Positions 1-64,000 of a stretch of DNA of 64,000 nt are shown here, piece after piece; position 1 is the first letter of the stretch, and each line of letters opens with the position of its first letter. Location: NCBI GenBank assembly GCA_963809485.1, contig CAWEJX010000012.1, forward strand, positions 224,001 to 288,000. The letters run 5' to 3'. The translations under genes were made by a program, and so were the position numbers. The stretch comes from an uncultured Acidobacteriota bacterium (GTDB lineage Bacteria > Acidobacteriota > UBA6911). The notes under the pieces are model-generated. The model made no database searches. It was not told the origin of the DNA and was given only the letters and a program-made list of their open reading frames with translations.

Positions 1-1612
1 TTATCCAATGACCTGTCCTTGGCGAAGGTGGATCCATTCGTACAGTGCCAGCGCATTATTGACAGTCAGGGCGGATACAGCAACGGGATTGGACACGCAA
101 TAGAATGCCAGGAAGGCTATGACGCGTTTCTGGAAATGGAAAAGATGGGCGGCAAGATGAGAGATACCGAAGATGAGTTCGTTGGCGCCCCGGGACGGGA
201 TGACAAGACCAAGCTGGTAGTCGCATCCAGGTATCAGCCGGACAAATAATTCTCTTCGCTTTTGGGGAACGACGGTTAAGCCTGCACTGAAGAAAGAGTG
301 CGAGCGTTTAGGGGTCAAAATATTTGACAGGATCATGGGCACCAGCCTGCTGAACGAAAATGGCATCCACGGCGCCAGGGTTGCAGGCGCAACAGGAGTT
401 AATACCAGAACCGGCGAATTCATGATTTTCAAAGCCAAAGCAATCATCCTGGCCACGGCGGGAATCGGATCCGTTTGGGTTTTTAACACGGAATTGGCGG
501 GCATTTCCACCTTCAGGTCCCGCAATGCGTCCGGAGACGGAACGGTTATGGCATATAGGGCCGGCGCCGAGATAACCATGATGGAGAAGTCTGGACTTCT
601 GTACCTGGGAACCGGTTATAAACATAAGATCGATTCAGCCGGCAACGATCCGGTCTTCGAAAATGTTCCATCCGTTGATGACAATGGCAAAGCTTTAACA
701 ACTTCAGTGACAGTTCGCGAGGCTGTGCTCAAAGGAGAGCTTGCTTTGCCTTTCTGGGGAGACTTCCCCGCCATGTCGGAAGGCTGGAGGAAGATCAATT
801 GGGATTTGGGGTACAGGGAAGAGTCAACGGCGATAGCCATGCGAAGATGTTTCGAGAGCGCCGGGTATGACCCCACGAAGGATCTGATGATGAATCATAC
901 CCTGATAGAGGGAACCTCACCCGCCCATTTCCGCTCTCCCGACAGCATGAACGACCGCGGCGGCGTTGTTGTCGACTGGGATTTGAGAACTACTTTGGAA
1001 GGGCTGTATGCCGCCGGAGAACAAATGTTTGCCCCTGCAGCCCATGGTTATGCGGCCGCTACCGGCAGATATGCCGGCAGAAAAGCGGCGGCCTATGCCT
1101 CCCAAGCAAGCCAACCGGCAATATCAAGGGACCAGATCATGCGTGAGAAGGCCCGCGTTTACGCTCCAATTAAAAGGAAGGAAGGCATAGAGTGGAAGGA
1201 ACTGCATGCCGGAATTTCGCGGATGATGCAGTACTTCTGCAGCGAATATAAAACTGAAAAGCTCCTAAATATGGGGCTGGACGCGCTTAACGAAATTGAA
1301 AAAGACTTTGTTCCCAAGCTCTATGCCCTTGATCCGCACAAGCTGATGCGCAGCCTTGAGGATCTGAGCATTCTCACATTCTCTCAACTGATCATCCACG
1401 GATCCCTGGCGCGCAAGGCCAGCAGCCGGCCTTTGAATTTCCAAAGGATAGACTATCCGCAAATGGACCCGCCCGAATGGAAGAAGTTCATTACTCTTAA
1501 GCTGGTGGACGGCAAAGTGAAGGTTGGAGATCTGCCGCATGCTTATTGGGGCAATCTCAAGGAAAACTACGAAGCGCACAATAGAGACTACAAAGCCATG
1601 TACGCTGCATAG
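1..1612 (+). CDS. FAD-binding flavoprotein, AprA / succinate dehydrogenase-fumarate reductase flavoprotein-like (5' end outside window, one frameshift near 240)
   Basis: Frame 1 ORF to 249 continues in frame 2 (NSLRFWGTTVKPALKKECERLGVKIFDRIMGTSLL) into ORF 335..1612; motifs KAKAIILATAG, GDGTVMAYRAGA, GGVVVDWDLRTTLEGLYAAGE, C-terminal ARKAS..RIDYP. Confidence 0.8.
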
Positions 1613-1648
1613 CGAATCGTTGACTGAGAACCGCTTTAGTTAGCATTG

Positions 1649-1883
1649 AGTCAGGCACCTCCGGCAAAGCCGGAGGCTTGAAAGATTGGAACCGCTCAAA
1701 GCGGTTGGGCTAGTTACGCCGGTCTTGAATGCCGACTTACGCGGGCAAAAGCCGATGAGGCGCTTCCGACCCGCGCCGAACAAATCGGCGTTTGTCAGCG
1801 CTTTTCTCAGCGTTTCTCAGCGTTTCAAAATACGGAGCTGTCAAACTCTTTGAGTCCCCCGGCAGAGCCGGGGGTTTACCAAT
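1649..1883. mobile_element. Non-autonomous IS200/IS605-like element (PATE/MITE-like), copy 1
   Basis: Hairpins CCTCCGGC-AAA-GCCGGAGG, AACCGC-TCAAA-GCGGTT and CCCCCGGC-AGA-GCCGGGGG; close copy at 38564..38787; no transposase ORF. Confidence 0.7.
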
Positions 1884-2084
1884 GTCATTAGGAGAGATGA
1901 AGGCTGAAAAATATTTTTCAGCCTTGCCGATCCTGCGTTCGAGTTCGTCGGCTCGCGCTTGCAGCTTTGTCAGCTGCCCGCCAGGATCAGGGGCGGCCGG
2001 GTTCGCGAATCCGGGGTTGGCGTGTTCAAAGCTAAGGCAGCAGAGCGCAGCTGCCGGCACATAGCCGAACAATCGATTTCTCAT
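1884..2084 (-). pseudogene. Truncated 5' end of a secreted protein, possibly a SnoaL-type paralogue, cut off at the repeat element
   Basis: GGAGG RBS, signal-like N-terminus, coiled segment QLTKLQARADELERRIGKAE similar to the pre-SnoaL helices of 2180..4159; frame then runs into the repeat. Confidence 0.5.
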
Positions 2085-2179
2085 AAATGCACAACCTCCT
2101 GATTTGCCAAAGCATGATCCAAACCATCTGACGGATGACAGGAACGTCTCTGTTCCAGATTTTCATGGCCCCGTTTCTT

Positions 2180-4159
2180 TTACCTCTGGGTCACCGGATT
2201 TTTATAGTGGAAAGGAGCTGCAAAGGTTGCAGGGTACGGCTCATACATAACCGTCGGCGGGCGGTCCGGCGGCAAGCCCTTCTCCGGACGAGCGCCCGGC
2301 GATGTGCTTTTGCCCCAACCGTCCGCGTAAGGTGTGCAGAACCTGGAATAGGCGTGCAGAGTTTTGATTCTCCAGATCGTGCCCTCTTTGACGTATTCGT
2401 TTTCATAGGTGCCGGCACCCCAGGCCGCGGATTTCCTGTATTCGCCGAGTTCACTGAGGAACCGCCAGCGACCCTTGGCCGTCTTGCCGTCCGGAGCTAC
2501 GTCAATTATGGGTTGCAGTTGAAGGTGGTTGAATAGCTTTCCTCGCGTCAAACCGTCCGGCGAAATCCGGACAAGATATTCGAGTACCCTCGACTTGCCT
2601 GCGAATACACCCTGTCCGCCGATTTCGAGCGTGCCGTCATCCGCGAAGAGATCGGCGGCTTCTTTCCAGAGCTGCTTGTCGACATAGAACCCGTAGATCC
2701 GCTGCAGGTTTTCGATGGCGCTCTCGTCTTCGAGCCGTTGTATCCGATTCCCGACGCTCAGGAATGCAGCCCGCGCTTCTTCCGGGATCCGCAATGCTGC
2801 TCCTTCGGGCTTCGCTGCCGCACTCTGACCCGCTGCCGGATTCTTATAGTGGAACGGTGGAATATAGATTCCCGGGAAGCTCTCATAAGTTTCGCTGGGA
2901 GGCTTGTCGGGAGGGATTTTGTCGCTGACCTTGGGGGCCTGCCGTGCGCCCATGGCCCAACCCGTATCGTAGGGGGCAAAGAAAGTCGTGTAGAGGTGGT
3001 CCTTCTTGAATTTCCAGATTCCCTTTTCCTTGACGAGCTCGTTCTCGTACACGCTGTCGCCCCAAATTCCGATGCTCTCAAAAGTGCCCAACTGGCTCAG
3101 CGCGCGGCTGCGAACCCTTGCATGCTGTCCGTCCGGCTCCACATGGATGACCGGTTGCATCTGGATGTGATTGTGCAAGTGATTGCGCTCGATGTTTTGC
3201 GGACCAAACAAGTCCCACGCTCGCCTCACGCCTTTCCTGCCGACATAAATGCCGCGCTGGGAGATTTCCATCGTTGAGTCGTCAACGAACAGATCGGTCA
3301 GTAGATTCCATTGCTGTTTATCGAGGTAGTAACCGTACATCGAAATGAGGTTTTCAATTTCCTCTACGTCTTGAAGAAGTCGGATGCGGTGTGCCAGTGC
3401 AGCGATCGTCGGGTCGGTATCCATCGACTTGCCTGAAGAGGCAGGCGTTGGATTTTCGTAGTGAAAAGGCGGCGTGTACACGCCCGGCCACACTTCGTAA
3501 CGTTCGCTTGGAGGCCTGTCCGGAGGGATGCGCTTCGAGACGTAGATGCCGCCCGTGCTATCCCGGTTCTTAGCCCATCCGCCTCTGTATGGCACCATGA
3601 AAGTCTGATACCAATGCAGCTTGCGGATCCTCCAGATGCCGTTCAGCTTGACATACTCGTTCTCGTAAACGCCTTCGCCCCAAAAGGCGTTTTGGCCCAA
3701 CTGTCCCGCCATGATGAGCGCGCGCCAGCGCGCCTTTGCCGTACGGCCGTCTCCCGCAACACTCACTACCGGCTGGAGCATGAGATGTTCGTTGAGCTGG
3801 CCGCGCCTCAAACCTTCGCGTCCGCCGCCCGAGGCTAACAGATACTGGCGGACTCGCTGCTGTCCCACGTAGACGCCGTCAAGCCCGATTTCGATCGTGC
3901 CTTGTGGGTCAAAGAGATCCGCCGCCTGGTTCCACATCGCCTGGTCGACGTAATAGCCGTAGGCACGCTGCAAGCGCTTCAGGGCGCGCACATCTTTAAT
4001 GCGGTCAGCCTCGTTCTCGAGCTGCCCGAGTTGCCTTTGAAGAACGACGCGCCTTTCGCGGTCTTCTGCTTTATTGCGTAATGGCCTGTTGCATGAAACC
4101 GCCAGTACCCACACAGCAGCAATTGCTGCAACACCGATGCAAGGAAGAAGAGGTTTCAT
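2180..4159 (-). CDS. Secreted protein or lipoprotein with three tandem SnoaL-like (NTF2-fold) domains
   Basis: Three repeats of L..YG[YF]Y.D...W....DLF...H...QP.I.V..DG..A..R.R..G.YENE.VK..G.W; N-terminal VLAVSC lipobox-like signal. Confidence 0.85.
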   Translation of the reverse strand: MKPLLPCIGVAAIAAVWVLAVSCNRPLRNKAEDRERRVVLQRQLGQLENEADRIKDVRALKRLQRAYGYYVDQAMWNQAADLFDPQGTIEIGLDGVYVGQQRVRQYLLASGGGREGLRRGQLNEHLMLQPVVSVAGDGRTAKARWRALIMAGQLGQNAFWGEGVYENEYVKLNGIWRIRKLHWYQTFMVPYRGGWAKNRDSTGGIYVSKRIPPDRPPSERYEVWPGVYTPPFHYENPTPASSGKSMDTDPTIAALAHRIRLLQDVEEIENLISMYGYYLDKQQWNLLTDLFVDDSTMEISQRGIYVGRKGVRRAWDLFGPQNIERNHLHNHIQMQPVIHVEPDGQHARVRSRALSQLGTFESIGIWGDSVYENELVKEKGIWKFKKDHLYTTFFAPYDTGWAMGARQAPKVSDKIPPDKPPSETYESFPGIYIPPFHYKNPAAGQSAAAKPEGAALRIPEEARAAFLSVGNRIQRLEDESAIENLQRIYGFYVDKQLWKEAADLFADDGTLEIGGQGVFAGKSRVLEYLVRISPDGLTRGKLFNHLQLQPIIDVAPDGKTAKGRWRFLSELGEYRKSAAWGAGTYENEYVKEGTIWRIKTLHAYSRFCTPYADGWGKSTSPGARPEKGLPPDRPPTVMYEPYPATFAAPFHYKNPVTQR

Positions 4160-4206
4160 GGATAGCCCTCACCAGGCATGCGACTCCCTTTGGAGTCTTT
4201 CGATTA

Positions 4207-5970
4207 TCATTGCGTGATTCGCGCGGCTCCGGGAACCGCGTTGCACAACGGCGCTTTTACAGGTTCGATCTCCGGAGCATCCGGAATAACCGGCAACAGC
4301 AAATGGGACGGATGTTTCCGGTCATGGTAAATGGAGATCTCAGCCTTCGCCGGCGATAAAGGTGTTTCCACGTACCGGGACGTGGCGTCCCAAGTTGAAT
4401 AAAGCGCATCATCGCTGGCAATTTTTAGCCAGATTCTGCAGCCTTTTTTGAATGTTTTGAATACCGGTTGGAGCTCTATCTGAAATTCGTATATCGTATT
4501 CGGCTTTATATTTTCGGGATTCCGAAACGAATGCCACGGCATTCCGGGTCGCGAGATGGCCTGGTCGACCTCTCTGAATTTCGCTTTCAGACACCCCCAG
4601 CTCCATATCTGTACTTCCTGCGGCGTGCAATTGTCGTTCGCCTCGGGCTTAATTTCAGGATTACGCGTCACAGGATTCAGTGGCACGCCGTGAGGAACCA
4701 TTTCACCCATCTTCACAAAGAATGACCAATCTGAGGTGACTTCTTCCGTTGTCGAAGCGAATAAACTGAAGCTGACCGGGCCCCAAATACGGAGGTCCTC
4801 TTCGAGCGGCATGGACACGTAAGCAACATTTGCAGGATGGGTGGCAGGGGTGGCGGCGGATAGACCGTAAGAGGCCATGAGGGCCGTATTCAAGCTGATG
4901 TTATGGTAAACGTCCGGCTCTTCTTCCTCAGGCAGCCGTTGGCTGAGGAGACCGTACGGTTCCTTCGCTGTGGTTTTCCTGCGCAAGTAGTGCTTTACCC
5001 ATCGGGTGCGTTTCACCGGATATTCATTTTCGTGGCGCCACCGACCGGTGCCATTGTCATATATCGCAACTTCAGGTTCATCCATTATCCCCGTGTCGAT
5101 ACCTTTCAACCAGTGGTCGAGCCATCGAAGAATGTGCTGATTAAAGGAAGTGGTTTCAAATATCCACGGCTGGTAGTTCTCGTTCGTCCATGGTGTAATG
5201 ATAAGTTTTTTGGGTGACCTTATATTCGCATAGGATCTCAGGTGATACATCGCATGCAGCCGATTAGGCGTGTGCACAAGATTCAGTATAGGAGCCTGGA
5301 TCTTGTCGACATGCTTCCATCCGCCGCCATGCTTCCACCAGAACGGACCGTCTTCGGTGTTGGCAAGGATCTCCGCGATAACGTTCATAGGCGGTTCTTT
5401 GCCGCGGACCGGGCCAGGCCAAATAGCCGCCATTGTCAGTCCTGAAACCAGTCCGAGGACAAAAGGCTTGCGCAACACACCGCCGGGATAACAGAGCCCC
5501 CTGTAGTTATCCGTCGTCCCCAGCACTACCAGGGCCTTTAAATGGGGGGGATTCAGCGGAGCCGTAATCCACTGCATGACTCCGTATCCCGATGCGCCCA
5601 TCATGGCCACGCTGCCGTTGCACCAAGACTGCCCGGCAATCCATTCAATGATGTCGTAGCCGTCCTGAGCCGCTTGCGGGCCGTGAAGCGAGAATTTCCC
5701 TTCGTTAAAACCGCTGCCTCTTTCCGCCGCCTGAACGCAAACATATCCCTTCGGGCAATAGAAGGCAGGCTTGGCGCTTTCGAAAAAACGTTCTTTCTGG
5801 AACGGCGAATATGCCAGAATTGCCGGCCACGGCTCCTGCATCCCGGCCGGTCTATAAACGTCAACGGCGAGTCTTATGCCATCCCGCATCGTAACGGGAA
5901 CATTCTTATCAAGAACAACTCCTGGCGGGATGGGATCAGGGTATACGACACCCCCACGGTCCATTCTCAT
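4207..5970 (-). CDS. CocE/NonD family hydrolase
   Basis: VTMRDGIRLAVDVYRP, DGYDIIEWIAGQSWCNGSVAMMGASGYG, C-terminal IYHD..HPSHLLLPV; start moved to ATG 5970 behind AAGGA RBS. Confidence 0.88.
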   Translation of the reverse strand: MRMDRGGVVYPDPIPPGVVLDKNVPVTMRDGIRLAVDVYRPAGMQEPWPAILAYSPFQKERFFESAKPAFYCPKGYVCVQAAERGSGFNEGKFSLHGPQAAQDGYDIIEWIAGQSWCNGSVAMMGASGYGVMQWITAPLNPPHLKALVVLGTTDNYRGLCYPGGVLRKPFVLGLVSGLTMAAIWPGPVRGKEPPMNVIAEILANTEDGPFWWKHGGGWKHVDKIQAPILNLVHTPNRLHAMYHLRSYANIRSPKKLIITPWTNENYQPWIFETTSFNQHILRWLDHWLKGIDTGIMDEPEVAIYDNGTGRWRHENEYPVKRTRWVKHYLRRKTTAKEPYGLLSQRLPEEEEPDVYHNISLNTALMASYGLSAATPATHPANVAYVSMPLEEDLRIWGPVSFSLFASTTEEVTSDWSFFVKMGEMVPHGVPLNPVTRNPEIKPEANDNCTPQEVQIWSWGCLKAKFREVDQAISRPGMPWHSFRNPENIKPNTIYEFQIELQPVFKTFKKGCRIWLKIASDDALYSTWDATSRYVETPLSPAKAEISIYHDRKHPSHLLLPVIPDAPEIEPVKAPLCNAVPGAARITQ

Positions 5971-6030
5971 AGATGATTCCTTGGTTTCGCAATGCGTTCG
6001 GGAACCGAAATCTTTCCTGGAAACCGTCAT

Positions 6031-6075
6031 TTTAACACAATAACTGTCACATATCTGTGACAATATTCTTGACAA
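6031..6075. promoter_or_regulatory. Palindromic operator TGTCACA-N4-TGTGACA with adjacent TTGACA -35 box in a divergent promoter
   Basis: Palindrome at 6045..6062; the whole 45 bp block recurs inverted at 23848..23892. Confidence 0.75.
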
Positions 6076-6108
6076 CGCACCGAAAGCTCCGATAGTAAGA
6101 GTTCACCT

Positions 6109-7443
6109 ATGAATCTCATGTTGCTGATTTGTGCGTTGGTAGCTGCTCTGGGCGGGTTTTTGTTCGGATTCGATACGGTCGTTATTTCGGGAGCCGAACA
6201 GTCAATCCAATCGCTTTGGGGGCTTAGTGCAACCGTTCATGGTCTTGTCATCAGCATGACTTTATGGGGCACGGTGCTCGGATCCTTAGCCGGCGGTTGG
6301 CCGACCGAGAGGTGGGGGCGCAAGAAGACACTGATTGGAATCGGCCTTCTTTATTTGACTGGCTCGATTGGGTCCGGGCTTGCAGCGGGCGTGCATTCCC
6401 TGATGTTCGCCAGGTTTATTTGCGGGATCGGAATCGGGATTTCGACCGTAGTGGCTCCACTGTACATTTCCGAAATAGCGCCACCCAATTTGCGGGGAAG
6501 GCTGACTGGAATGTTTCAGTTCAATATCGTCTTCGGCATTCTCGTGGCCTATGCCTCCAACGCGCTGCTGGCGAATTCCGGTGAGAACGCCTGGCGCTGG
6601 ATGCTGGGAGTGGCGGCTTTCCCATCCTTGCTCTACACCTTGTTTTCCATGGCTCTCGTCGAAAGTCCACGCTGGCTGATCACCCATTCCGGGAACCGAG
6701 CAGCCGGTTCCCACGCGCTTCAGCGGATCAATCCAAGGATGAGGGATACGGATTTGCAGATCTTGGTTGACGAGATTCAAGCGGCTGCTCATCGGAACGA
6801 GGCCGATGAGCGTTTCTTCAGGCGCAGACTGAAGCGTCCGATTGGGTTGGCCTTTTTGATTGCGTTTTTTAACCAACTCTCCGGTATCAATGCGGTGCTC
6901 TATTTCGCCCCTCGTATCTTTGAGATGACGGGACTGCAGAGCAGTTCCGCAATGCTGCAGTCGGTCGGCATCGGATGGACCAATCTCGTCTTCACCTTCG
7001 CAGGCCTATGGCTCATCGACCATCTTGGCCGCCGAACTCTGTTGATCATCGGCTCTTTCGGATACATCATTTCCCTGGGCCTTTGTTCCTGGGCCTTCTA
7101 CGCGCAGCATTTCACCATCGTACCTTTTTGCATTTTCGCGTTCATCGCCGCGCATGCTGTGGGACAGGGAGCGGTAATCTGGGTCTTCATCAGCGAGATC
7201 TTCCCTAACCGTCATCGCGCAGCCGGACAGGCTCTTGGCAGTTCCACGCATTGGCTTTTTGCAGCACTGCTGACGCTGTTTTTCCCGACGATGACGGAGC
7301 GCATGGCACCGGGAACCATCTTCGCATTCTTCTGCTTCATGATGTGTTTGCAGTTGTTGTGGGTCCGCTTCATGGTGCATGAAACCAAGGGTGTGCCGCT
7401 CGAAAAAATGATGCAGGAATTGGGGATCGAATCTTCGGAATAG
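6109..7443 (+). CDS. Sugar porter family MFS transporter (XylE/GalP-like)
   Basis: GGFLFGFDTVVISGA, YISEIAP..RG, QLSGINAVLYFAP, ETKG motifs; hydrophobic multi-TM pattern. Confidence 0.93.
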   Translation: MNLMLLICALVAALGGFLFGFDTVVISGAEQSIQSLWGLSATVHGLVISMTLWGTVLGSLAGGWPTERWGRKKTLIGIGLLYLTGSIGSGLAAGVHSLMFARFICGIGIGISTVVAPLYISEIAPPNLRGRLTGMFQFNIVFGILVAYASNALLANSGENAWRWMLGVAAFPSLLYTLFSMALVESPRWLITHSGNRAAGSHALQRINPRMRDTDLQILVDEIQAAAHRNEADERFFRRRLKRPIGLAFLIAFFNQLSGINAVLYFAPRIFEMTGLQSSSAMLQSVGIGWTNLVFTFAGLWLIDHLGRRTLLIIGSFGYIISLGLCSWAFYAQHFTIVPFCIFAFIAAHAVGQGAVIWVFISEIFPNRHRAAGQALGSSTHWLFAALLTLFFPTMTERMAPGTIFAFFCFMMCLQLLWVRFMVHETKGVPLEKMMQELGIESSE

Positions 7444-7512
7444 ATGCCTTGCAGAACGGGCAGGGACTCCTGGACCGCAAAAGTGCCGAACTGCGCCGGA
7501 AAGGGCAAAGAC

Positions 7513-8861
7513 ATGACGAATTGGAAATGCTGTATTTCGTCGAGGCTGGTCGCCGCAATACTGTGCGCCTTTGGCGTGTTGCTTTTTTGCCAATGCTCAA
7601 AGAACAACTCCACCTCCGCTGAAATCCACCTTCTGCTGAACCGGCACCCCTTTACAGAATCAATCCTGCGATTCCTGCCGGAGTACGAGCGAAAGACCGG
7701 AGTCAAGGTCACGCACGCTGCTCCTGTCCGAAGAGGAGTATTTTGAAAAGCTCATTACGGAGCTTTCCAGCCGCAGTTCGTTCTATGACCTGTTCATGCT
7801 GGGTTTTCCGCACTTGTGGCAATATGCCAAGGCCGGGTGGCTCGAACCTCTGGATCCGTATATTGAGAATCCCAACCTTACGCCCGTAAACTGGGATTTC
7901 CATGATTTTTTCCCGGAGCTCATTGCCTGTTCCAGGTGGAATCTTAAGCAAGGCACAGGCATGGGTGAAGGACCCTTGTGGGCGCTTCCGGTAAACGAAG
8001 AAGCCTATATAATCTTTTATCGCAGGGATCTGTTCGAACGTTTCCGTATCGAGCCTCCCGCTACCTATGAGGAAGTATACAAAGCGGCCAAAGCCCTGAC
8101 TCGCAAAGTGGACGGCCAGCAAATCTATGGATTCGGCCATAGGGGCGTACGGAGCTGGTCGACCATCCATCCCGGATACCTGACTGCGTTTGCCTCCTGG
8201 GGAGCAATGGATTTCGACGAATCCATGCATTGCGTGATCGATAGCCCCCAAGGCATCGAAATCACGGACCTGTTCATCCGGACATTGAAGCAAGGCGGGC
8301 CGCCCGGCTGGCCCAGCTATACCTGGTATGAAGGCAAAGAGGCGTTCCTTTCAGGCAGATTCGCAATGTGGTTCGACGCAAATCACCAGGCTGCCGCCTT
8401 TGAGAATCCCGCCAAGTCTCAAATTGCCGGAAAGGTGGGATATCTGCTCCCGCCGGCGGGGTCCGGCGGCCAGATCAGGTCCAGCACCTGGATATGGAGT
8501 CTGGCCATGAATGCAGCTTCCAGGAAAAAGGACGTAGCCTGGCGGTTTCTCACATGGGCTACGAGCAAAGAAATGCTTCAGCGGACCGTTCCCCATGAGA
8601 ACATAAATCCCACGCGCAGGTCCGTATGGGAACGATCCCCAAACGGTGGAGGCCACAAACTGGGCCCAGGGCGAGTATCGTCGCACAGCGCAATTGCTCC
8701 TTTCAGAGTATGCCAGGATCCGGTGGACTCCATCGACCTATGTCACTCAGGCCGGCGATCGATGGGCCGCGGCTCTGCAGGAAATCTACGAAGGGAGTCG
8801 AACTGCGGAACAGGCCTTAAAGAGCGCAGCGGAGGACATTAATCAGATGGTGAGGAAGTAA
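7513..8861 (+). CDS. Sugar/polyol ABC transporter substrate-binding protein (frameshifts near 7730 and 8640)
   Basis: Signal with Cys (LFCQCSK), PEYERKTGVKV, LEPLDPYI, IFYRRDLF..PPATYEE, AWRFLTWATSKE; three consecutive frames form one protein. Confidence 0.82.
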
Positions 8862-8867
8862 TCCCCC

Positions 8868-9770
8868 ATGGCCGATCACGCTTTGCGCACGCAGCGCTTG
8901 AATCCTCCCAACACAAGCCTGCCCTATCTACTGACTTTGCCTGCATTCATCGCCCTGGTCGGTATTCTTTATCCCTTTATCCTGGGCGTGTACTATACAT
9001 TCACCGATTACACTCTGACCGATCCGGGAAATATCCAATTCGTCGGCCTGGCAAACTACCTCGATATCTTCAGGAGCATCGATTTCTGGAAGGCTTTCGG
9101 CCTGACTTTTGTTTTTGCCGCGTCCGTCGTAATAATCGAGCTGGCTTTGGGCCTCGGGGTGGCCCTGTTGCTCAAAGATACATTTCCAGGTGTTCGTATT
9201 CTGCAGTCCTTTTTGATCATCCCCATGATGATTCCCCCCATTATCAGTGCACTGATGTGGAAGGTAATCCTTCTCCCCACGGACCAAGGCGTGTTAAACC
9301 GCATCCTTGACCTTGTCGGGATCGAGCCCATTGCCTGGCTGGGGGATTCTGCTACGGCGCTGGTCTCCCTGATCCTCATCGATGTCTGGATCTATTCGCC
9401 TTTTGCGATACTCATTTTCCTGGCCGGGTTGCAGTCCCTGCCTAAGGAGCCGTATGAGGCAGCCCGGGTGGATGGAGCATCGGGCTGGTTTATGTTCCGC
9501 AAGCTTACGCTTCCCTTGCTCCTGCCATGCATCGTGCTGGTAACGCTCTTCCGCCTGATCGATTCGCTTAAGGTTTTCGATATTATCTATGCCACGACCA
9601 AGGGTGGCCCGGCCGGAGCCACTATGACGCTGCATATTCAGAGCTATTTTGAGGCCATTCGATGGTTCAGAATGGGCAGGGGTATGGTTTACCTTTTTGT
9701 CCTTTGGCTCCTGTGTTTCACTTTCTCCAAAGCTCTAAGCAGGCTCTGGACCAAGGCGCTGATGCGATGA
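8868..9770 (+). CDS. Carbohydrate ABC transporter permease 1
   Basis: FVGLANY, EAARVDGA EAA loop, TTKGGP. Confidence 0.92.
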   Translation: MADHALRTQRLNPPNTSLPYLLTLPAFIALVGILYPFILGVYYTFTDYTLTDPGNIQFVGLANYLDIFRSIDFWKAFGLTFVFAASVVIIELALGLGVALLLKDTFPGVRILQSFLIIPMMIPPIISALMWKVILLPTDQGVLNRILDLVGIEPIAWLGDSATALVSLILIDVWIYSPFAILIFLAGLQSLPKEPYEAARVDGASGWFMFRKLTLPLLLPCIVLVTLFRLIDSLKVFDIIYATTKGGPAGATMTLHIQSYFEAIRWFRMGRGMVYLFVLWLLCFTFSKALSRLWTKALMR

Positions 9771-10625
9771 TGACTTCCCGCCGGTTCCGACGCATTCTCA
9801 AAACTCTGGGCCTTAGCGCATATTTCACTTTTGCTCTGGGACCCATTATTTGGATAGCCATGATGTCTTTGAAGAACTCCAACGATGTCATAGCCAGTCC
9901 TCCAAAATTTGTGTTCACTCCCACCCTGGAGAACTACAAAGCTATTACAGTGGGCCAGTATGCGCATGAACGTGGAGGCCGTGAGACCCGATTTTCCGAG
10001 GTACTTCCTGAACACTTTGATTATTGCATCCGCCACCGTCGTAGTTTCACTTCTTTTAGGGATTTTTGCCGCATACAGCCTGGCTCGATTTTCTTTTCGG
10101 TTCAAGGAAGACATCGCCTTCACCTTTCTGAGTTTCCGATTTGCGCCGGAACTCATGATTATCCTCCCGCTGTATGTTGTCTTTCAAAAAATAGGTCTGA
10201 TCGATTCCTACTCCGGCCTCACCGCAGCTTATCAATTGATCACCTTACCGTTCCTGATCTGGGTTCTGAGGGGATTTTTCGAAGATATTCCTCGAGAGAT
10301 TGAACAGGCCGCACGCGTGGACGGATATACGTGGTGGGGTGTTTTCCGCAGGATTTCCCTGCCTCTGGCTAAACCAGGCATTGCTGCGGTGGTGATCCTG
10401 TCTTTTATCTTCGCGTGGAATAATTTCATATTTTCCATGATCCTGGGAGGCGAGCGCACCCAGACCATCACGCTGGGCATATTGGGATTTATCGGATACG
10501 AGCGTGTTCTCTGGGGACAAATGGCCGCCGCTACCATGATCTGTGTGATCCCGGAGCTTATCCTGGCGTTTTTTGTGCAGAGCTATATTGTGCGCGGATT
10601 GACCTTCGGTGCAGTAAAGGGGTAA
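9767..10625 (+). CDS. Carbohydrate ABC transporter permease 2 (frameshift near 9960)
   Basis: N-part FTPTLENY in one frame; FLNTLII..EQAARVDG..FIFAWN..GLTFGAVKG in the next. Confidence 0.85.
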
Positions 10626-10628
10626 CAA

Positions 10629-11765
10629 GTGGCAGAAATTGTGTTCCAGCATGTTCGGAAGCGCTATGGCGACCACGAGGCCATCCGCGACCTGAGCCTG
10701 GAAATCCGCGACAGGGAGTTCTTTGTAATCCTTGGCGAATCCGGTGCGGGCAAGACCACCATTCTCAAAATGATCGCCGGTGTCGAGTCCGTCACTTCAG
10801 GTGCCATCCTTCTCAACGGCCGGCCGATCGAGAACCTTACACCTGAGGAACGGGATTGCGCCATGGCTTTCGAGACCTATGCTTTGTACCCGCACATGTC
10901 CGTATATGAAAATATTGCCTTCCCGCTACGTTCCCCAGGACGCCGGATCCCTGAAAATCAGATCGAGCAGACTGTTCTCCGCGTGGCCCGCACCCTGGGA
11001 ATCGATCCTTTTCTGGACCGCAGGCCCGGGGCTCTGAGTGGAGGTCAGCGACAACGCGTAGCTTTGGGACGAGCCCTGGTGAGGCAGCCTGCGGCCTTTC
11101 TCATGGACGAGCCGCTGTCCCACCTGGATGCACGACTGCGCAACGAAATGAGAACCGAGATCAAGGCCATGCGGGAGTCCTTCGGGACCACGATTGTTTA
11201 TGTAACACACGACTATAGCGAAGCCTTAGCCTTGGGGGATCGCATTGCAATCCTGCATCAGGGGCGCATCGAGCAGGTGGGAACGCCCTCGCAGGTGTTT
11301 CGTCGGCCCGTAAATCGCCTTGTGGCCGAATCCATGGGGGACCCGCCCATGAATTTCCTTGCAGGCACAATAGCATTGGATCAAAGCCGAGCTGTGTTTG
11401 CGGCTGGGGATGTGCGAATTCCCTTGCTCGATAGCTCTCGGCTGCGGGGGTGTGTTGGAAAAGAGGTTTGCCTCGGACTCAGACCGCAACACATCCGCCT
11501 GGAGCGTGACTGGCCTGACACTCCCTTCAGCTTGCCTTCGAAGCTTTTTGTGCAAGAACTTCTGGGAGACCGCGCTGTGATTTCGGTTACTGCAGAGGAT
11601 CGCGTGTTCAAGGCCTTATGCAAAGCGGATCAGGCTTACGGCATTGACGAGCATCTCTACCTAACATGGGCTCCCGAGCACATGTATCTGTTTTTGGAGG
11701 ATACGGGCGAAACACTTCTGGCGGAGGGCGACTGTGGCCGAGATCATCCTGAGCCATGTGAGTAA
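10629..11765 (+). CDS. MalK-type ABC ATP-binding protein 1
   Basis: Walker A GESGAGKT, LSGGQRQRV, MDEPLSHLD, YVTHD. Confidence 0.93.
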   Translation: MAEIVFQHVRKRYGDHEAIRDLSLEIRDREFFVILGESGAGKTTILKMIAGVESVTSGAILLNGRPIENLTPEERDCAMAFETYALYPHMSVYENIAFPLRSPGRRIPENQIEQTVLRVARTLGIDPFLDRRPGALSGGQRQRVALGRALVRQPAAFLMDEPLSHLDARLRNEMRTEIKAMRESFGTTIVYVTHDYSEALALGDRIAILHQGRIEQVGTPSQVFRRPVNRLVAESMGDPPMNFLAGTIALDQSRAVFAAGDVRIPLLDSSRLRGCVGKEVCLGLRPQHIRLERDWPDTPFSLPSKLFVQELLGDRAVISVTAEDRVFKALCKADQAYGIDEHLYLTWAPEHMYLFLEDTGETLLAEGDCGRDHPEPCE

Positions 11766-12870
11766 GCGTTATAGCAGGGGGAATGGTCCTTTTGCTGTAA
11801 AGGATCTTTCTCTCCGTATCCGCGACAAGGAGTTTATGGTACTCCTGGGGCCCTCAGGATGCGGTAAAACCTCCACGTTGCGAATGATTGCGGGGCTGGA
11901 GGAAATTACCGGGGGAAATCTCTCCTTTAACGGCAAGCAGGTCAAAGATCTGCCGCCCCAGTCGCGGGATATCGCCATGGCCTTCGAGAACTATGCGCTG
12001 TATCCCACGCTTGTCGTAAAAGACAATATTGAGTTTCCGCTGAAAATCCGTCGCTGGCCGCAATCCCGGATCGATGAAAAAGTCGCATGGGTGGCCGGGG
12101 AGTTACAGATCACCGATATTCTTCAACGCAGACCCTTGGAGTTAAGCGGCGGGCAACAGCAACGGGTATCTCTGGCGCGGGCCATCGTTCGGGAACCGCA
12201 GGTATTCCTGTTCGACGAACCCCTTTCGCACTTGGACACAAAACAGAGACAAGGGATGCGAACACTGATAAAGAGGCTGCATGCGCAGCTTGGGAAGACC
12301 ATGATTTATGTAACTCACGATCAGAACGAAGCCATAGCTCTCGCCGATAGGATAGCCGTCATGCACCAGGGGGAACTCCAGCAGGTGGGTACGCCCGGGG
12401 AGATTCTGAACGATCCGGCCAATGCCTTTGTAGCCGGGTTTGTAGGAGAGCCTGCCATGAACTTTCTGGATGTGGAGATCCGAATGGAGGATGGAGGACC
12501 TGCGTGGATACACCATGCCGGCTACCGCTTGGCAGACCTGCCTGGCGCGCTGAATCCGGTAAGCCGGCAGGATTTGTCCGCGCCCCTGCAGGCTGGAATT
12601 CGTCCCCATCACATTGAATTCTCCGAAACAAGGATGCGGGCTACGGATCTGGCTGCAGAGGTCGGCACATACGAATCCCTTGGAGAACGAGGCGTGCTGA
12701 CGGCGCGCCTCCAATCTCAAAGTATCAGGATCCTGACACCTCCGGATCAGACCTTCCACAAAGCGCAGCCCTTATGGGTATATTGTCCATTGGAGCACAT
12801 GCACTTTTTCTCAAAAGAGACCGGGCAAAGATTCCATCTGGATTATCTCGACAGGAGAATGACCTCATGA
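11734..12870 (+). CDS. MalK-type ABC ATP-binding protein 2
   Basis: GPSGCGKT, LSGGQQQRV, FDEPLSHLD, YVTHDQ. Confidence 0.93.
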   Translation: MAEIILSHVSKRYSRGNGPFAVKDLSLRIRDKEFMVLLGPSGCGKTSTLRMIAGLEEITGGNLSFNGKQVKDLPPQSRDIAMAFENYALYPTLVVKDNIEFPLKIRRWPQSRIDEKVAWVAGELQITDILQRRPLELSGGQQQRVSLARAIVREPQVFLFDEPLSHLDTKQRQGMRTLIKRLHAQLGKTMIYVTHDQNEAIALADRIAVMHQGELQQVGTPGEILNDPANAFVAGFVGEPAMNFLDVEIRMEDGGPAWIHHAGYRLADLPGALNPVSRQDLSAPLQAGIRPHHIEFSETRMRATDLAAEVGTYESLGERGVLTARLQSQSIRILTPPDQTFHKAQPLWVYCPLEHMHFFSKETGQRFHLDYLDRRMTS

Positions 12871-13901
12871 AAGCTATGGTACTAACGGGAATCAGGAAAA
12901 TTGAAATCGTGGAACAGCCTGCCCCCGCCGTGAAGCATCCGACCGATGTACTGCTCCGGATTGTCCGGGCCGGCATCTGCGGTTCCGATCTCCACTATTA
13001 CACTCAGGGACGGATCGGAGACCAGATTGTGCGTTTCCCCTTTTGTGTTGGTCATGAATGCAGTGCAGTCGTGGAGGACGCGGGAAAACAGGTAACACGT
13101 TTCAAAACTGGAGATCTGGTAGTTGTGGATCCGTCCGTCTCCTGCGGCGCCTGCGATCAATGCCGGGCCGGTTATTACCACACGTGCCGCACAATGCGAT
13201 TTTTGGGATGCCCGGGCCAATTGGAGGGATGCTTATGCGATCTCATGGTTATGCCCGAGGATTGCTGCTATAGCGCTAGGGGGTTGACTGCGGATCAGGC
13301 CGCCCTCGTGGAGCCATTGACCATAGGCCACTACGCCGTGCAACTTGCCGGCGACCTGAAAGGCAAAAAGGTTGGCATCCTGGGAAGCGGTCCCATCGGT
13401 TTGAGTGTGCTACTTTCTGCTCAGGTAGCGGGCGCCTCCGCGCATTATTTGACGGACCGGCTCGACTATCGACTCGAAACAGCTCAGCGGCAGGGTGCTA
13501 CATGGACTGGAAATCCAGATCGTACAGACATCGTTCACGACATCCTTCAGCAAGAACCTCTGGAATTGGACGTGGTCTTCGAGTGCTGCGGGCAGCAGGC
13601 GGCATTGGGCCAGGCGATGAAACTATGCAAGCCCATGGGCCGGCTGGTCATTGTGGGCATTCCCGAGACAGATCAAATCTCCTTCGCGGTGCATGACGCC
13701 AGGCGCAAAGGACTCACCTTTATAAACGTCCGGCGCCAGAATAAATGTATCGATCCCGTAATCGAACGGATCCGCACTGGCAGGATCAAGCCTGATTTTA
13801 TGATCACGCACCGATTCAGTCTGGACCGGGTGGCCAGGGCTTTTGAACTGCTATCCGATTATCGCGACGGCATTCTCAAGGCTTTGGTGGAGATAGGGTA
13901 G
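12867..13901 (+). CDS. Zinc-dependent alcohol/polyol dehydrogenase (sorbitol or L-iditol dehydrogenase-like)
   Basis: GICGSDLH, GHE, CGACDQC..C structural Zn site, GSGPIG; ATGA overlap with the upstream gene. Confidence 0.9.
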   Translation: MKAMVLTGIRKIEIVEQPAPAVKHPTDVLLRIVRAGICGSDLHYYTQGRIGDQIVRFPFCVGHECSAVVEDAGKQVTRFKTGDLVVVDPSVSCGACDQCRAGYYHTCRTMRFLGCPGQLEGCLCDLMVMPEDCCYSARGLTADQAALVEPLTIGHYAVQLAGDLKGKKVGILGSGPIGLSVLLSAQVAGASAHYLTDRLDYRLETAQRQGATWTGNPDRTDIVHDILQQEPLELDVVFECCGQQAALGQAMKLCKPMGRLVIVGIPETDQISFAVHDARRKGLTFINVRRQNKCIDPVIERIRTGRIKPDFMITHRFSLDRVARAFELLSDYRDGILKALVEIG

Positions 13902-14212
13902 CATGGCGGCCTGATTCACCATCACTTTCACTTGTACCGGACGGAGCAAAGGGCAGATGAGCAAAAGAAACAACGTCGTCTCCCGCCCCAGGAGTATTTG
14001 TGAAGAATGGCATGAATGAAAACAGGGAAGCAATTCGATAGGGTGCTGACATGGGCATTGCTCAAACTCTCCTGCGCTCAGAGTCCCGGAGCCATTGAGG
14101 TGCGTCAAAGGCTCAAACGGTTTCCGACGTTAGCCGACTCGCCTGCTGCCGCCAGACGCAAGCAGCCGGATGGGCGCCGAATGCTCGGCCCCATCCGGCA
14201 ACCGCCTTCCAT

Positions 14213-15259
14213 CTAGTCGATCTTCTTCTTGCGCGTGACCCACTTCGGGTCCGCACAGAGTCCGCATTTGTTGCCCTGGAACATCTTCGCGGCTTCCTTG
14301 TTGCCCTTCAGCTGCCAGTCCAGCCATGCGAGCGCAACTTTGCCGAAGGTGCCGCCATCGGGATCGTGATAGGTGCCCCCGTGCCCGATTCCTTTCTCAA
14401 AGGCGCGAAAAACCGGTATGTGGTTGATCTTTTCAAAGTCGTCATTTGCATTCGCATAGGCGATGTCCGACTCATCACCGCTCATGTAGAGCACCGGTGC
14501 GTGCATCAGATTCAGAGACTTCTTGGGTATAGGCTTGCCGCTGCCCGACATGGTCGTCGGCACCGTCATCAATCCGCTGTTGGCCACGATCGCAGTCTTT
14601 ACGCGCGGATCCACCGAGGCTTCGATCGCCTGCACGCCGCCGCAGGACATGCCTGCAACCGCGATTTTTGCGGTGTCGAGCTTACCGTAATACCTGCTGC
14701 CCTGACGGCGGTTTTCCGCGATCGCCCAATCGATAGCTTCGAGGAGCTGCGCCGTTGTGGTGGGCGGCGTTGAAGTTATCACGGGAGGGACGCCGGGTTT
14801 TGCGTCCGCACCCGGCTGAGGAGCACGGCCTTCGGGAGCGCCCGCCTTTCGGCCACCGGCTGGAGCAGCGCCACGACCAGGCGGCGTGGCAGGCGGAAAC
14901 TGTGCTTTATCCGGGCCAATCGGGCCGTTCGCAATGACCAGGTAGCCGTGACTTGCTATCTGGGTCAGGAACACACGGAAGGCGTTGCCATCGGCCGCGC
15001 AGGCACCGTTGCCCCACGCCATGATCGGCAGCTTGACGGAACCGACAGAGTTCATGTCATTGGGCCGATAAACGGTGTGTTTTGCCAATGTCGGATCGAC
15101 TTCCATGATCGCCTTGAAGGGTCCCGTGCCGAGGGGCGTCGCGGCGGGAAGCACTTTAGGCAGCTTCGTCGCAGGCTGCTCTTGCGGCGGCGGGATTTGT
15201 GCGGAGCCGGCGCAACACAAGAGCGCCAATACAGCAAGGCAGCAGATGGGCATTTTCAT
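14213..15259 (-). CDS. Secreted alpha/beta hydrolase (cutinase/chlorophyllase-like fold)
   Basis: Signal peptide from MKMPICC; WGNGAC, ASHGYLVIA, nucleophile elbow GMSCGG, D and GHGG further on. Confidence 0.82.
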   Translation of the reverse strand: MKMPICCLAVLALLCCAGSAQIPPPQEQPATKLPKVLPAATPLGTGPFKAIMEVDPTLAKHTVYRPNDMNSVGSVKLPIMAWGNGACAADGNAFRVFLTQIASHGYLVIANGPIGPDKAQFPPATPPGRGAAPAGGRKAGAPEGRAPQPGADAKPGVPPVITSTPPTTTAQLLEAIDWAIAENRRQGSRYYGKLDTAKIAVAGMSCGGVQAIEASVDPRVKTAIVANSGLMTVPTTMSGSGKPIPKKSLNLMHAPVLYMSGDESDIAYANANDDFEKINHIPVFRAFEKGIGHGGTYHDPDGGTFGKVALAWLDWQLKGNKEAAKMFQGNKCGLCADPKWVTRKKKID

Positions 15260-15656
15260 ATGGATATCCTCAGTGAGTGGTTTCCCAAATTCCAGAGATG
15301 GGCATCGATTGCGATCGGCCCAGCGTCCAATCAACATATCCGGATTAGCCAACCGATGTCTGCACCTGCAAACCATCCTTTTGCGAGATCAGACTTATTG
15401 AACGAACGCATTCTGTCAAAGCAATAACGCAAATATTATTCTTTATGCATGCACAATGCATTTAAATTTTGGGGATTATGTGTGAGATATTCCGGTCTGA
15501 ACAATATGCGCTATTTCCTTGACACAAACGAAGGGTATGAAATAAGTCTGGGATCGTCTTCGACCGGATCCCGGGGTGCAGAGCCGGAGCATCCAAGCAG
15601 GTTTCCTATCTTTTGGCTCCGCTCACGATTCTGAAATCGAGAAGAAAGGAAGAGCG

Positions 15657-17276
15657 ATGAATTCCATCAAAGTATTGGGCATCCTGTTTTGCGCCCTATG
15701 TTTTGGACAAGCACCGGCGCGCTCTGCGCAGGCGCAGGCAAACTCCGCAGGATCGAATCCTGTCGCTTCGGTCCGCGCAGGCCAGCTGCGCGGCAGTTTG
15801 ACTGAGGATGGTGTCGCCGTGTTCAAAAACATTCCGTTTGCGCAACCGCCGGTGGGCAACCTGCGCTGGCGGGAGCCGGTTCCGGCGAAATCCTGGACCG
15901 GTGTCCGTGATGCGACTGCTTTTGGCCCCATGTGCCATCAAAACGACAACCATCATCTGCCCCACAGCGAAGACTGCCTGCAGCTGAACGTCTGGACGCC
16001 GACGTGGCCCATGAAATCAAAGGTGCCCGTCATGGTATGGTTCCATGGCGGAGGGAACTTCGCCGGATCGGGAGTGGAACCTCTCTTCAATGGTGAAACC
16101 CTCGCCCGCAATGGGGTGGTGCTGGTGACCAGCAACTACCGGCTTGGCATCTTCGGCTTCTTTGCGCATCCCGAACTCACCCAAGAGTCTGTCCGCCACG
16201 CCTCTGGAAACTATGGGCTGATGGATCAGATTCTGGCCTTGCGCTGGGTGCAGCAGAACATCGCCAGCTTCGGCGGCAATCCCGCAAATGTGACGATCTT
16301 CGGGGAATCGGCAGGCGCAGCCGACGTCAATTCGCTGATTGCTTCGCCTTTGACGAAGGGATTGTTTGTACGCGCGATTGCGCAAAGCGGTCCGATAAGC
16401 GACCAGCCATCGTTGGCGGAAGCGGAAAAGAGAGATGTGGAGTGGGCGGCCAAGCTGGGCATTACGGGCGACGAAGCCCTGGCAAAACTGCGCGCAATTC
16501 CCGATACGGAATTGATGGCGAAGCTTGGGCAGGAAGGAGGACCGCGGGGCCCCGGAATGGGAGGCAGCGGTCCCATGATGGGAATTGTCGTAGACGGCTG
16601 GGTGCTTCCGGAGCAGCCCACCAAAATATTCGCCGAGGGCCGCGGGCAAAAGGTGGGTTTGATGATCGGCAGCAACTCCCAGGAGTTTCAGGGAATGATG
16701 GGAATGACGGGAGCGAAGGGCGCGACGCCTCCTGCGGACATCCGTCAGATGATTTCCCAGCGCTATGGCCCTCTGGCCGACCGCGCGCTGGCAGCCTATG
16801 GGCTGCAAGGTGAGAGCGAACCTGAACCCGACCCTGGAAATGGACCCGTGATGACGCAATGGAGCACCGACAATGCGTTCCGCTGCGGTACAGTTCAGGA
16901 ATTGATTTGGCACACTGCCGCGGGGAACCCGGGTTACCAGTATCAGTTCTCGCGCACCGTGCACGGCCAGGAGGCTCAGGGAGCGCCTCACGCCTCCGAA
17001 ATTCCGTTTATCTTCGGGACGTTCTCCGTGTGGCAGAAAATGCGGAATTACAATGAGTCGGATCACCAATATGCGAAGCTGATACGACAATACTGGATCA
17101 ACTTCGCCAAGACCGGTGATCCTAACGGCGGGAGCCTTGTGAGGTGGCCGAAGTTTGATGCGGCCAGGCGCGTATACATCGATTTCACCGATGCCGGACC
17201 GGTAGTTAAAGAGGGCTTGAGACGGCCAGTCTGCGATCTTTTTATGGAAAACCAAAGGCGCCTGGCGGCGAAATAA
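15657..17276 (+). CDS. Secreted carboxylesterase type B
   Basis: IPFAQPPVGNLRW, SEDCLQLNVW, FHGGGN, GESAG, HASEIPFIFG. Confidence 0.93.
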   Translation: MNSIKVLGILFCALCFGQAPARSAQAQANSAGSNPVASVRAGQLRGSLTEDGVAVFKNIPFAQPPVGNLRWREPVPAKSWTGVRDATAFGPMCHQNDNHHLPHSEDCLQLNVWTPTWPMKSKVPVMVWFHGGGNFAGSGVEPLFNGETLARNGVVLVTSNYRLGIFGFFAHPELTQESVRHASGNYGLMDQILALRWVQQNIASFGGNPANVTIFGESAGAADVNSLIASPLTKGLFVRAIAQSGPISDQPSLAEAEKRDVEWAAKLGITGDEALAKLRAIPDTELMAKLGQEGGPRGPGMGGSGPMMGIVVDGWVLPEQPTKIFAEGRGQKVGLMIGSNSQEFQGMMGMTGAKGATPPADIRQMISQRYGPLADRALAAYGLQGESEPEPDPGNGPVMTQWSTDNAFRCGTVQELIWHTAAGNPGYQYQFSRTVHGQEAQGAPHASEIPFIFGTFSVWQKMRNYNESDHQYAKLIRQYWINFAKTGDPNGGSLVRWPKFDAARRVYIDFTDAGPVVKEGLRRPVCDLFMENQRRLAAK

Positions 17277-17323
17277 CAACGGACCGGCGGGCCGCCGTCG
17301 CGTCCCGCCGTTACTTGTTCGGC

Positions 17324-18409
17324 TTATCGGGTGCTTTCATAGAAGGTGAGCCCAACGCCGCCGGAACCAGGGCCCGGATTTGAACTCAGATATAATCCCT
17401 TGTTCAGCCAGGCGTATTGGCTGTCCATACGGACCTCAAATGCAGGCGCCAGCAACCCGAACGAGCCGCCGTTTCGCACAATGATCACTTCACCGTCGCT
17501 CGTTTGCCAGAGATAGCGCGCATCAATTGTCGCAGGACTGGCTAGATTCTGGTAATCCGCGCCGCCCGGCAGAACTTTTCCCGCAATCTTCCCGCTGAGA
17601 GTCCCGCCGGTGATTGGAATGATGTTCCGGTTGCCTTTTTTGGTCGCTCCCACCGATTGGCTTGGTCCAAGGGTGACGTTCTCGCTAATCAACTGTTCGC
17701 CTCGTTTCTCCTCTGCCGTCGCCTTTCGATAATCCCACGGCTGACCTTGCACGTCCGCCGGCTTGCCCACCTGGACCGAGTTCGTCGCATTTGCTTTGAT
17801 TTCGACACCTGAGACATCATATACGCTCAACCTCACGGTCCGGGCAGCCAAATCCAGGACCCGCCTCCCTGCATACTTCCCTGAGTGGAGCCAGCTGTAA
17901 CTGCTCGCATTCGGCGCTTCAAAATCCGGCACCATTCTCACATCGCTCTGATCCGCTGCCGTTCCGGGGATTCGCAGATAGATGTACTTCCCGTCGCTCG
18001 TCTGCAGGACCAGTATCTCCTCAATTTCCAGGCCGCCGTTTGAAAAGTTCAGCTGAAAATCGAGCCCCCCCGGCATCACCGAACCAGTGATCTTTTCGCC
18101 CGATACTGTACCTCCCTGGATTACAGATATTGTCCTTTGACCATAAGGCGTCCTGCCCACTTCATAGACCTGGTCCAGCTTCATATTGGCCTCAAACACG
18201 GGCACGCCGCGTTCCGGCACGGGTATGCCCTCCGCCATCCCGCATGGCCATGACCTGTGAGGGACCAGAATCTTCCCTGTCCCTCCATATCCTGCATTTG
18301 TCCGCCCTGCGCCCTCCTGCGTCCTCCCATTCAGCGCCCGCAATTGGCAGAAAATCAAGATGCCCGCCAGCACCATCAGCGTTGACGTCTTCAAATATTT
18401 GTTTTTCAT
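17324..18409 (-). CDS. Secreted protein with two DUF3237-like domains
   Basis: Two repeats of G.T..G.R.I..I.GG.V.G.KI.G.V.PGG.D and LQTSDG..I; signal peptide. Confidence 0.75.
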   Translation of the reverse strand: MKNKYLKTSTLMVLAGILIFCQLRALNGRTQEGAGRTNAGYGGTGKILVPHRSWPCGMAEGIPVPERGVPVFEANMKLDQVYEVGRTPYGQRTISVIQGGTVSGEKITGSVMPGGLDFQLNFSNGGLEIEEILVLQTSDGKYIYLRIPGTAADQSDVRMVPDFEAPNASSYSWLHSGKYAGRRVLDLAARTVRLSVYDVSGVEIKANATNSVQVGKPADVQGQPWDYRKATAEEKRGEQLISENVTLGPSQSVGATKKGNRNIIPITGGTLSGKIAGKVLPGGADYQNLASPATIDARYLWQTSDGEVIIVRNGGSFGLLAPAFEVRMDSQYAWLNKGLYLSSNPGPGSGGVGLTFYESTR

Positions 18410-18444
18410 CTCATCCCCTCAAGTTAGGTGCGCGAAGTTCGCGT

Positions 18445-20256
18445 CTATGGAGCCGTGCATGCGTAGGAAGATGCTGCATCAACAGAACCGCTCATGTACC
18501 TGGGATACATCGGATAGGAACACATCGGCAGACTGCGGCTCCCTGCTGTAACAGTCACAGACATCGAGGGCGCCAAATTTTTCTCAACCCAATCCACCAG
18601 CAGGCTGAGCCGGCTGAACGTGTTGGGAATAGGAACTGCCGGAATGGATTTTCCGTCGCCATCCGCAGCATAGTTCGTCCCGCTTAAACCGTGTCCGGTC
18701 TGGGGAAGCACGAAGAAGCGGGCAAACCTATCCACCTTTTTCCGTCTCATTTTCCTGATGACGGATTGGAAATAGTCCAACTGTGCGCCCGGGGACGCAA
18801 GCGTGTCATTTGTGCCAATGGAGACAATGAGTTTTCCTCCGCGCTTATAAAATTTATTCAGATCCGGATTCGTGGAATCCAGCCACCGGGAGATCTCCCT
18901 TCTCCTCGCATCAAACGCGCCGCCCTCGACATAGTCCAGCGGATTGGCCTTCAGGTTTTTCATCAGGAATCCGGTAACTCCCAAAGCTCCCAGATGGCTG
19001 TGCAACGGAGCGTCGTCTCCAGCCCCTTCCTGGCCACGATACCGGCTGGGCACAATCAATCCGCTGCCGGACGGATCGGTGTTCGGCACCCACATGCCGA
19101 ACGACTTGACTCCATTCGCCAGCGGCTTCGCGAATGGATACCGGCTGTAGACAAATCGCAGTGTTGAAATCTGACCATCGGTGAGGCACGCATTTGCGCT
19201 CGTGTCGTCAGGGTTCGGGTCGATATTGTTCGGGCAGCGCCTGTTTTCCCAGGGATTGCTGCCGCGATGCGCCTGTGTGCGATCAAAAATCGCGCGGCAT
19301 GCCATGTAGTTGTTGATGATTCCATCAGCCAGCCCGTCCAGATTGTCGCATTGACGCATAAACTCGCCGCGGATCGAATTCACCTTGGCCGGCGGCACCC
19401 AATGGGCCAGGGGCTTTTCCTGGATTCGAATCAGTTCGGGAGCAAGCATCAGCGAGGAGAAGTTTACAATCGGGACGTTGGCCGCAATTCCGTCATAGTC
19501 CGCCGGATACCTTTGAGCCACTGTGAGAGCTTCCCTCCCGCCTTGGGATGAGCCGAAGAAGTAATTGAACCGGTGCTTCTCCCCATAGATTCTCCCGATC
19601 AGAACCATGGCTGCATCATGAGTCTTTTTCAGCTGCATGTAGCCGAGGTTCTTCATCGCCTCGTCGTTCAGAGCCCAATCATCGCCTGAACCTGAAGGCG
19701 GTGCTCCTCTCTGGCTCATGCCACCTTGCGGCGCTGCACCCGGATCTCGGGCCATGCCGCGTCCGAAACCCGCACCGAAAACCATCTGGTGTCCCGAATC
19801 ACTGCCGTAGGTGGCGAATCCGAGCTGAATCAGGGATGTCCCCGGCCCCATGTCTACGCCGCCCAGCAGATTTGGGATCATACCGTTCATGCCGCCGCCG
19901 CCAAGTTGGGCCGCTCGCCGGCTCCAGGACGCCGGAAATACGACCTGGAAATTGATTGGTTTGGCGTTGGGATCCACAGGCGCCATTGCGCCCTTCACGC
20001 TGCAATAGGCCGGATTCGCTCCTGCTGCGACAGTCCACACTGGAGCATTGAGCGTCACTCCGGAAACCGGTTCACCGATGGCCGAGGCGGGAATATCGGA
20101 TCCCAGTTTTGCTGCCGTGCAATCCGATTCCGTTATGACTTTATCCTCCGCCGCAGCCGGTAGAGTCCTCGATTGTGCTCCGCTCAAGGCGCTTGAACTC
20201 ATCAGATAAAGCAGGCCGATTGCCAGAAGGGATGCTTTTCTCATGTTTCCATACAT
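18445..20256 (-). CDS. Tannase/feruloyl esterase family hydrolase lacking the CS-D-HC cysteines
   Basis: GGGGMNG, TYGSDSGH, GSSQGGREAL..AQRYP.DYDGI, CDNLDGLADGII, GTND, PQTGHG, PMCSYP. Confidence 0.88.
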   Translation of the reverse strand: MYGNMRKASLLAIGLLYLMSSSALSGAQSRTLPAAAEDKVITESDCTAAKLGSDIPASAIGEPVSGVTLNAPVWTVAAGANPAYCSVKGAMAPVDPNAKPINFQVVFPASWSRRAAQLGGGGMNGMIPNLLGGVDMGPGTSLIQLGFATYGSDSGHQMVFGAGFGRGMARDPGAAPQGGMSQRGAPPSGSGDDWALNDEAMKNLGYMQLKKTHDAAMVLIGRIYGEKHRFNYFFGSSQGGREALTVAQRYPADYDGIAANVPIVNFSSLMLAPELIRIQEKPLAHWVPPAKVNSIRGEFMRQCDNLDGLADGIINNYMACRAIFDRTQAHRGSNPWENRRCPNNIDPNPDDTSANACLTDGQISTLRFVYSRYPFAKPLANGVKSFGMWVPNTDPSGSGLIVPSRYRGQEGAGDDAPLHSHLGALGVTGFLMKNLKANPLDYVEGGAFDARRREISRWLDSTNPDLNKFYKRGGKLIVSIGTNDTLASPGAQLDYFQSVIRKMRRKKVDRFARFFVLPQTGHGLSGTNYAADGDGKSIPAVPIPNTFSRLSLLVDWVEKNLAPSMSVTVTAGSRSLPMCSYPMYPRYMSGSVDAASSYACTAP

Positions 20257-20361
20257 CGTTGTTTCTCCGGTTCTAATCCCCTGCTTTTTCAAATTGAACT
20301 GGCGGATTATCGATGAGAAATCAGCAGGGGATGGTTCCTCATAACTCCTGGAATTGTGCGG

Positions 20362-21975
20362 TCAGCGGCAGGAAAAGCTCTCCTGGCTGTCCGGGCTGCC
20401 GCCGTCGAATCGAGCCACCCTTGGATAGGGACACAGCGGACGGGTCTTGCCGGGGAATGCTCTGCCCGAGGCGGTCACGCGGTCCGGAGCCTGTCCCTTC
20501 TCAACCCATTGCTGGATCGCCGCGAGCATGTCGAACTGGTCCGTAGATTCTCCGCCGCCGCAGTGGGTCATACCGGGCACGAGAAACAGACGGGCCCAGG
20601 ATTGCGGGCCCTGGCTGTCACGAGGCGTTAATTTCTCGTACCATTGAGTCAGAGCGCCGGTCCACATGGCCTGGTCCGATAGTCCGTGATACACAATCAT
20701 CTTGCCGCCGTGTCCCGCGAAAGGTGGAATGCAGGGTGGCCACCGCGTCATTGATGGCGGCGGTTTCGGCGAGGGTGCCCAAATCACGGTCGAAATCGAA
20801 ACGCAACGGGTCAACGTCCGGGATTGGGCGGCGTCATGGAGAAAAGACGCAGCGTGTCGCGGCCGAGGGACGCATTGGCAGGCGTGCTGGCTGCGGTACC
20901 CAGATGCATGGCCCGCCAGGAAGGCAATGCAATCCCCGTGTCATACGGAGTCGCACCATAAAGCAACTCGCCCCGTGAATTGCGAGCGCCTCCGAGGATG
21001 TCCTCCAGCCCCTCGATCTGCTGAGCCGAGAGGCAGGGCTGAGTCCCGGCGCTGTTTTCCGATCCGCACTTCAGGGAGGCCGGATCGAAACGACAGGCCT
21101 TATAGTCATTGATCATGCCATCCTCGAGTCCGTCAAGCCCATCGCATTTCTTGAGCACGCCTGACGCAACGGCCTTCAGTTGCGCATCCGTGAAAGCCTC
21201 GGACAATTGCGGCTTGCCCGTCGCGTCCTTGGGCGCAATCCGCGTGACCGTCTGCAGGCTCCAGATCTGGTTCATGGCAACCCGCGTCAGGTTGAATGAA
21301 GCATTGCCGGAGACCACGCCGTCGAACTCCAGCGGCAGGCGTTGAGCGGCCAGCATCGCCTCGCGCCCGCCGGTCGAGCAACCCATGAAGTAGGTATAGT
21401 CGGGTTTGCGTCCGTAGTAGCGGTTGATGAGCGACTTTGGCTTGGCTGGTCGTACGTTGCACCGCCTGGTAGGCAAAATCAAGCTTGGCCTGCTGGTCCA
21501 CGGCAAAGCTGGCGTCTACGTTACTGCGGCCGCGATGGCCACCGTCGGTCGACACAACTGCAAAACCACGTGCCAGTGCGGACGGAAATCCGGAGACAGA
21601 GCCGAATGCAGGATTCAGCGTTCCATCCAATCCACCGCCGCCCTGAAACAGCAGGCGTCCGTTCCAGGCCAGCGGCAGCCGCAATTCAATGCCGGTGCCA
21701 TAGCTCACGCCCTCTATTCCGGACGGGCGCGGGTCCATCACCACGCGAAACAGGCAATGGGCGGGGACCTCCGTGGTAGCCCCTCCCGGTCCTGCGGGCT
21801 GGCGTGAAGCCGCAACCCACTGCGACGTGTCGACCCGGAAAACCTGCGTGGAAAGTGCGGCAAGAGACTCGCAGGCCTTGCCGGAATCCTCCCCGTCAGC
21901 TAAGGCATGGTTCGACATAAGCAGGATGAAGGCTGCCGCACAAGCGCAGCCTAATGCAGTTCTGATGGCGATCAC
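20362..21975 (-). CDS. Tannase/feruloyl esterase family hydrolase, canonical motifs (about three frameshifts)
   Basis: Pieces in consecutive frames: WNGRLLFQGGGGLDG, STDGGH / GCSTGGRE, CDGLDGLEDG / YHGLSD, VPGMTHCGGG, TRPLCPYP; GTG start at 21975. Confidence 0.82.
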
Positions 21976-22003
21976 GGGTACCCCCTTTTCTATGCCGATG
22001 CTA

Positions 22004-23552
22004 TTATGCCCAGGGCTTTTCTGCGGCAGACTGTTCGCCCGCGACATGACCGAAGACGATACACTCGAGGATGTTGCCGCCGCCCTGATAATGCCAGCTA
22101 TAGATAGCGCCCAATTCGCCGGCGGAATAAAGCCTTGCGAATAGGCTTTCGGTTTGTATCCAGCACCTGGCAACTGCGGTTGCGTCGGGGCCCTCCCTGG
22201 GTATTGGTGAATGCGGGAACAAACTCGGTCGCATAGAAAGGCGGCGTTTGAATCGGCGCCATCTTTTTAGGATCCCGGCCGAATTCCGCATCATTTCCCG
22301 CAGCACAGGATTTGTTCCAGGCGGCGACGGTTTTTTCGAGAGTTTCGGGATTCTTCCCGATTTTCGCTGCCAATTCCTTCAGCGTGTCGGCCTTGACGAT
22401 CCAGCCCTTTTCAATTTCCGCGCTGTTGTCCGGGCTCCAACTATATTTCTCTATCTGGGCCCACCAGCAGAAAATATAATTCGGCGGGTATAGTGGCCCA
22501 CTCTTTCTCATCGCTTCGTCGAAGACCAGGTGAACGGGAAGCGGAGTGGGGACGTGGATGTAAACTCCGTGGAACGGAATTTTGCCGTGTTTCGTGGAAT
22601 AGGTTTCGTTGGTAAATCGCGTGGCATCCTTGGCGATCCAGATCCAGTTTTTTCCCGGAGGAGAAAAACTGTAGCCGAAGGCCCAATCCTTGCCCGGGAT
22701 TCTGAAATTGAAATCCGGGCCGGCCTGGTTGTCCATGTGCCAGAGGTCCGCGCCGATAGCCATCGCCATCCGAATCCCGTCGCCGGTGTTGTATGGACTT
22801 CCCTTGGTATACGCATACGGCATCCCGAGATAGTCGCGTATCATTTCCTGATTATTTTCAAAACCTCCCGTACAGAGGACCACGGCTTTCTTCGCTTTGA
22901 CGTATAACTTCTTGCCTTTGTTTTCAGCGACCACTCCCCGGACCTCTCCGGTTTTGACGTCTCGAATCAATTCAACGCCAGGCGTTTCATAATGGATCCT
23001 GATTTTCCTTTTTTGGAGAGCGTTCTCCATTAGCAGAAGCCATAGGCGTTGAAATCCGTTCCCTTTAGTGGACCAACAGACGAATCCGGCACCTCCCGGA
23101 AATTCCGGATATTCTCCCGCCGTTGGAATCGTCCTCATATCAGCTCCCATTTTTGTGAGCCATTCGGTCACTTGGACTGAGTGTTCGTGGAAAACCCGAG
23201 TCATGTCATCCGGGATAGGGAAGCCATCGCTGAGCGCATTCTGATATTCGACGGCCTTATGGGTGTCGGAAGGGCACCAGTAACCTTGACCGCTCACCCG
23301 TGTGTTCCCGCCGGCATGAGCTTCCGGCGCCTTTTCCAGCATCAGGACGTCGGCTCCCTGATCATGGGCCGTGATTGCGGCCATGAGGCCTGCCGCGCCG
23401 ATGCCGAGCACGACGACACCGGCCTCATAATCCCAGTTTTTAACCTGGTCGAATTGAGTTGCTTCAGCCTGATTTGATCCAAGCCCGGCCAGCGCGGCTG
23501 TGCTCATTCCGGTTGCCGTAGCCTTAAGGAATTTGCGTCTCGATGTTTTCAT
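22004..23552 (-). CDS. Tat-exported FAD-binding flavoprotein (fumarate reductase / 3-ketosteroid dehydrogenase-like), frameshift near 22140
   Basis: SRRKFLK twin-arginine signal, LGIGAAG, GGNTRVSG, CTGGFE, NTGDGIRMA, TQGG, then RLYSAGE..GGGNILEC in the next frame. Confidence 0.85.
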
Positions 23553-23847
23553 GGTTTCTTCCCTTTCCCAAATGGTCGCCAATGATGGATCCCTTGCAGA
23601 TTCAAATGCCGCTAATTCAATGCTGAGGAACGATTCGCCCCGACAAGTGAGTCAGCCCGGCTTCGCTGCACGGATGGATGCACTGGAGAACGGGCGAGGA
23701 TGAGTGTCACAAGGCTGATTGTCGGATTGTTCAATACCGCCATAGATTCCCGGGCCGGCAGAAAGTGCGACATGTCACTCTGATTCCGGGCAGCTTTTTG
23801 TTTTCGCGACGGTGTACCAGTGGCAGGCTATAGAAACAATTATGGCA

Positions 23848-23892
23848 TTGTCAAGAAATACGTCACAGATTTGTGACAACTATTGTGTTAAA
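23848..23892. promoter_or_regulatory. Second copy of the GTCACA-N4-TGTGAC operator/promoter block
   Basis: TTGTCAAGAAATACGTCACAGATTTGTGACAACTATTGTGTTAAA matches the reverse complement of 6031..6075; lies in a divergent intergenic region. Confidence 0.75.
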
Positions 23893-23983
23893 GTCTTGAC
23901 CTCGGCATCTCGCAAAATGACTGGATATGCAAAACCACATTTTTGCAGCAGGTTAACAAGAATACCCAAGGAGGTTGCAGCTC

Positions 23984-25336
23984 ATGAAAAGGTCATTGGT
24001 CTATGCTTTGCTGACAACCCTGTTCGCCGGCGGAACTAGTTTATCCCAGACCTACAAAGCCTCGAGCGATTCCAGGTCGGCCGTAAAGCAGGAGATGGTC
24101 CCCGCCCCACTGCGCTCGGCCTTGGCGCCGCCGTTTCCGGCACATCCTTCACCCTATAACTTCCCGGGTGTTCAGTATCCGCGGGTTGAGGCCGACTCGC
24201 GGGTCACCTTCCGTTTCAAGGCCCCCAATGCACAGAAGGTGCAGGTCGCTCTCGTCACTTCCGGGTCGAATTCGCTCCAGCCCCTTCCGTTTGATATGGT
24301 CAAGGGCGACGACGGCGTGTGGACCTATACGAGCGCGCCGCAGAGCCCCGGGTATCACAACTACTGGATGCTCATAGATGGGGCAGCCGTGCTGGATCCG
24401 GCCACCAACGCATTCATCGGCTACGGCCACATGTGCAATGCCTTTGAAATCCCCGAGCCGGGCGTCGATTTCTACGATTTGAAGGACGTGCCGCACGGAA
24501 ATGTGCTGATCAAGAATTACTTTGCCAAGACGGCCAATTCGTGGCGGCGCATCTTCGTCTACACGCCCCCGGGATATGACACCAACACCTCCATCCGATA
24601 CCCGGTGTTGTATCTGCAGCACGGCGGCGGCGAGGACGAGCGAGTCTGGATTGAAATGGGCCGGACTAACTTGATCCTTGATAACCTGCTTGCCAAAGGC
24701 AAGATCAGGCCCATGATTGTGGTCATGGAAACCAGTGCCGTGGGAACCCCGGGAGGCGCTGGTGCAGGGCCCGGCGCTGCGGGCGCCGGCCGTGGACCCG
24801 GGTTTGGCGGGTTCGGCGGTCCTGGAGGCGGGCCTTATGGGCAGCTGATGGTCAACGATTTGATTCCATGGGTCGACCGCAACTTCCGCACGATAACCGA
24901 CAAAGATCACCGCGCCATGGCGGGCCTCTCCATGGGCGGCATGCAGACCGCATCCGTCGCTATGGCTAACCTCGACAAATTCTCGTACATGGGGCTGTTC
25001 AGCGGCGGGGCCGCCATGGGATTCGGGCCCGGGGGCCCCGGCAAAACGGCTCCGGGCGCTGCACCAGCTGCTGCGCCTGCACCGTTCGACATCAAGACCA
25101 TTTACAGCGGCGCCATGGCCGATCCTGCAGAATTCAACAAGAAGGTGAAGGTCCTCTTCATGAGTTTCGGCTCGGAACCCCCTTTGGAGAACCCTGAAGG
25201 CCTGAAGAAACATCAGGAACAGCTCATCGCCGCCGGGATCACCAACAGCTATGTCTATATATCTCCCGGCACCTCGCACGAATGGCAGACTTGGAGGAGG
25301 AGTTTGTATGTCTTTGCTCCTCTTCTATTCAGGTAG
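23984..25336 (+). CDS. Secreted esterase with N-terminal E-set/CBM48-like domain and CE1-like esterase domain
   Basis: VTFRFKAPNAQKV, VYTPPGYD..YPVLYLQHGGG, AGLSMGG, HEWQTWRRSL. Confidence 0.9.
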   Translation: MKRSLVYALLTTLFAGGTSLSQTYKASSDSRSAVKQEMVPAPLRSALAPPFPAHPSPYNFPGVQYPRVEADSRVTFRFKAPNAQKVQVALVTSGSNSLQPLPFDMVKGDDGVWTYTSAPQSPGYHNYWMLIDGAAVLDPATNAFIGYGHMCNAFEIPEPGVDFYDLKDVPHGNVLIKNYFAKTANSWRRIFVYTPPGYDTNTSIRYPVLYLQHGGGEDERVWIEMGRTNLILDNLLAKGKIRPMIVVMETSAVGTPGGAGAGPGAAGAGRGPGFGGFGGPGGGPYGQLMVNDLIPWVDRNFRTITDKDHRAMAGLSMGGMQTASVAMANLDKFSYMGLFSGGAAMGFGPGGPGKTAPGAAPAAAPAPFDIKTIYSGAMADPAEFNKKVKVLFMSFGSEPPLENPEGLKKHQEQLIAAGITNSYVYISPGTSHEWQTWRRSLYVFAPLLFR

Positions 25337-25489
25337 AGTGCTTCCGCCTGGACCCGGCAGGGCGGAATTCACTCAAAGACTCAAAGCCGCCAGGTCTTGA
25401 AAAATGCCCGGAATTCATTGCCGGAATTATCAGGCTTTTGCCCCTATTAGCATCGGGGTCGTAAGCGATCCAGCCAGCGGGCGATTTCT

Positions 25490-25888
25490 TCAAACCTTGC
25501 GCTGCTGAAGCGAGGAGACCTTCGCCAGCTGAGGATAATCGCGGTCGCGGTGCAAAATGGTCAATCCGTGGCGCAGGGCACAGGCAGTAATAAGGCAGTC
25601 AATGGATGATCGGATGGTCAGTCCCTGGCGCCGGGCCGCTCGATATAGCCCCACAGCTTCTTCCACAATGGATATGCCGAGCGGCGATTCGACCACCGGC
25701 AAGGCCAGCATCGCATCCCGGGCTGTGCGGAATGCACGCTCGTCACGGAAACCCTGCAGTACCTCCTGAATCACAGGCAAACAGGTAACAATCTGATCGA
25801 ATTCGACAATCCTCTCCAGGTCAAGCGGATTTTGCCTGCGAAAGACTTCAATCCAGACGGAAGTATCGAGGATGACCAGTGGGCTCAT
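25490..25888 (-). CDS. vapC: PIN-domain toxin, VapC family
   Basis: ILDTSVWI, QEVLQG, SIDCLI, LHRDRDY. Confidence 0.9.
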   Translation of the reverse strand: MSPLVILDTSVWIEVFRRQNPLDLERIVEFDQIVTCLPVIQEVLQGFRDERAFRTARDAMLALPVVESPLGISIVEEAVGLYRAARRQGLTIRSSIDCLITACALRHGLTILHRDRDYPQLAKVSSLQQRKV

Positions 25889-26104
25889 CTAGCGGCTCCT
25901 CCGGCGCGGTCGATCCCGCCTCATGACAGCGAGATCTCCTTCCCAGAGGCCGGAGCCGGCGAGCTCGAGGATGCGTCGAGCCTTCGCGCGCCGGACAAAA
26001 TCCCGCAAGGCCATGTCCACCGCCCGGCTATATGTTTTTGCCCCCGCTGCCCTGACAACCTCTTCCAGTAACTCCTCATCAAGCACAAGATTTGTACGTT
26101 TCAT
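25889..26104 (-). CDS. vapB: VapB family antitoxin
   Basis: MKRTNLVLDEELL..AL..FVRR..L.G...WEGDL; abuts vapC. Confidence 0.88.
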   Translation of the reverse strand: MKRTNLVLDEELLEEVVRAAGAKTYSRAVDMALRDFVRRAKARRILELAGSGLWEGDLAVMRRDRPRRRSR

Positions 26105-26162
26105 GTGTATATTATATATTATCGAAAAAGGATCGCCAGAACTTCAATTCAGCGAAGGGAAA

Positions 26163-26485
26163 GGGATTCGGGGGAGGGATTCGAGGGATTCGGGGGAGGG
26201 ATTCGGGGTCGGACCACGTTAAATCATTTGCAATAAAGTGGAAAGGTGCAATTTTGCAGGTTTAAATGGGTCTTAGACGTAGAATTGATGAGGTTTTTGG
26301 GGCTCTAAGAAATCAGCGAGGTCCGTAGATATAATGAGAATCCTTACACTCAAAAAATGCCGCCCCAAATCGCCCCAAAGCCCATTTTCCAATCCCCAAA
26401 ACCGCACTATCGATAATCTTGCGAAGGCTTTATCGTGGTCCGTCCCCATTAGGCTCATTAGGCCCATTAAGATAAGACCATTAAG
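26163..26485. repeat. Inverted-repeat-bounded AT-rich element (REP/MITE-like) with short tandem repeats at both flanks
   Basis: GGGGTCGGACCACG (26205..26218) and CGTGGTCCGTCCCC (26434..26447) are 13/14 inverted; GGGATTCG repeats on the left, CATTAG/CATTAA repeats on the right. Confidence 0.6.
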
Positions 26486-26540
26486 ACAACGCTGATAACG
26501 GGCCAGCGGAAACTGGCAGAGAAAACTTCGGAGGCAAACC

Positions 26541-26930
26541 ATGGAACACTGGCTTGGAAAATATTCGGACTTCGCATACGGAATTATGCGGATTGTGGCC
26601 GGCATACTCTTCGCATGTCACGGGGCGCAGAAGCTTTTCGGCGCTTTCGGAAATGGCGCTCCTTCAACGCCGCTAATGACTGCGGCCGGCATCATTGAGT
26701 TCTTTGGAGGCGCTCTTATTGCCCTGGGCCTCTGGGCGGGGTATGCCGCCTTCATCTCGAGCGGCCAGATGGCTGCGGCCTATTTTATGGCTCATGCGCC
26801 CGGCGGGTTCTGGCCCATCGTCAATCAAGGCGAACTTGCCGTTATCTACTGTTTCGTCTTCCTGTATATCGCGTCCAGGGGATCGGGCAGGCTTGGCGTT
26901 GAGACATTCGCAAGAAAGAAGCGCGCCTGA
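26541..26930 (+). CDS. DoxX family membrane protein
   Basis: RIVAGILF.CHG.QKLFG, AG.IEF.GG, MAAAYFMAH, GELAVIYCF. Confidence 0.9.
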   Translation: MEHWLGKYSDFAYGIMRIVAGILFACHGAQKLFGAFGNGAPSTPLMTAAGIIEFFGGALIALGLWAGYAAFISSGQMAAAYFMAHAPGGFWPIVNQGELAVIYCFVFLYIASRGSGRLGVETFARKKRA

Positions 26931-27170
26931 TCCATTCCGTCTACGGCGCTTTCCCGGGGCCCAGGCATTTATTGCCTGGCGCAGAACTGCCGTGCGGATG
27001 AGGTGTCTCCAAATGGCACCAATGAATGGTATATTGTCTTCAGGGAACAGGAGTGTCAGGGTGCAGCCGGCCCGGCGGAAACCTGGAAGACGCGAGAAAG
27101 CAGCGGATCCCTGAAACTGCCGTTTATTTCTGTATCCCGCGCGCCTGGACATTGAATAGAGGAGAATTCC

Positions 27171-28685
27171 ATGGCTGACTTTTTGGACAATACGTTTACC
27201 CGCCGCCGCTTCATCAAAGATGCCGCACTGGCTTCCGCCTGCCTGTCGCTCGGGCCGTATTTCACTTTTGGAAAGGCTCAACGCACCGGCCTGATGAAGC
27301 GTCCCATGGGGCGCCTCGGCTTCGAAGCAACGACGCTGGGCCTTGGGGGGCAGGCTTCCCTGCAATGGACGCCCGCCGGTGTGGATCCCGTCAAGATCAT
27401 CCTGAAGGCCTTTGACCTGGGCGTGAATTACTTCGACACTTCGAACGTCTACGGCCCCAGCCAGGCCAATTACGGAAAGGCCTTCCGCGAACTGCACCTG
27501 ATTCCCGGCCAGCCCGGCTACCAGGAATCGCGCCGCCGTTCATTCTTTTTGACCAGCAAGACAATGCTGCGTTTTGCCAAGGGCGGCTACCAGAAAGAAG
27601 GCATGTGGAACTGGAGCGACGGGGCAAAGGGATCGCACGCCGTCGACGACATCAAGCGGACCCTGTCGCTGATTTTCGGCGATGGCCAGGGCTCCTACCC
27701 CGCGGGCGCTTATCTGGACATGGTTCTGGCCCACGCAGTCGAAAGCCAGGCGGATGTGGACGCTTTATACGAAGGATACGAACGTCCCGATCCGAAAGCC
27801 GAGCATATCGGCGCCCTCGCCATGCTGATGGATTACCGCGACGGCACCAATCTCACGGGGCTCAATCCCAAGGAAGAGAAGCTCATTCGCCATATCGGGT
27901 TTTCAGGGCATGCTTCGCCGGCCGTGATGATGGATATGATTCAGCGCGACCGCCGCGGCATTCTCGAAGGGTTGCTGGTAGCCATCAACGCCAACGACCG
28001 CCGCTATTTCAATATGCAGTACAACCTGATTCCGGTGGCCGCCGCCAACAATATGGGCGTGATCGCAATGAAGGTCTTTGCCGACGGCGCGATGTACGCC
28101 AAGCCGGCTACCTGGACCAACGGGCCGAACATGCTGGTTCTGAAGGTGGGGAGCAGCGATCTGCCCAGCGGACGGCTGGTCCAGTACAGCTTAAGCACAC
28201 CGGGAGTGCACACCGCCATTATCGGTACAGGGCACATTGACGCAAATCCGGCTGCCTGCCAGCTGCAGCAAAACCTGCTCGCCGCCCAGATCGAGCCCAA
28301 TGCCTTGAGCGTCTCGGACCGGAAGGAGATCGAAAAAATTGCCGGCGCAGCTAAGGAGGGCAAAACGAACTACTTCCAGGCCCAGGTCCAGGCGCTCGGC
28401 GCGCCGCGCAATGCCGCCGCCAGCCAGGAAATGCGCGGGCAGAAGCGGGTGGCGCAGCTGCATTGGCAAACCGCATATGCGGGGGATGAATCGATCCTCC
28501 GTTACGAAATCTGGCGCGACAACCAGAAAGCCGGCCAGGTCGCGCATAAGCCGCAGGTGCGCCAGACGCCGTTTTCTTTTGAAGAAGTCCTTTCCGACAA
28601 GGCCGCCCACCGCTACCAGGTTGTGACGGTAGATTCGGCCGGGCGTACAGCCAAAACCGAGGAGCTGCTTCTCTCAGGAGTTTAA
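27171..28685 (+). CDS. Tat-exported aldo/keto reductase with C-terminal FN3-like domain
   Basis: TRRRFIK signal, GVNYFDTSNVYG, RHIGFSGH, GVIAMKVF; beta-rich tail (L.W...YEIWRD...YQVVTVD.AG). Confidence 0.82.
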   Translation: MADFLDNTFTRRRFIKDAALASACLSLGPYFTFGKAQRTGLMKRPMGRLGFEATTLGLGGQASLQWTPAGVDPVKIILKAFDLGVNYFDTSNVYGPSQANYGKAFRELHLIPGQPGYQESRRRSFFLTSKTMLRFAKGGYQKEGMWNWSDGAKGSHAVDDIKRTLSLIFGDGQGSYPAGAYLDMVLAHAVESQADVDALYEGYERPDPKAEHIGALAMLMDYRDGTNLTGLNPKEEKLIRHIGFSGHASPAVMMDMIQRDRRGILEGLLVAINANDRRYFNMQYNLIPVAAANNMGVIAMKVFADGAMYAKPATWTNGPNMLVLKVGSSDLPSGRLVQYSLSTPGVHTAIIGTGHIDANPAACQLQQNLLAAQIEPNALSVSDRKEIEKIAGAAKEGKTNYFQAQVQALGAPRNAAASQEMRGQKRVAQLHWQTAYAGDESILRYEIWRDNQKAGQVAHKPQVRQTPFSFEEVLSDKAAHRYQVVTVDSAGRTAKTEELLLSGV

Positions 28686-28755
28686 GGGGGACAGCCACCC
28701 GTGTCCCCCTGTTTTTTATGGCGGACTGGAACGGGGACACCAGTGACCGTCCCCC
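28686..28755. repeat. Two GGGGAC..GTCCCC hairpins between convergent genes (REP-like or terminator)
   Basis: GGGGGACAGCCACCCGTGTCCCCC followed by a T tract, then GGGGACACCAGTGACCGTCCCC. Confidence 0.55.
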
Positions 28756-28760
28756 TTTTG

Positions 28761-30806
28761 TTACCAGACGCGGCAGCGCTTTTCGGGGGCCATGGGGGCG
28801 CCGGGCTTGCACTGGAAAGCCTGCCGGAACTCCGGCATATTGGTAACCACTCCATTGACCCGGAACCGTCCCGCGGAATGCTCGTTGGATTGCGCCTGAA
28901 GACGCGCAGCCTCCGGCGACACATTTTCACACCAGACCTGTCCCCAGCCGAGAAAGAACCTTTGCTCGGGAGTGAACCCGTTGATTGCCTGGGCGTTTTT
29001 TCCGGCGCCGGCCAGGTAAGCCATCAGCGCAATGCGAAGGCCGCCGTTATCCGCGATGTTTTCTCCCAGGGTCAGCTTGCCGTTGACGTGCAGGTCATCG
29101 ATCGCCACGAAGCCATTGTATTCGTCGACCAGGCACTGGGAGCCCTTCTCGAAGGCTTCGGCGTCCTCCGCAGTCCACCAGTCTCCCAGATTGCCTTGCG
29201 CGTCGAACTGCCGTCCCTGGTCGTCGAAGCCGTGGGTCAGCTCATGCCCTATGACTGCTCCGATGCCACCATAGTTCGATGCGTCGTCCCCCTTTCGATC
29301 AAAAAAGGGAGGCTGGAGGATTCCCGCCGGAAAGTTGATGTTGTTTTCCAGCGGATTGTAGTATGCGTTAACGGTCGGCGGCGTCATGCCCCATTCCGCC
29401 TTGTCCACCGGCCCGCCGATTTTCACCAGCTGGCGATGGCTTTCGAATCCGATCGCACGGCGCGCGTTGCCGAGAGTGTCGCCGCGAATGATCTGCAGTT
29501 TCCCGTAGTCGCGCCACCTATCGGGATAGCCGATTTTGTTGGTGATTGCCTGAAGCTTGATGAGCGCCTGCTTCTTGGTCGCGTCCGTCATCCAGGGCAG
29601 ATCCCGGATGTCACGTTTGAGCGCCTCTTCAAGCGCCTGCACCATGACGAGCGTGCGCTCCTTCCCTTCCGGTCCAAAAATCTTTTCGACATAGGCTACG
29701 CCAAGCGCCTCTCCAAGAGCATCGTCCGTGTATGCCACGCAGCGCTTCCAGCGCGGACGAAGCTCCTTTTGCCCTGTGAGGGTTCTGCCGTAAAATGCAA
29801 AGTTTTCATCGACGAAGGCGCGCGGCAGCACCGGCGCGGCGTCGCTGAGCACATTCCAGGTGAGGTAGGTACGGATCTCCTCCATAGTGGCTGCATCGAT
29901 GACGTGGTTCATGCCTTTGAAAAATTCCGGCATACCCACGTTGAGGTCCATAAACTTTGGCGAGGGTATTTCCGCAAAATATCTGTTCCACGCAAAGGCC
30001 GGGCTCAATGTTTGCAGGTCCTGGACCGTCATCTTGTGATAGATTGCGGTCGGATCGCGAAGGGCGATGATGTCCAGCGAAACCTTCGCCAGGTCGGTCT
30101 CGATGCGCATGACGGTTTCCGAGGCGGCTTTCGCTTTATCCGGCGCCCAGCCAAGCAGCTGAAACATGTTCTGGATATGCCGGACGTACTTCTCGCGAAG
30201 CTCCCTGGCCTTCGGATCATCCCGGAAATAGTAGTCGCGATCCGGCAAACCGATCCCCGCCTGCGAGACTCCGGCAATCACCGTGCTGGAGTTCTTGAAG
30301 TCGGGCTCCGCGCCGATTCCGAAGAATACGTTCGGGCCGTTGACATGGAGGTATGCGAGATATGCCGGCAGGTCCTCTTTGGTCTTAAGCGCCGCAATGC
30401 GGTCGAGTTCAGGTTTGAGCGGGGCGATCCCCTGCTTCTCGATCGCCGATTCATCCATGCAGCTTGCATAAAAGTCGCCGATCTTTTGATCGTTGGCATT
30501 TCTTAGCGCGGAGGGTGTACTGGCGCCTTCAAGGATGTCGCGCAGGATGAGGTAGTTGTTCTGGGCAAGCTCGTTGAAGCGCCCCCACTTCGCCTGGTCG
30601 GAGGGAATCGGATTGTTCTTCATCCAGTTGCCGCAGGCAAACTGGTAAAAATCCGTACATGGATCTATGCTGCGGTCCATCGCATCCGAATCGAACATTT
30701 TAATATTCCTGGGCTCGGCCCGGGATTGTGACGGGATTGAAGTCTGAGCCGGCAAAAAGCCGCTCGCCATAAGAATCAGCAAAATCGCCGAAAAGATATT
30801 TCGCAT
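28761..30806 (-). CDS. M13 family metallopeptidase
   Basis: DPCTDFYQFACG, VNAYY, HELTHGFDD, GENIADNGG; signal peptide. Confidence 0.95.
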   Translation of the reverse strand: MRNIFSAILLILMASGFLPAQTSIPSQSRAEPRNIKMFDSDAMDRSIDPCTDFYQFACGNWMKNNPIPSDQAKWGRFNELAQNNYLILRDILEGASTPSALRNANDQKIGDFYASCMDESAIEKQGIAPLKPELDRIAALKTKEDLPAYLAYLHVNGPNVFFGIGAEPDFKNSSTVIAGVSQAGIGLPDRDYYFRDDPKARELREKYVRHIQNMFQLLGWAPDKAKAASETVMRIETDLAKVSLDIIALRDPTAIYHKMTVQDLQTLSPAFAWNRYFAEIPSPKFMDLNVGMPEFFKGMNHVIDAATMEEIRTYLTWNVLSDAAPVLPRAFVDENFAFYGRTLTGQKELRPRWKRCVAYTDDALGEALGVAYVEKIFGPEGKERTLVMVQALEEALKRDIRDLPWMTDATKKQALIKLQAITNKIGYPDRWRDYGKLQIIRGDTLGNARRAIGFESHRQLVKIGGPVDKAEWGMTPPTVNAYYNPLENNINFPAGILQPPFFDRKGDDASNYGGIGAVIGHELTHGFDDQGRQFDAQGNLGDWWTAEDAEAFEKGSQCLVDEYNGFVAIDDLHVNGKLTLGENIADNGGLRIALMAYLAGAGKNAQAINGFTPEQRFFLGWGQVWCENVSPEAARLQAQSNEHSAGRFRVNGVVTNMPEFRQAFQCKPGAPMAPEKRCRVW

Positions 30807-31056
30807 GAAAACCTCTCATTCCCAGGGGAAATGTGGATGAATCGCTTATTTGCCGGTGAGGATCCACCATATCAATGCTCGTAATGCGCCTGCCGGTCTG
30901 CCCTGCTGGGGCGGTTCCGGCGACTCAACCATGCTCCCGCCATTATAGTATGCCCGAAGGTGGTCGGACCGCACAGGTTTCATGCAGGTTGCTGGGGGAG
31001 AAAATTGCTTTTCAACCGCTGCAGGGCGATGTTCATCCTTATAATATCTTGTCAAA

Positions 31057-31629
31057 ATGGGTATTTATCCCCTATTCTCACGCGATCGCGCCAAACAGCA
31101 GAGACGCAATTCCATTAGGGGAGATAAGATGGAGCCTGCCATGGCCGCCTCATCCGCTACCCCCAATGAATTAATGAGCCAGGCGACGCAATCGATAATT
31201 CTCGACCGCACGGATGTATATGCGGCGCTGATCCGCGAGCTGGCCGAACCTCCAAACCGGCCGCTGGTTTTTCACTGCACTGCCGGCAAGGACCGGGCGG
31301 GCATTGGATCGGCAATCGTGCTGACGCTGCTGGGCGTACCGTGGGAGACAGTCCGGGAGAATTACGTGCCGTCCAATTACTATCGCAAGGATGAAAACGA
31401 GCGGGAGCTCAAGAACATACGGGACGGGATCGCCGGAAAACAGGGTATCCCCCCGGATAAGGTTGACATGACTTCAATCGAGGCCATGTTCTATGTCAAA
31501 TCCGAGTACCTGGATGCCGCCCGCCAGGCCGTGATCGGCAAGTACGGCTCGATGGAATCCTACATTCGCGAAGGGCTCGGGATTTCCGATGAGGTAGTGG
31601 AAAAGCTCAGGAATGAGCTTCTCGAGTAA
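31057..31629 (+). pseudogene. Tyrosine-protein phosphatase (PtpB/IphP-like), C-terminal half only
   Basis: PLVFHCTAGKDRAG P-loop and YGSMESYIREGLG tail; N-terminal NFRDLGG/DLR region absent. Confidence 0.65.
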
Positions 31630-31808
31630 GGGTTTCAGTAATCCACAGCCTTGCCGAGCTTCTTGTAGATTTTGGCAGCTCCAGGGCCGGATAACGCCGA
31701 CAAACGCTGAAAAACGTCACTGATGAACGAGGACAAATAAGGTATCAGTCGGCGTTCACGAGTTGATGAGGCGTTCCCGCAGCCTGCCGGGCAGAGGCAT
31801 GCTGCGGC

Positions 31809-32333
31809 TTATTTTGCGGCCGGGCACGGGGAAAAGTAATAGGTTTTGCCTCCCTCGATGCTCTGGGCTTCCAGGCAGGCGGTATCGACCAGCAATTCCG
31901 GCTTGTAGCCGGTCTGCTCCCCGGCTTCCCCGATGTGGAGTTCCACCTTAACCGGGTAGTTGGTGAGGCTTAGGGGCTGAATCTTGTTGTGTTTGACGTC
32001 TTCAAGATTGATAGCTTCCTGGGCCAGGTGGTATTCGGTGATCTTGCCCGCATCGCCCATGTATTCACCCTGGCGGGAGTACGCGATGGATCCATCTTTG
32101 AAATGCCACCGGAACATCGCGGTTTTATCCGGGTAGTTGTTTGCGCTGAAGTCCGTCCACTCTGAAGCCCACCCGAAAACCGCAGTATTTTCGTCCTTGA
32201 GAGTGAAAAAGGTGTTCTCGGTAACAATGCGGTCCTGGACAAATTCGCTGGCCTTGCGCAGTTGCGAGAAACTCTGCACACTCGCACTGATCAGCAAGAA
32301 CACAAGAAATACCAATCTGATAAGCCTGTTCAT
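31809..32333 (-). CDS. Hypothetical secreted protein
   Basis: GGAGA RBS, signal peptide MNRLIRLVFLVFLLISASVQS; no recognised domain. Confidence 0.6.
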   Translation of the reverse strand: MNRLIRLVFLVFLLISASVQSFSQLRKASEFVQDRIVTENTFFTLKDENTAVFGWASEWTDFSANNYPDKTAMFRWHFKDGSIAYSRQGEYMGDAGKITEYHLAQEAINLEDVKHNKIQPLSLTNYPVKVELHIGEAGEQTGYKPELLVDTACLEAQSIEGGKTYYFSPCPAAK

Positions 32334-32629
32334 AGTTTGTTCTCCCGAAACAGCCCGAATCCCTTGCTTCCCCGGCGTCCTGCAGCCTGGACTTGCTGCA
32401 CCGTCACGATCGCCGAGCCGGTTATGTCCGCCACCCTCGGACAGGCACAAACCGGCCGGGCCGACCCTGCCATAGGCCTCTCCACGAACTCATAATAGTC
32501 GATAACCGGTCTCGACGGACTGAAATTCTTATTTTGCGCCTGGGCGATGAGGCGTTTGCGAATCGTGCCGCCGGGATAAGCCCGGAGTCAGGTTTTAGAC
32601 ATAATACAGGGCAAGCATATCTCCTCGCC

Positions 32630-32722
32630 CCCCTCTGATCCTTCGATCCTCAACCTCTTTGACCCTCTGATCCTTTACCCCTTTGATCCTTTGCCCCTTT
32701 GATCCTTTGATCCTATGCCCCC
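32630..32722. repeat. Degenerate 8-mer tandem repeat (consensus near CCTTTGAT)
   Basis: About ten imperfect units of CCT(T/C)TGAT in pyrimidine-rich intergenic DNA. Confidence 0.7.
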
Positions 32723-33165
32723 CTCGCTATCGGCCGCCGCACCTTCCATTAGAAATCTTTTATAAACCCAACAAACGGCATTCCAGCCGCTCCGGCGGCT
32801 TTTTGCTTGACAAGAATGCAAGCCAAACTATCATAGTGCCATGTTTATGCGGCAGTTTCCTATTGTAGACCGCCGGATGTCTTAGAGTCCCTGAATTCTG
32901 TTAAGTTTTGAGTTTCCTGGGGATCAAAGGATCCAGGAAGCCTTTTTTGAAAGCTTTGATTGCCTTTGGCGATACAACAAGCCTTTTGGAGAGCTAGGGC
33001 AGGAGCTGTTTTGGTATCGCGGACCATGGCAGGCCTGTTTCGGAATACGGATCGGTTTGTCCATGACAGTTGCACAGCATCGTCGCCTATGACCGCCAGA
33101 TGCAATTCGGAATCGCCGCGGGTACTCTCGTGTTTTTTCGGCATTTACCAATTAAGGGAAGGAAT

Positions 33166-36100
33166 ATGAAAAATAGAAAATTACTGTTAGGGCAAGTTTT
33201 TGCCATTTCTATTTTGGCATTGTTTATGTCCACGATTCCGTGGGTCCCGTCCGCGATGGCTCAGTCAGCCGATACAGGCGCACTGACCGGGATTATAAAA
33301 GATCCTTCGGGATCGGTAATCAAGGGCGCACAGATCTCGGTGACCAATATCGCGACCGCTCAAAGCCGTCTGCACTCTTCAGGCAACGATGGTTCCTATA
33401 GAATTGCGCTTTTGCCGCCGGGCAAATACTCGGTTAAGATCAGCATGGCCGGCTTTCAGACGGCCGAATTCTCATCGGTAACCATTAATGTTACCGAAAC
33501 TGCCGTTTTGAACTGCACCATGAAAATCGGCATGCCCAGTGAGACCGTTAACAGTTGCAGCCGATGCTGAAATTCTTCAGACCGCGACTTCAACCTTGGG
33601 AACCCTGGTCGACGGGGATAAGGTGACTGCACTGCCTTTAACCACCCGCAACTACACTCAAATACTGGATTTTTCCGCCGGCGTAGCGCCAACGTCGCCA
33701 ATGCGACTGTACTGGGGAAAGGCACGCAGCAGACGAGCGTCAATGGTTCCAATCCAGCTCAGAATAATTACCAGATGGATGGGGTGTCCATTAACAGTAT
33801 TGCCAGTCTCGGGCACGCGAGCGATCAGAACGTTGGCGCCGGAATCGGGATTCCAAATCCGGACGCGCTTCAGGAATTCAAGGTCCAGACTTCAACCTTC
33901 GATGCCAGTTATGGACGGAATCCGGGCGCGAATGTAAATGTCGTCACCAAATCCGGCTCCAATGAGTTGCATGGAACGGGATTCTATTTTTTGAGGGACA
34001 CTTCACTCAACGCCAATCCTTTTTTCTTATAATCGGGATAGAAGGGCGACTGATCCCGAAAAGCCGATCCTCGATCAGCATCAGTACGGATTTACTTTGG
34101 GCGGCCCGATTGTTAAGGACAAGCTTTTCCTGTTTGGCAGCTGGCAGGGATCACGCCAGAAAAATGGGCTTTCAGGCGGGGGACATGTCAATGTCAACTT
34201 GCCACCCATTCCGGAGGGCGACCGCAGTGCGCCTGGTTTTGCCGCCGCCCTTGGAGCGCGAGTTGCGAATTGCAAACTGGGGCTGGACCGGGGAGCCAAT
34301 GTCCCTTGCGACGGATCGAATATCAGTCCCGTGGCACTCAATATACTCAACCTGAAGCTTCCCGACGGCAGCTATTTTTTCCCCGGATCAGGCACCACTG
34401 GCTACGCCCGGAGGGCCTTCAGCATTCCTGCGGAGTACAAGGGGGATCAGTTCCTTATCAATGTTGATTACCTTATCAATCAAAGGAATACGCTGTCAGG
34501 CAGGTTCTTCTATACGCGCGATCCGCAAATATACTCCTATGGGCTACAGCAATCTTCCCGGAAATCCCCAGACGGATTTCTATTCCAACACCAACGTGGT
34601 CGGAAAGCTCACTTCCTCCTTAAGGAATAACTTTACCAACGAGGCACGCTTTTCCTATCAGACGAAATTGGGGAGATATTTTCGATGATGTGATAGATGG
34701 AGCCTCGCCTACTGAGTTAGGCATAAACCCTCCAAATCCAGACCAAGACCCTGCCGCCCTGGATATGGATAGCTAGGCGGCGGACCCTATATGTTTAACT
34801 CCTTCCGTCCCGCGCAGAGCTTGGGAGCCAACTACCAGTATGCGGATCAGATTGCGTGGTCCAAAGGCAACCACACCATCCGTGCCGGATTCGAATACGA
34901 GAGGGTACACTATTTTTCCAGGCCGGGGGCTTATCGGGGATGGCTCTATTTCGGAACCTTTAATGACTTCCTTGTCGGGGGGCCAGGTAATATCTTCATG
35001 TCTATAGCAACTAAAGGAGACGGTCCCAAAGGAGAGTTCGATCACGATTACCGCCAGAACAACGTGAGTGCCTTTGTCCAGGATGACTGGAAGGTAAGCT
35101 CGAATCTAACGCTCAACCTTGGCCTCAGATGGGAGTATAACAGCATGTTGAACGATACCATCGGCAACATGACCAGCGTTTGGCCGAATCTGTTGGCAAC
35201 CGTTCCTATACCTCCCACAGCGCCGACCACATCCGGCCCGGGTTTGGTGGGATTCGTAGTTCCCAAAAACACCAATCCCACAATACGGAACTCCACCGGA
35301 CGGCGTTTTCCAGGTCAGATAACAACAACTCAATTGACGGTCATCCGCCCTACACCAACTTCGGTCCAAGAATTGGATTCGCCTGGCAACCCACCAGCAA
35401 AGGAAATCTGGTTGTGCGCGGAGGCTTCGGCATGTTTTACGACCGGGTACAGGCGTACTATTTTGTCCGTGCTTACCAGGAAAGCCCCCCCTACGCGGTT
35501 TCCCTTGAGTTATGGCCCGGGCAATTCCTACACTCTGGAGAATCCGTTCCCCGACAGTGCCGACGGGATCTTACCCGTCCCGCTGGAGCAATCTCGCCTG
35601 CGATCCCAATGGAACCAACTGCAGCGGTTCCGGCTCCAATTTGAGCACCATGTTTCTGAATCCCAAAGTCGATGTACCCTTGACGTATCAGTACAACGTC
35701 AGCATTCAGTATGAGTTTCTCCGCAACTGGGTGCTGGATGTCGCGTACGTTTCGTCGCGCGGAACGAAACTCATGAATAGCTACAGAAATATCAATCTGG
35801 CCCAACTGGCAACCCCGGAAAATCCAATAAACGGCCAGACCGCCAATACGCCCGCCAACGTAGGTTTGCGGGTGCCCCATCTCGGGTATCAGCCGACCGG
35901 CCTGGGGGGAACGTATTTCGACGGCAGGTCCAACTACCACAGTCTTCAGGCCACGGTGCGTAAAGCGTTTTCCTATGGATTGACGATGCAGGCATCGTAC
36001 ACGTTCAGCAAAAACCTCACGACTCTTGGCGCGGGGGACAGCTCGAATTCCAATGACCCGTTGGATCATGATCAGCAGTATGGGCCGACCGGCTGGAACC

Positions 36101-36690
36101 GGCCGCATCGCTTCATTCTGAACTACCAGTATGATCTGCCTTTCGGGACGCATCAGGGAGCTAAGGGAAAACTCCTCAACGGATGGAGCATTTCCGGAAT
36201 CACCACAATCCAAGACGGCCCTCCCCTCACCTTCACGGAAAGTTCCACACGGAACAGCATTTATGGGGCCAGCGGCTGGCAGAGCCCAGATGTGTGCAGG
36301 GAGCAACCCATGACTCAATCCCGACATCCGGCGATATTCATGATCGGTTGGGCGGAGTAAGCGGCGGCCCCGGTTACTTCAACAAGGCCGCATTCTGTGC
36401 ACTGCCAACCGGCGGGATCTATGGCAATGGCACCGGCTGGGGCAATTCCGGCATTGGTATCGCTCGCGGTCCCGGCCAGTTTAACTGGGATATTTCGATT
36501 ATCAAGAGACACCCCGATAAAAGAAGGTCATACCTTCCAGTTCCGGACAGAGTTTTACAATGCCTTTAACCATACCCAGTTTGCGAGTCCCGCCACTGGG
36601 CTGGGGAATTTCCCCGACACGTTCGGACAAATCAATGCCACAAGCGTGAATCCGCGCATCATTCAGTTCGGGTTTAAATACCTTTTCTAG
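33166..36690 (+). pseudogene. Oar-type TonB-dependent receptor, broken by many frameshifts (pseudogene or sequencing error)
   Basis: Consecutive fragments: [104 protein letters not shown]. Confidence 0.85.
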
Positions 36691-36705
36691 TGCGACTGCT
36701 TCTCT

Positions 36706-36743
36706 CCGATCCCCGCGGCCTCCCGGGAGGCCGCGGGGATCGG
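36706..36743 (+). terminator. Perfect 38 bp GC-rich palindrome after the TonB receptor
   Basis: CCGATCCCCGCGGCCTCCCGGGAGGCCGCGGGGATCGG, 15 bp after the stop codon; no U tract. Confidence 0.6.
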
Positions 36744-36934
36744 TACCGCAGGATTTCCAGCAAGCCGCTCGAACCTGAAGACAAAAACGCCAGGGATTGC
36801 GCTAAAAGAGCAGGTGTCCTCCTGTAGAGCCTGAGGCTTTAGGGTCGCCGGGCATTCAAAGGGCACTGATCGCAACCGAAACATGCCAAAACCCATTCCA
36901 CGCGCAATAAAGATACTAAAGCTTTTTAAACCGC

Positions 36935-37018
36935 AGAATGTCGAATGAAGAATGATGAATTTCGAAGTTCGGTCCTGACTTCTTCGGTTCGGAATTCGAT
37001 ATTCGATATTCAGTATTT
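36935..37018. repeat. 7-mer repeat arrays in inverted orientation (GAATnnn / ATTCGAT)
   Basis: GAATGTC GAATGAA GAATGAT GAATTTC GAAG facing CTTCGGT ... ATTCGAT ATTCGAT ATTCAGT. Confidence 0.6.
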
Positions 37019-37085
37019 CTGTCCCGGTTGCTGTCGATACACCGCCAAAAACGCATTCTCCAGCATTTGCCAAACAGACACTGCC

Positions 37086-37253
37086 TCACCGGCAGGGTCG
37101 GCCGATATCCCAATGTATCCGGCGGTCCCGGACATCGACTCCGTTCGGACATTTGCCTTTACACGCACAGCCCATGCGGCATCCGAGCAAACGGATCGCC
37201 TCACTACGCGTTTACCGCACCTTCTTGTCCGGCGAAGTATAAGGCTCCATCAT
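37086..37253 (-). pseudogene. Decayed remnant resembling the Fe-S C-terminal domain of aldo/keto reductases
   Basis: Manual translation MMEPYTSPDKKVR*TRSEAIRLLGCRMGCACKGKCPNGVDVRD contains an internal stop and a CRM..C...CP cluster; not in the ORF track. Confidence 0.4.
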
Positions 37254-37545
37254 GCCCCGGCACCCTTAGTCCACGCGCTGGATCCCGGAATCAAAGCGAA
37301 ATCCTCAATCGGTGCCCCCCTGCCATCCGCCGACCACCCGTCTCGCATTCGGCTGAGCCACAGGAGCAATATGTCTCTTATAGGAAATTCAAATTATGCA
37401 TAGGAGATTTATGTGATTTGAGGTATATTCTTGTGAAACAAAATGCAGTAGGCAGACACACCCAAGACGGTCTCTGGGATAAGATCCTTCTTACCGATAG
37501 GATATCCTGGGGCAGGTTTTCGATGAGTACAGGGTTACAAAAGCT

Positions 37546-38358
37546 ATGAAACGGGAAAGGGATATGAATACAAAATCGAGGGCCAGGCGCAGCGGATCCC
37601 GCAAGCCTGCCTACATTGTGCCTGCGGTGGACAGGGCAGCCCGCATCCTATCATTGCTGCGAAACGAAGGGCGCGCGATGACCATAGCGGAAATCTCCGA
37701 TGCCACCCGATGGCATAAGAGCAGCGTTCACAAGCTGCTGGTGACCTTGCATCACCACATGCTGCTCGATCGCGACGAGGTGACCAAAAGATACTCCCTC
37801 GGGATCGCGCTCTCGGAATATGGAAGGATCGCGTCGAGCCGCTCCGATATCCTGCATGCCGCCAAATCCTTCCTTAAAGCCCTCGTCGATTACAGCGGTG
37901 AAACCGCAGCTTTGGCAGTCCTGCGCGGGACCCAGATGATTATCGTGGACGTGGAGGAGTCCCTGACTCAGCTCCGCGTCTCTCTGACTATGGGCATGCG
38001 CTCTCCGGCGACGGCAACCTCCAACGGCAAGGCGGTTCTCGCCTACCTCCCGGAAAGCCGGGTTAACGAAATCCTGCAGTCGGAAGGGCTCCCTGCGGCG
38101 ACGCCGAATGCGATCACGAAGCTGGGCCCCTACCGTGTGGAACTGGCCGCCATACGCGAGCGTGGCTATGCAACCGATTTCGAAGAGTTCCAGGAAGGGA
38201 TTGTAGGAGTTTCGGCTCCCGTATTCGATTCAACGAATCAGCCTATCGGTGCGCTCTCCGTGGCGGCGCCCGCTTCCAGGATGACGAAGGATAAAATTCG
38301 CAATTGCGGCAAAAAGGTCAAGGAAATGACGGCCCAGCTATCCGCCATGATCCGTTGA
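37546..38358 (+). CDS. IclR family transcriptional regulator
   Basis: VPAVDRAARIL HTH, KSSVHKLL.TL, ATSNGKAVLAY, IRERGYA.D.EE, SAPVFD; start could be 37564. Confidence 0.93.
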   Translation: MKRERDMNTKSRARRSGSRKPAYIVPAVDRAARILSLLRNEGRAMTIAEISDATRWHKSSVHKLLVTLHHHMLLDRDEVTKRYSLGIALSEYGRIASSRSDILHAAKSFLKALVDYSGETAALAVLRGTQMIIVDVEESLTQLRVSLTMGMRSPATATSNGKAVLAYLPESRVNEILQSEGLPAATPNAITKLGPYRVELAAIRERGYATDFEEFQEGIVGVSAPVFDSTNQPIGALSVAAPASRMTKDKIRNCGKKVKEMTAQLSAMIR

Positions 38359-38563
38359 CCGGACAAGATCCGGATCCTCCCTCCCGTTTCCCGGCCTGAG
38401 GGCAAGCCCTGCCTGCAGAAAATCGACAAATGCTTCCCCCCTGCGAAGCTGGGATCGGGAGGACTGGCTCATAATTTGCGGTGGTTTTGCACACGGGCGG
38501 CCTTCCGGCCGCCCGTTGTGGTATATCCAGGATTCCCGCGGGCGGGTTGTTTCAATCCCTAAA

Positions 38564-38787
38564 AGTCAGGCACCTCCGGCAAAGCCGGAGGCTTGAAAGA
38601 TTGGAACCGCTCAAAGCGGTTGGAGGAGTTACGCTGGTCTTGAACGCTGACTGACGCGGGCAAACGCCGACTCTCGCCGAACAAATCATAGACGTTTGTC
38701 AGCGCTTTTGTCAGCGTATCTCAGCGTTTCAAAATGCGGAGCTGTCAAACTCTATGAATCCCCCGGCAGAGCCGTGGGTTTACCAAT
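38564..38787. mobile_element. Non-autonomous IS200/IS605-like element, copy 2
   Basis: First ~60 bp identical to 1649 onward, same three hairpins, same GGTTTACCAAT end. Confidence 0.7.
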
Positions 38788-38858
38788 AGAATCGAGCACC
38801 CCGGGAACTGCGCCCATCTTTGAGATGAACGGTAGAGAGCCGTCCGTCCCTCTCAGTA

Positions 38859-39866
38859 TTACGCGGGCTTTTTAGCAGGCGCCTTTTTGTCGGGGCTGTA
38901 GAACGCTCCCGTATCCCTCCGGATCAGGAAGAAAACATAGGGTTTATCCACCTTCTGGGTGATGATGGGAGCATGCGTGTACAATGCCGGGCAGACAACC
39001 ACACAAGGGCTGGTAATATTGTAAACTTCTTCCTCCTTGCCCATATGCAGGTCAATTTGCGCCCCCAGCTGATTCGGATTCCGGGCATCCAGCCCGACAT
39101 AAACCAGGAATTCATCGCCTTCATGAATGTGCGGGTCAAATCCGGGAATGTTATGCCAGTTGCCCAGTCCGGTATAGAACCCCCATGTGAAGTTGACGAT
39201 GAACCCTTCAAGGTCTTTGCTCTTGGGCCATGAAAGCCAGTCCGCGTTTCCCGAACCTATCTTTGTCTGTTCCGGCATCCCTGTGGCGGACATCTTCTTG
39301 ATCAGGCGCCCATATTCGTTTTGGGATGAGCCTGCCCCCGGCTTTTCGGAAAGCTTCGTCTCGGCGTATTCCCCGGCAAGTCCGATGGCATAGTGCGCGA
39401 AGGGCTTCTCGACTTTTTTGGTCACGATCGGGCCGTACGGAAAGTTTTTGGGGATGCATACAATCGAGGGGATGTTGATCACGTGCTTTTCATATTCTTT
39501 GCCCAGGGATATCTCGATCTCCGCTCCCAGGTAGTTCGGGTCTTTGGGCTCCAGGCCTGCAAAAACGAGACAAGTGTCATAAGGGTGCATCTTCGCCGTG
39601 GTTTCGGCGGCGTTCCAGGCGCCGGCCTTACTGTAATAACCAAAAGAAAAATTGGTATTGGTCCCATTCAGATCGTTGCGGTCCATGCGGACAAAATAGT
39701 CGGCATCTCCGGGTCCGCTTTGTCCTACCCTATAAAAGAAGTTATGGAAATAATGCCCATACTTTGCTTCGGCCGCGGTTACCAGGGAACCCAGGGAGCT
39801 CGCCACGGCCAGCCCGGCGGTTCCAACAACCACATCCTTCACAAATTCTCTTCGCGTCGTGCTCAT
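38859..39866 (-). CDS. Tat-exported double-cupin-like protein, type Y copy 1 (335 aa)
   Basis: TTRREFVK signal; two repeats of H.H..D[E].L...G.D.....LG.[EQ]I...G.E.E...I..P.....P....H.P; start at ATG 39866 behind AAGGAG. Confidence 0.8.
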   Translation of the reverse strand: MSTTRREFVKDVVVGTAGLAVASSLGSLVTAAEAKYGHYFHNFFYRVGQSGPGDADYFVRMDRNDLNGTNTNFSFGYYSKAGAWNAAETTAKMHPYDTCLVFAGLEPKDPNYLGAEIEISLGKEYEKHVINIPSIVCIPKNFPYGPIVTKKVEKPFAHYAIGLAGEYAETKLSEKPGAGSSQNEYGRLIKKMSATGMPEQTKIGSGNADWLSWPKSKDLEGFIVNFTWGFYTGLGNWHNIPGFDPHIHEGDEFLVYVGLDARNPNQLGAQIDLHMGKEEEVYNITSPCVVVCPALYTHAPIITQKVDKPYVFFLIRRDTGAFYSPDKKAPAKKPA

Positions 39867-39969
39867 GCCTGTCTCTCCTTCTGTGACGTGCAGCCGGCCG
39901 CAGGACTCCTGAGACCGGCCAGCAAAATCTGTTGCTTCGCTTAAACTCGATACGTCTCCCAAAACGGGC

Positions 39970-40971
39970 TTATGCCGGATTGATATCCGAGGGATCTCCC
40001 TTATCCAGGCGCACCATGTACATCCCGAATGGCTTTTCCATACTCTTTGTGACTATCGGCCCGTGCTGCATCCCTGCGGGGATGATGACGCACGACGGCA
40101 CGCTGATCGTATGCTTTTCATCCTCGAGCGTGATTTCCACTTCTCCGCCGAGATATTCCGGCCGCTTGTTGTCCAGGCCCGCGAACACCAGGAACTGGTC
40201 GCCCACATGCTTGTGCGGCTTGGCCCCCCAATCGCCGGTGGTTTTGTAAAACCCCCAAGCCCAGTTGACGTTGAAATTCTCCACCTCTTTGCCCCGGATC
40301 CAGGTCAGCGAGTCCGCATTGCCCGGCCCCGTCTTGGCCTGTATGTCTTTCCGGAAAACCAGCTTCTTGTACAGCGGGTCATATTTATGCCCGTCCGTGG
40401 TGTCGAGCGTGCTCCTCTGTGGCATTACGTCCGTCTTGTGGTTGGGCTCGAGGCTGAGAACGATAAACCCGAAAGCCTTGTCGCACTTCAGCGTGATTTG
40501 TGGGCAGTGCACGACGTTCTTGGGATAACAGCATGCGGTCGGGACGCGGAAAACGTGCTTTTCGTATTCCTTTCCCGCATCGTGTTCGATCTCGGCGCCC
40601 AGGTATTCCGGCTTTTCCGGATCAAATCCAATGTAAATGAGGAGTTCGTCACCGTCGGGGTGCACATGCCCGCCGGTTTCCCTGGTGTGCCAATCGCCGA
40701 TTTTGGTGTAATACCCGAAAGAGAAATTGACGTTCTTGTTTTCCAACTCGACTCCCTTGGGCCACCAGAGCAGGTCGGCATTCCCCGGTCCCACGACCTT
40801 GAACATCTCCTTCATGTTGTAGACGATTTTCTTGATCAGGTGTCCGTGTTTTGTTTCCTGCGCGGCTGCCGGCCATGCGCCCAGAGAGCTCACCACGGCC
40901 GCCCCCGCAGCGCCAAGCGCCGTATCTTTGACAAACTCCCTCCGAGTCGTGCTTTTATCGGCAAAATTCAT
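39970..40971 (-). CDS. Tat-exported double-cupin-like protein, type X (333 aa)
   Basis: TTRREFVK signal with AAAQ cleavage; HVHPDGDE..VHCP and HKHVGDQ..QHGP His motifs. Confidence 0.8.
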   Translation of the reverse strand: MNFADKSTTRREFVKDTALGAAGAAVVSSLGAWPAAAQETKHGHLIKKIVYNMKEMFKVVGPGNADLLWWPKGVELENKNVNFSFGYYTKIGDWHTRETGGHVHPDGDELLIYIGFDPEKPEYLGAEIEHDAGKEYEKHVFRVPTACCYPKNVVHCPQITLKCDKAFGFIVLSLEPNHKTDVMPQRSTLDTTDGHKYDPLYKKLVFRKDIQAKTGPGNADSLTWIRGKEVENFNVNWAWGFYKTTGDWGAKPHKHVGDQFLVFAGLDNKRPEYLGGEVEITLEDEKHTISVPSCVIIPAGMQHGPIVTKSMEKPFGMYMVRLDKGDPSDINPA

Positions 40972-41027
40972 ACAAAATTCCCTCCTTTTGATGCTTAGCC
41001 TAATTATTAAACCATGTCCAAGCTACT

Positions 41028-41330
41028 TCAAAGGGCCGCCCCGGATTGGTGATTGCCGGGCGTCCGGACATACTGCTTGAACCCGGGCGCTGAAACCGTC
41101 AGGCTGTAAACGCCTGCGGGCAACTGGGCGAGCGTGAAGTTTCCGGTCGAGCTGCTGGCCACCTTGTATACGGCGGCAGTCGCCACGTTTTTGGCCTCAA
41201 CGGAAGCGTTGGGTATCATCGCGCCGGCGGGATCGGCAACCGTACCCGTGATCGTTCCACGGTCGCTCTGGGCAAATGCAATCCCCAAAAAAAGAATCGT
41301 GCAGGTGAGTATTTTTAACATCGAACGCAT
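41028..41330 (-). pseudogene. Truncated TonB-dependent receptor (first ~90 aa only), copy A
   Basis: MRSMLKIL..AFAQSDRGTITGTVADPAGA..GFKQYVRT matches the N-termini of copies B and C, then unrelated sequence and a stop. Confidence 0.85.
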
Positions 41331-41484
41331 GAGATATGTCCTCCTGTGGTTAAATAAACCTTTACGGCCCATCTGAGGCCGCGAGATTTTGAGTGCACCA
41401 GGCACCGCTCGTTCCTGGCAAACAGGCCACTTTGCCAAAAGTGAACATCCACAAGCTGCCGCCCGAATCCTGCATTCAGGCTGA

Positions 41485-41595
41485 AATATCTCCAAGTTCG
41501 TCGTTTGCATCCGGCGCCGGAGCAAGGGAGCTCAAGTCAGCGGGTGCGAAAATCTTCCACAAGGAGTTCCACAGCGGACCCTTGCCGGCACCGGA
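41485..41595 (-). promoter_or_regulatory. Conserved leader element upstream of TonB receptor A (candidate cis-regulatory RNA)
   Basis: Invariant CGTCGTTTGCATCCGGC shared with 47361..47474 and 51702..51814; complementary ends. Confidence 0.6.
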
Positions 41596-42251
41596 CATTT
41601 TGTTGGTGCCAGTATAGTACGCTTTTTTTATTTTGCAACATCAAGAATTCTCTTCAGAGACTGGCATCTCTAATCAGCTACTATCCGGAAAGCAATCCTG
41701 ACTTTTTAGGGTGAGGCTCCCGGGAAGGAATCCCATGGGGACGACTGACAGAGCAACGGTCGAGAACCGCAAAGCGGCCGAAGCCCGGGATTTGCCCGAT
41801 CGCCCATAAGCGTCCGGGCCGGTCTCGGCCCGGCTTTTTGCACATGCATCGGAGAACCCGTAATAACACAGACGGAGGAGTGCCTCAAGAATAGGATTTT
41901 GCATTTAACGGGAGTTCCGGCAGGGCGGGGGAAATACAGCCGGGGAGGCGCGAAGCGAAACACCGGCAATATTCGACGGATCAGGGAGCCCTGGAAGGCG
42001 AAAGATCCGGTTCCGCCGCTCTTCCAGGTTTTTCCCTTGCTGATTTATACCGGGCCTCCGGCCTTTGATAACCGGAGGCCCATTCCGGCAAGCAAGAATG
42101 ATTCTCCGGCGGCCCTTCGGGCCTCATTCGCGAATAAGGGGCCCGAATAAAGGGCCAGCCGCTTGGTTTTGCTGCTGCATGTTCGGGCCATCCTTGCCCC
42201 AGAACAAGGATACTGCAATTACGCCCGCTTTTAAGACAATCTCTGCCGCAA

Positions 42252-43259
42252 TTACGCGGGTTTCTTCGCAGGAGTTTGTTTGTTGGGGCTGTACCGCTCT
42301 CCCGTATCCCTGCGAATCAGGAAAAATCCATACGTCTTGTCCACCTTCTTGGTAATGACCGGAGCATGCGTGAAAAGCGCCGGACAGACAATAACCTGCG
42401 GCACGGTGACTATATGGCTTTCCTCTTCCTTGCCCACATGCTGATCGACCAAGGCGCCCAAATCGTAGGGCTTTTTCGCGTCCAGGCTCACGAAAACCAG
42501 AAATTCATCGCCTTCGTGTTCGTGCGGATCAAACCCCGGGATGTCATGCCAGTTGCCCAGGCCGGAGTAGAATCCCCACGTGAAATTAACGATGAAGCCC
42601 TCCAGGTCTTTGGCCTTAGGCCACGAAAGCCAGTCTGCATTGCCCGGACCGATTTTGTTAGCTCCCGGCTGCCCCGTCGCCGACATTTTCTTGATCAGAT
42701 GCGCATACTTGCTCCCGGATGCAGGGGCTGCAGCCTTTCCGGCAAACTTCGACACAGCATAATCCCTTGCAAGGCCGATGTCATAATGCGCGAAAGCTTT
42801 TTCGGCCTTTTTGGTCGTGATCTGGCCATAGGGAAAGTTTTTGGGAATACAAACGAACGAGGGGACATTAATCACGTGCTTTTCAAATTCCGGTCCAAGC
42901 ACCAGCTCGATTTCGGCGCCCAGATAATTCGGATCCTTGGGTTCAAGGCCCGCAAAAACCAGGCAGGTGTCGTACGGATGGGTGCGGGCCCCGGTTTCGG
43001 CGGAATTCCAGGCTCCTACTTTGCTGTAGTAACCGAAGGAAAAATTGGTCTCCCTGTCGTTCATTTCCTTTCCACCAATCCGGCAGACATAGTCGGCAGC
43101 TCCCGGCCCGCCTTCTCCCTTCTTATAGACAAATTTATGCACCAAATGGGCATACTTCAGGTCAGCCGCGGCCGCCCAGGGGCCCAGCCGATTCGCAACC
43201 GCCAATCCGCCGGCTCCAACAAATACTTCCTTTACAAATTCTCTTCGCGTTGTGCTCAT
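42252..43259 (-). CDS. Tat-exported double-cupin-like protein, type Y copy 2 (335 aa)
   Basis: Same length as and collinear with 38859..39866; HPYDTC and PHEHEGDEF..THAP motifs. Confidence 0.8.
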   Translation of the reverse strand: MSTTRREFVKEVFVGAGGLAVANRLGPWAAAADLKYAHLVHKFVYKKGEGGPGAADYVCRIGGKEMNDRETNFSFGYYSKVGAWNSAETGARTHPYDTCLVFAGLEPKDPNYLGAEIELVLGPEFEKHVINVPSFVCIPKNFPYGQITTKKAEKAFAHYDIGLARDYAVSKFAGKAAAPASGSKYAHLIKKMSATGQPGANKIGPGNADWLSWPKAKDLEGFIVNFTWGFYSGLGNWHDIPGFDPHEHEGDEFLVFVSLDAKKPYDLGALVDQHVGKEEESHIVTVPQVIVCPALFTHAPVITKKVDKTYGFFLIRRDTGERYSPNKQTPAKKPA

Positions 43260-43360
43260 GCCTGTATCTCCTTATATGAGGTGCAGCCGGTCGCGGTACT
43301 TCAGCGGCCGGCCCATAGTATCCGCCGTTTCGCCCGAATCTGCTTATGCGTCGCTCCGGC

Positions 43361-43538
43361 CTATGCTGGATTAATGTCGGACGCATCTCCCTTATCTAGA
43401 CGTACCATATACATTCCGAAAGGTTTTTCAACGCTTTTCGTCACGATCTGCCCGTGCTGCATTCCCGCGGGGAGGATGACGCACGAGGGTACGTTGAACG
43501 TATGCTTCTCGTCCTCGAGCGTGATTTCCAGTTCGCCT
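43361..43538 (-). pseudogene. C-terminal remnant of a type X double-cupin gene
   Basis: GELEITLEDEKHTFNVPSCVILPAGMQHG..MVRLDKGDASDINPA is nearly identical to the end of 39970..40971; the first ~275 codons are missing. Confidence 0.85.
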
Positions 43539-43541
43539 TGG

Positions 43542-43579
43542 ATGGCATCCCCGGAATCCGTCCATCCCGGGGATGCCAT
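43542..43579 (-). terminator. GC-rich hairpin after TonB receptor B
   Basis: ATGGCATCCCCGG-loop-CCGGGGATGCCAT. Confidence 0.6.
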
Positions 43580-43599
43580 GGCTCCACTATCAGGTCCTA

Positions 43600-46500
43600 C
43601 TAAAATTGAATTCTCGCAACTATCTGACCTGTACGGCCGATGCTGCCCGGACCCGTGTTGATATATCCGAAGCCCGTGATCGGTTTGCCGTTCGCATCGA
43701 CTCTCTGCGTGGCCTGAGCATTCGTTGCAGTCGGATTGGGCACTCGAATCCGGTTGAACACGTTGTTCAGTTCAATCCGGATGTTAAGGGTGACTTGCTC
43801 CACTATCGGGAACGTCCTGCCCAGGCTCATGTTTTCGAGCGGAGCGCGCCGATACCGGTAATCGCTCAGGTATGCGGCCGTGGTGCCGAACTGGCCGGCA
43901 GCCGGATCCGACCAGGCTTTCGGGTTCAGCACGAATTCCTTGTTCGGGTCGAAGCAGCTCGTGCAGTTCAGGTCCGTCGTGAAATACGGCTCCCCCTCCA
44001 CACGGTTGGCGAACGAGCCCGTGCCGAACGGTACAGCCCCAAAAGAGAAGTTCATGGGGGTGCTGAGCTTCAACAAGGTGCCGATCTGGTTTTGCGCATA
44101 GGGCACGCGGATCGGCGCTCCGCTGGTGTACGTCAGCATGACACCGTACGTCCAGTCACGGATTATCCACGACAACGTCTTGTTGGTTTCCAGCGCCGGA
44201 AGGCGATAGTTCGCCGCGACCACAAGGCGATGCGGCCGCGAGTAGCCGGACAGATACTTGTTAACATTCCGGTCCAGCGAGTTGTTGATGGAAGTATTGA
44301 GAGCGAAGAAGGCGGCGTTATCCGTCTCCCCCGTTCCCAGGGTGAGCTCCTTCGCCCAGGTATACGCGGCCGTCAGATCCAGACCATACGAATACCGCTT
44401 GGTCACCTTCGCCTGCAGCGAGTCGTACCAGGTGTTGCCCTGCGGATTCCACAAAACATTGATCCCCGTGAATTGCGGGAACGGCCGCAGTGCCTGGTTC
44501 ACCGTAAGCGCTTTCGAAAATGCCGGATAGGGCGGTGTGCCGAATCCCCTGGAGATTGCGGTCTGCGAGTCCAGGCGAGCAAGCAACAGGTCCCTATCCG
44601 CTTTAAGATTGATGTCCAGGTGGTTCTTGGCAAGGATTTCGGGCGTAAGCCGGTTGGGATCGTTGATCGCGGCCGCCTGCCACCACACCCCGCGGTTGCC
44701 CACGTAGGCGGCTTCCACCGCCAGGTTCGTCGTGAGCTGGTACTGCAGCCCGATACTCCACATCATGATCCTGGGCGGACGCCCCGCGTTGTGATCAAAC
44801 ATGGTGAGGAACGACGTCGGCGTCGATGGAATCGCCGGAAATTGCCCCGGATCGAAGTTCGGCCATGTCGGTTGAATCGGCACGCCATCCTTCAGCAGCA
44901 TCGCCGGCGTGCCATACGCCGGAGCCGCAAACGGAACGTTGGATCCAAAGCGCATCGACCAGAAATTGTTCGGCGCCGTCTGCCCGTAGGAATATCCCCA
45001 ACCGCCGCGGAATACGGCCTTGGGAGTGATTTGATACGCAACCCCAAGCCGGGGACCAAAGGCGTACTTATAGACATTCGCAAACGGACCCGACGTCTGC
45101 TCAAATATCACGCCCCCGGGCAGGTTGCCCACTGCAGGATTCGGCACTGCCGCCGAGATGCTCGGAACCCGGCCGTGCTGTTCCTTCAGGTAGCCCTGGT
45201 AATCCCAGCGCAAGCCGTAGTCCAGCGTCAATTTGCGCGTCACTTTCCACGTGTCCTGCGCGAACAGCGCCCAGGCGCTTTTGCCCATCCGGGTTGCTGT
45301 CTGCGGACCGATAGCTCCCGTGTCCACCGCGCCCAGCATGAAGCTGGCCCACGGGAATCCCACCGTGCCCCCGAAAAGATTCTGGCCCTGCGTCGAGGGA
45401 AGCCCCGACTCAATCGCGTTGAAGGCAAAATAGCCGTTGGAGGGCCAATCGAGATACATCGGGTTGCCCGCCAGGCGCAACTCCACACCGAACTTGTACG
45501 TGTGGTTCTGTTTGACCCAGGTCAGGCTGGCGTTGGTTGTGGGTTTCTCCTCATATAAATGGTACAGCTGATTGGCGCCCATCCCCCCTGTCGGATTGCC
45601 GTAGCCCCCAAATGGCGAAAAGATGCCTGTGATGGTGGGGAAAAAGTCTACGTAGGTCCCCTTCAGCCCGAGCTCCTCTTCAGTTTTGAATTCAGGCTGA
45701 GTTTGTGCCCACAGGGTGTGCATGTAGCCCGCGCCAAAATGCAGCAGCAGTGTCGGACTGAGAGTCTGATCATAGTTCAGGCGAAAAGTATGCGAATTCT
45801 GGGGGTTGTCGTACGCCATGCTGCCCGGGAAATCCAGCCCGTCGTTCATCTGCTTGCGGCCGATGGTAAAGGCGTACGACCAGTAGCCGGACAGCTTGAT
45901 TTTGGGGCTGAAATAGTGATCGATTTTGACCGCCGGAATGGTCTTGGCAGAAGGGATAAACTGGTTGGGATAGAAGTTGTTGGTTATGGCCGAGTTGGTC
46001 GGCATCGGCACCAGCGCCTGAATCTTTGCCGATACCGGATCAAATCGTTCTACCGGAATCCGATTGTTTGGAAACGGATCGCGAACTCTCAGGCCATTGA
46101 CGGTTGTTTCTGTGGCCGGATCGTAGATCGCGTTTTCCCAGATGGGGACCGGGTTGCCCTGGGTATCCAGGGCGCAGTTGGGATTTGTCGCCGGACAGAG
46201 ATTCCGTCCCGTCAGGATTGCGCTGAAATCCCCATTCCGCATCGCCACAGTGGGAATCGTGTTCGGCGTGATGTAGCTTACGGACGTGCGGTACTGCTCG
46301 AAATTGAAAAAGAAGAAGGTCTTGTCCCGGCCGTCATAGATGCCGGGCAGGTAGACGGGCCCTCCAAGGGTAAAACCGTAATCGTTCTTGCGGTCGCGCG
46401 GCTTTTGGTTGATGTATCCCCGGCTCGCATTCAGCGCCTCGTTCACCCAATATTCGTAGGCGCTTCCGTGAAGGGCGTTGGTGCCTGATTTGATGGCTGC

Positions 46501-47211
46501 GTTCATCACCCCACCGCCCGCCTGCCCGAATTCGGCCGCGAAATTGCTGGTCTGAATCGCAAACTCATCAATAGCGTCCACGCTTGGCTGAGCCACGTAT
46601 TGAAACCCGCTGTCGATGCCCAGGTTGGCATCCTGGCCCTCAATCCGCAGAGTCTGCGTGCCCGCCGGAGTCCCCTGCATGCGGATGCTGGTGCTGTTCG
46701 CGGACCCGCTCGCCGACAGGCCGGGAACCAGGTCTGCGGCAGCATAGGGAGAGCGCATACCGCCTCCGACCGCCAGAATAGGCAGTTCGTTCAGGCGTTG
46801 GGATGTGACGGTATGACTCAGGTCGCCGCTTTCCGTCCTCAGCAGCGGGGCGTCGGCATTGACCGTGACGGTTTCGGTGATGTTTCCTACCTCGAGCGCG
46901 ACATCAACGCGCAGGGTCTGCGCGACCAGCACCGTGATGCCCGTTCGGACGTACTGCTTGAATCCTTGCGCCGAGACGGATATCTGGTAGCTGCCGGCCG
47001 GCAGCTGGGCAAGGGTGTAATTGCCCGTGGACGTGCTTTCCACCTGGTATAAAGCACCCGTCTCGGAATTCTTGGCATCAATCCTGGCACCCGGTATAAC
47101 GGCTCCTGCGGGGTCCGCGATCGTGCCCGTGATTGTGCCTCGGTCGCTCTGGGCGAACGCCAATCCGCCCAGGAGCAGCAAACATGTGAGTGTTATCAAC
47201 ATCGAGCGCAT
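43600..47211 (-). CDS. Oar-type TonB-dependent receptor, copy B (1203 aa)
   Basis: Signal, carboxypeptidase-regulatory-like domain, PSVDAIDEF.IQTSNFAAEFG, FAQDTWKVTRKLTLDYGLRWD, FGPRLGVAY, C-terminal GQIVARIQF. Confidence 0.93.
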   Translation of the reverse strand: MRSMLITLTCLLLLGGLAFAQSDRGTITGTIADPAGAVIPGARIDAKNSETGALYQVESTSTGNYTLAQLPAGSYQISVSAQGFKQYVRTGITVLVAQTLRVDVALEVGNITETVTVNADAPLLRTESGDLSHTVTSQRLNELPILAVGGGMRSPYAAADLVPGLSASGSANSTSIRMQGTPAGTQTLRIEGQDANLGIDSGFQYVAQPSVDAIDEFAIQTSNFAAEFGQAGGGVMNAAIKSGTNALHGSAYEYWVNEALNASRGYINQKPRDRKNDYGFTLGGPVYLPGIYDGRDKTFFFFNFEQYRTSVSYITPNTIPTVAMRNGDFSAILTGRNLCPATNPNCALDTQGNPVPIWENAIYDPATETTVNGLRVRDPFPNNRIPVERFDPVSAKIQALVPMPTNSAITNNFYPNQFIPSAKTIPAVKIDHYFSPKIKLSGYWSYAFTIGRKQMNDGLDFPGSMAYDNPQNSHTFRLNYDQTLSPTLLLHFGAGYMHTLWAQTQPEFKTEEELGLKGTYVDFFPTITGIFSPFGGYGNPTGGMGANQLYHLYEEKPTTNASLTWVKQNHTYKFGVELRLAGNPMYLDWPSNGYFAFNAIESGLPSTQGQNLFGGTVGFPWASFMLGAVDTGAIGPQTATRMGKSAWALFAQDTWKVTRKLTLDYGLRWDYQGYLKEQHGRVPSISAAVPNPAVGNLPGGVIFEQTSGPFANVYKYAFGPRLGVAYQITPKAVFRGGWGYSYGQTAPNNFWSMRFGSNVPFAAPAYGTPAMLLKDGVPIQPTWPNFDPGQFPAIPSTPTSFLTMFDHNAGRPPRIMMWSIGLQYQLTTNLAVEAAYVGNRGVWWQAAAINDPNRLTPEILAKNHLDINLKADRDLLLARLDSQTAISRGFGTPPYPAFSKALTVNQALRPFPQFTGINVLWNPQGNTWYDSLQAKVTKRYSYGLDLTAAYTWAKELTLGTGETDNAAFFALNTSINNSLDRNVNKYLSGYSRPHRLVVAANYRLPALETNKTLSWIIRDWTYGVMLTYTSGAPIRVPYAQNQIGTLLKLSTPMNFSFGAVPFGTGSFANRVEGEPYFTTDLNCTSCFDPNKEFVLNPKAWSDPAAGQFGTTAAYLSDYRYRRAPLENMSLGRTFPIVEQVTLNIRIELNNVFNRIRVPNPTATNAQATQRVDANGKPITGFGYINTGPGSIGRTGQIVARIQF

Positions 47212-47360
47212 GAGCTCTATCCTCCTGTGTGAGTGAACCTGTACAACCCATCTGAGGCCGCGCGATCTATGGCGAGTCGGGCGCCTCTGGCTTCAGCCGT
47301 ATGGGCCAAATCTTCGTTGACAAGTCAAATGCCGTCACTGGAATCCGGCATTCATGAAGC

Positions 47361-47474
47361 AATATTTCTCAATTACGTCGTTTGCATCCGGCTGCCTGAG
47401 TGAGGGCGCTGAAGTGATCTGGTGCAAACATCTTCACAAGCAGCTCCGCAGCACCGCATATACCGCCGCCGGAT
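47361..47474 (-). promoter_or_regulatory. Conserved leader element upstream of TonB receptor B
   Basis: Same invariant 17-mer; ATCCGGC/GCCGGAT complementary ends. Confidence 0.6.
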
Positions 47475-47873
47475 TAAAAAGAAACCGAGCAATATCATAT
47501 CCTGTAATATTTTGGATTAGCAAGGAATCTTTGGTGAGACCCGAATTTCTTCTGTGAGACTGGCTATTTCGATACATGCCGCCGGGCGAATATTTCCCAA
47601 GCCATAATTGAGGCAGTCTGTGCCGCATTCGATGCCTGGCTGGAAAGCGCGGTGTTTTCTAATCGATCGCAGCTGGAAGGCGTGGCTTTGGTCCGCCCCG
47701 CAGAAGGCGTATAGGAAGGTCCCGCTGGGGCCTGTCAGGCCGGAAAAACCCTGCGGCCTTGAGCATCGAAGCCGCCGAACGCGTAGCCGCGCACCTGATC
47801 CCAGGCCGGCCTTTCAAGGCCGGCCTGGGATTGATTCGAGCAATGCGTCGCCTCAGCACGGAATCAGCCGCCA

Positions 47874-47910
47874 TCCTCGCCCCGGAATCAAAAAGATTCC
47901 GGGGCGAGGA
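47874..47910 (-). terminator. GC-rich hairpin after TonB receptor C
   Basis: TCCTCGCCCCGGAATC-AAAAA-GATTCCGGGGCGAGGA; a second hairpin lies at about 47799..47830. Confidence 0.6.
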
Positions 47911-47934
47911 CGGCCTTTGCGGCTTTCGTTCACA

Positions 47935-50900
47935 TCAGAACTGAATCCGTGCAACTATCTGGCCTGTACGGCCGACACTGCCCGGACCCGTGTTGATATA
48001 TCCGAAGCCCGTGATCGGTTTGCCGTTCGCGTCGACTCTCTGCGTGGCCTGAGCATTCGTTGCAGTCGGATTGGGCACTCGGATCCGGTTGAACACGTTG
48101 TTGAGTTCAATCCGGATATTAAGCGTGACTTGCTCCACTATCGGGAACGTCCTGCCCAGGCTCATGTTCTCGAGCGGAGCGCGCCGATACCGGTAATCGC
48201 TCAGGTATGCGGCCGTGGTGCCGAACTGGCCGGCAGCCGGATCCGACCAGGCTTTCGGATTCAGCACGAATTCCTTGTTCGGATCGAAGCAGCTGGTGCA
48301 GTTCAGGTCCGTCGTAAAATACGGCTCCCCCTCCACACGGTTGGCAAACGAGCCCGTGCCGAACGGTACGGCCCCAAAAGAGAAGTTCATGGGAGTGCTG
48401 AGCTTCAACAGGGTCCCGATCTGGTTTTGCGCATAGGGCACGCGGATCGGCGCCCCGCTGGTGTATGTCAGCATCACGCCGTACGTCCAGTCGCGGATTA
48501 TCCACGACACCGCCTTGTTGGTTTCCAGCGCCGGCAGTCGATAGTTCGCCGCGACCACAAGGCGATGCGGCCGCGAGTAGCCGGATAGATACTTGTTAAC
48601 ATTCCGGTCCAGCGAGTTGTTGATGGAGGGATTGAGGACGAAGAAAGCAGCGTCTTCGGTCTCTCCCGTGCCCAGGGTGAGCTCCTTCCCCCAAGTGTAC
48701 GCGGCCGTCAGATCCAGACCATAGGAATACCGCTTGGTCACCTTCGCCTGCAGCGAGTCGTACCAGGTGTTGCCCTGCGGATTCCACAAAACATTGATCC
48801 CCGTGAATTGCGGGAACGGCCGCAGTGCCTGGTTCACCGTAAGCGCTTTCGAAAATGCCGGATAGGGCGGTGTGCCGAATCCGCGGTTAATGGCAGTCTG
48901 CGAGTCCAGGCGCGAAAGCAACAGGTCCCTGTCCGCTTTAAGATTGATGTCCAGGTGGTTCTTGGCAAGGATTTCGGGCGTAAGCCGGTTGGGATCGTTG
49001 ATCGCGGCCGCCTGCCACCACACCCCGCGGTTGCCCACGTAAGCGGCTTCCACCGCCAGGTTCGTCGTGAGCTGGTACTGCAGCCCGATACTCCACATCA
49101 TGATCCTGGGCGGACGCCCCGCGTTGTGATCAAACATGGTGAGGAACGACGTCGGCGTCGATGGAATCGCCGGGAATTGCCCCGGATCGAAGTTCGGCCA
49201 TGTCGGTTGAATCGGCACGCCATCCTTCAGCAGCATCGCCGGCGTGCCATAGGCCGGAGCCGCAAACGGAACGTTGGATCCAAAGCGCATCGACCAGAAA
49301 TTGTTCGGCGCCGTCTGCCCGTAGGAATATCCCCACCCGCCGCGGAATACGGCCTTGGGAGTGACTTGATAAGCAACCCCGAGCCGGGGACCAAAGGCGT
49401 ACTTATAGACATTCGCAAACGGACCCGACGTCTGCTCAAATATCACACCCCCGGGCAGGTTGCCCACTGCAGGATTCGGCACTGCCGCCGAGATGCTCGG
49501 AACCCGGCCGTGCTGTTCCCGCAGGTAGCCCTGGTAATCCCAGCGCAAGCCGTAGTCCAGAGTCAGTTTGCGCGTCACCTTCCAGGTATCCTGCGCGAAC
49601 AACGCCCAGGCGCTTTTGCCCACCCGGGTTGCTGTCGGCGGACCGATAGCTCCCGTGTCCACCGCGCCCAGCATAAAGCTGGCCCACGGGAATCCCACCG
49701 TGCCTCCGAAAAGATTCTGGCCCTGCGTGGAGGGAAGCCCCGACTCTATCGCATTGAAGGCGAAATAGCCGTTGGAGGGCCAATCGAGATACATCGGGTT
49801 GCCCGCGAGGCGCAACTCCACACCGAACTTGTACGTGTGGTTCTGTTTGACCCAGGTCAGGCTGGCGTTGGTTGTGGGTTTCTCCTCATAGAGATTGTAC
49901 AGCTGGTTGGCGCCCATCCCCCCTGTCGGATTGCCATAGCCCCCAAATGGAGAAAAGATGCCTGTGATGGTGGGGAAAAAGTCCACGTAGGTCCCCTTCA
50001 GCCCAAGCTCCTCTTCAGTTTTGAATTCAGGCTGACTTTGTGCCCATAGGGTGTGCATGTAGCCCGCGCCAAAATGAAGCAGCAGTGTCGGACTGAGAGT
50101 CTGATCATAGTTCAGGCGAAAAGTATGCGACTTCTGAGGGTTGTCGTACGCCATGCTGCCGGGGAAGTCCAGGCCGTCGTTCATCTGCTTGCGGCCGATG
50201 GTAAAGGCGTACGACCAGTAGCCGGACAGCTTGATTTTGGGGCTGAAAAAGTGATCGATCTTGACTGCCGGAATGGTCTTGGCAGAAGGGATAAACTGAT
50301 TGGGATAGAAGTTGTTGGTTATGGCCGAGTTGGTCGGCATCGGCACCAGCGCCTGGATCTCCGCCGATACCGGATCAAATCGCTCTACCGGAATCCGGTT
50401 GTTTGGAAACGGATCGCGAACTCTCAGGCCATTGACGGTTGTTTCCGTGGCAGGATCGTAGATCGCGTTTTCCCAGATGGGAACCGGATTGCCCTTGGTA
50501 TCCAGAGCGCAATTGGGATTTGCCGGCGGGCAGAGATTTCGTCCCGTCAGGATTGCGCTGAAATCCCCATTTCGCATTGCCACAGTGGGAATCGTGTTCG
50601 GCGTGATGTAGGTCACGGACGTGCGGTACTGTTCGAAATTGAAAAAGAAGAAGGTCTTGTCCCGCCCGTCATAGATGCCGGGAAGGTAGATGGGCCCTCC
50701 AAGGGTGAAACCGTAATCGTTTTTGCGGTCGCGGGGCTTTTGGTTGATGTATGCCCGGTTGGCATTAAACGCTTCATTTACAAAATAATCGTAGGCGCTT
50801 CCGTGGAGAGCGTTGGTGCCTGATTTTATGGCTGCGTTCATGACGCCGCCGCCCGCCTGCCCGAATTCGGCGGCGAAATTGCTGGTCTGAATCGCAAACT

Positions 50901-51546
50901 CATCAATAGCGTCCACACTCGGCTGCGCCACATATTGAAATCCGCTGTCGATGCCCAGGTTTGCATCCTGACCCTCAATCCTCAGAGTCTGCGTGCCCGC
51001 CGGAGTCCCCTGCAAGCGGATGCTGGTACTGTTCGCGGATCCGCTCGCCGACAGGCCGGGAACCAGGTCCGCGGCAGCGTATGGAGAGCGCATACCGCCT
51101 CCGACTGCCAGGATGGGCAGTTCGTTCAGGCGTTGAGAGGTGACGGTATGGCTCAGGTCGCCGCTCTCCGTCCTCAGCAACGGTGCGTCGGCATTGACCG
51201 TGACGGTTTCGGTGATGTTTCCTACCTCGAGCGCAACATCAACGCGCAGGGTTTGCGCCACGAGCACCGTGATGCCCGTTCGGACGTACTGCTTGAATCC
51301 TGATGCCGAAACGGATATCTGATAGCTGCCGGCCGGCAGCTGGGCAAGGGTGTAATTGCCCGTGGACGTGCTTTCTACCTGGTATAAAGCGCCGGTCTGG
51401 GAATTCTTGGCCTCGATCTTGGCGCCCGGTATCACCGCTCCTGCGGGATCCGCGATCGTGCCCGTGATTGTGCCTCGGTCGCTCTGGGCGAACGCCAATC
51501 CGCCCAGCATCAGCAAACATGTGAGTGCTATCAACACTGAACGCAT
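47935..51546 (-). CDS. Oar-type TonB-dependent receptor, copy C (1203 aa)
   Basis: Start reset to ATG 51546 (GGAGG RBS), giving the same length as copy B; near-identical protein. Confidence 0.93.
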   Translation of the reverse strand: MRSVLIALTCLLMLGGLAFAQSDRGTITGTIADPAGAVIPGAKIEAKNSQTGALYQVESTSTGNYTLAQLPAGSYQISVSASGFKQYVRTGITVLVAQTLRVDVALEVGNITETVTVNADAPLLRTESGDLSHTVTSQRLNELPILAVGGGMRSPYAAADLVPGLSASGSANSTSIRLQGTPAGTQTLRIEGQDANLGIDSGFQYVAQPSVDAIDEFAIQTSNFAAEFGQAGGGVMNAAIKSGTNALHGSAYDYFVNEAFNANRAYINQKPRDRKNDYGFTLGGPIYLPGIYDGRDKTFFFFNFEQYRTSVTYITPNTIPTVAMRNGDFSAILTGRNLCPPANPNCALDTKGNPVPIWENAIYDPATETTVNGLRVRDPFPNNRIPVERFDPVSAEIQALVPMPTNSAITNNFYPNQFIPSAKTIPAVKIDHFFSPKIKLSGYWSYAFTIGRKQMNDGLDFPGSMAYDNPQKSHTFRLNYDQTLSPTLLLHFGAGYMHTLWAQSQPEFKTEEELGLKGTYVDFFPTITGIFSPFGGYGNPTGGMGANQLYNLYEEKPTTNASLTWVKQNHTYKFGVELRLAGNPMYLDWPSNGYFAFNAIESGLPSTQGQNLFGGTVGFPWASFMLGAVDTGAIGPPTATRVGKSAWALFAQDTWKVTRKLTLDYGLRWDYQGYLREQHGRVPSISAAVPNPAVGNLPGGVIFEQTSGPFANVYKYAFGPRLGVAYQVTPKAVFRGGWGYSYGQTAPNNFWSMRFGSNVPFAAPAYGTPAMLLKDGVPIQPTWPNFDPGQFPAIPSTPTSFLTMFDHNAGRPPRIMMWSIGLQYQLTTNLAVEAAYVGNRGVWWQAAAINDPNRLTPEILAKNHLDINLKADRDLLLSRLDSQTAINRGFGTPPYPAFSKALTVNQALRPFPQFTGINVLWNPQGNTWYDSLQAKVTKRYSYGLDLTAAYTWGKELTLGTGETEDAAFFVLNPSINNSLDRNVNKYLSGYSRPHRLVVAANYRLPALETNKAVSWIIRDWTYGVMLTYTSGAPIRVPYAQNQIGTLLKLSTPMNFSFGAVPFGTGSFANRVEGEPYFTTDLNCTSCFDPNKEFVLNPKAWSDPAAGQFGTTAAYLSDYRYRRAPLENMSLGRTFPIVEQVTLNIRIELNNVFNRIRVPNPTATNAQATQRVDANGKPITGFGYINTGPGSVGRTGQIVARIQF

Positions 51547-51701
51547 GAGACCTATCCTCCTAGAAGATAATTGGGCTTGTGCGACCCATCCGAGGCTTCG
51601 GGCTTTATGGCACATCGGGCGCCGTCCCGTTCCAGCAGACAGGCCACTTCTCCAACAGTGATAATATTGAAGCCGCCGCTCGAATCCGGTATTCGGGCGG
51701 G

Positions 51702-51814
51702 AATATCTCTCAATTACGTCGTTTGCATCCGGCAGCCTGAACATGGACACCAAAGTCAGCAGGTGCAAAAGCTTCAACGAAGAGCTTCGCAGCAGGATCT
51801 TGACGGCGCCGGAT
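51702..51814 (-). promoter_or_regulatory. Conserved leader element upstream of TonB receptor C
   Basis: Same invariant 17-mer and complementary ends; TATACT -10-like hexamer just upstream at 51832..51837. Confidence 0.6.
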
Positions 51815-52189
51815 TTTAATCGGTTGCAGCCAGTATAAGATACTTTATAAATATTTGGCAAATATAAAGTACTCCCTTATGGGATGGGTATTTCATTTTG
51901 GACACTCCACGCATATCGGAAGCTTCTCCTTCTTAGTGCTCGATCTCCGAATTCGACTGCTGTTCGAGATGCCTTGCCATTGTCACTTTGTAAGAGCTTA
52001 TTTTGTTTTCCTTAGGTTGGGTGCGGCAGCTATAAGGCAATCCCCGCGATGCTATTTATTCAGGATGGAAAATCCGGCAGAATAGAGGGGCGCCACCGAT
52101 CGTTCCAATGTGCGTGGGTTACCACCAGGATATCGGCAGAAATGGAGCATTTTCATCCTGGCGCCGATATGTAACTCCATACTGAGGCT

Positions 52190-53950
52190 ATGCGTTCTAT
52201 GAATGCTTGCTGGAGGATCGACAGGACCCGATTGAGGATTTTTGCACTATTCGCAGCCTTGGCTTGCCTTCCCGTCAGCGCGGGGCCGGTGACGCAGAGG
52301 ATACGCTATCGGATCGACGCCGCGGTCGACTACGAACTGCTGACGCTGAAGGGGTCCGCCGAGGTAAGCATTCCGAACGAAGGGCAGGAAACTCTGCGCG
52401 ATGCTGTATTTTTCCTCTATGCCAATTCCAAGGGCATCGTCGGCGACGGGCGGCGGAAACACATAGCTGTCGACGGAGTAAGGCTTGGCACGGAGGCCCT
52501 GCCGTTTTCGCTGGATGGCCCGATACTGCGCGTGACGCTGAATACGCCTCAAAGCCGCTCCTTTGCTCTGCGAATCGATTATCACGGCGTCGTGCCGCGA
52601 TCTTCCGGCAACGGCGCGGGATTGACGGGCGCCCTCGGAGGTTTACTCGGCTCCATGAACGGCAACGCAGCGTCCGGGAACAGCGACTTCGGCCTCTATT
52701 GCTACAGCGATGGGATACTCAGCCTTGGATCCTTCTGGTACCCGCAGCTGGCCGTGCGAAAAAACGGGAAATGGGTGGATGAGGCGCCGGCGGGGCTGGG
52801 CGATGTAGCATACTCGGAAGCCAGCGATTTCGATGTCAGCCTTGCGGTCCCGGCGGACGTCAAGGTCATTACCTCAGGCACCCCATCCGGGACAGGCCGC
52901 TATATCGCCTCGAATGTGCGCGACTTCGCGGTCCTCATGAGTGAGGACTATGTGTGCAAATCAGCATTCATCGAGGCGTCCGGCAAAAACATAACCGTCG
53001 AAGCGTGCGCCACGCGCGGAAATGCGGCGCAGGTCGACCGCTCGCTGGAGGTGGCAGGCCGGGCCCTGCAGATTTACTCGGGCCGCTTCGGGGAATACCC
53101 CTACAAAAACTTCAAGGTGGTGGAAGGAACACTCACCGGCGGGGCAGGCGGAATGGAGTTCTCAGGCATGACGGCCATCGCCCCGATGCTCTACACGGAC
53201 TGGAGCACGCAACTCCGCGAGCTGACAGGGATGCTGGGTAACCTGGGCGGTCTGGATAAGCTGCTCGGCGGCCTTAATGCCGGGCAAGATGGCGGAGCTT
53301 CCAGGCAGCAGGCGGACTCCACGCCCCAGAAAACCGCCGGGGATCTTTTCGGCTCAATTCTGGGCCAGAAAAATGCCCTCGATTCGCTGCTGGAAATGAC
53401 CATCGCCCATGAGGCTGCGCACCAGTGGTGGGCGATGGCCGTGGGGAGCGACAGCGTGCGCGAGCCGTTTGTTGACGAGAGCTTGACCAACTATTCGGCG
53501 ATACTCTATTTTGAAGACCGTTACGGCAGAGAAGCCGCTCAGAAGATGATCGACACACACCTGAAGATGCCATACTCGATGGCGCGCCTGATGGGACTCC
53601 CCGATGCGCCGGCCAACCTCCCGACATCCGCATACGCCAGCAACCTTCAATACAGCGCTATCGTTTATGGAAAGGGTGCGCTTTATTACGACGCTTTGAG
53701 GCGCGCTGCCGGCGACGAGGCATTTTTCTCTGCTCTGCGCGCCTATTACCAAAAGTATCGCGGTCATCTGGCGGGGCCGCGAAGCTTTCTCGACCTTGTC
53801 AACACAAAGGCGCCTGCGGCGGGCGCCGGAGCATTATACCGGCACTGGATTGAGGAGACAAACGGGGACCAGGACATCTCCGGGCCGGGAATTATCGGGA
53901 TTCCGGGAATCCTTGGCGAATTATTGAGGAAAAGCAGCCCGCCGCAATAG
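52190..53950 (+). CDS. M1 family (gluzincin) aminopeptidase-like protein
   Basis: GGMEF, HEAAHQWW followed by DESL, YGKGA; signal-like N-terminus. Confidence 0.87.
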   Translation: MRSMNACWRIDRTRLRIFALFAALACLPVSAGPVTQRIRYRIDAAVDYELLTLKGSAEVSIPNEGQETLRDAVFFLYANSKGIVGDGRRKHIAVDGVRLGTEALPFSLDGPILRVTLNTPQSRSFALRIDYHGVVPRSSGNGAGLTGALGGLLGSMNGNAASGNSDFGLYCYSDGILSLGSFWYPQLAVRKNGKWVDEAPAGLGDVAYSEASDFDVSLAVPADVKVITSGTPSGTGRYIASNVRDFAVLMSEDYVCKSAFIEASGKNITVEACATRGNAAQVDRSLEVAGRALQIYSGRFGEYPYKNFKVVEGTLTGGAGGMEFSGMTAIAPMLYTDWSTQLRELTGMLGNLGGLDKLLGGLNAGQDGGASRQQADSTPQKTAGDLFGSILGQKNALDSLLEMTIAHEAAHQWWAMAVGSDSVREPFVDESLTNYSAILYFEDRYGREAAQKMIDTHLKMPYSMARLMGLPDAPANLPTSAYASNLQYSAIVYGKGALYYDALRRAAGDEAFFSALRAYYQKYRGHLAGPRSFLDLVNTKAPAAGAGALYRHWIEETNGDQDISGPGIIGIPGILGELLRKSSPPQ

Positions 53951-54072
53951 GAGCCAGTGTTTGTCAGCGTTTTTTTATCAGCGCATGTCAGTGTTATCGG
54001 TTCCCGGGAAATTTTCACCCTCCAAATTCGCCGGCAAAACCGCGTATGAACGATGCGCCGAATCCAGACCCA

Positions 54073-55467
54073 TTATTTCTTTCCCGGCATTCCGCCTGAA
54101 TACAGCGCGGCGAAATGGAAATCGTACTGCCGGCCTGCCACATAGCAGAGGACGGCGGATATCGTCAGTGGAATCGATATCAGGGCCAGCAGTGTCCCCA
54201 GAGGCAATCTTGCCAGAAGAAGGCCGCCGAGAGAGGGCCCCAGGATGGCCCCGATCCGCGCCACGGCTATGGCCGTGCCGGCGCCCTGGTTCCTGCAGCT
54301 TGACGGATACACGATTGGGGCGAGTATCGTCACATCCATGTGAGCGGAATTGATGAAGAATCCGCTGGCAAAAAGCAATACGACAAAGCCCGTCTGCGCC
54401 TGGTTGCCCATGAATATGACGCAGACACCGGCAATGACATACAGTACCGATCCCCACCGGAAGCCGACCTTGTCAAAGTAGAAGCCGCTCAACAGGCAGC
54501 CGATGGCGACCAGGACCCCGTTGGTCCCGGTGATAAATGCCGCCGTTGAAGCGGAAAAGCCTTTCACCACGAGCAGTTGCGGCGCCCAGGAGCCGAAAAA
54601 GAAAACCGCGATGGAACTGACCAGGTAAAAGGTCCAGATGACGGGCGTAACCCATGCCAGCCTGCCCGAGAAAAGCTCCTTCACAGAACGGCGTTGCTTG
54701 CCCGATTCGGCGGAGATAAACCGGGTGCTTTCATCAACCAGGATGCCGGGTCGCAGCTTTTGGACTATCGCGGCAAGAGCCTTCCTCTGCTTCTCGGTTT
54801 TGTATCTGACGGAAAGCCATCGGGCGGATTCGGGAAGCATCAGGATGAGCACGATTATTACGGCGAGGGGGGCAAAGAAACCCAGAAGGAACAAGGGCCG
54901 CCAGCCCACGCTTTGCAGCATGAAGCCGGCAATGTACCCGGCGAGAACAATACCGACCAGAAAGCCCGAATACATGACCGACACGTACTTCCCTCGCCCC
55001 TTGGAAGGCGAATACTCGCTGGTCAGCGTAATCGCGCATGGCACGGCGCCCCCCAGACCGATCCCGGCGAAGACGCGCATCGGGATGAGAGTCTCGAGGG
55101 AATGCGAAAAGTAAACGAGCATCGTGGCAACCGAGAAAAGAAACGCTCCAAGGATGAGCGATTTCTTCCGTCCGATAGTATCCGAGAGAGTGCCGAAAGC
55201 CAGTGCGCCGAACAGATACCCCACGAACGCCGCGGAAAATACTCCGCCGAACAGCGCGGTGCCTATATCCCATTCCTTCATTACGGTCGGGGCCGCCACC
55301 GAAATGATCCCATAATCATACCCATCCATCAGCATGATCAGACCGCACAAGATGACGACACGGATTGAAATACGGTTCAGTCTGGAATCGTCAATGATTT
55401 TCCCAACGTCGATCACCGGCGCTTCTCTGCCGGTCCCGCTTGCATCGGCCTCGCTGATGGTGCCCAT
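54073..55467 (-). CDS. Aromatic acid:H+ symporter family MFS transporter (PcaK/BenK/MhpT-like)
   Basis: MDGYD in TM1, SDTIGRK, GLGGAVP...LTSEYSP, PESARWL, YP..R..G.G.A..VARIG. Confidence 0.85.
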   Translation of the reverse strand: MGTISEADASGTGREAPVIDVGKIIDDSRLNRISIRVVILCGLIMLMDGYDYGIISVAAPTVMKEWDIGTALFGGVFSAAFVGYLFGALAFGTLSDTIGRKKSLILGAFLFSVATMLVYFSHSLETLIPMRVFAGIGLGGAVPCAITLTSEYSPSKGRGKYVSVMYSGFLVGIVLAGYIAGFMLQSVGWRPLFLLGFFAPLAVIIVLILMLPESARWLSVRYKTEKQRKALAAIVQKLRPGILVDESTRFISAESGKQRRSVKELFSGRLAWVTPVIWTFYLVSSIAVFFFGSWAPQLLVVKGFSASTAAFITGTNGVLVAIGCLLSGFYFDKVGFRWGSVLYVIAGVCVIFMGNQAQTGFVVLLFASGFFINSAHMDVTILAPIVYPSSCRNQGAGTAIAVARIGAILGPSLGGLLLARLPLGTLLALISIPLTISAVLCYVAGRQYDFHFAALYSGGMPGKK

Positions 55468-55625
55468 GGAAAACTCCCCGCATTTTCAGCTGCGAATTCC
55501 ATCCCCGGCGGGACCTGCAATCCCGGGGGAGGGATGACTCGCCAAAAGGCCTTCCAGCCGGCAAACGGATGCCGTCCGGCCGCTGGCGCAGATCCCGGCC
55601 GCCTCGATTCTGCCCATCCGTTCCA

Positions 55626-57065
55626 TCAGTGGGTTCCCGTGAGAATTGCGCCCTGCGCCACCAGGATACGCTGGAGTTCGGCAACATCGGCCTCCAGCAT
55701 CCTCGGTGTGATGCCGTGTTTTGCGCAGAGAGCAGCCGCCACACCGGCTGCCTGCCCCGTTACCATCGTTTGCATGAGGAACCGTTGATAGGCCTCGCGC
55801 CGCGTCGAAACCGCCTTGCCTGCAACAAGCAGATTCTCGATTTCCAGGGGAACCAGGCAGCGGTAAGGGATGTCATGCGATCCGCCGTTGCGGGGGACAT
55901 CGGGAGGCTTCATGGTTGCCAGGGTTCCCGGGCCCACGACGTGGACGGCGCCGGCCGGGAAAGCGCTCTTGCCTATCACGTCGCTGAATTTGCGCTCCTC
56001 AATCACATCTTCGCCCTTTAAAACGTAGTCGCCCATGATGCGCCGGCCTTCGCGGATCCGCAACTCGGGACAAACCCTGGTAATGTAGGCATTCTCAAAA
56101 CCGGGCAGATACTTTTTGATAAAATTCCAGGCTATCACGACCTGCCTGCGGCATTCGATTTCACCATAGGTCAGGTCCTCGGCGTCGGTCGCGTCGCAAT
56201 TCCCGACTTGCGAGGAGTGCTGAAAATGGGCCTGGACGACGCCGCCCTCGCGCGGAATCAGGAAAAAGCCGACACCGCTGTATCCGTGCCACTCGCCGGT
56301 CTCCAGCCCTTTCAACTTGAGGCTCCGGTATCCCATGATTTCACCGAATTCGGCGATGGTGTCGACCTTCCGGATGCGTTCGACGAGCTGTTCGAAAGTC
56401 CACTGATGCTGCGTGTTCTCCTGGAAGCGCTCGAACTCGAATTCCCGGGGATTGCTTTTGATGTATTCGAGGACTTTGTTCCAGTCGACCCCATCCGCGG
56501 TGAATGCAAGAGAGTGGGGTTCCATCTGTTCTTTGGGCAGGATCTCGTAAGGGGCGCCTGCGCGCGCCGCGACTTCCCCTTCACCCGTGCAGTCGATGGT
56601 CACCTTGCCCGGAATCATTTGCCGCCCCGACACATTTTCCACCACAACGCCCTTCACGGCATTGCCTTCCTTGACGACATCGACGACAAGAGAGCGGAGG
56701 AGGAGCTTCACATTGTTTTCGCGCATCATTTCGAAGATCAGCAACCCCCACCAGTCCGGATCCACGTAGGCGAAGGTGTACCAGCCGCGGAAATCCGGCT
56801 CCATATGGGGAATCGCGTGCCCTTCCCTTAGGAGGCGCTCGTGAGTTTCGGCGATGATTCCGCCGATTATGCGTTCTTGCCGTTCATTGTAAAGATTGGC
56901 GTAGGCGAAACCCGGGGGGCCGGAAATGTTCATCTGGCCGCCCAAGGCTCCGACCCGCTCAATGACGATGGTTTTCGCCCCTGTCCTCGCCGATGCGATT
57001 GCCGCGGCTACCCCCGACGTCCCCCCACCGGCCACGATCACGTCATATTCAGCGTTTGCCTGCAT
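55626..57065 (-). CDS. FAD-dependent oxidoreductase (FAD_oxidored-like family)
   Basis: YDVIVAGGGTSG, IDCTGEG, IREGRRIMGDY, IPYRCLVP..NLLVAGK, GQAAGVAAA; start at ATG 57065 behind AAGGAGG. Confidence 0.88.
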   Translation of the reverse strand: MQANAEYDVIVAGGGTSGVAAAIASARTGAKTIVIERVGALGGQMNISGPPGFAYANLYNERQERIIGGIIAETHERLLREGHAIPHMEPDFRGWYTFAYVDPDWWGLLIFEMMRENNVKLLLRSLVVDVVKEGNAVKGVVVENVSGRQMIPGKVTIDCTGEGEVAARAGAPYEILPKEQMEPHSLAFTADGVDWNKVLEYIKSNPREFEFERFQENTQHQWTFEQLVERIRKVDTIAEFGEIMGYRSLKLKGLETGEWHGYSGVGFFLIPREGGVVQAHFQHSSQVGNCDATDAEDLTYGEIECRRQVVIAWNFIKKYLPGFENAYITRVCPELRIREGRRIMGDYVLKGEDVIEERKFSDVIGKSAFPAGAVHVVGPGTLATMKPPDVPRNGGSHDIPYRCLVPLEIENLLVAGKAVSTRREAYQRFLMQTMVTGQAAGVAAALCAKHGITPRMLEADVAELQRILVAQGAILTGTH

Positions 57066-57319
57066 GACTACCTCCTTATCGAATCGAGGCGTCGAACCGC
57101 TTCTCTCGTAAGGCACTTTTTGATACTTGTCAATTTTAATTTACCGCACCATCCCGGCATATTTCGGATCGATTCCCGGGAATGCGCCTCCCATGATCAT
57201 GGACGCGAAGTGTGCGGCAGTCAACAATCTCCGGAAAAGCCGGCGCATTACTGATACATTCAGGCTGCTGGAAAATTGCGGGCGCAGGAGCGGGCGTGGT
57301 ATCCTCGGGGCCGGCCACG

Positions 57320-59491
57320 CTATTTGGCGAACATATAGGTGAATTTGGCGGTGATGGAGCGGTCGAGCATTTCCCCTGTCAACTGGTCGCGCTGCTCGTT
57401 GTAGACGAGATAGAAGTCGCTCAAGGGACGATGAATGATGTTGAAGCGCACATTGGAGCTCCATTGGCGCAAATCGCTGTTGTATTGGACCAGAGCCTTC
57501 AGGAAAACGCTTGTGGAGAACGAATAATTGAAGCGCCCGACAAAGAGGTCGGTGGCAAAATGCCCGTTCGGCTGCGGGAGTGAAATGATGTTGCGGGTGT
57601 AATCCATCGAGGCATTCATTTTATAGTTCACACGAAAGCCGGCGCCGGCCATGTAGGAATGTTTGTATCCGCCGTAAAAATCACCGACATCAAAGCGGCC
57701 GGCGCCGTAAATCCGGCGCGATTCGTCTGAATTGCCGCGGATGAAGTAGCTTCGGAACTCATAGGTCCCGACCGGCACCTGAATGCCTTCCGCGTTTGAA
57801 ATCGTAAAAGGCTCGCGGACATACTCAAACGTCGAGTTGGTCCCGGTCTCAGCCTGGGAACCGTTCTGGAAGTCTACAGTGAAGTGATACCCGAGTTCCC
57901 GTGTTTCCGTGCTGCCGTCGAATCCCTTTACATATGTAAGAGGCGAATGCGGCCTGAGGCTGCGAATCCATTTGCGAAGCCCTTCCGGACGCCAGTCGTA
58001 GGCCAGATAGCTCCACAGTTTGCGAATTCCCGTGCGCGGAACGAAGCCCATTTCATTGGTGAAATTTTCCTGAATATCGGTATAGGTCACATCGGCAGTA
58101 TAGGTGCCGTCGCGGTAATTGAAACCCAGGTTTGAGGCCCAGTTTTTTGTGTCCTTGCCTTCATCAGGGCTGAAGGATTTGGCCGCGTAACCGTTAAAAC
58201 TGACGGCCTGGCCGAAACGGAAGTTGGCGTCTGCACCGAACACGCGGTTGTAGTGGGGACCTTCGACTTCCTTGTTCGTCATCATGACGCCGATGTCGGA
58301 GTTCGCCAGTATGTTCCTGCGCAAACGGGCGACGGTGAAATTGGTGGCACGATTGTCCTCAAATTCCCTTTGCTGCATGTTGAGAGCCCCGAGTTCCCAG
58401 TTGGCGGCCCGGCCCGTGATCCGGGTGCCCCCAAAAATCGGGATAGGCTGGCCGTCGTCCGAGAGGCCGATCCTGCGGCTGAAGAAAAAGATCATGTCGC
58501 TGGACATGGCCATCGAGCTTCCTGTGCCGAACTGGAAAATGCCTGAATTCTCGAGGAAGAAATCCCTTTTCTCGGGAAAGAAGAGGCTGAAACGCGTAAG
58601 GTTGATCTGCTGCTCATCGGCTTCCACCTGCGAAAAATCGGTGTTATAGGTGAAATCCCAGGTGAAGCCGGTGGTTACTCCATATTTTACATCGAACCCA
58701 AAATCGGCATCTCCTTCGGTATTTCCGCCTCCGTGCTTGAGCAGGCTGCCCAAAACATAAGGCTTGACCTTAAGATTCGCCCCCGGCTTGATTTCCTCCA
58801 GGTTTTCGAGCGTTCCGGCGAGTGAGACTCTTTGAATGCTGTAGATGCGCGGCAGAGGGGACCAGTGGCCGTCTTCATTGCGATTGTTGCTGCGCAGTTT
58901 TCGGTGAAAATTCAGCCCCCAGGTCTGGATGGCCGCGTCCTTGAATTTCAGGGTCTTGAAGGGAATCGCCATTTCTGCAATCCAGCCATCGATCTGGCGC
59001 GAGGTTTTTACATACCAGACGCCGTCCCAGTCGTCGTCGACGGCGCGTCCTTCGTTGATCATCTGCGCGTCATATTTGGCTCCTGCCGCGTTGGTTGAAA
59101 ACAGGTAGCCGTTGCGCTCATCGTGGAAAGTGTCCAGAACAACATCCACGGTATCCGCAGATGCCGTGTTGAAATCCTTATCCAGTTCGTTGATGACAAG
59201 CCCCTCCATTCGGCTCTCGTGCATGAAGAATCCGAAATAGATATTCTCCTCGTCGTAGAGCACGCGCACTTCCGTTTCTTCGGTAGCAGGCTCGCCCGGC
59301 GCAGGCTCGTTTTGAATGAAGTGGGTCGCTACCGGGGCGCTGCTCCAGGCTTTTTCGTCGAGTTTGCCATCGATGGCAATTTTTCCGTCAATCTTGACCG
59401 ATTCCAGCCTGCGCTCCTGATGCGCATTTTCGTAGTCAATTTCTCTTGCATTCGCGGTTGCCAGGAAAAACAGGATAGCCATAAGCACCAT
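57320..59491 (-). CDS. CBM9-like plus DUF5916-like domain protein (probable outer-membrane barrel)
   Basis: IDGKLDE..W, W.AEMAIPF.TL, NTDFSQVEAD...NLTRF.LFFPEKRDFFLE, FFSRRIGL, terminal KFTYMF. Confidence 0.8.
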   Translation of the reverse strand: MVLMAILFFLATANAREIDYENAHQERRLESVKIDGKIAIDGKLDEKAWSSAPVATHFIQNEPAPGEPATEETEVRVLYDEENIYFGFFMHESRMEGLVINELDKDFNTASADTVDVVLDTFHDERNGYLFSTNAAGAKYDAQMINEGRAVDDDWDGVWYVKTSRQIDGWIAEMAIPFKTLKFKDAAIQTWGLNFHRKLRSNNRNEDGHWSPLPRIYSIQRVSLAGTLENLEEIKPGANLKVKPYVLGSLLKHGGGNTEGDADFGFDVKYGVTTGFTWDFTYNTDFSQVEADEQQINLTRFSLFFPEKRDFFLENSGIFQFGTGSSMAMSSDMIFFFSRRIGLSDDGQPIPIFGGTRITGRAANWELGALNMQQREFEDNRATNFTVARLRRNILANSDIGVMMTNKEVEGPHYNRVFGADANFRFGQAVSFNGYAAKSFSPDEGKDTKNWASNLGFNYRDGTYTADVTYTDIQENFTNEMGFVPRTGIRKLWSYLAYDWRPEGLRKWIRSLRPHSPLTYVKGFDGSTETRELGYHFTVDFQNGSQAETGTNSTFEYVREPFTISNAEGIQVPVGTYEFRSYFIRGNSDESRRIYGAGRFDVGDFYGGYKHSYMAGAGFRVNYKMNASMDYTRNIISLPQPNGHFATDLFVGRFNYSFSTSVFLKALVQYNSDLRQWSSNVRFNIIHRPLSDFYLVYNEQRDQLTGEMLDRSITAKFTYMFAK

Positions 59492-59756
59492 AAGGAAGTC
59501 CCCTGAATCCTTTTATGCAGAACAAATCCGGAATTTTACATGATTGTTTAAATTTGCGCCATCCCGTTAAAGCGGCCTCAATGCGGGCATAGTATTGCAG
59601 GAAGTGATGCGGAGTTCGCGGAGCAAATGATTGACGCGGGCAGCCCGGTTTCCGATGAAACGCTTCTTTTGCCTCAAGAGGTCGGCCCTTTGCAGTGCGA
59701 CACCATCGGAAGCGTCTCGTTGGCTCCTGCAAGCCGACCGGTGCCTTTGTGATCAG

Positions 59757-59847
59757 CGTTCGTCAGTGTTTTGTCAGTGTATGTCAGCGTTCAATGATCC
59801 TGGAACGTTCAAACTCTGTGAGCTCCTCAGCAGAGCCGGCGGTTACC
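59757..59847. mobile_element. Degenerate third copy (right half) of the IS200/IS605-like element
   Basis: TCAG(C/T)G repeats then TCAAACTCTGTGAG..CAGAGCCGGCGGTTACC, aligning with 1789..1880. Confidence 0.6.
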
Positions 59848-59854
59848 CCTTAAT

Positions 59855-61891
59855 TCAGCAGGACTCACGATACCCGAGAACCATCATCGTGATGTCATCG
59901 TGCTGGGGAGTATTTGCGGAAAATGCCAGCACGGCCTCCTGCAGGCGAGCCAGGATCTCCGGCGCGCCTGCCCGGGCATTGTCCCGCAGCAGGGATACTA
60001 CGCGGTCGATGCCGAATTCCTCTCCCGAGACATTGAGCGCTTCGACAACGCCATCCGTGAACAGGACCAGGTGATCGTCGGGCTGGAGTCTGACGGTAGC
60101 AGCCTCGTACTGCACTCCGGGAAAGAGGCCCAGGACCATTCCGCCGACCGTCAGCTCCTTCATCGAGCCGTCCCGGCTCAGAAGAAAGGGTGGATTGTGA
60201 CCGGCATTGACATACGTGCAGTTGCCTTCAGGATCCAGAATACCGAAGAAAAAGGTTACGAAGCGATTCCCGGTCCCTCGGCGCACCAGAGAGCGGTTGA
60301 CGCTGCTGATAATGTCAGGAAGCGGAGATTCAAAGAGCGTTTGGCCGGAAAAGATCCCCTGGATCAGGGAAGCCAGGAGAGCCGCGGGCATTCCCTTGCC
60401 GGCAACGTCTCCCACGGCAAAGCCTAATCGCCGGCCTTCGAGTTCGAAGTAGTCAAAGTAATCGCCGCCGATTTGATAGCAGGGGATGCTTCGGCTGCAG
60501 GCGCGGGCATATTCCGTTTGCCGGTTCGGGTCAGGAAGCAGCGACTGCTGGATCTCGTGGGCAAGCACCAGTTGCTCTTCCATCCTGCGTTTGTCCTGAG
60601 AATCCTTATAAAGCTGGGCGTTGTAGATTGCCATCGCGGCCTCGGATGCGAGGGTTTCCAGAGCATCGACCCGCATATTCGACATTCCGGCGCCGACATT
60701 TGCGCTGTCCACATAAAGGACCCCGATGTTTTCAGCGCGACCGATAGCCGACAGGTTGCTGGATTCATGGACCGTGAGATAACGCAGTGGAACACAGGAA
60801 ATGCTGCGCAATCCCAGCTGGCGGGTGAAGTTGTGATTTTCAGCCGCCTCCCCGAAATCCAGGTCTTTGATGACAACCGGGCGGCCGGTTTTGAACACTT
60901 CGTGAGGAACGCGCTGGCTGGTCTGGAAGCAGGATCCGTCCAGAGGACGTTTATGATTGTTGCGCGCGCAGCGGAAACTTAATTCTCCCCCCGGCTCCCT
61001 GAGCATTATAAAGCCGCGCTCGGCCCCGGTCAGCTCGATGGCCGTGTCCACAACCAGGGCAAGAAGGTCGTCCAGCACAGGGATGGAGCTGAGGGCGCGG
61101 AATGCGGCGAACAGCTTCCCGACATCTTTAAATCCCCGGACCGATAGCCCGATATCGTCGCCCGTAACAGAGCTGGCCAGAAGCGATTGAAGGAGGTCTC
61201 CCGTGTGAAAGGCAAGGCTTATCCCATCGGGTCCGCCGAGCTGAACCCGATCCCCATCCTTCAGCCTGGCCTGTTCCACCCGAACACCATTCAGATAGGT
61301 CCCGAGCTTGCTGCCAAGATCATGCAGCCCGTACTCCCCATCCTGGACCAGGACTTCGGCGTGAGAGCGCGAAACGCCCATCTGCCCCAGCACAAGATTG
61401 TTGGCCGACCCGCGCCCGATCGTGAACCTGGGAGGCTTAACGGTAGCCCAGCATTCCCTTCCGCCTTCATCAAGGTAAAAGAAGCGGGCTGCCGACGGGG
61501 GATTTGCCTGGATTTCGCGCGACGACATCCTTCTGGCGCTGCGCTGCAAACTGTCATCCAGGGCCTGGCCAGTCAGGGGAAGAAAAAGGATGTCTGCCGC
61601 GCCCGCACGCCAGGCTTCAAGAACAAGGCTCTCCGGCATCCGGTCACACACGAACACAACCGGGACCGAAGGAAAGATTCCCGTGAGCTCTTGCAGCTGG
61701 CGTATTGCGCCGCCATCCGCGGCCGACCGCAGATAGGTCAAATCCACCTTTCGAGACCGCAGCCTCTCCCGGGCCTCGGCAAGGTCTCCGGCAGCGAACA
61801 CCTCCTTGCCCGATCGCGAAAAATGCGCCGAGACAAGGCTCTCTTCGGAGCCAGTCAGTCCAATGAACAGAATGGAATAGTTTTCAGTCAT
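59855..61891 (-). CDS. Receiver-like, FHA, GAF and SpoIIE/PP2C Ser/Thr phosphatase
   Basis: FHA IGR..VSRSHA..DLGSKLGTYLNG; GAF AERGF..GVLYVD; PP2C GGDYFD, GDVAGKG, NAGH, TDG, DDIT. Confidence 0.9.
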   Translation of the reverse strand: MTENYSILFIGLTGSEESLVSAHFSRSGKEVFAAGDLAEARERLRSRKVDLTYLRSAADGGAIRQLQELTGIFPSVPVVFVCDRMPESLVLEAWRAGAADILFLPLTGQALDDSLQRSARRMSSREIQANPPSAARFFYLDEGGRECWATVKPPRFTIGRGSANNLVLGQMGVSRSHAEVLVQDGEYGLHDLGSKLGTYLNGVRVEQARLKDGDRVQLGGPDGISLAFHTGDLLQSLLASSVTGDDIGLSVRGFKDVGKLFAAFRALSSIPVLDDLLALVVDTAIELTGAERGFIMLREPGGELSFRCARNNHKRPLDGSCFQTSQRVPHEVFKTGRPVVIKDLDFGEAAENHNFTRQLGLRSISCVPLRYLTVHESSNLSAIGRAENIGVLYVDSANVGAGMSNMRVDALETLASEAAMAIYNAQLYKDSQDKRRMEEQLVLAHEIQQSLLPDPNRQTEYARACSRSIPCYQIGGDYFDYFELEGRRLGFAVGDVAGKGMPAALLASLIQGIFSGQTLFESPLPDIISSVNRSLVRRGTGNRFVTFFFGILDPEGNCTYVNAGHNPPFLLSRDGSMKELTVGGMVLGLFPGVQYEAATVRLQPDDHLVLFTDGVVEALNVSGEEFGIDRVVSLLRDNARAGAPEILARLQEAVLAFSANTPQHDDITMMVLGYRESC

Positions 61892-62062
61892 GAGTGAACA
61901 CCCGGATAAACAGACCCAAGAAACCTGGCGTGGCTCCCCGGCCACAACATAAGAATCCCTGCAACAAAAGCCGCTGCCGAATCGGAAATCCGGGATGCCG
62001 CAAATGGGCGGGTCCGGACTGTGACAGGCCGCCTCCCGGGATCCGCAAAAGCCGGCGGCGCG

Positions 62063-62488
62063 TCAGAAGCCCGGCTTGGCCTTGAGCACGCCCAGCTGTA
62101 TCAGGATTCCGGTGAAATCGTAGACCCGTGTTTCGTGCGCAATCCTGCCATTCTCAAAGGAAAACAGGAAGGCGCAGCGCATTTCGAACCGCTTCCCGGT
62201 AGGGGCGAGGCCGCAGAAATCGCCTTTCTGGGCCCCGGCCATCTTGATGAACTGCGCCGCCCTATCCCCGTCGATCAGCAGATGCTCGGCGACATACTCC
62301 GCGTCGGGAAAAGACGAAAACCATTGGGCGTAGACGTTTTGAATGGCGCCGCGATCCTTGACCTTTCCCCACAACGGACTGTCCACTTCCCCATCCTCGG
62401 CGTGATCCGCCGCAAGCGCGGCGACGTCGTGGCGCTGCCATGCCGCGTCTCTCCTGGCAAAAAATTCCACGATTTCCTGGCGAGTCAT
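62063..62488 (-). CDS. SnoaL-like ester cyclase family protein
   Basis: SFPD, G..KGDF.GLAPTGKRF, GRI......D; start at ATG 62488 behind AAGGAGG. Confidence 0.82.
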   Translation of the reverse strand: MTRQEIVEFFARRDAAWQRHDVAALAADHAEDGEVDSPLWGKVKDRGAIQNVYAQWFSSFPDAEYVAEHLLIDGDRAAQFIKMAGAQKGDFCGLAPTGKRFEMRCAFLFSFENGRIAHETRVYDFTGILIQLGVLKAKPGF

Positions 62489-62827
62489 GATCCGATCCCT
62501 CCTTGCGCGCAATAAATGCCGCAAATCACAGGGCTGATCTCTGCCCTGCGGTTTGAACCGCATTTCTCCGTGACCAGCCTTCATCGAATCCTGGTTCCGG
62601 CGTCCGTTGATGAATCTGGTTCGAAGATGGATTTCCAGCCGAATGAATTCCGACCTGACCGGATGGACCCGCGACCTGTATGCAGCCCAGCTCCCTGCCG
62701 ATCATGAGGAACAGCGCCTCCACGTCGACCGCTGGTGCAATGCTCTGAAACGCATTTTTTGATACTAATTGATATTGTAATGGAATCATGGGATTAATGA
62801 CAGTCCAGAATGGAAGGCCGCCAGGGA

Positions 62828-62922
62828 AACGCTGACCTGCGCTGACAAAAGCGCTGATATACGCTGAACAACCTATATTTTTTCAGCGTGCGTCCGCGTC
62901 TGTTCAGCGTAGCTCAGCGTTA
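62828..62922. repeat. Inverted arrays of CGCTGA / TCAGCG units
   Basis: Four CGCTGA units about 10 bp apart facing three to four TCAGCG units; related arrays at 53960..53995 and 31693..31725 and inside the MITE-like element. Confidence 0.65.
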
Positions 62923-63068
62923 TTGATTCGGCAGAATTTTGATGAGATCGAGGGCAGGCGCGCTACAATAATTTACGGGGCGGATTTCGGCGCCGTCGGT
63001 TTGAGACGCCTGGATTTGCAGCTGCCTCTTCATCGCATTTCTGACCATCGGTTTCAAGGAGGTTCAAG

Positions 63069-64000
63069 ATGGCACACAGGAAGTTTTACTGTCCCGGGGC
63101 ACTCCTCCTGGCGGCAGTTTTGGCTCTTTTCTGCTCTTCCGCTTCCTCCCAGACGTTCGAGGCCGTCAGGAAGCAGGTCCAAACCCAACTGCTTCCCAAC
63201 GGGATGAAATTCATCGTCCTCGAGCGTCACGGCGCGCCGGTGGCTTCCTTCCATGTCTATGCCGACGTCGGCAGCGCCAACGAATCGTACGGCATCACGG
63301 GCATCTCCCACATTCTCGAGCACATGGCTTTCAAGGGCAGCAAGGCGGTCGGCACCAAAGATTACGCCGCGGAATCGAAAATTCTCGAGCAAATCGATTC
63401 TGTGTACGCATCTCTTCGCAACGAGGAAAGCAAGCCCGAACCCGATCCGGCAAAGGTTGCGGAACTCAGGAAGCAGTTTGCCGGCCTCGAGAAACAGGCC
63501 AAGGAGTATGTCGTCAACAACGAATACTTCGACCTGATGATGCGGGAGGGAGATAACGGAATTAACGCTTACACTTCCAGCGATGCCACGCAATACATCA
63601 ACAGCCTGCCCTCGAACCGGCTCGAATTCTGGATGGCCATGACTTCGGACCGGTTCCTGAACCCTGTGTTCCGTGAATTTTATAAGGAACGCGACGTGAT
63701 CATGGAGGAGCGCAGGATGGGGCTCGAGACCCAGCCCACCGGCAAGCTGGTCGAGGATTTTCTGGCCGTGGCTTTCAAAGCCCACCCGTACCACCACGAG
63801 GTAATCGGGCACATGTCGGACCTGCAGTCGATCATGCGCAGGGATGTCGAGACCTATTTCGCCAGATTTTACGGTCCCAGCAACCTGACGGTCGCCATAG
63901 TCGGCGACGTCCGAGCGGATGAGGTTTTCAGGCTTGCGGAAACCTACTTCTCCAGGATTCCAGGCAGCCCAAAACCTGAGCCGGTCCGCACGCAGGAACC
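63069..64000 (+). CDS. M16 family (pitrilysin-like) peptidase, runs off the window
   Basis: Manual translation from ATG 63069: signal peptide, LPNGMKFIV, VGSANE..G.TG.SHILEHMAFKG (HxxEH); absent from the ORF track because it has no stop in the window. Confidence 0.9.
   Translation, partial: MAHRKFYCPGALLLAAVLALFCSSASSQTFEAVRKQVQTQLLPNGMKFIVLERHGAPVASFHVYADVGSANESYGITGISHILEHMAFKGSKAVGTKDYAAESKILEQIDSVYASLRNEESKPEPDPAKVAELRKQFAGLEKQAKEYVVNNEYFDLMMREGDNGINAYTSSDATQYINSLPSNRLEFWMAMTSDRFLNPVFREFYKERDVIMEERRMGLETQPTGKLVEDFLAVAFKAHPYHHEVIGHMSDLQSIMRRDVETYFARFYGPSNLTVAIVGDVRADEVFRLAETYFSRIPGSPKPEPVRTQE

Follow-up and report, generated by a model that had tools for sequence, protein, structure and literature searches.

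The locus described here contains three paralogous TonB-dependent receptor genes, A, B and C, all on the minus strand of a 64,000-nucleotide stretch of DNA from an uncultured Acidobacterium (the window), with start codons at 41330, 47211 and 51546, respectively. They are accompanied by genes for Tat-signal proteins of the bicupin family, and a gene for an IclR-type regulator marks the end of the gene cluster:

47935..51546, minus strand: receptor C, 1203 aa (CarboxypepD_reg + OMP_b-brl_4 + TonB_dep_Rec_b-barrel)
43600..47211, minus strand: receptor B, 1203 aa
43361..43579, minus strand: 72-aa fragment of the other bicupin paralog, near receptor B
42252..43259, minus strand: Tat-signal bicupin paralog downstream of receptor B
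41028..41330, minus strand: receptor A, cut short to an N-terminal part of about 100 codons
39970..40971, minus strand: Tat-signal bicupin protein of 333 aa, its gene downstream of leader A
38859..39962, minus strand: second Tat-signal paralog of the bicupin family
37546-38358: IclR-type regulator gene at the end of the cluster

Receptors of this type are numerous in Acidobacteria and, to our knowledge, almost nothing is known of their regulation. A preliminary description of this DNA had pointed to a conserved, apparently structured block of about 110 nt before each receptor gene, with an invariant 17-mer, short cores shared between the copies and ends that can pair. These elements were all recovered. 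The blocks lie 155-265 (A), 150-263 (B) and 156-268 nt (C) upstream of the start codons. The 17-mer has exactly three exact sites (41499-41515, 47376-47392 and 51717-51733); when up to three mismatches are allowed it is matched 4 times in the window against 0.44 expected, a count of 4 being reached in 0 of 100 shuffles. The GCUG.G.A.C, GAAG and GCACC cores are present in every copy, and the block ends pair as had been described, RNAalifold giving a closing helix of 10 bp (P1); in copy A the stem extends beyond P1 as CAAGGG/CCCTTG. Conservation exceeds the block itself and encompasses the whole leader of about 275 nt down to the start codon, with a mean column identity of 79% across A, B and C. 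The three leaders and the promoter-like sites before them are laid out as follows:

51832..51861, minus strand: promoter-like site of copy C, TTGCCA-18-TATACT
51727..51814, minus strand: 5' hairpin of copy C; P1 5' arm 51814..51805, 3' arm 51737..51727, with a 1-nt bulge at 51734
51698..51726, minus strand: conserved tract after P1 in copy C, GCAAACGACG, then GAGAGATATTCC
51547..51697, minus strand: remainder of leader C, including a small hairpin around GAAT..ATTC and others besides; SD (GGAGGA) 51560..51555
47494..47523, minus strand: promoter-like site of copy B, TTGCTA-18-TATGAT
47386..47474, minus strand: 5' hairpin of copy B; P1 5' arm 47474..47465, 3' arm 47396..47386
47357..47385, minus strand: conserved tract after P1 in copy B
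47212..47356, minus strand: remainder of leader B, SD at 47225..47220
41611..41638, minus strand: promoter-like site of copy A, TTGCAA-16-TATACT
41509..41596, minus strand: 5' hairpin of copy A; P1 5' arm 41596..41587, 3' arm 41518..41509
41480..41508, minus strand: conserved tract after P1 in copy A
41331..41479, minus strand: remainder of leader A, SD at 41344..41339

The promoter scan detected one minus-strand sigma-70-like site at the homologous place in each of the three copies. The TATACT hexamers reported earlier upstream of A and C form part of these sites; the homologous site of copy B had been missed because its -10 element reads TATGAT. A -35/-10-like pair lies directly upstream in all 8 known sequences of the element. 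In A, B and C no terminator follows the 5' hairpin and the scan found no sigma-70-like site at the conserved tract; the reading of the tract as a sigma-54 or ECF promoter was rejected by eye on account of its spacing. Cover by public reads consists of contigs from relatives, without leaders A and B. One of them, from a relative's RNA library, spans 51519-51711 and takes in 165 nt of leader C together with the start codon, which is weak evidence of transcription as such libraries can contain DNA; contigs of this kind do not mark transcript ends.

Five further copies of the element were found elsewhere: two in genome G006, one each in G001 and G020, and one in a metagenome locus, L055. The three genomes belong to the same genus as the source, and all five copies retain P1. 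The distribution is narrow: among 51 genomes of the order, model R1 matches 4, and the core model R2 matches the same four among 137 genomes of the class. A partial match of 22 bits in G014 was left out as a member. Pattern scanning of the genome contigs yielded 29 stretches, among which R1 scored only 2 already-known loci, the remaining 27 attaining at most 23.5 bits, and the element was found in 1 of 34 metagenome loci around bicupin homologs. The 4227 models of Rfam 15, run at the gathering threshold over the 64-kb window, gave 0 matches; leader B was covered by this run only. In E-value mode the best match of leader A was PreQ1-III, at 13 bits against a threshold of 63 bits (E 4.1), leader C had none, and two paralog leaders returned only noise. 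In keeping with the earlier impression that the element does not look like a cobalamin, TPP or c-di-GMP aptamer, no Rfam family matches it. In the part of the literature reached by full-text search, no study describing a leader RNA for these receptors turned up.

Evidence for a structured RNA comes from P1. In an independent alignment of 7 sequences made with MAFFT, 3 of its 10 pairs are altered on both sides; on the model-fitted alignment of 8 sequences, 72 of 80 cells (90%) are paired and 5 are altered on both sides, with slid controls attaining 15-39% pairing. The covariation score of P1 is 0.282 as against 0.190 +/- 0.026 for shuffled alignments and was reached by 0 of 500 shuffles. All 8 known sequences come from one sub-clade, and such tests are inflated by relatedness. 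The changes in P1 include G-U as well as compensatory ones; the 8 sequences have six G-U cells, whereas the mismatches listed for 7 of the sequences include one C-A, and this favours folding of the sense-strand RNA.

The remainder of the 5' hairpin presents a different picture. Relative to shuffled sequence, the hairpin of A folds with a z-score of -2.37, and those of B (-0.21) and C (+0.27) fold no better than shuffles; for the whole of leader C the z-score is -0.24, with 79 of 200 shuffles equally stable. The motifs in the hairpin interior are common to A, B, C and the ortholog L008 only, the interiors of the other 4 of the 8 members (L007, L009, L012 and L055) being unrelated, and neither a conserved junction nor a conserved internal loop is apparent. 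At fixed alignment columns an extension of P1, termed P2, is fully paired in L016 (10/10), almost so in L055 (9/10) and partly in A (7/10), and 5/10 columns pair in C; in our reading of single-sequence folds, B and L020 have an extension of their own only in a shifted register. RNAalifold predicted no structure on a 12-sequence core alignment, and a second hairpin drawn by hand displayed no covariation beyond shuffles.

Whether the leaders are conserved beyond drift depends on the pair compared. Between A and B or C, the 4-fold degenerate sites of the receptors are saturated (identity 0.31-0.32, n about 42), whereas the leaders are 0.67-0.70 identical and unrelated flanks aligned likewise are 0.44-0.47 identical; here leader conservation lies above that of the saturated synonymous sites. 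It does not between B and C, with 4-fold sites 0.80-0.86 identical and leaders only 0.64, and between B and its ortholog L008 a leader identity of 0.85, against 0.81 at 4-fold sites, does not exceed the neutral level. The lower conservation of the B-C leaders relative to silent sites is indicative of a mosaic history or of gene conversion. Relatives with receptor 4-fold sites close to saturation (0.47-0.48) retain the tract and P1, and the flanks upstream of the promoter are unalignable.

The best-conserved piece of the leader is the P1 3' arm together with about 45 nt downstream of the block. Across A, B and C, identities are 10/11 in the P1 3' arm and 21-25/27 in the tract, against 39-45/68 in the hairpin interior. 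A related stretch, mainly a GAGAGAUAUUCC-like block and the hairpin after it, also occurs in the leaders of paralogous receptor genes. The ribosome-binding site and the start codon have their complement in the tract, and RNAalifold predicts a helix of 16 bp between tract and this region in which 90-96% of cells are paired across 6 leaders. Ensembles of the full leaders give an expected number of these pairs of 17.2 in L012, 13.6 in A, 9.9 in C, 7.6 in B, 1.0 in L008 and 0.0 in L007. Covariation is absent from this pairing, as most of the pairs are invariant or vary on one side only (7/16 and 4/16, respectively). Compared with random genome windows, the isolated duplex lies at percentile 0.015 in A, 0.04 in L012, 0.13 in C, 0.22 in L008, 0.38 in B and 0.45 in L007. 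Only A and L012 stand out, the duplex being energetically ordinary in 4 of 6 leaders, and in most copies its energy was no better than that of shuffles or random windows. A short-BLAST search of the tract against the genome for a partner acting in trans returned only chance 12-14-mers.

Taken together, the element has the look of a genuine regulatory RNA of narrow distribution and not of a recognisable riboswitch. We favour, with a probability of about one half, a cis-acting leader, specific to the lineage, that governs translation or stability of the receptor mRNA, as opposed to a metabolite aptamer. What persists of the original proposal, a candidate riboswitch or cis-regulatory RNA, is a leader RNA with a covarying P1 behind a promoter-like site; the aptamer of about 110 nt does not, given the unconserved interior and the shuffle-like folds of B and C. 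In the reading we favour, the block would be the first domain of the roughly 275-nt untranslated leader of an operon mRNA encoding a TonB-dependent receptor and Tat-exported bicupin proteins, probably transcribed from the sigma-70-like promoter that lies about 10-25 nt before the block. The transcript would begin with a long irregular hairpin whose ends are closed by P1, the 3' arm of which would pass directly into the conserved tract (GCAAACGACG, then the GAGAGAUAUUCC-like block). This tract is the putative working site: it may hold translation down by masking the start codon and ribosome-binding site through pairing, or alternatively serve as the binding site of a trans-acting factor. The 5' hairpin might set the accessibility of the tract or protect the 5' end of the mRNA.

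Known systems offer partial parallels to such a leader. It resembles the long-range SD-sequestering leaders of the rpoS type in its long 5' UTR and in an upstream conserved segment that is complementary to the SD and AUG and predicted to enclose several hairpins. Unlike those leaders, no sRNA or protein partner is known here, the genome search having given the chance matches noted above, and the pairing energy is mostly ordinary. Stem-loops in 5' UTRs of the ompA type stabilise mRNAs for outer-membrane proteins; the present leaders likewise precede an outer-membrane protein gene and place a stem-loop and then single-stranded conserved sequence before the ribosome-binding site, but their hairpin is much longer (88-89 nt) and would lie about 9-14 nt from the start predicted from the -10 boxes and not at the very 5' end. 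The cobalamin (RF00174) and TPP (RF00059) riboswitches occur before TonB receptor genes and share with our element this position and a closing helix adjoining the expression region; the unconserved interior and the lack of a match among the Rfam models set it apart.

A riboswitch would nonetheless account for several of these features. The hairpin would then act as the aptamer of some operon-related small molecule or ion, for instance a metal, with the ligand stabilising P1 and altering the availability of the tract for the ribosome-binding site. The long leader, apparently beginning at the transcript 5' end, the covariation of P1 and the position of its 3' arm next to a tract complementary to SD and AUG are consistent with this, as are the importer-type genes, the conserved blocks within the hairpins of A, B, C and L008 despite saturated A versus B/C synonymous sites, and the fact that other TonB receptors are known riboswitch targets (btuB and cobalamin). 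However, the interior is unconserved in half of the members, with no evident junction or internal loop, the B and C domains fold like shuffles, none of the Rfam riboswitch models fits, the hairpin is not followed by a terminator, and the element was found in only 4 of 137 genomes of the class; we consider a riboswitch unlikely. The P1 arms could also be read as an inverted repeat in DNA which, with the 17-mer, would supply operators downstream of the promoter, the product of the IclR-family gene at the cluster end (37546-38358) being the candidate factor. The tract shows high conservation but no obvious fold, and the related block in the paralog leaders is a perfect 10-bp palindrome. As a regulon operator this palindrome, GGATATATCC, was rejected: it has 14 genome sites against 4.3 expected, but the others are mostly inside reading frames. 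Moreover, the P1 arms are about 70 nt apart, their excess of G-U over C-A mismatches suits RNA pairing and not identical half-sites, the tract is not itself palindromic, and no sigma-70-like site coincides with it, all of which makes a DNA-level site rather improbable.

It is equally doubtful that the leaders have no dedicated function, their similarity stemming from tandem duplication reshuffled by recombination and the pairing being incidental. The B-C and B-L008 comparisons with silent sites, the shuffle-like folds of B and C and the narrow distribution are in line with such a history. It does not sit well with a 17-nt run free of any change in three copies, given that these leaders differ at about 1/3 of their sites, with a tract and P1 that outlast near-saturated 4-fold sites, with compensatory changes in P1, or with unalignable flanks upstream of the promoter. 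Translation of a short leader ORF as the control of the receptor is highly improbable. An AUG inside the 17-mer opens a mini-ORF of four codons plus stop in B, C, L008 and L055, and both changes in L055 fall at third codon positions, but the frame is not universal: in the other 4 of 8 members, A reads through, L012 is without the start, and the frames of L007 and L009 are long and unrelated. In addition, the start sits in the P1 stem. The three sense frames of the 8 leaders contain no conserved reading frame, with stops in the frames of most copies, and thus no conserved leader peptide or N-terminal extension of the receptor. Unlike the CruR/CutF-type arrest-peptide leaders, no frame of the 8 leaders holds a RAPP/RGPP arrest motif, a signal peptide or a small exported ORF.

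The cis-acting leader that we favour could in principle belong to a new lineage-specific class of ribo-regulators for an uptake operon of receptor and Tat-bicupin genes, its variable hairpins being diverged sensors, of a metal such as manganese or of the imported substrate, that gate a tract masking the ribosome-binding site; we regard this as a long shot. Were it true, the paralogous receptor leaders with a related tract would constitute one RNA-controlled receptor regulon. The narrow distribution and lack of a known effector limit the general importance of the leader for now. With its covarying helix and a tract of which other receptor paralogs share a related stretch, it offers a tangible and testable way into the post-transcriptional regulation of a lineage that is uncultured. 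The tandem receptors themselves, with near-identical coding sequences but distinct leaders, hint that the copies differ mainly in their regulation.

The leaders of the three paralogous TonB-dependent receptor genes A, B and C on the minus strand (starts at 41330, 47211 and 51546, respectively) can be aligned over their full 270-280 nt, from the start codon back to a promoter-like site, with a mean column identity of 79%. Upstream of this site the three copies show no alignment, and their identity of 0.44-0.47 was taken as the background of the method. The preliminary description had reported a 17-mer common to the three leader blocks, and this run occurs exactly 3 times, at 41499-41515, 47376-47392 and 51717-51733; with up to 3 mismatches allowed, the window holds 4 matches against 0.44 expected, a count reached in 0 of 100 shuffles. 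Alignment and RNAalifold likewise recovered the inner motifs and the pairing of the block ends described in all three copies, and a promoter scan found the reported TATACT -10 hexamer upstream of both A and C. The scan yielded one minus-strand site per copy, at a homologous place in each, such that the hairpin would begin ~9-14 nt past the presumed transcription start. The features concerned are:

Minus strand, promoter scan: promoter-like site A, TTGCAA-16-TATACT
Minus strand, promoter scan: promoter-like site B, TTGCTA-18-TATGAT
Minus strand, promoter scan: promoter-like site C, TTGCCA-18-TATACT
47212-47487, minus strand: leader B
51547-51825, minus strand: leader C
51572-51588, minus strand: terminator-like hairpin with U-rich tail directly before the SD, copy C only
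43600-51546, minus strand: receptors B and C
41028-41330, minus strand: truncated receptor A, shortened to ~100 codons
39970-40971 and 38859-39962: Tat-signal protein genes after receptor A
43361-43579: 72-aa fragment of one Tat-signal protein, after receptor B
42252-43259: full copy of the other Tat-signal protein, after receptor B
37546-38358, plus strand: IclR-family regulator gene, convergent, at the cluster end
52190-53950, plus strand: Peptidase_M1-domain gene, divergent from leader C

The element is a real, lineage-restricted structured leader with one supported helix, P1, which closes its 5' hairpin, and a conserved tract directly after the P1 3' arm. When 7 sequences were aligned independently with MAFFT, RNAalifold predicted the closing helix only, with 10 pairs, 3 of them changed on both sides. 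In an alignment of 8 sequences fitted to the model, 72 of 80 P1 cells are paired and both-side changes occur in 5 cells; the covariation score of 0.282 (shuffled 0.190 +/- 0.026) was reached by 0 of 500 shuffles, and sliding the partner by 1-3 columns left just 15-39% paired. As this alignment is biased towards the covariance model and the sequences are kin, the covariation is moderate evidence rather than proof; we read the double changes as at least 3 events across two lineages. Six G-U cells in the 8-sequence alignment, compared with a single C-A in the mismatch list of the 7 sequences, make a folded sense RNA likelier than an inverted repeat in DNA. The proposal that the paired ends reflect RNA structure is supported for P1, which covaries beyond shuffles; the hairpin interior is not conserved in 4 of the 8 members. 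The stem extension beyond P1 differs in every sequence (pairing at fixed columns is 10/10 in L016, 9/10 in L055, 7/10 in A and 5/10 in C), and in genome G020 the 5' arm takes another partner. Stability of the full leader also varies (z -2.59 in A, -0.24 in C), as does that of the hairpin:

Values by leader, in order: hairpin stability z against 200 mononucleotide shuffles; expected tract:ribosome-site pairs in the full-leader ensemble; percentile of the isolated tract:ribosome-site duplex against random genome windows (L-numbers, loci of relatives; L008, B ortholog; L055, metagenome contig)
A: -2.37; 13.6; 0.015
B: -0.21; 7.6; 0.38
C: +0.27; 9.9; 0.13
L007: -0.91; 0.0; 0.45
L008: -1.64; 1.0; 0.22
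L012: -2.23; 17.2; 0.04
L009: -2.35 (z only)
L055: -2.16 (z only)

The host genome contains only these three copies. Searching relatives with a covariance model of hairpin and tract (R1), an approach already envisaged in the preliminary description, did yield, together with BLAST, five further copies: two in G006 and one each in G001, G020 and L055. The matching genomes are confined to one genus and, with the window's own included, number 4 among 51 from the order. A pattern scan of a species-level genome collection returned 29 stretches, of which only two already-known loci score with R1, and the element was present in 1 of 34 metagenome loci around bicupin-gene homologs. On C20 of G006 it precedes an intact receptor, in G020 a receptor with ACG as start codon, and in G001 (L016 1764-2384) a receptor remnant with internal deletions, followed by a bicupin gene.

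Related to the tract and its following hairpin is a stretch that lies ~150-165 nt upstream of the start, a distance that a motif search confirmed in 11 of 12 leaders. It combines a GCAA element with a GGGATAT-like block and a stem whose loop contains CCCTGG in most members. The leaders include those of receptor paralogs of the same genome (contigs C4, starts 44091 and 48435, minus strand; C5, 20062, minus; C6, 352420, plus) and two in G006, with C44 among the loci concerned. At C4 the receptors also form a tandem array, with a short receptor copy at its head. A model of this common core (R2), run on 137 genomes of the class, hit only the four already matched by R1. Covariation in the stem of the core hairpin was not above shuffles, RNAalifold predicted no structure on the core-leader alignment, and an Rfam search of the paralog leaders gave no match.

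The leader belongs to the broad kind of cis-regulatory mRNA leaders; a riboswitch, as had been suggested, is not demonstrated. The remark that the element does not look like the cobalamin, TPP or c-di-GMP aptamers is borne out: the 64 kb window gave 0 Rfam hits at gathering scores, and in E-value mode leader A matched only PreQ1-III, scoring 13 bits where the threshold is 63, and leader C nothing. The absence of a matching model itself speaks against an aptamer, as do three further points. Motifs of the interior are common only to A, B, C and L008, those of the other four members being unrelated; scans found no terminator after the hairpin in any of the three copies; and conservation peaks outside the interior (39-45 of 68 positions identical per pair), at the P1 3' arm (10/11) and the tract (21-25/27).

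We commit, at a probability of about 0.5, only to a cis-acting post-transcriptional leader. The most concrete mechanism within this reading, though a doubtful one, is that the tract would pair with the ribosome-binding site and start codon, thereby masking them. In six leaders RNAalifold predicted a 16-bp pairing of the tract with the SD, spacer and start codon, 90-96% of the cells being paired. Our reserve stems from three observations: 7 of these 16 pairs are invariant and in 4 others only one side changes; the ribosome-site sequence also occurs in receptor paralogs outside the R1 set, some with neither R1 nor R2 leaders; and the isolated duplex is ordinary relative to random genome windows in 4 of the 6 leaders. 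Alternatively, the tract could be the site of a trans-acting factor, or the hairpin a 5' stabiliser; no complementary partner for the tract was found in the genome. The 8 members share no conserved reading frame: a four-codon mini-ORF from the AUG in the 17-mer is present in four (B, C, L008 and L055), and in A the frame of this AUG continues into that of the receptor. Translating the 8 leaders in the three sense frames revealed no arrest-peptide leader either.

Comparisons with four-fold degenerate sites give mixed evidence for selection on the leader. Conservation beyond neutral drift is seen between A and B/C (leader 0.67-0.70; receptor four-fold sites 0.31-0.32, n ~42, saturated), but the B and C leaders (0.64) fall below their four-fold sites (0.80-0.86), and B and its ortholog L008 are close on both counts (0.85 and 0.81). 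Between B/C and the relatives L012 and L007, tract and P1 persist at a four-fold identity of 0.47-0.48. Such discordance points to separate histories of coding sequence and leader. The B and C proteins are 97% identical (0.86 at 638 four-fold sites), whereas the B leader is nearest to that of the G006 ortholog (0.85, against 0.64 to C), which suggests that the coding regions were likely gene-converted, each tandem copy keeping its own leader. Simple pairwise rates cannot settle selection; the stronger argument is the block pattern, with an invariant 17-mer and tract, a retained P1 and free spacers.

An RNA-library contig of a relative covers 51519-51711, differing at 12 positions and by 2 gaps over these 193 nt; it reaches across the start codon into leader C and takes in the 3' 165 nt of that leader. 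As such contigs lack end information and these libraries may contain DNA, this is a weak hint that leader C is transcribed. No description of such a leader was found among the titles and abstract openings returned by a full-text literature search.

Receptors B and C, of 1203 aa each, have CarboxypepD_reg, OMP_b-brl_4 and TonB_dep_Rec_b-barrel domains. The Tat-signal paralogs at 39970-40971, 38859-39962 and 42252-43259 lack Pfam matches, and among those listed of their 238 metagenomic relatives all are hypothetical or nameless bar one with a cupin-like label. The 333-aa downstream protein carries a twin-arginine signal, and its confident structure model (pLDDT 83.6) finds its best Foldseek matches in bicupins (oxalate decarboxylase 1j58 and MncA 2vqa; E ~1e-12, TM ~0.5, 9-13% identity). 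This likeness makes a link to a metal or small acid possible, as speculation. The IclR-family gene has its top NCBIfam match in BhcR, with a score of 173 bits that falls short of the 350-bit cut-off. The receptor/bicupin cluster is itself rearranged, with receptor A truncated and a bicupin-gene fragment behind receptor B.
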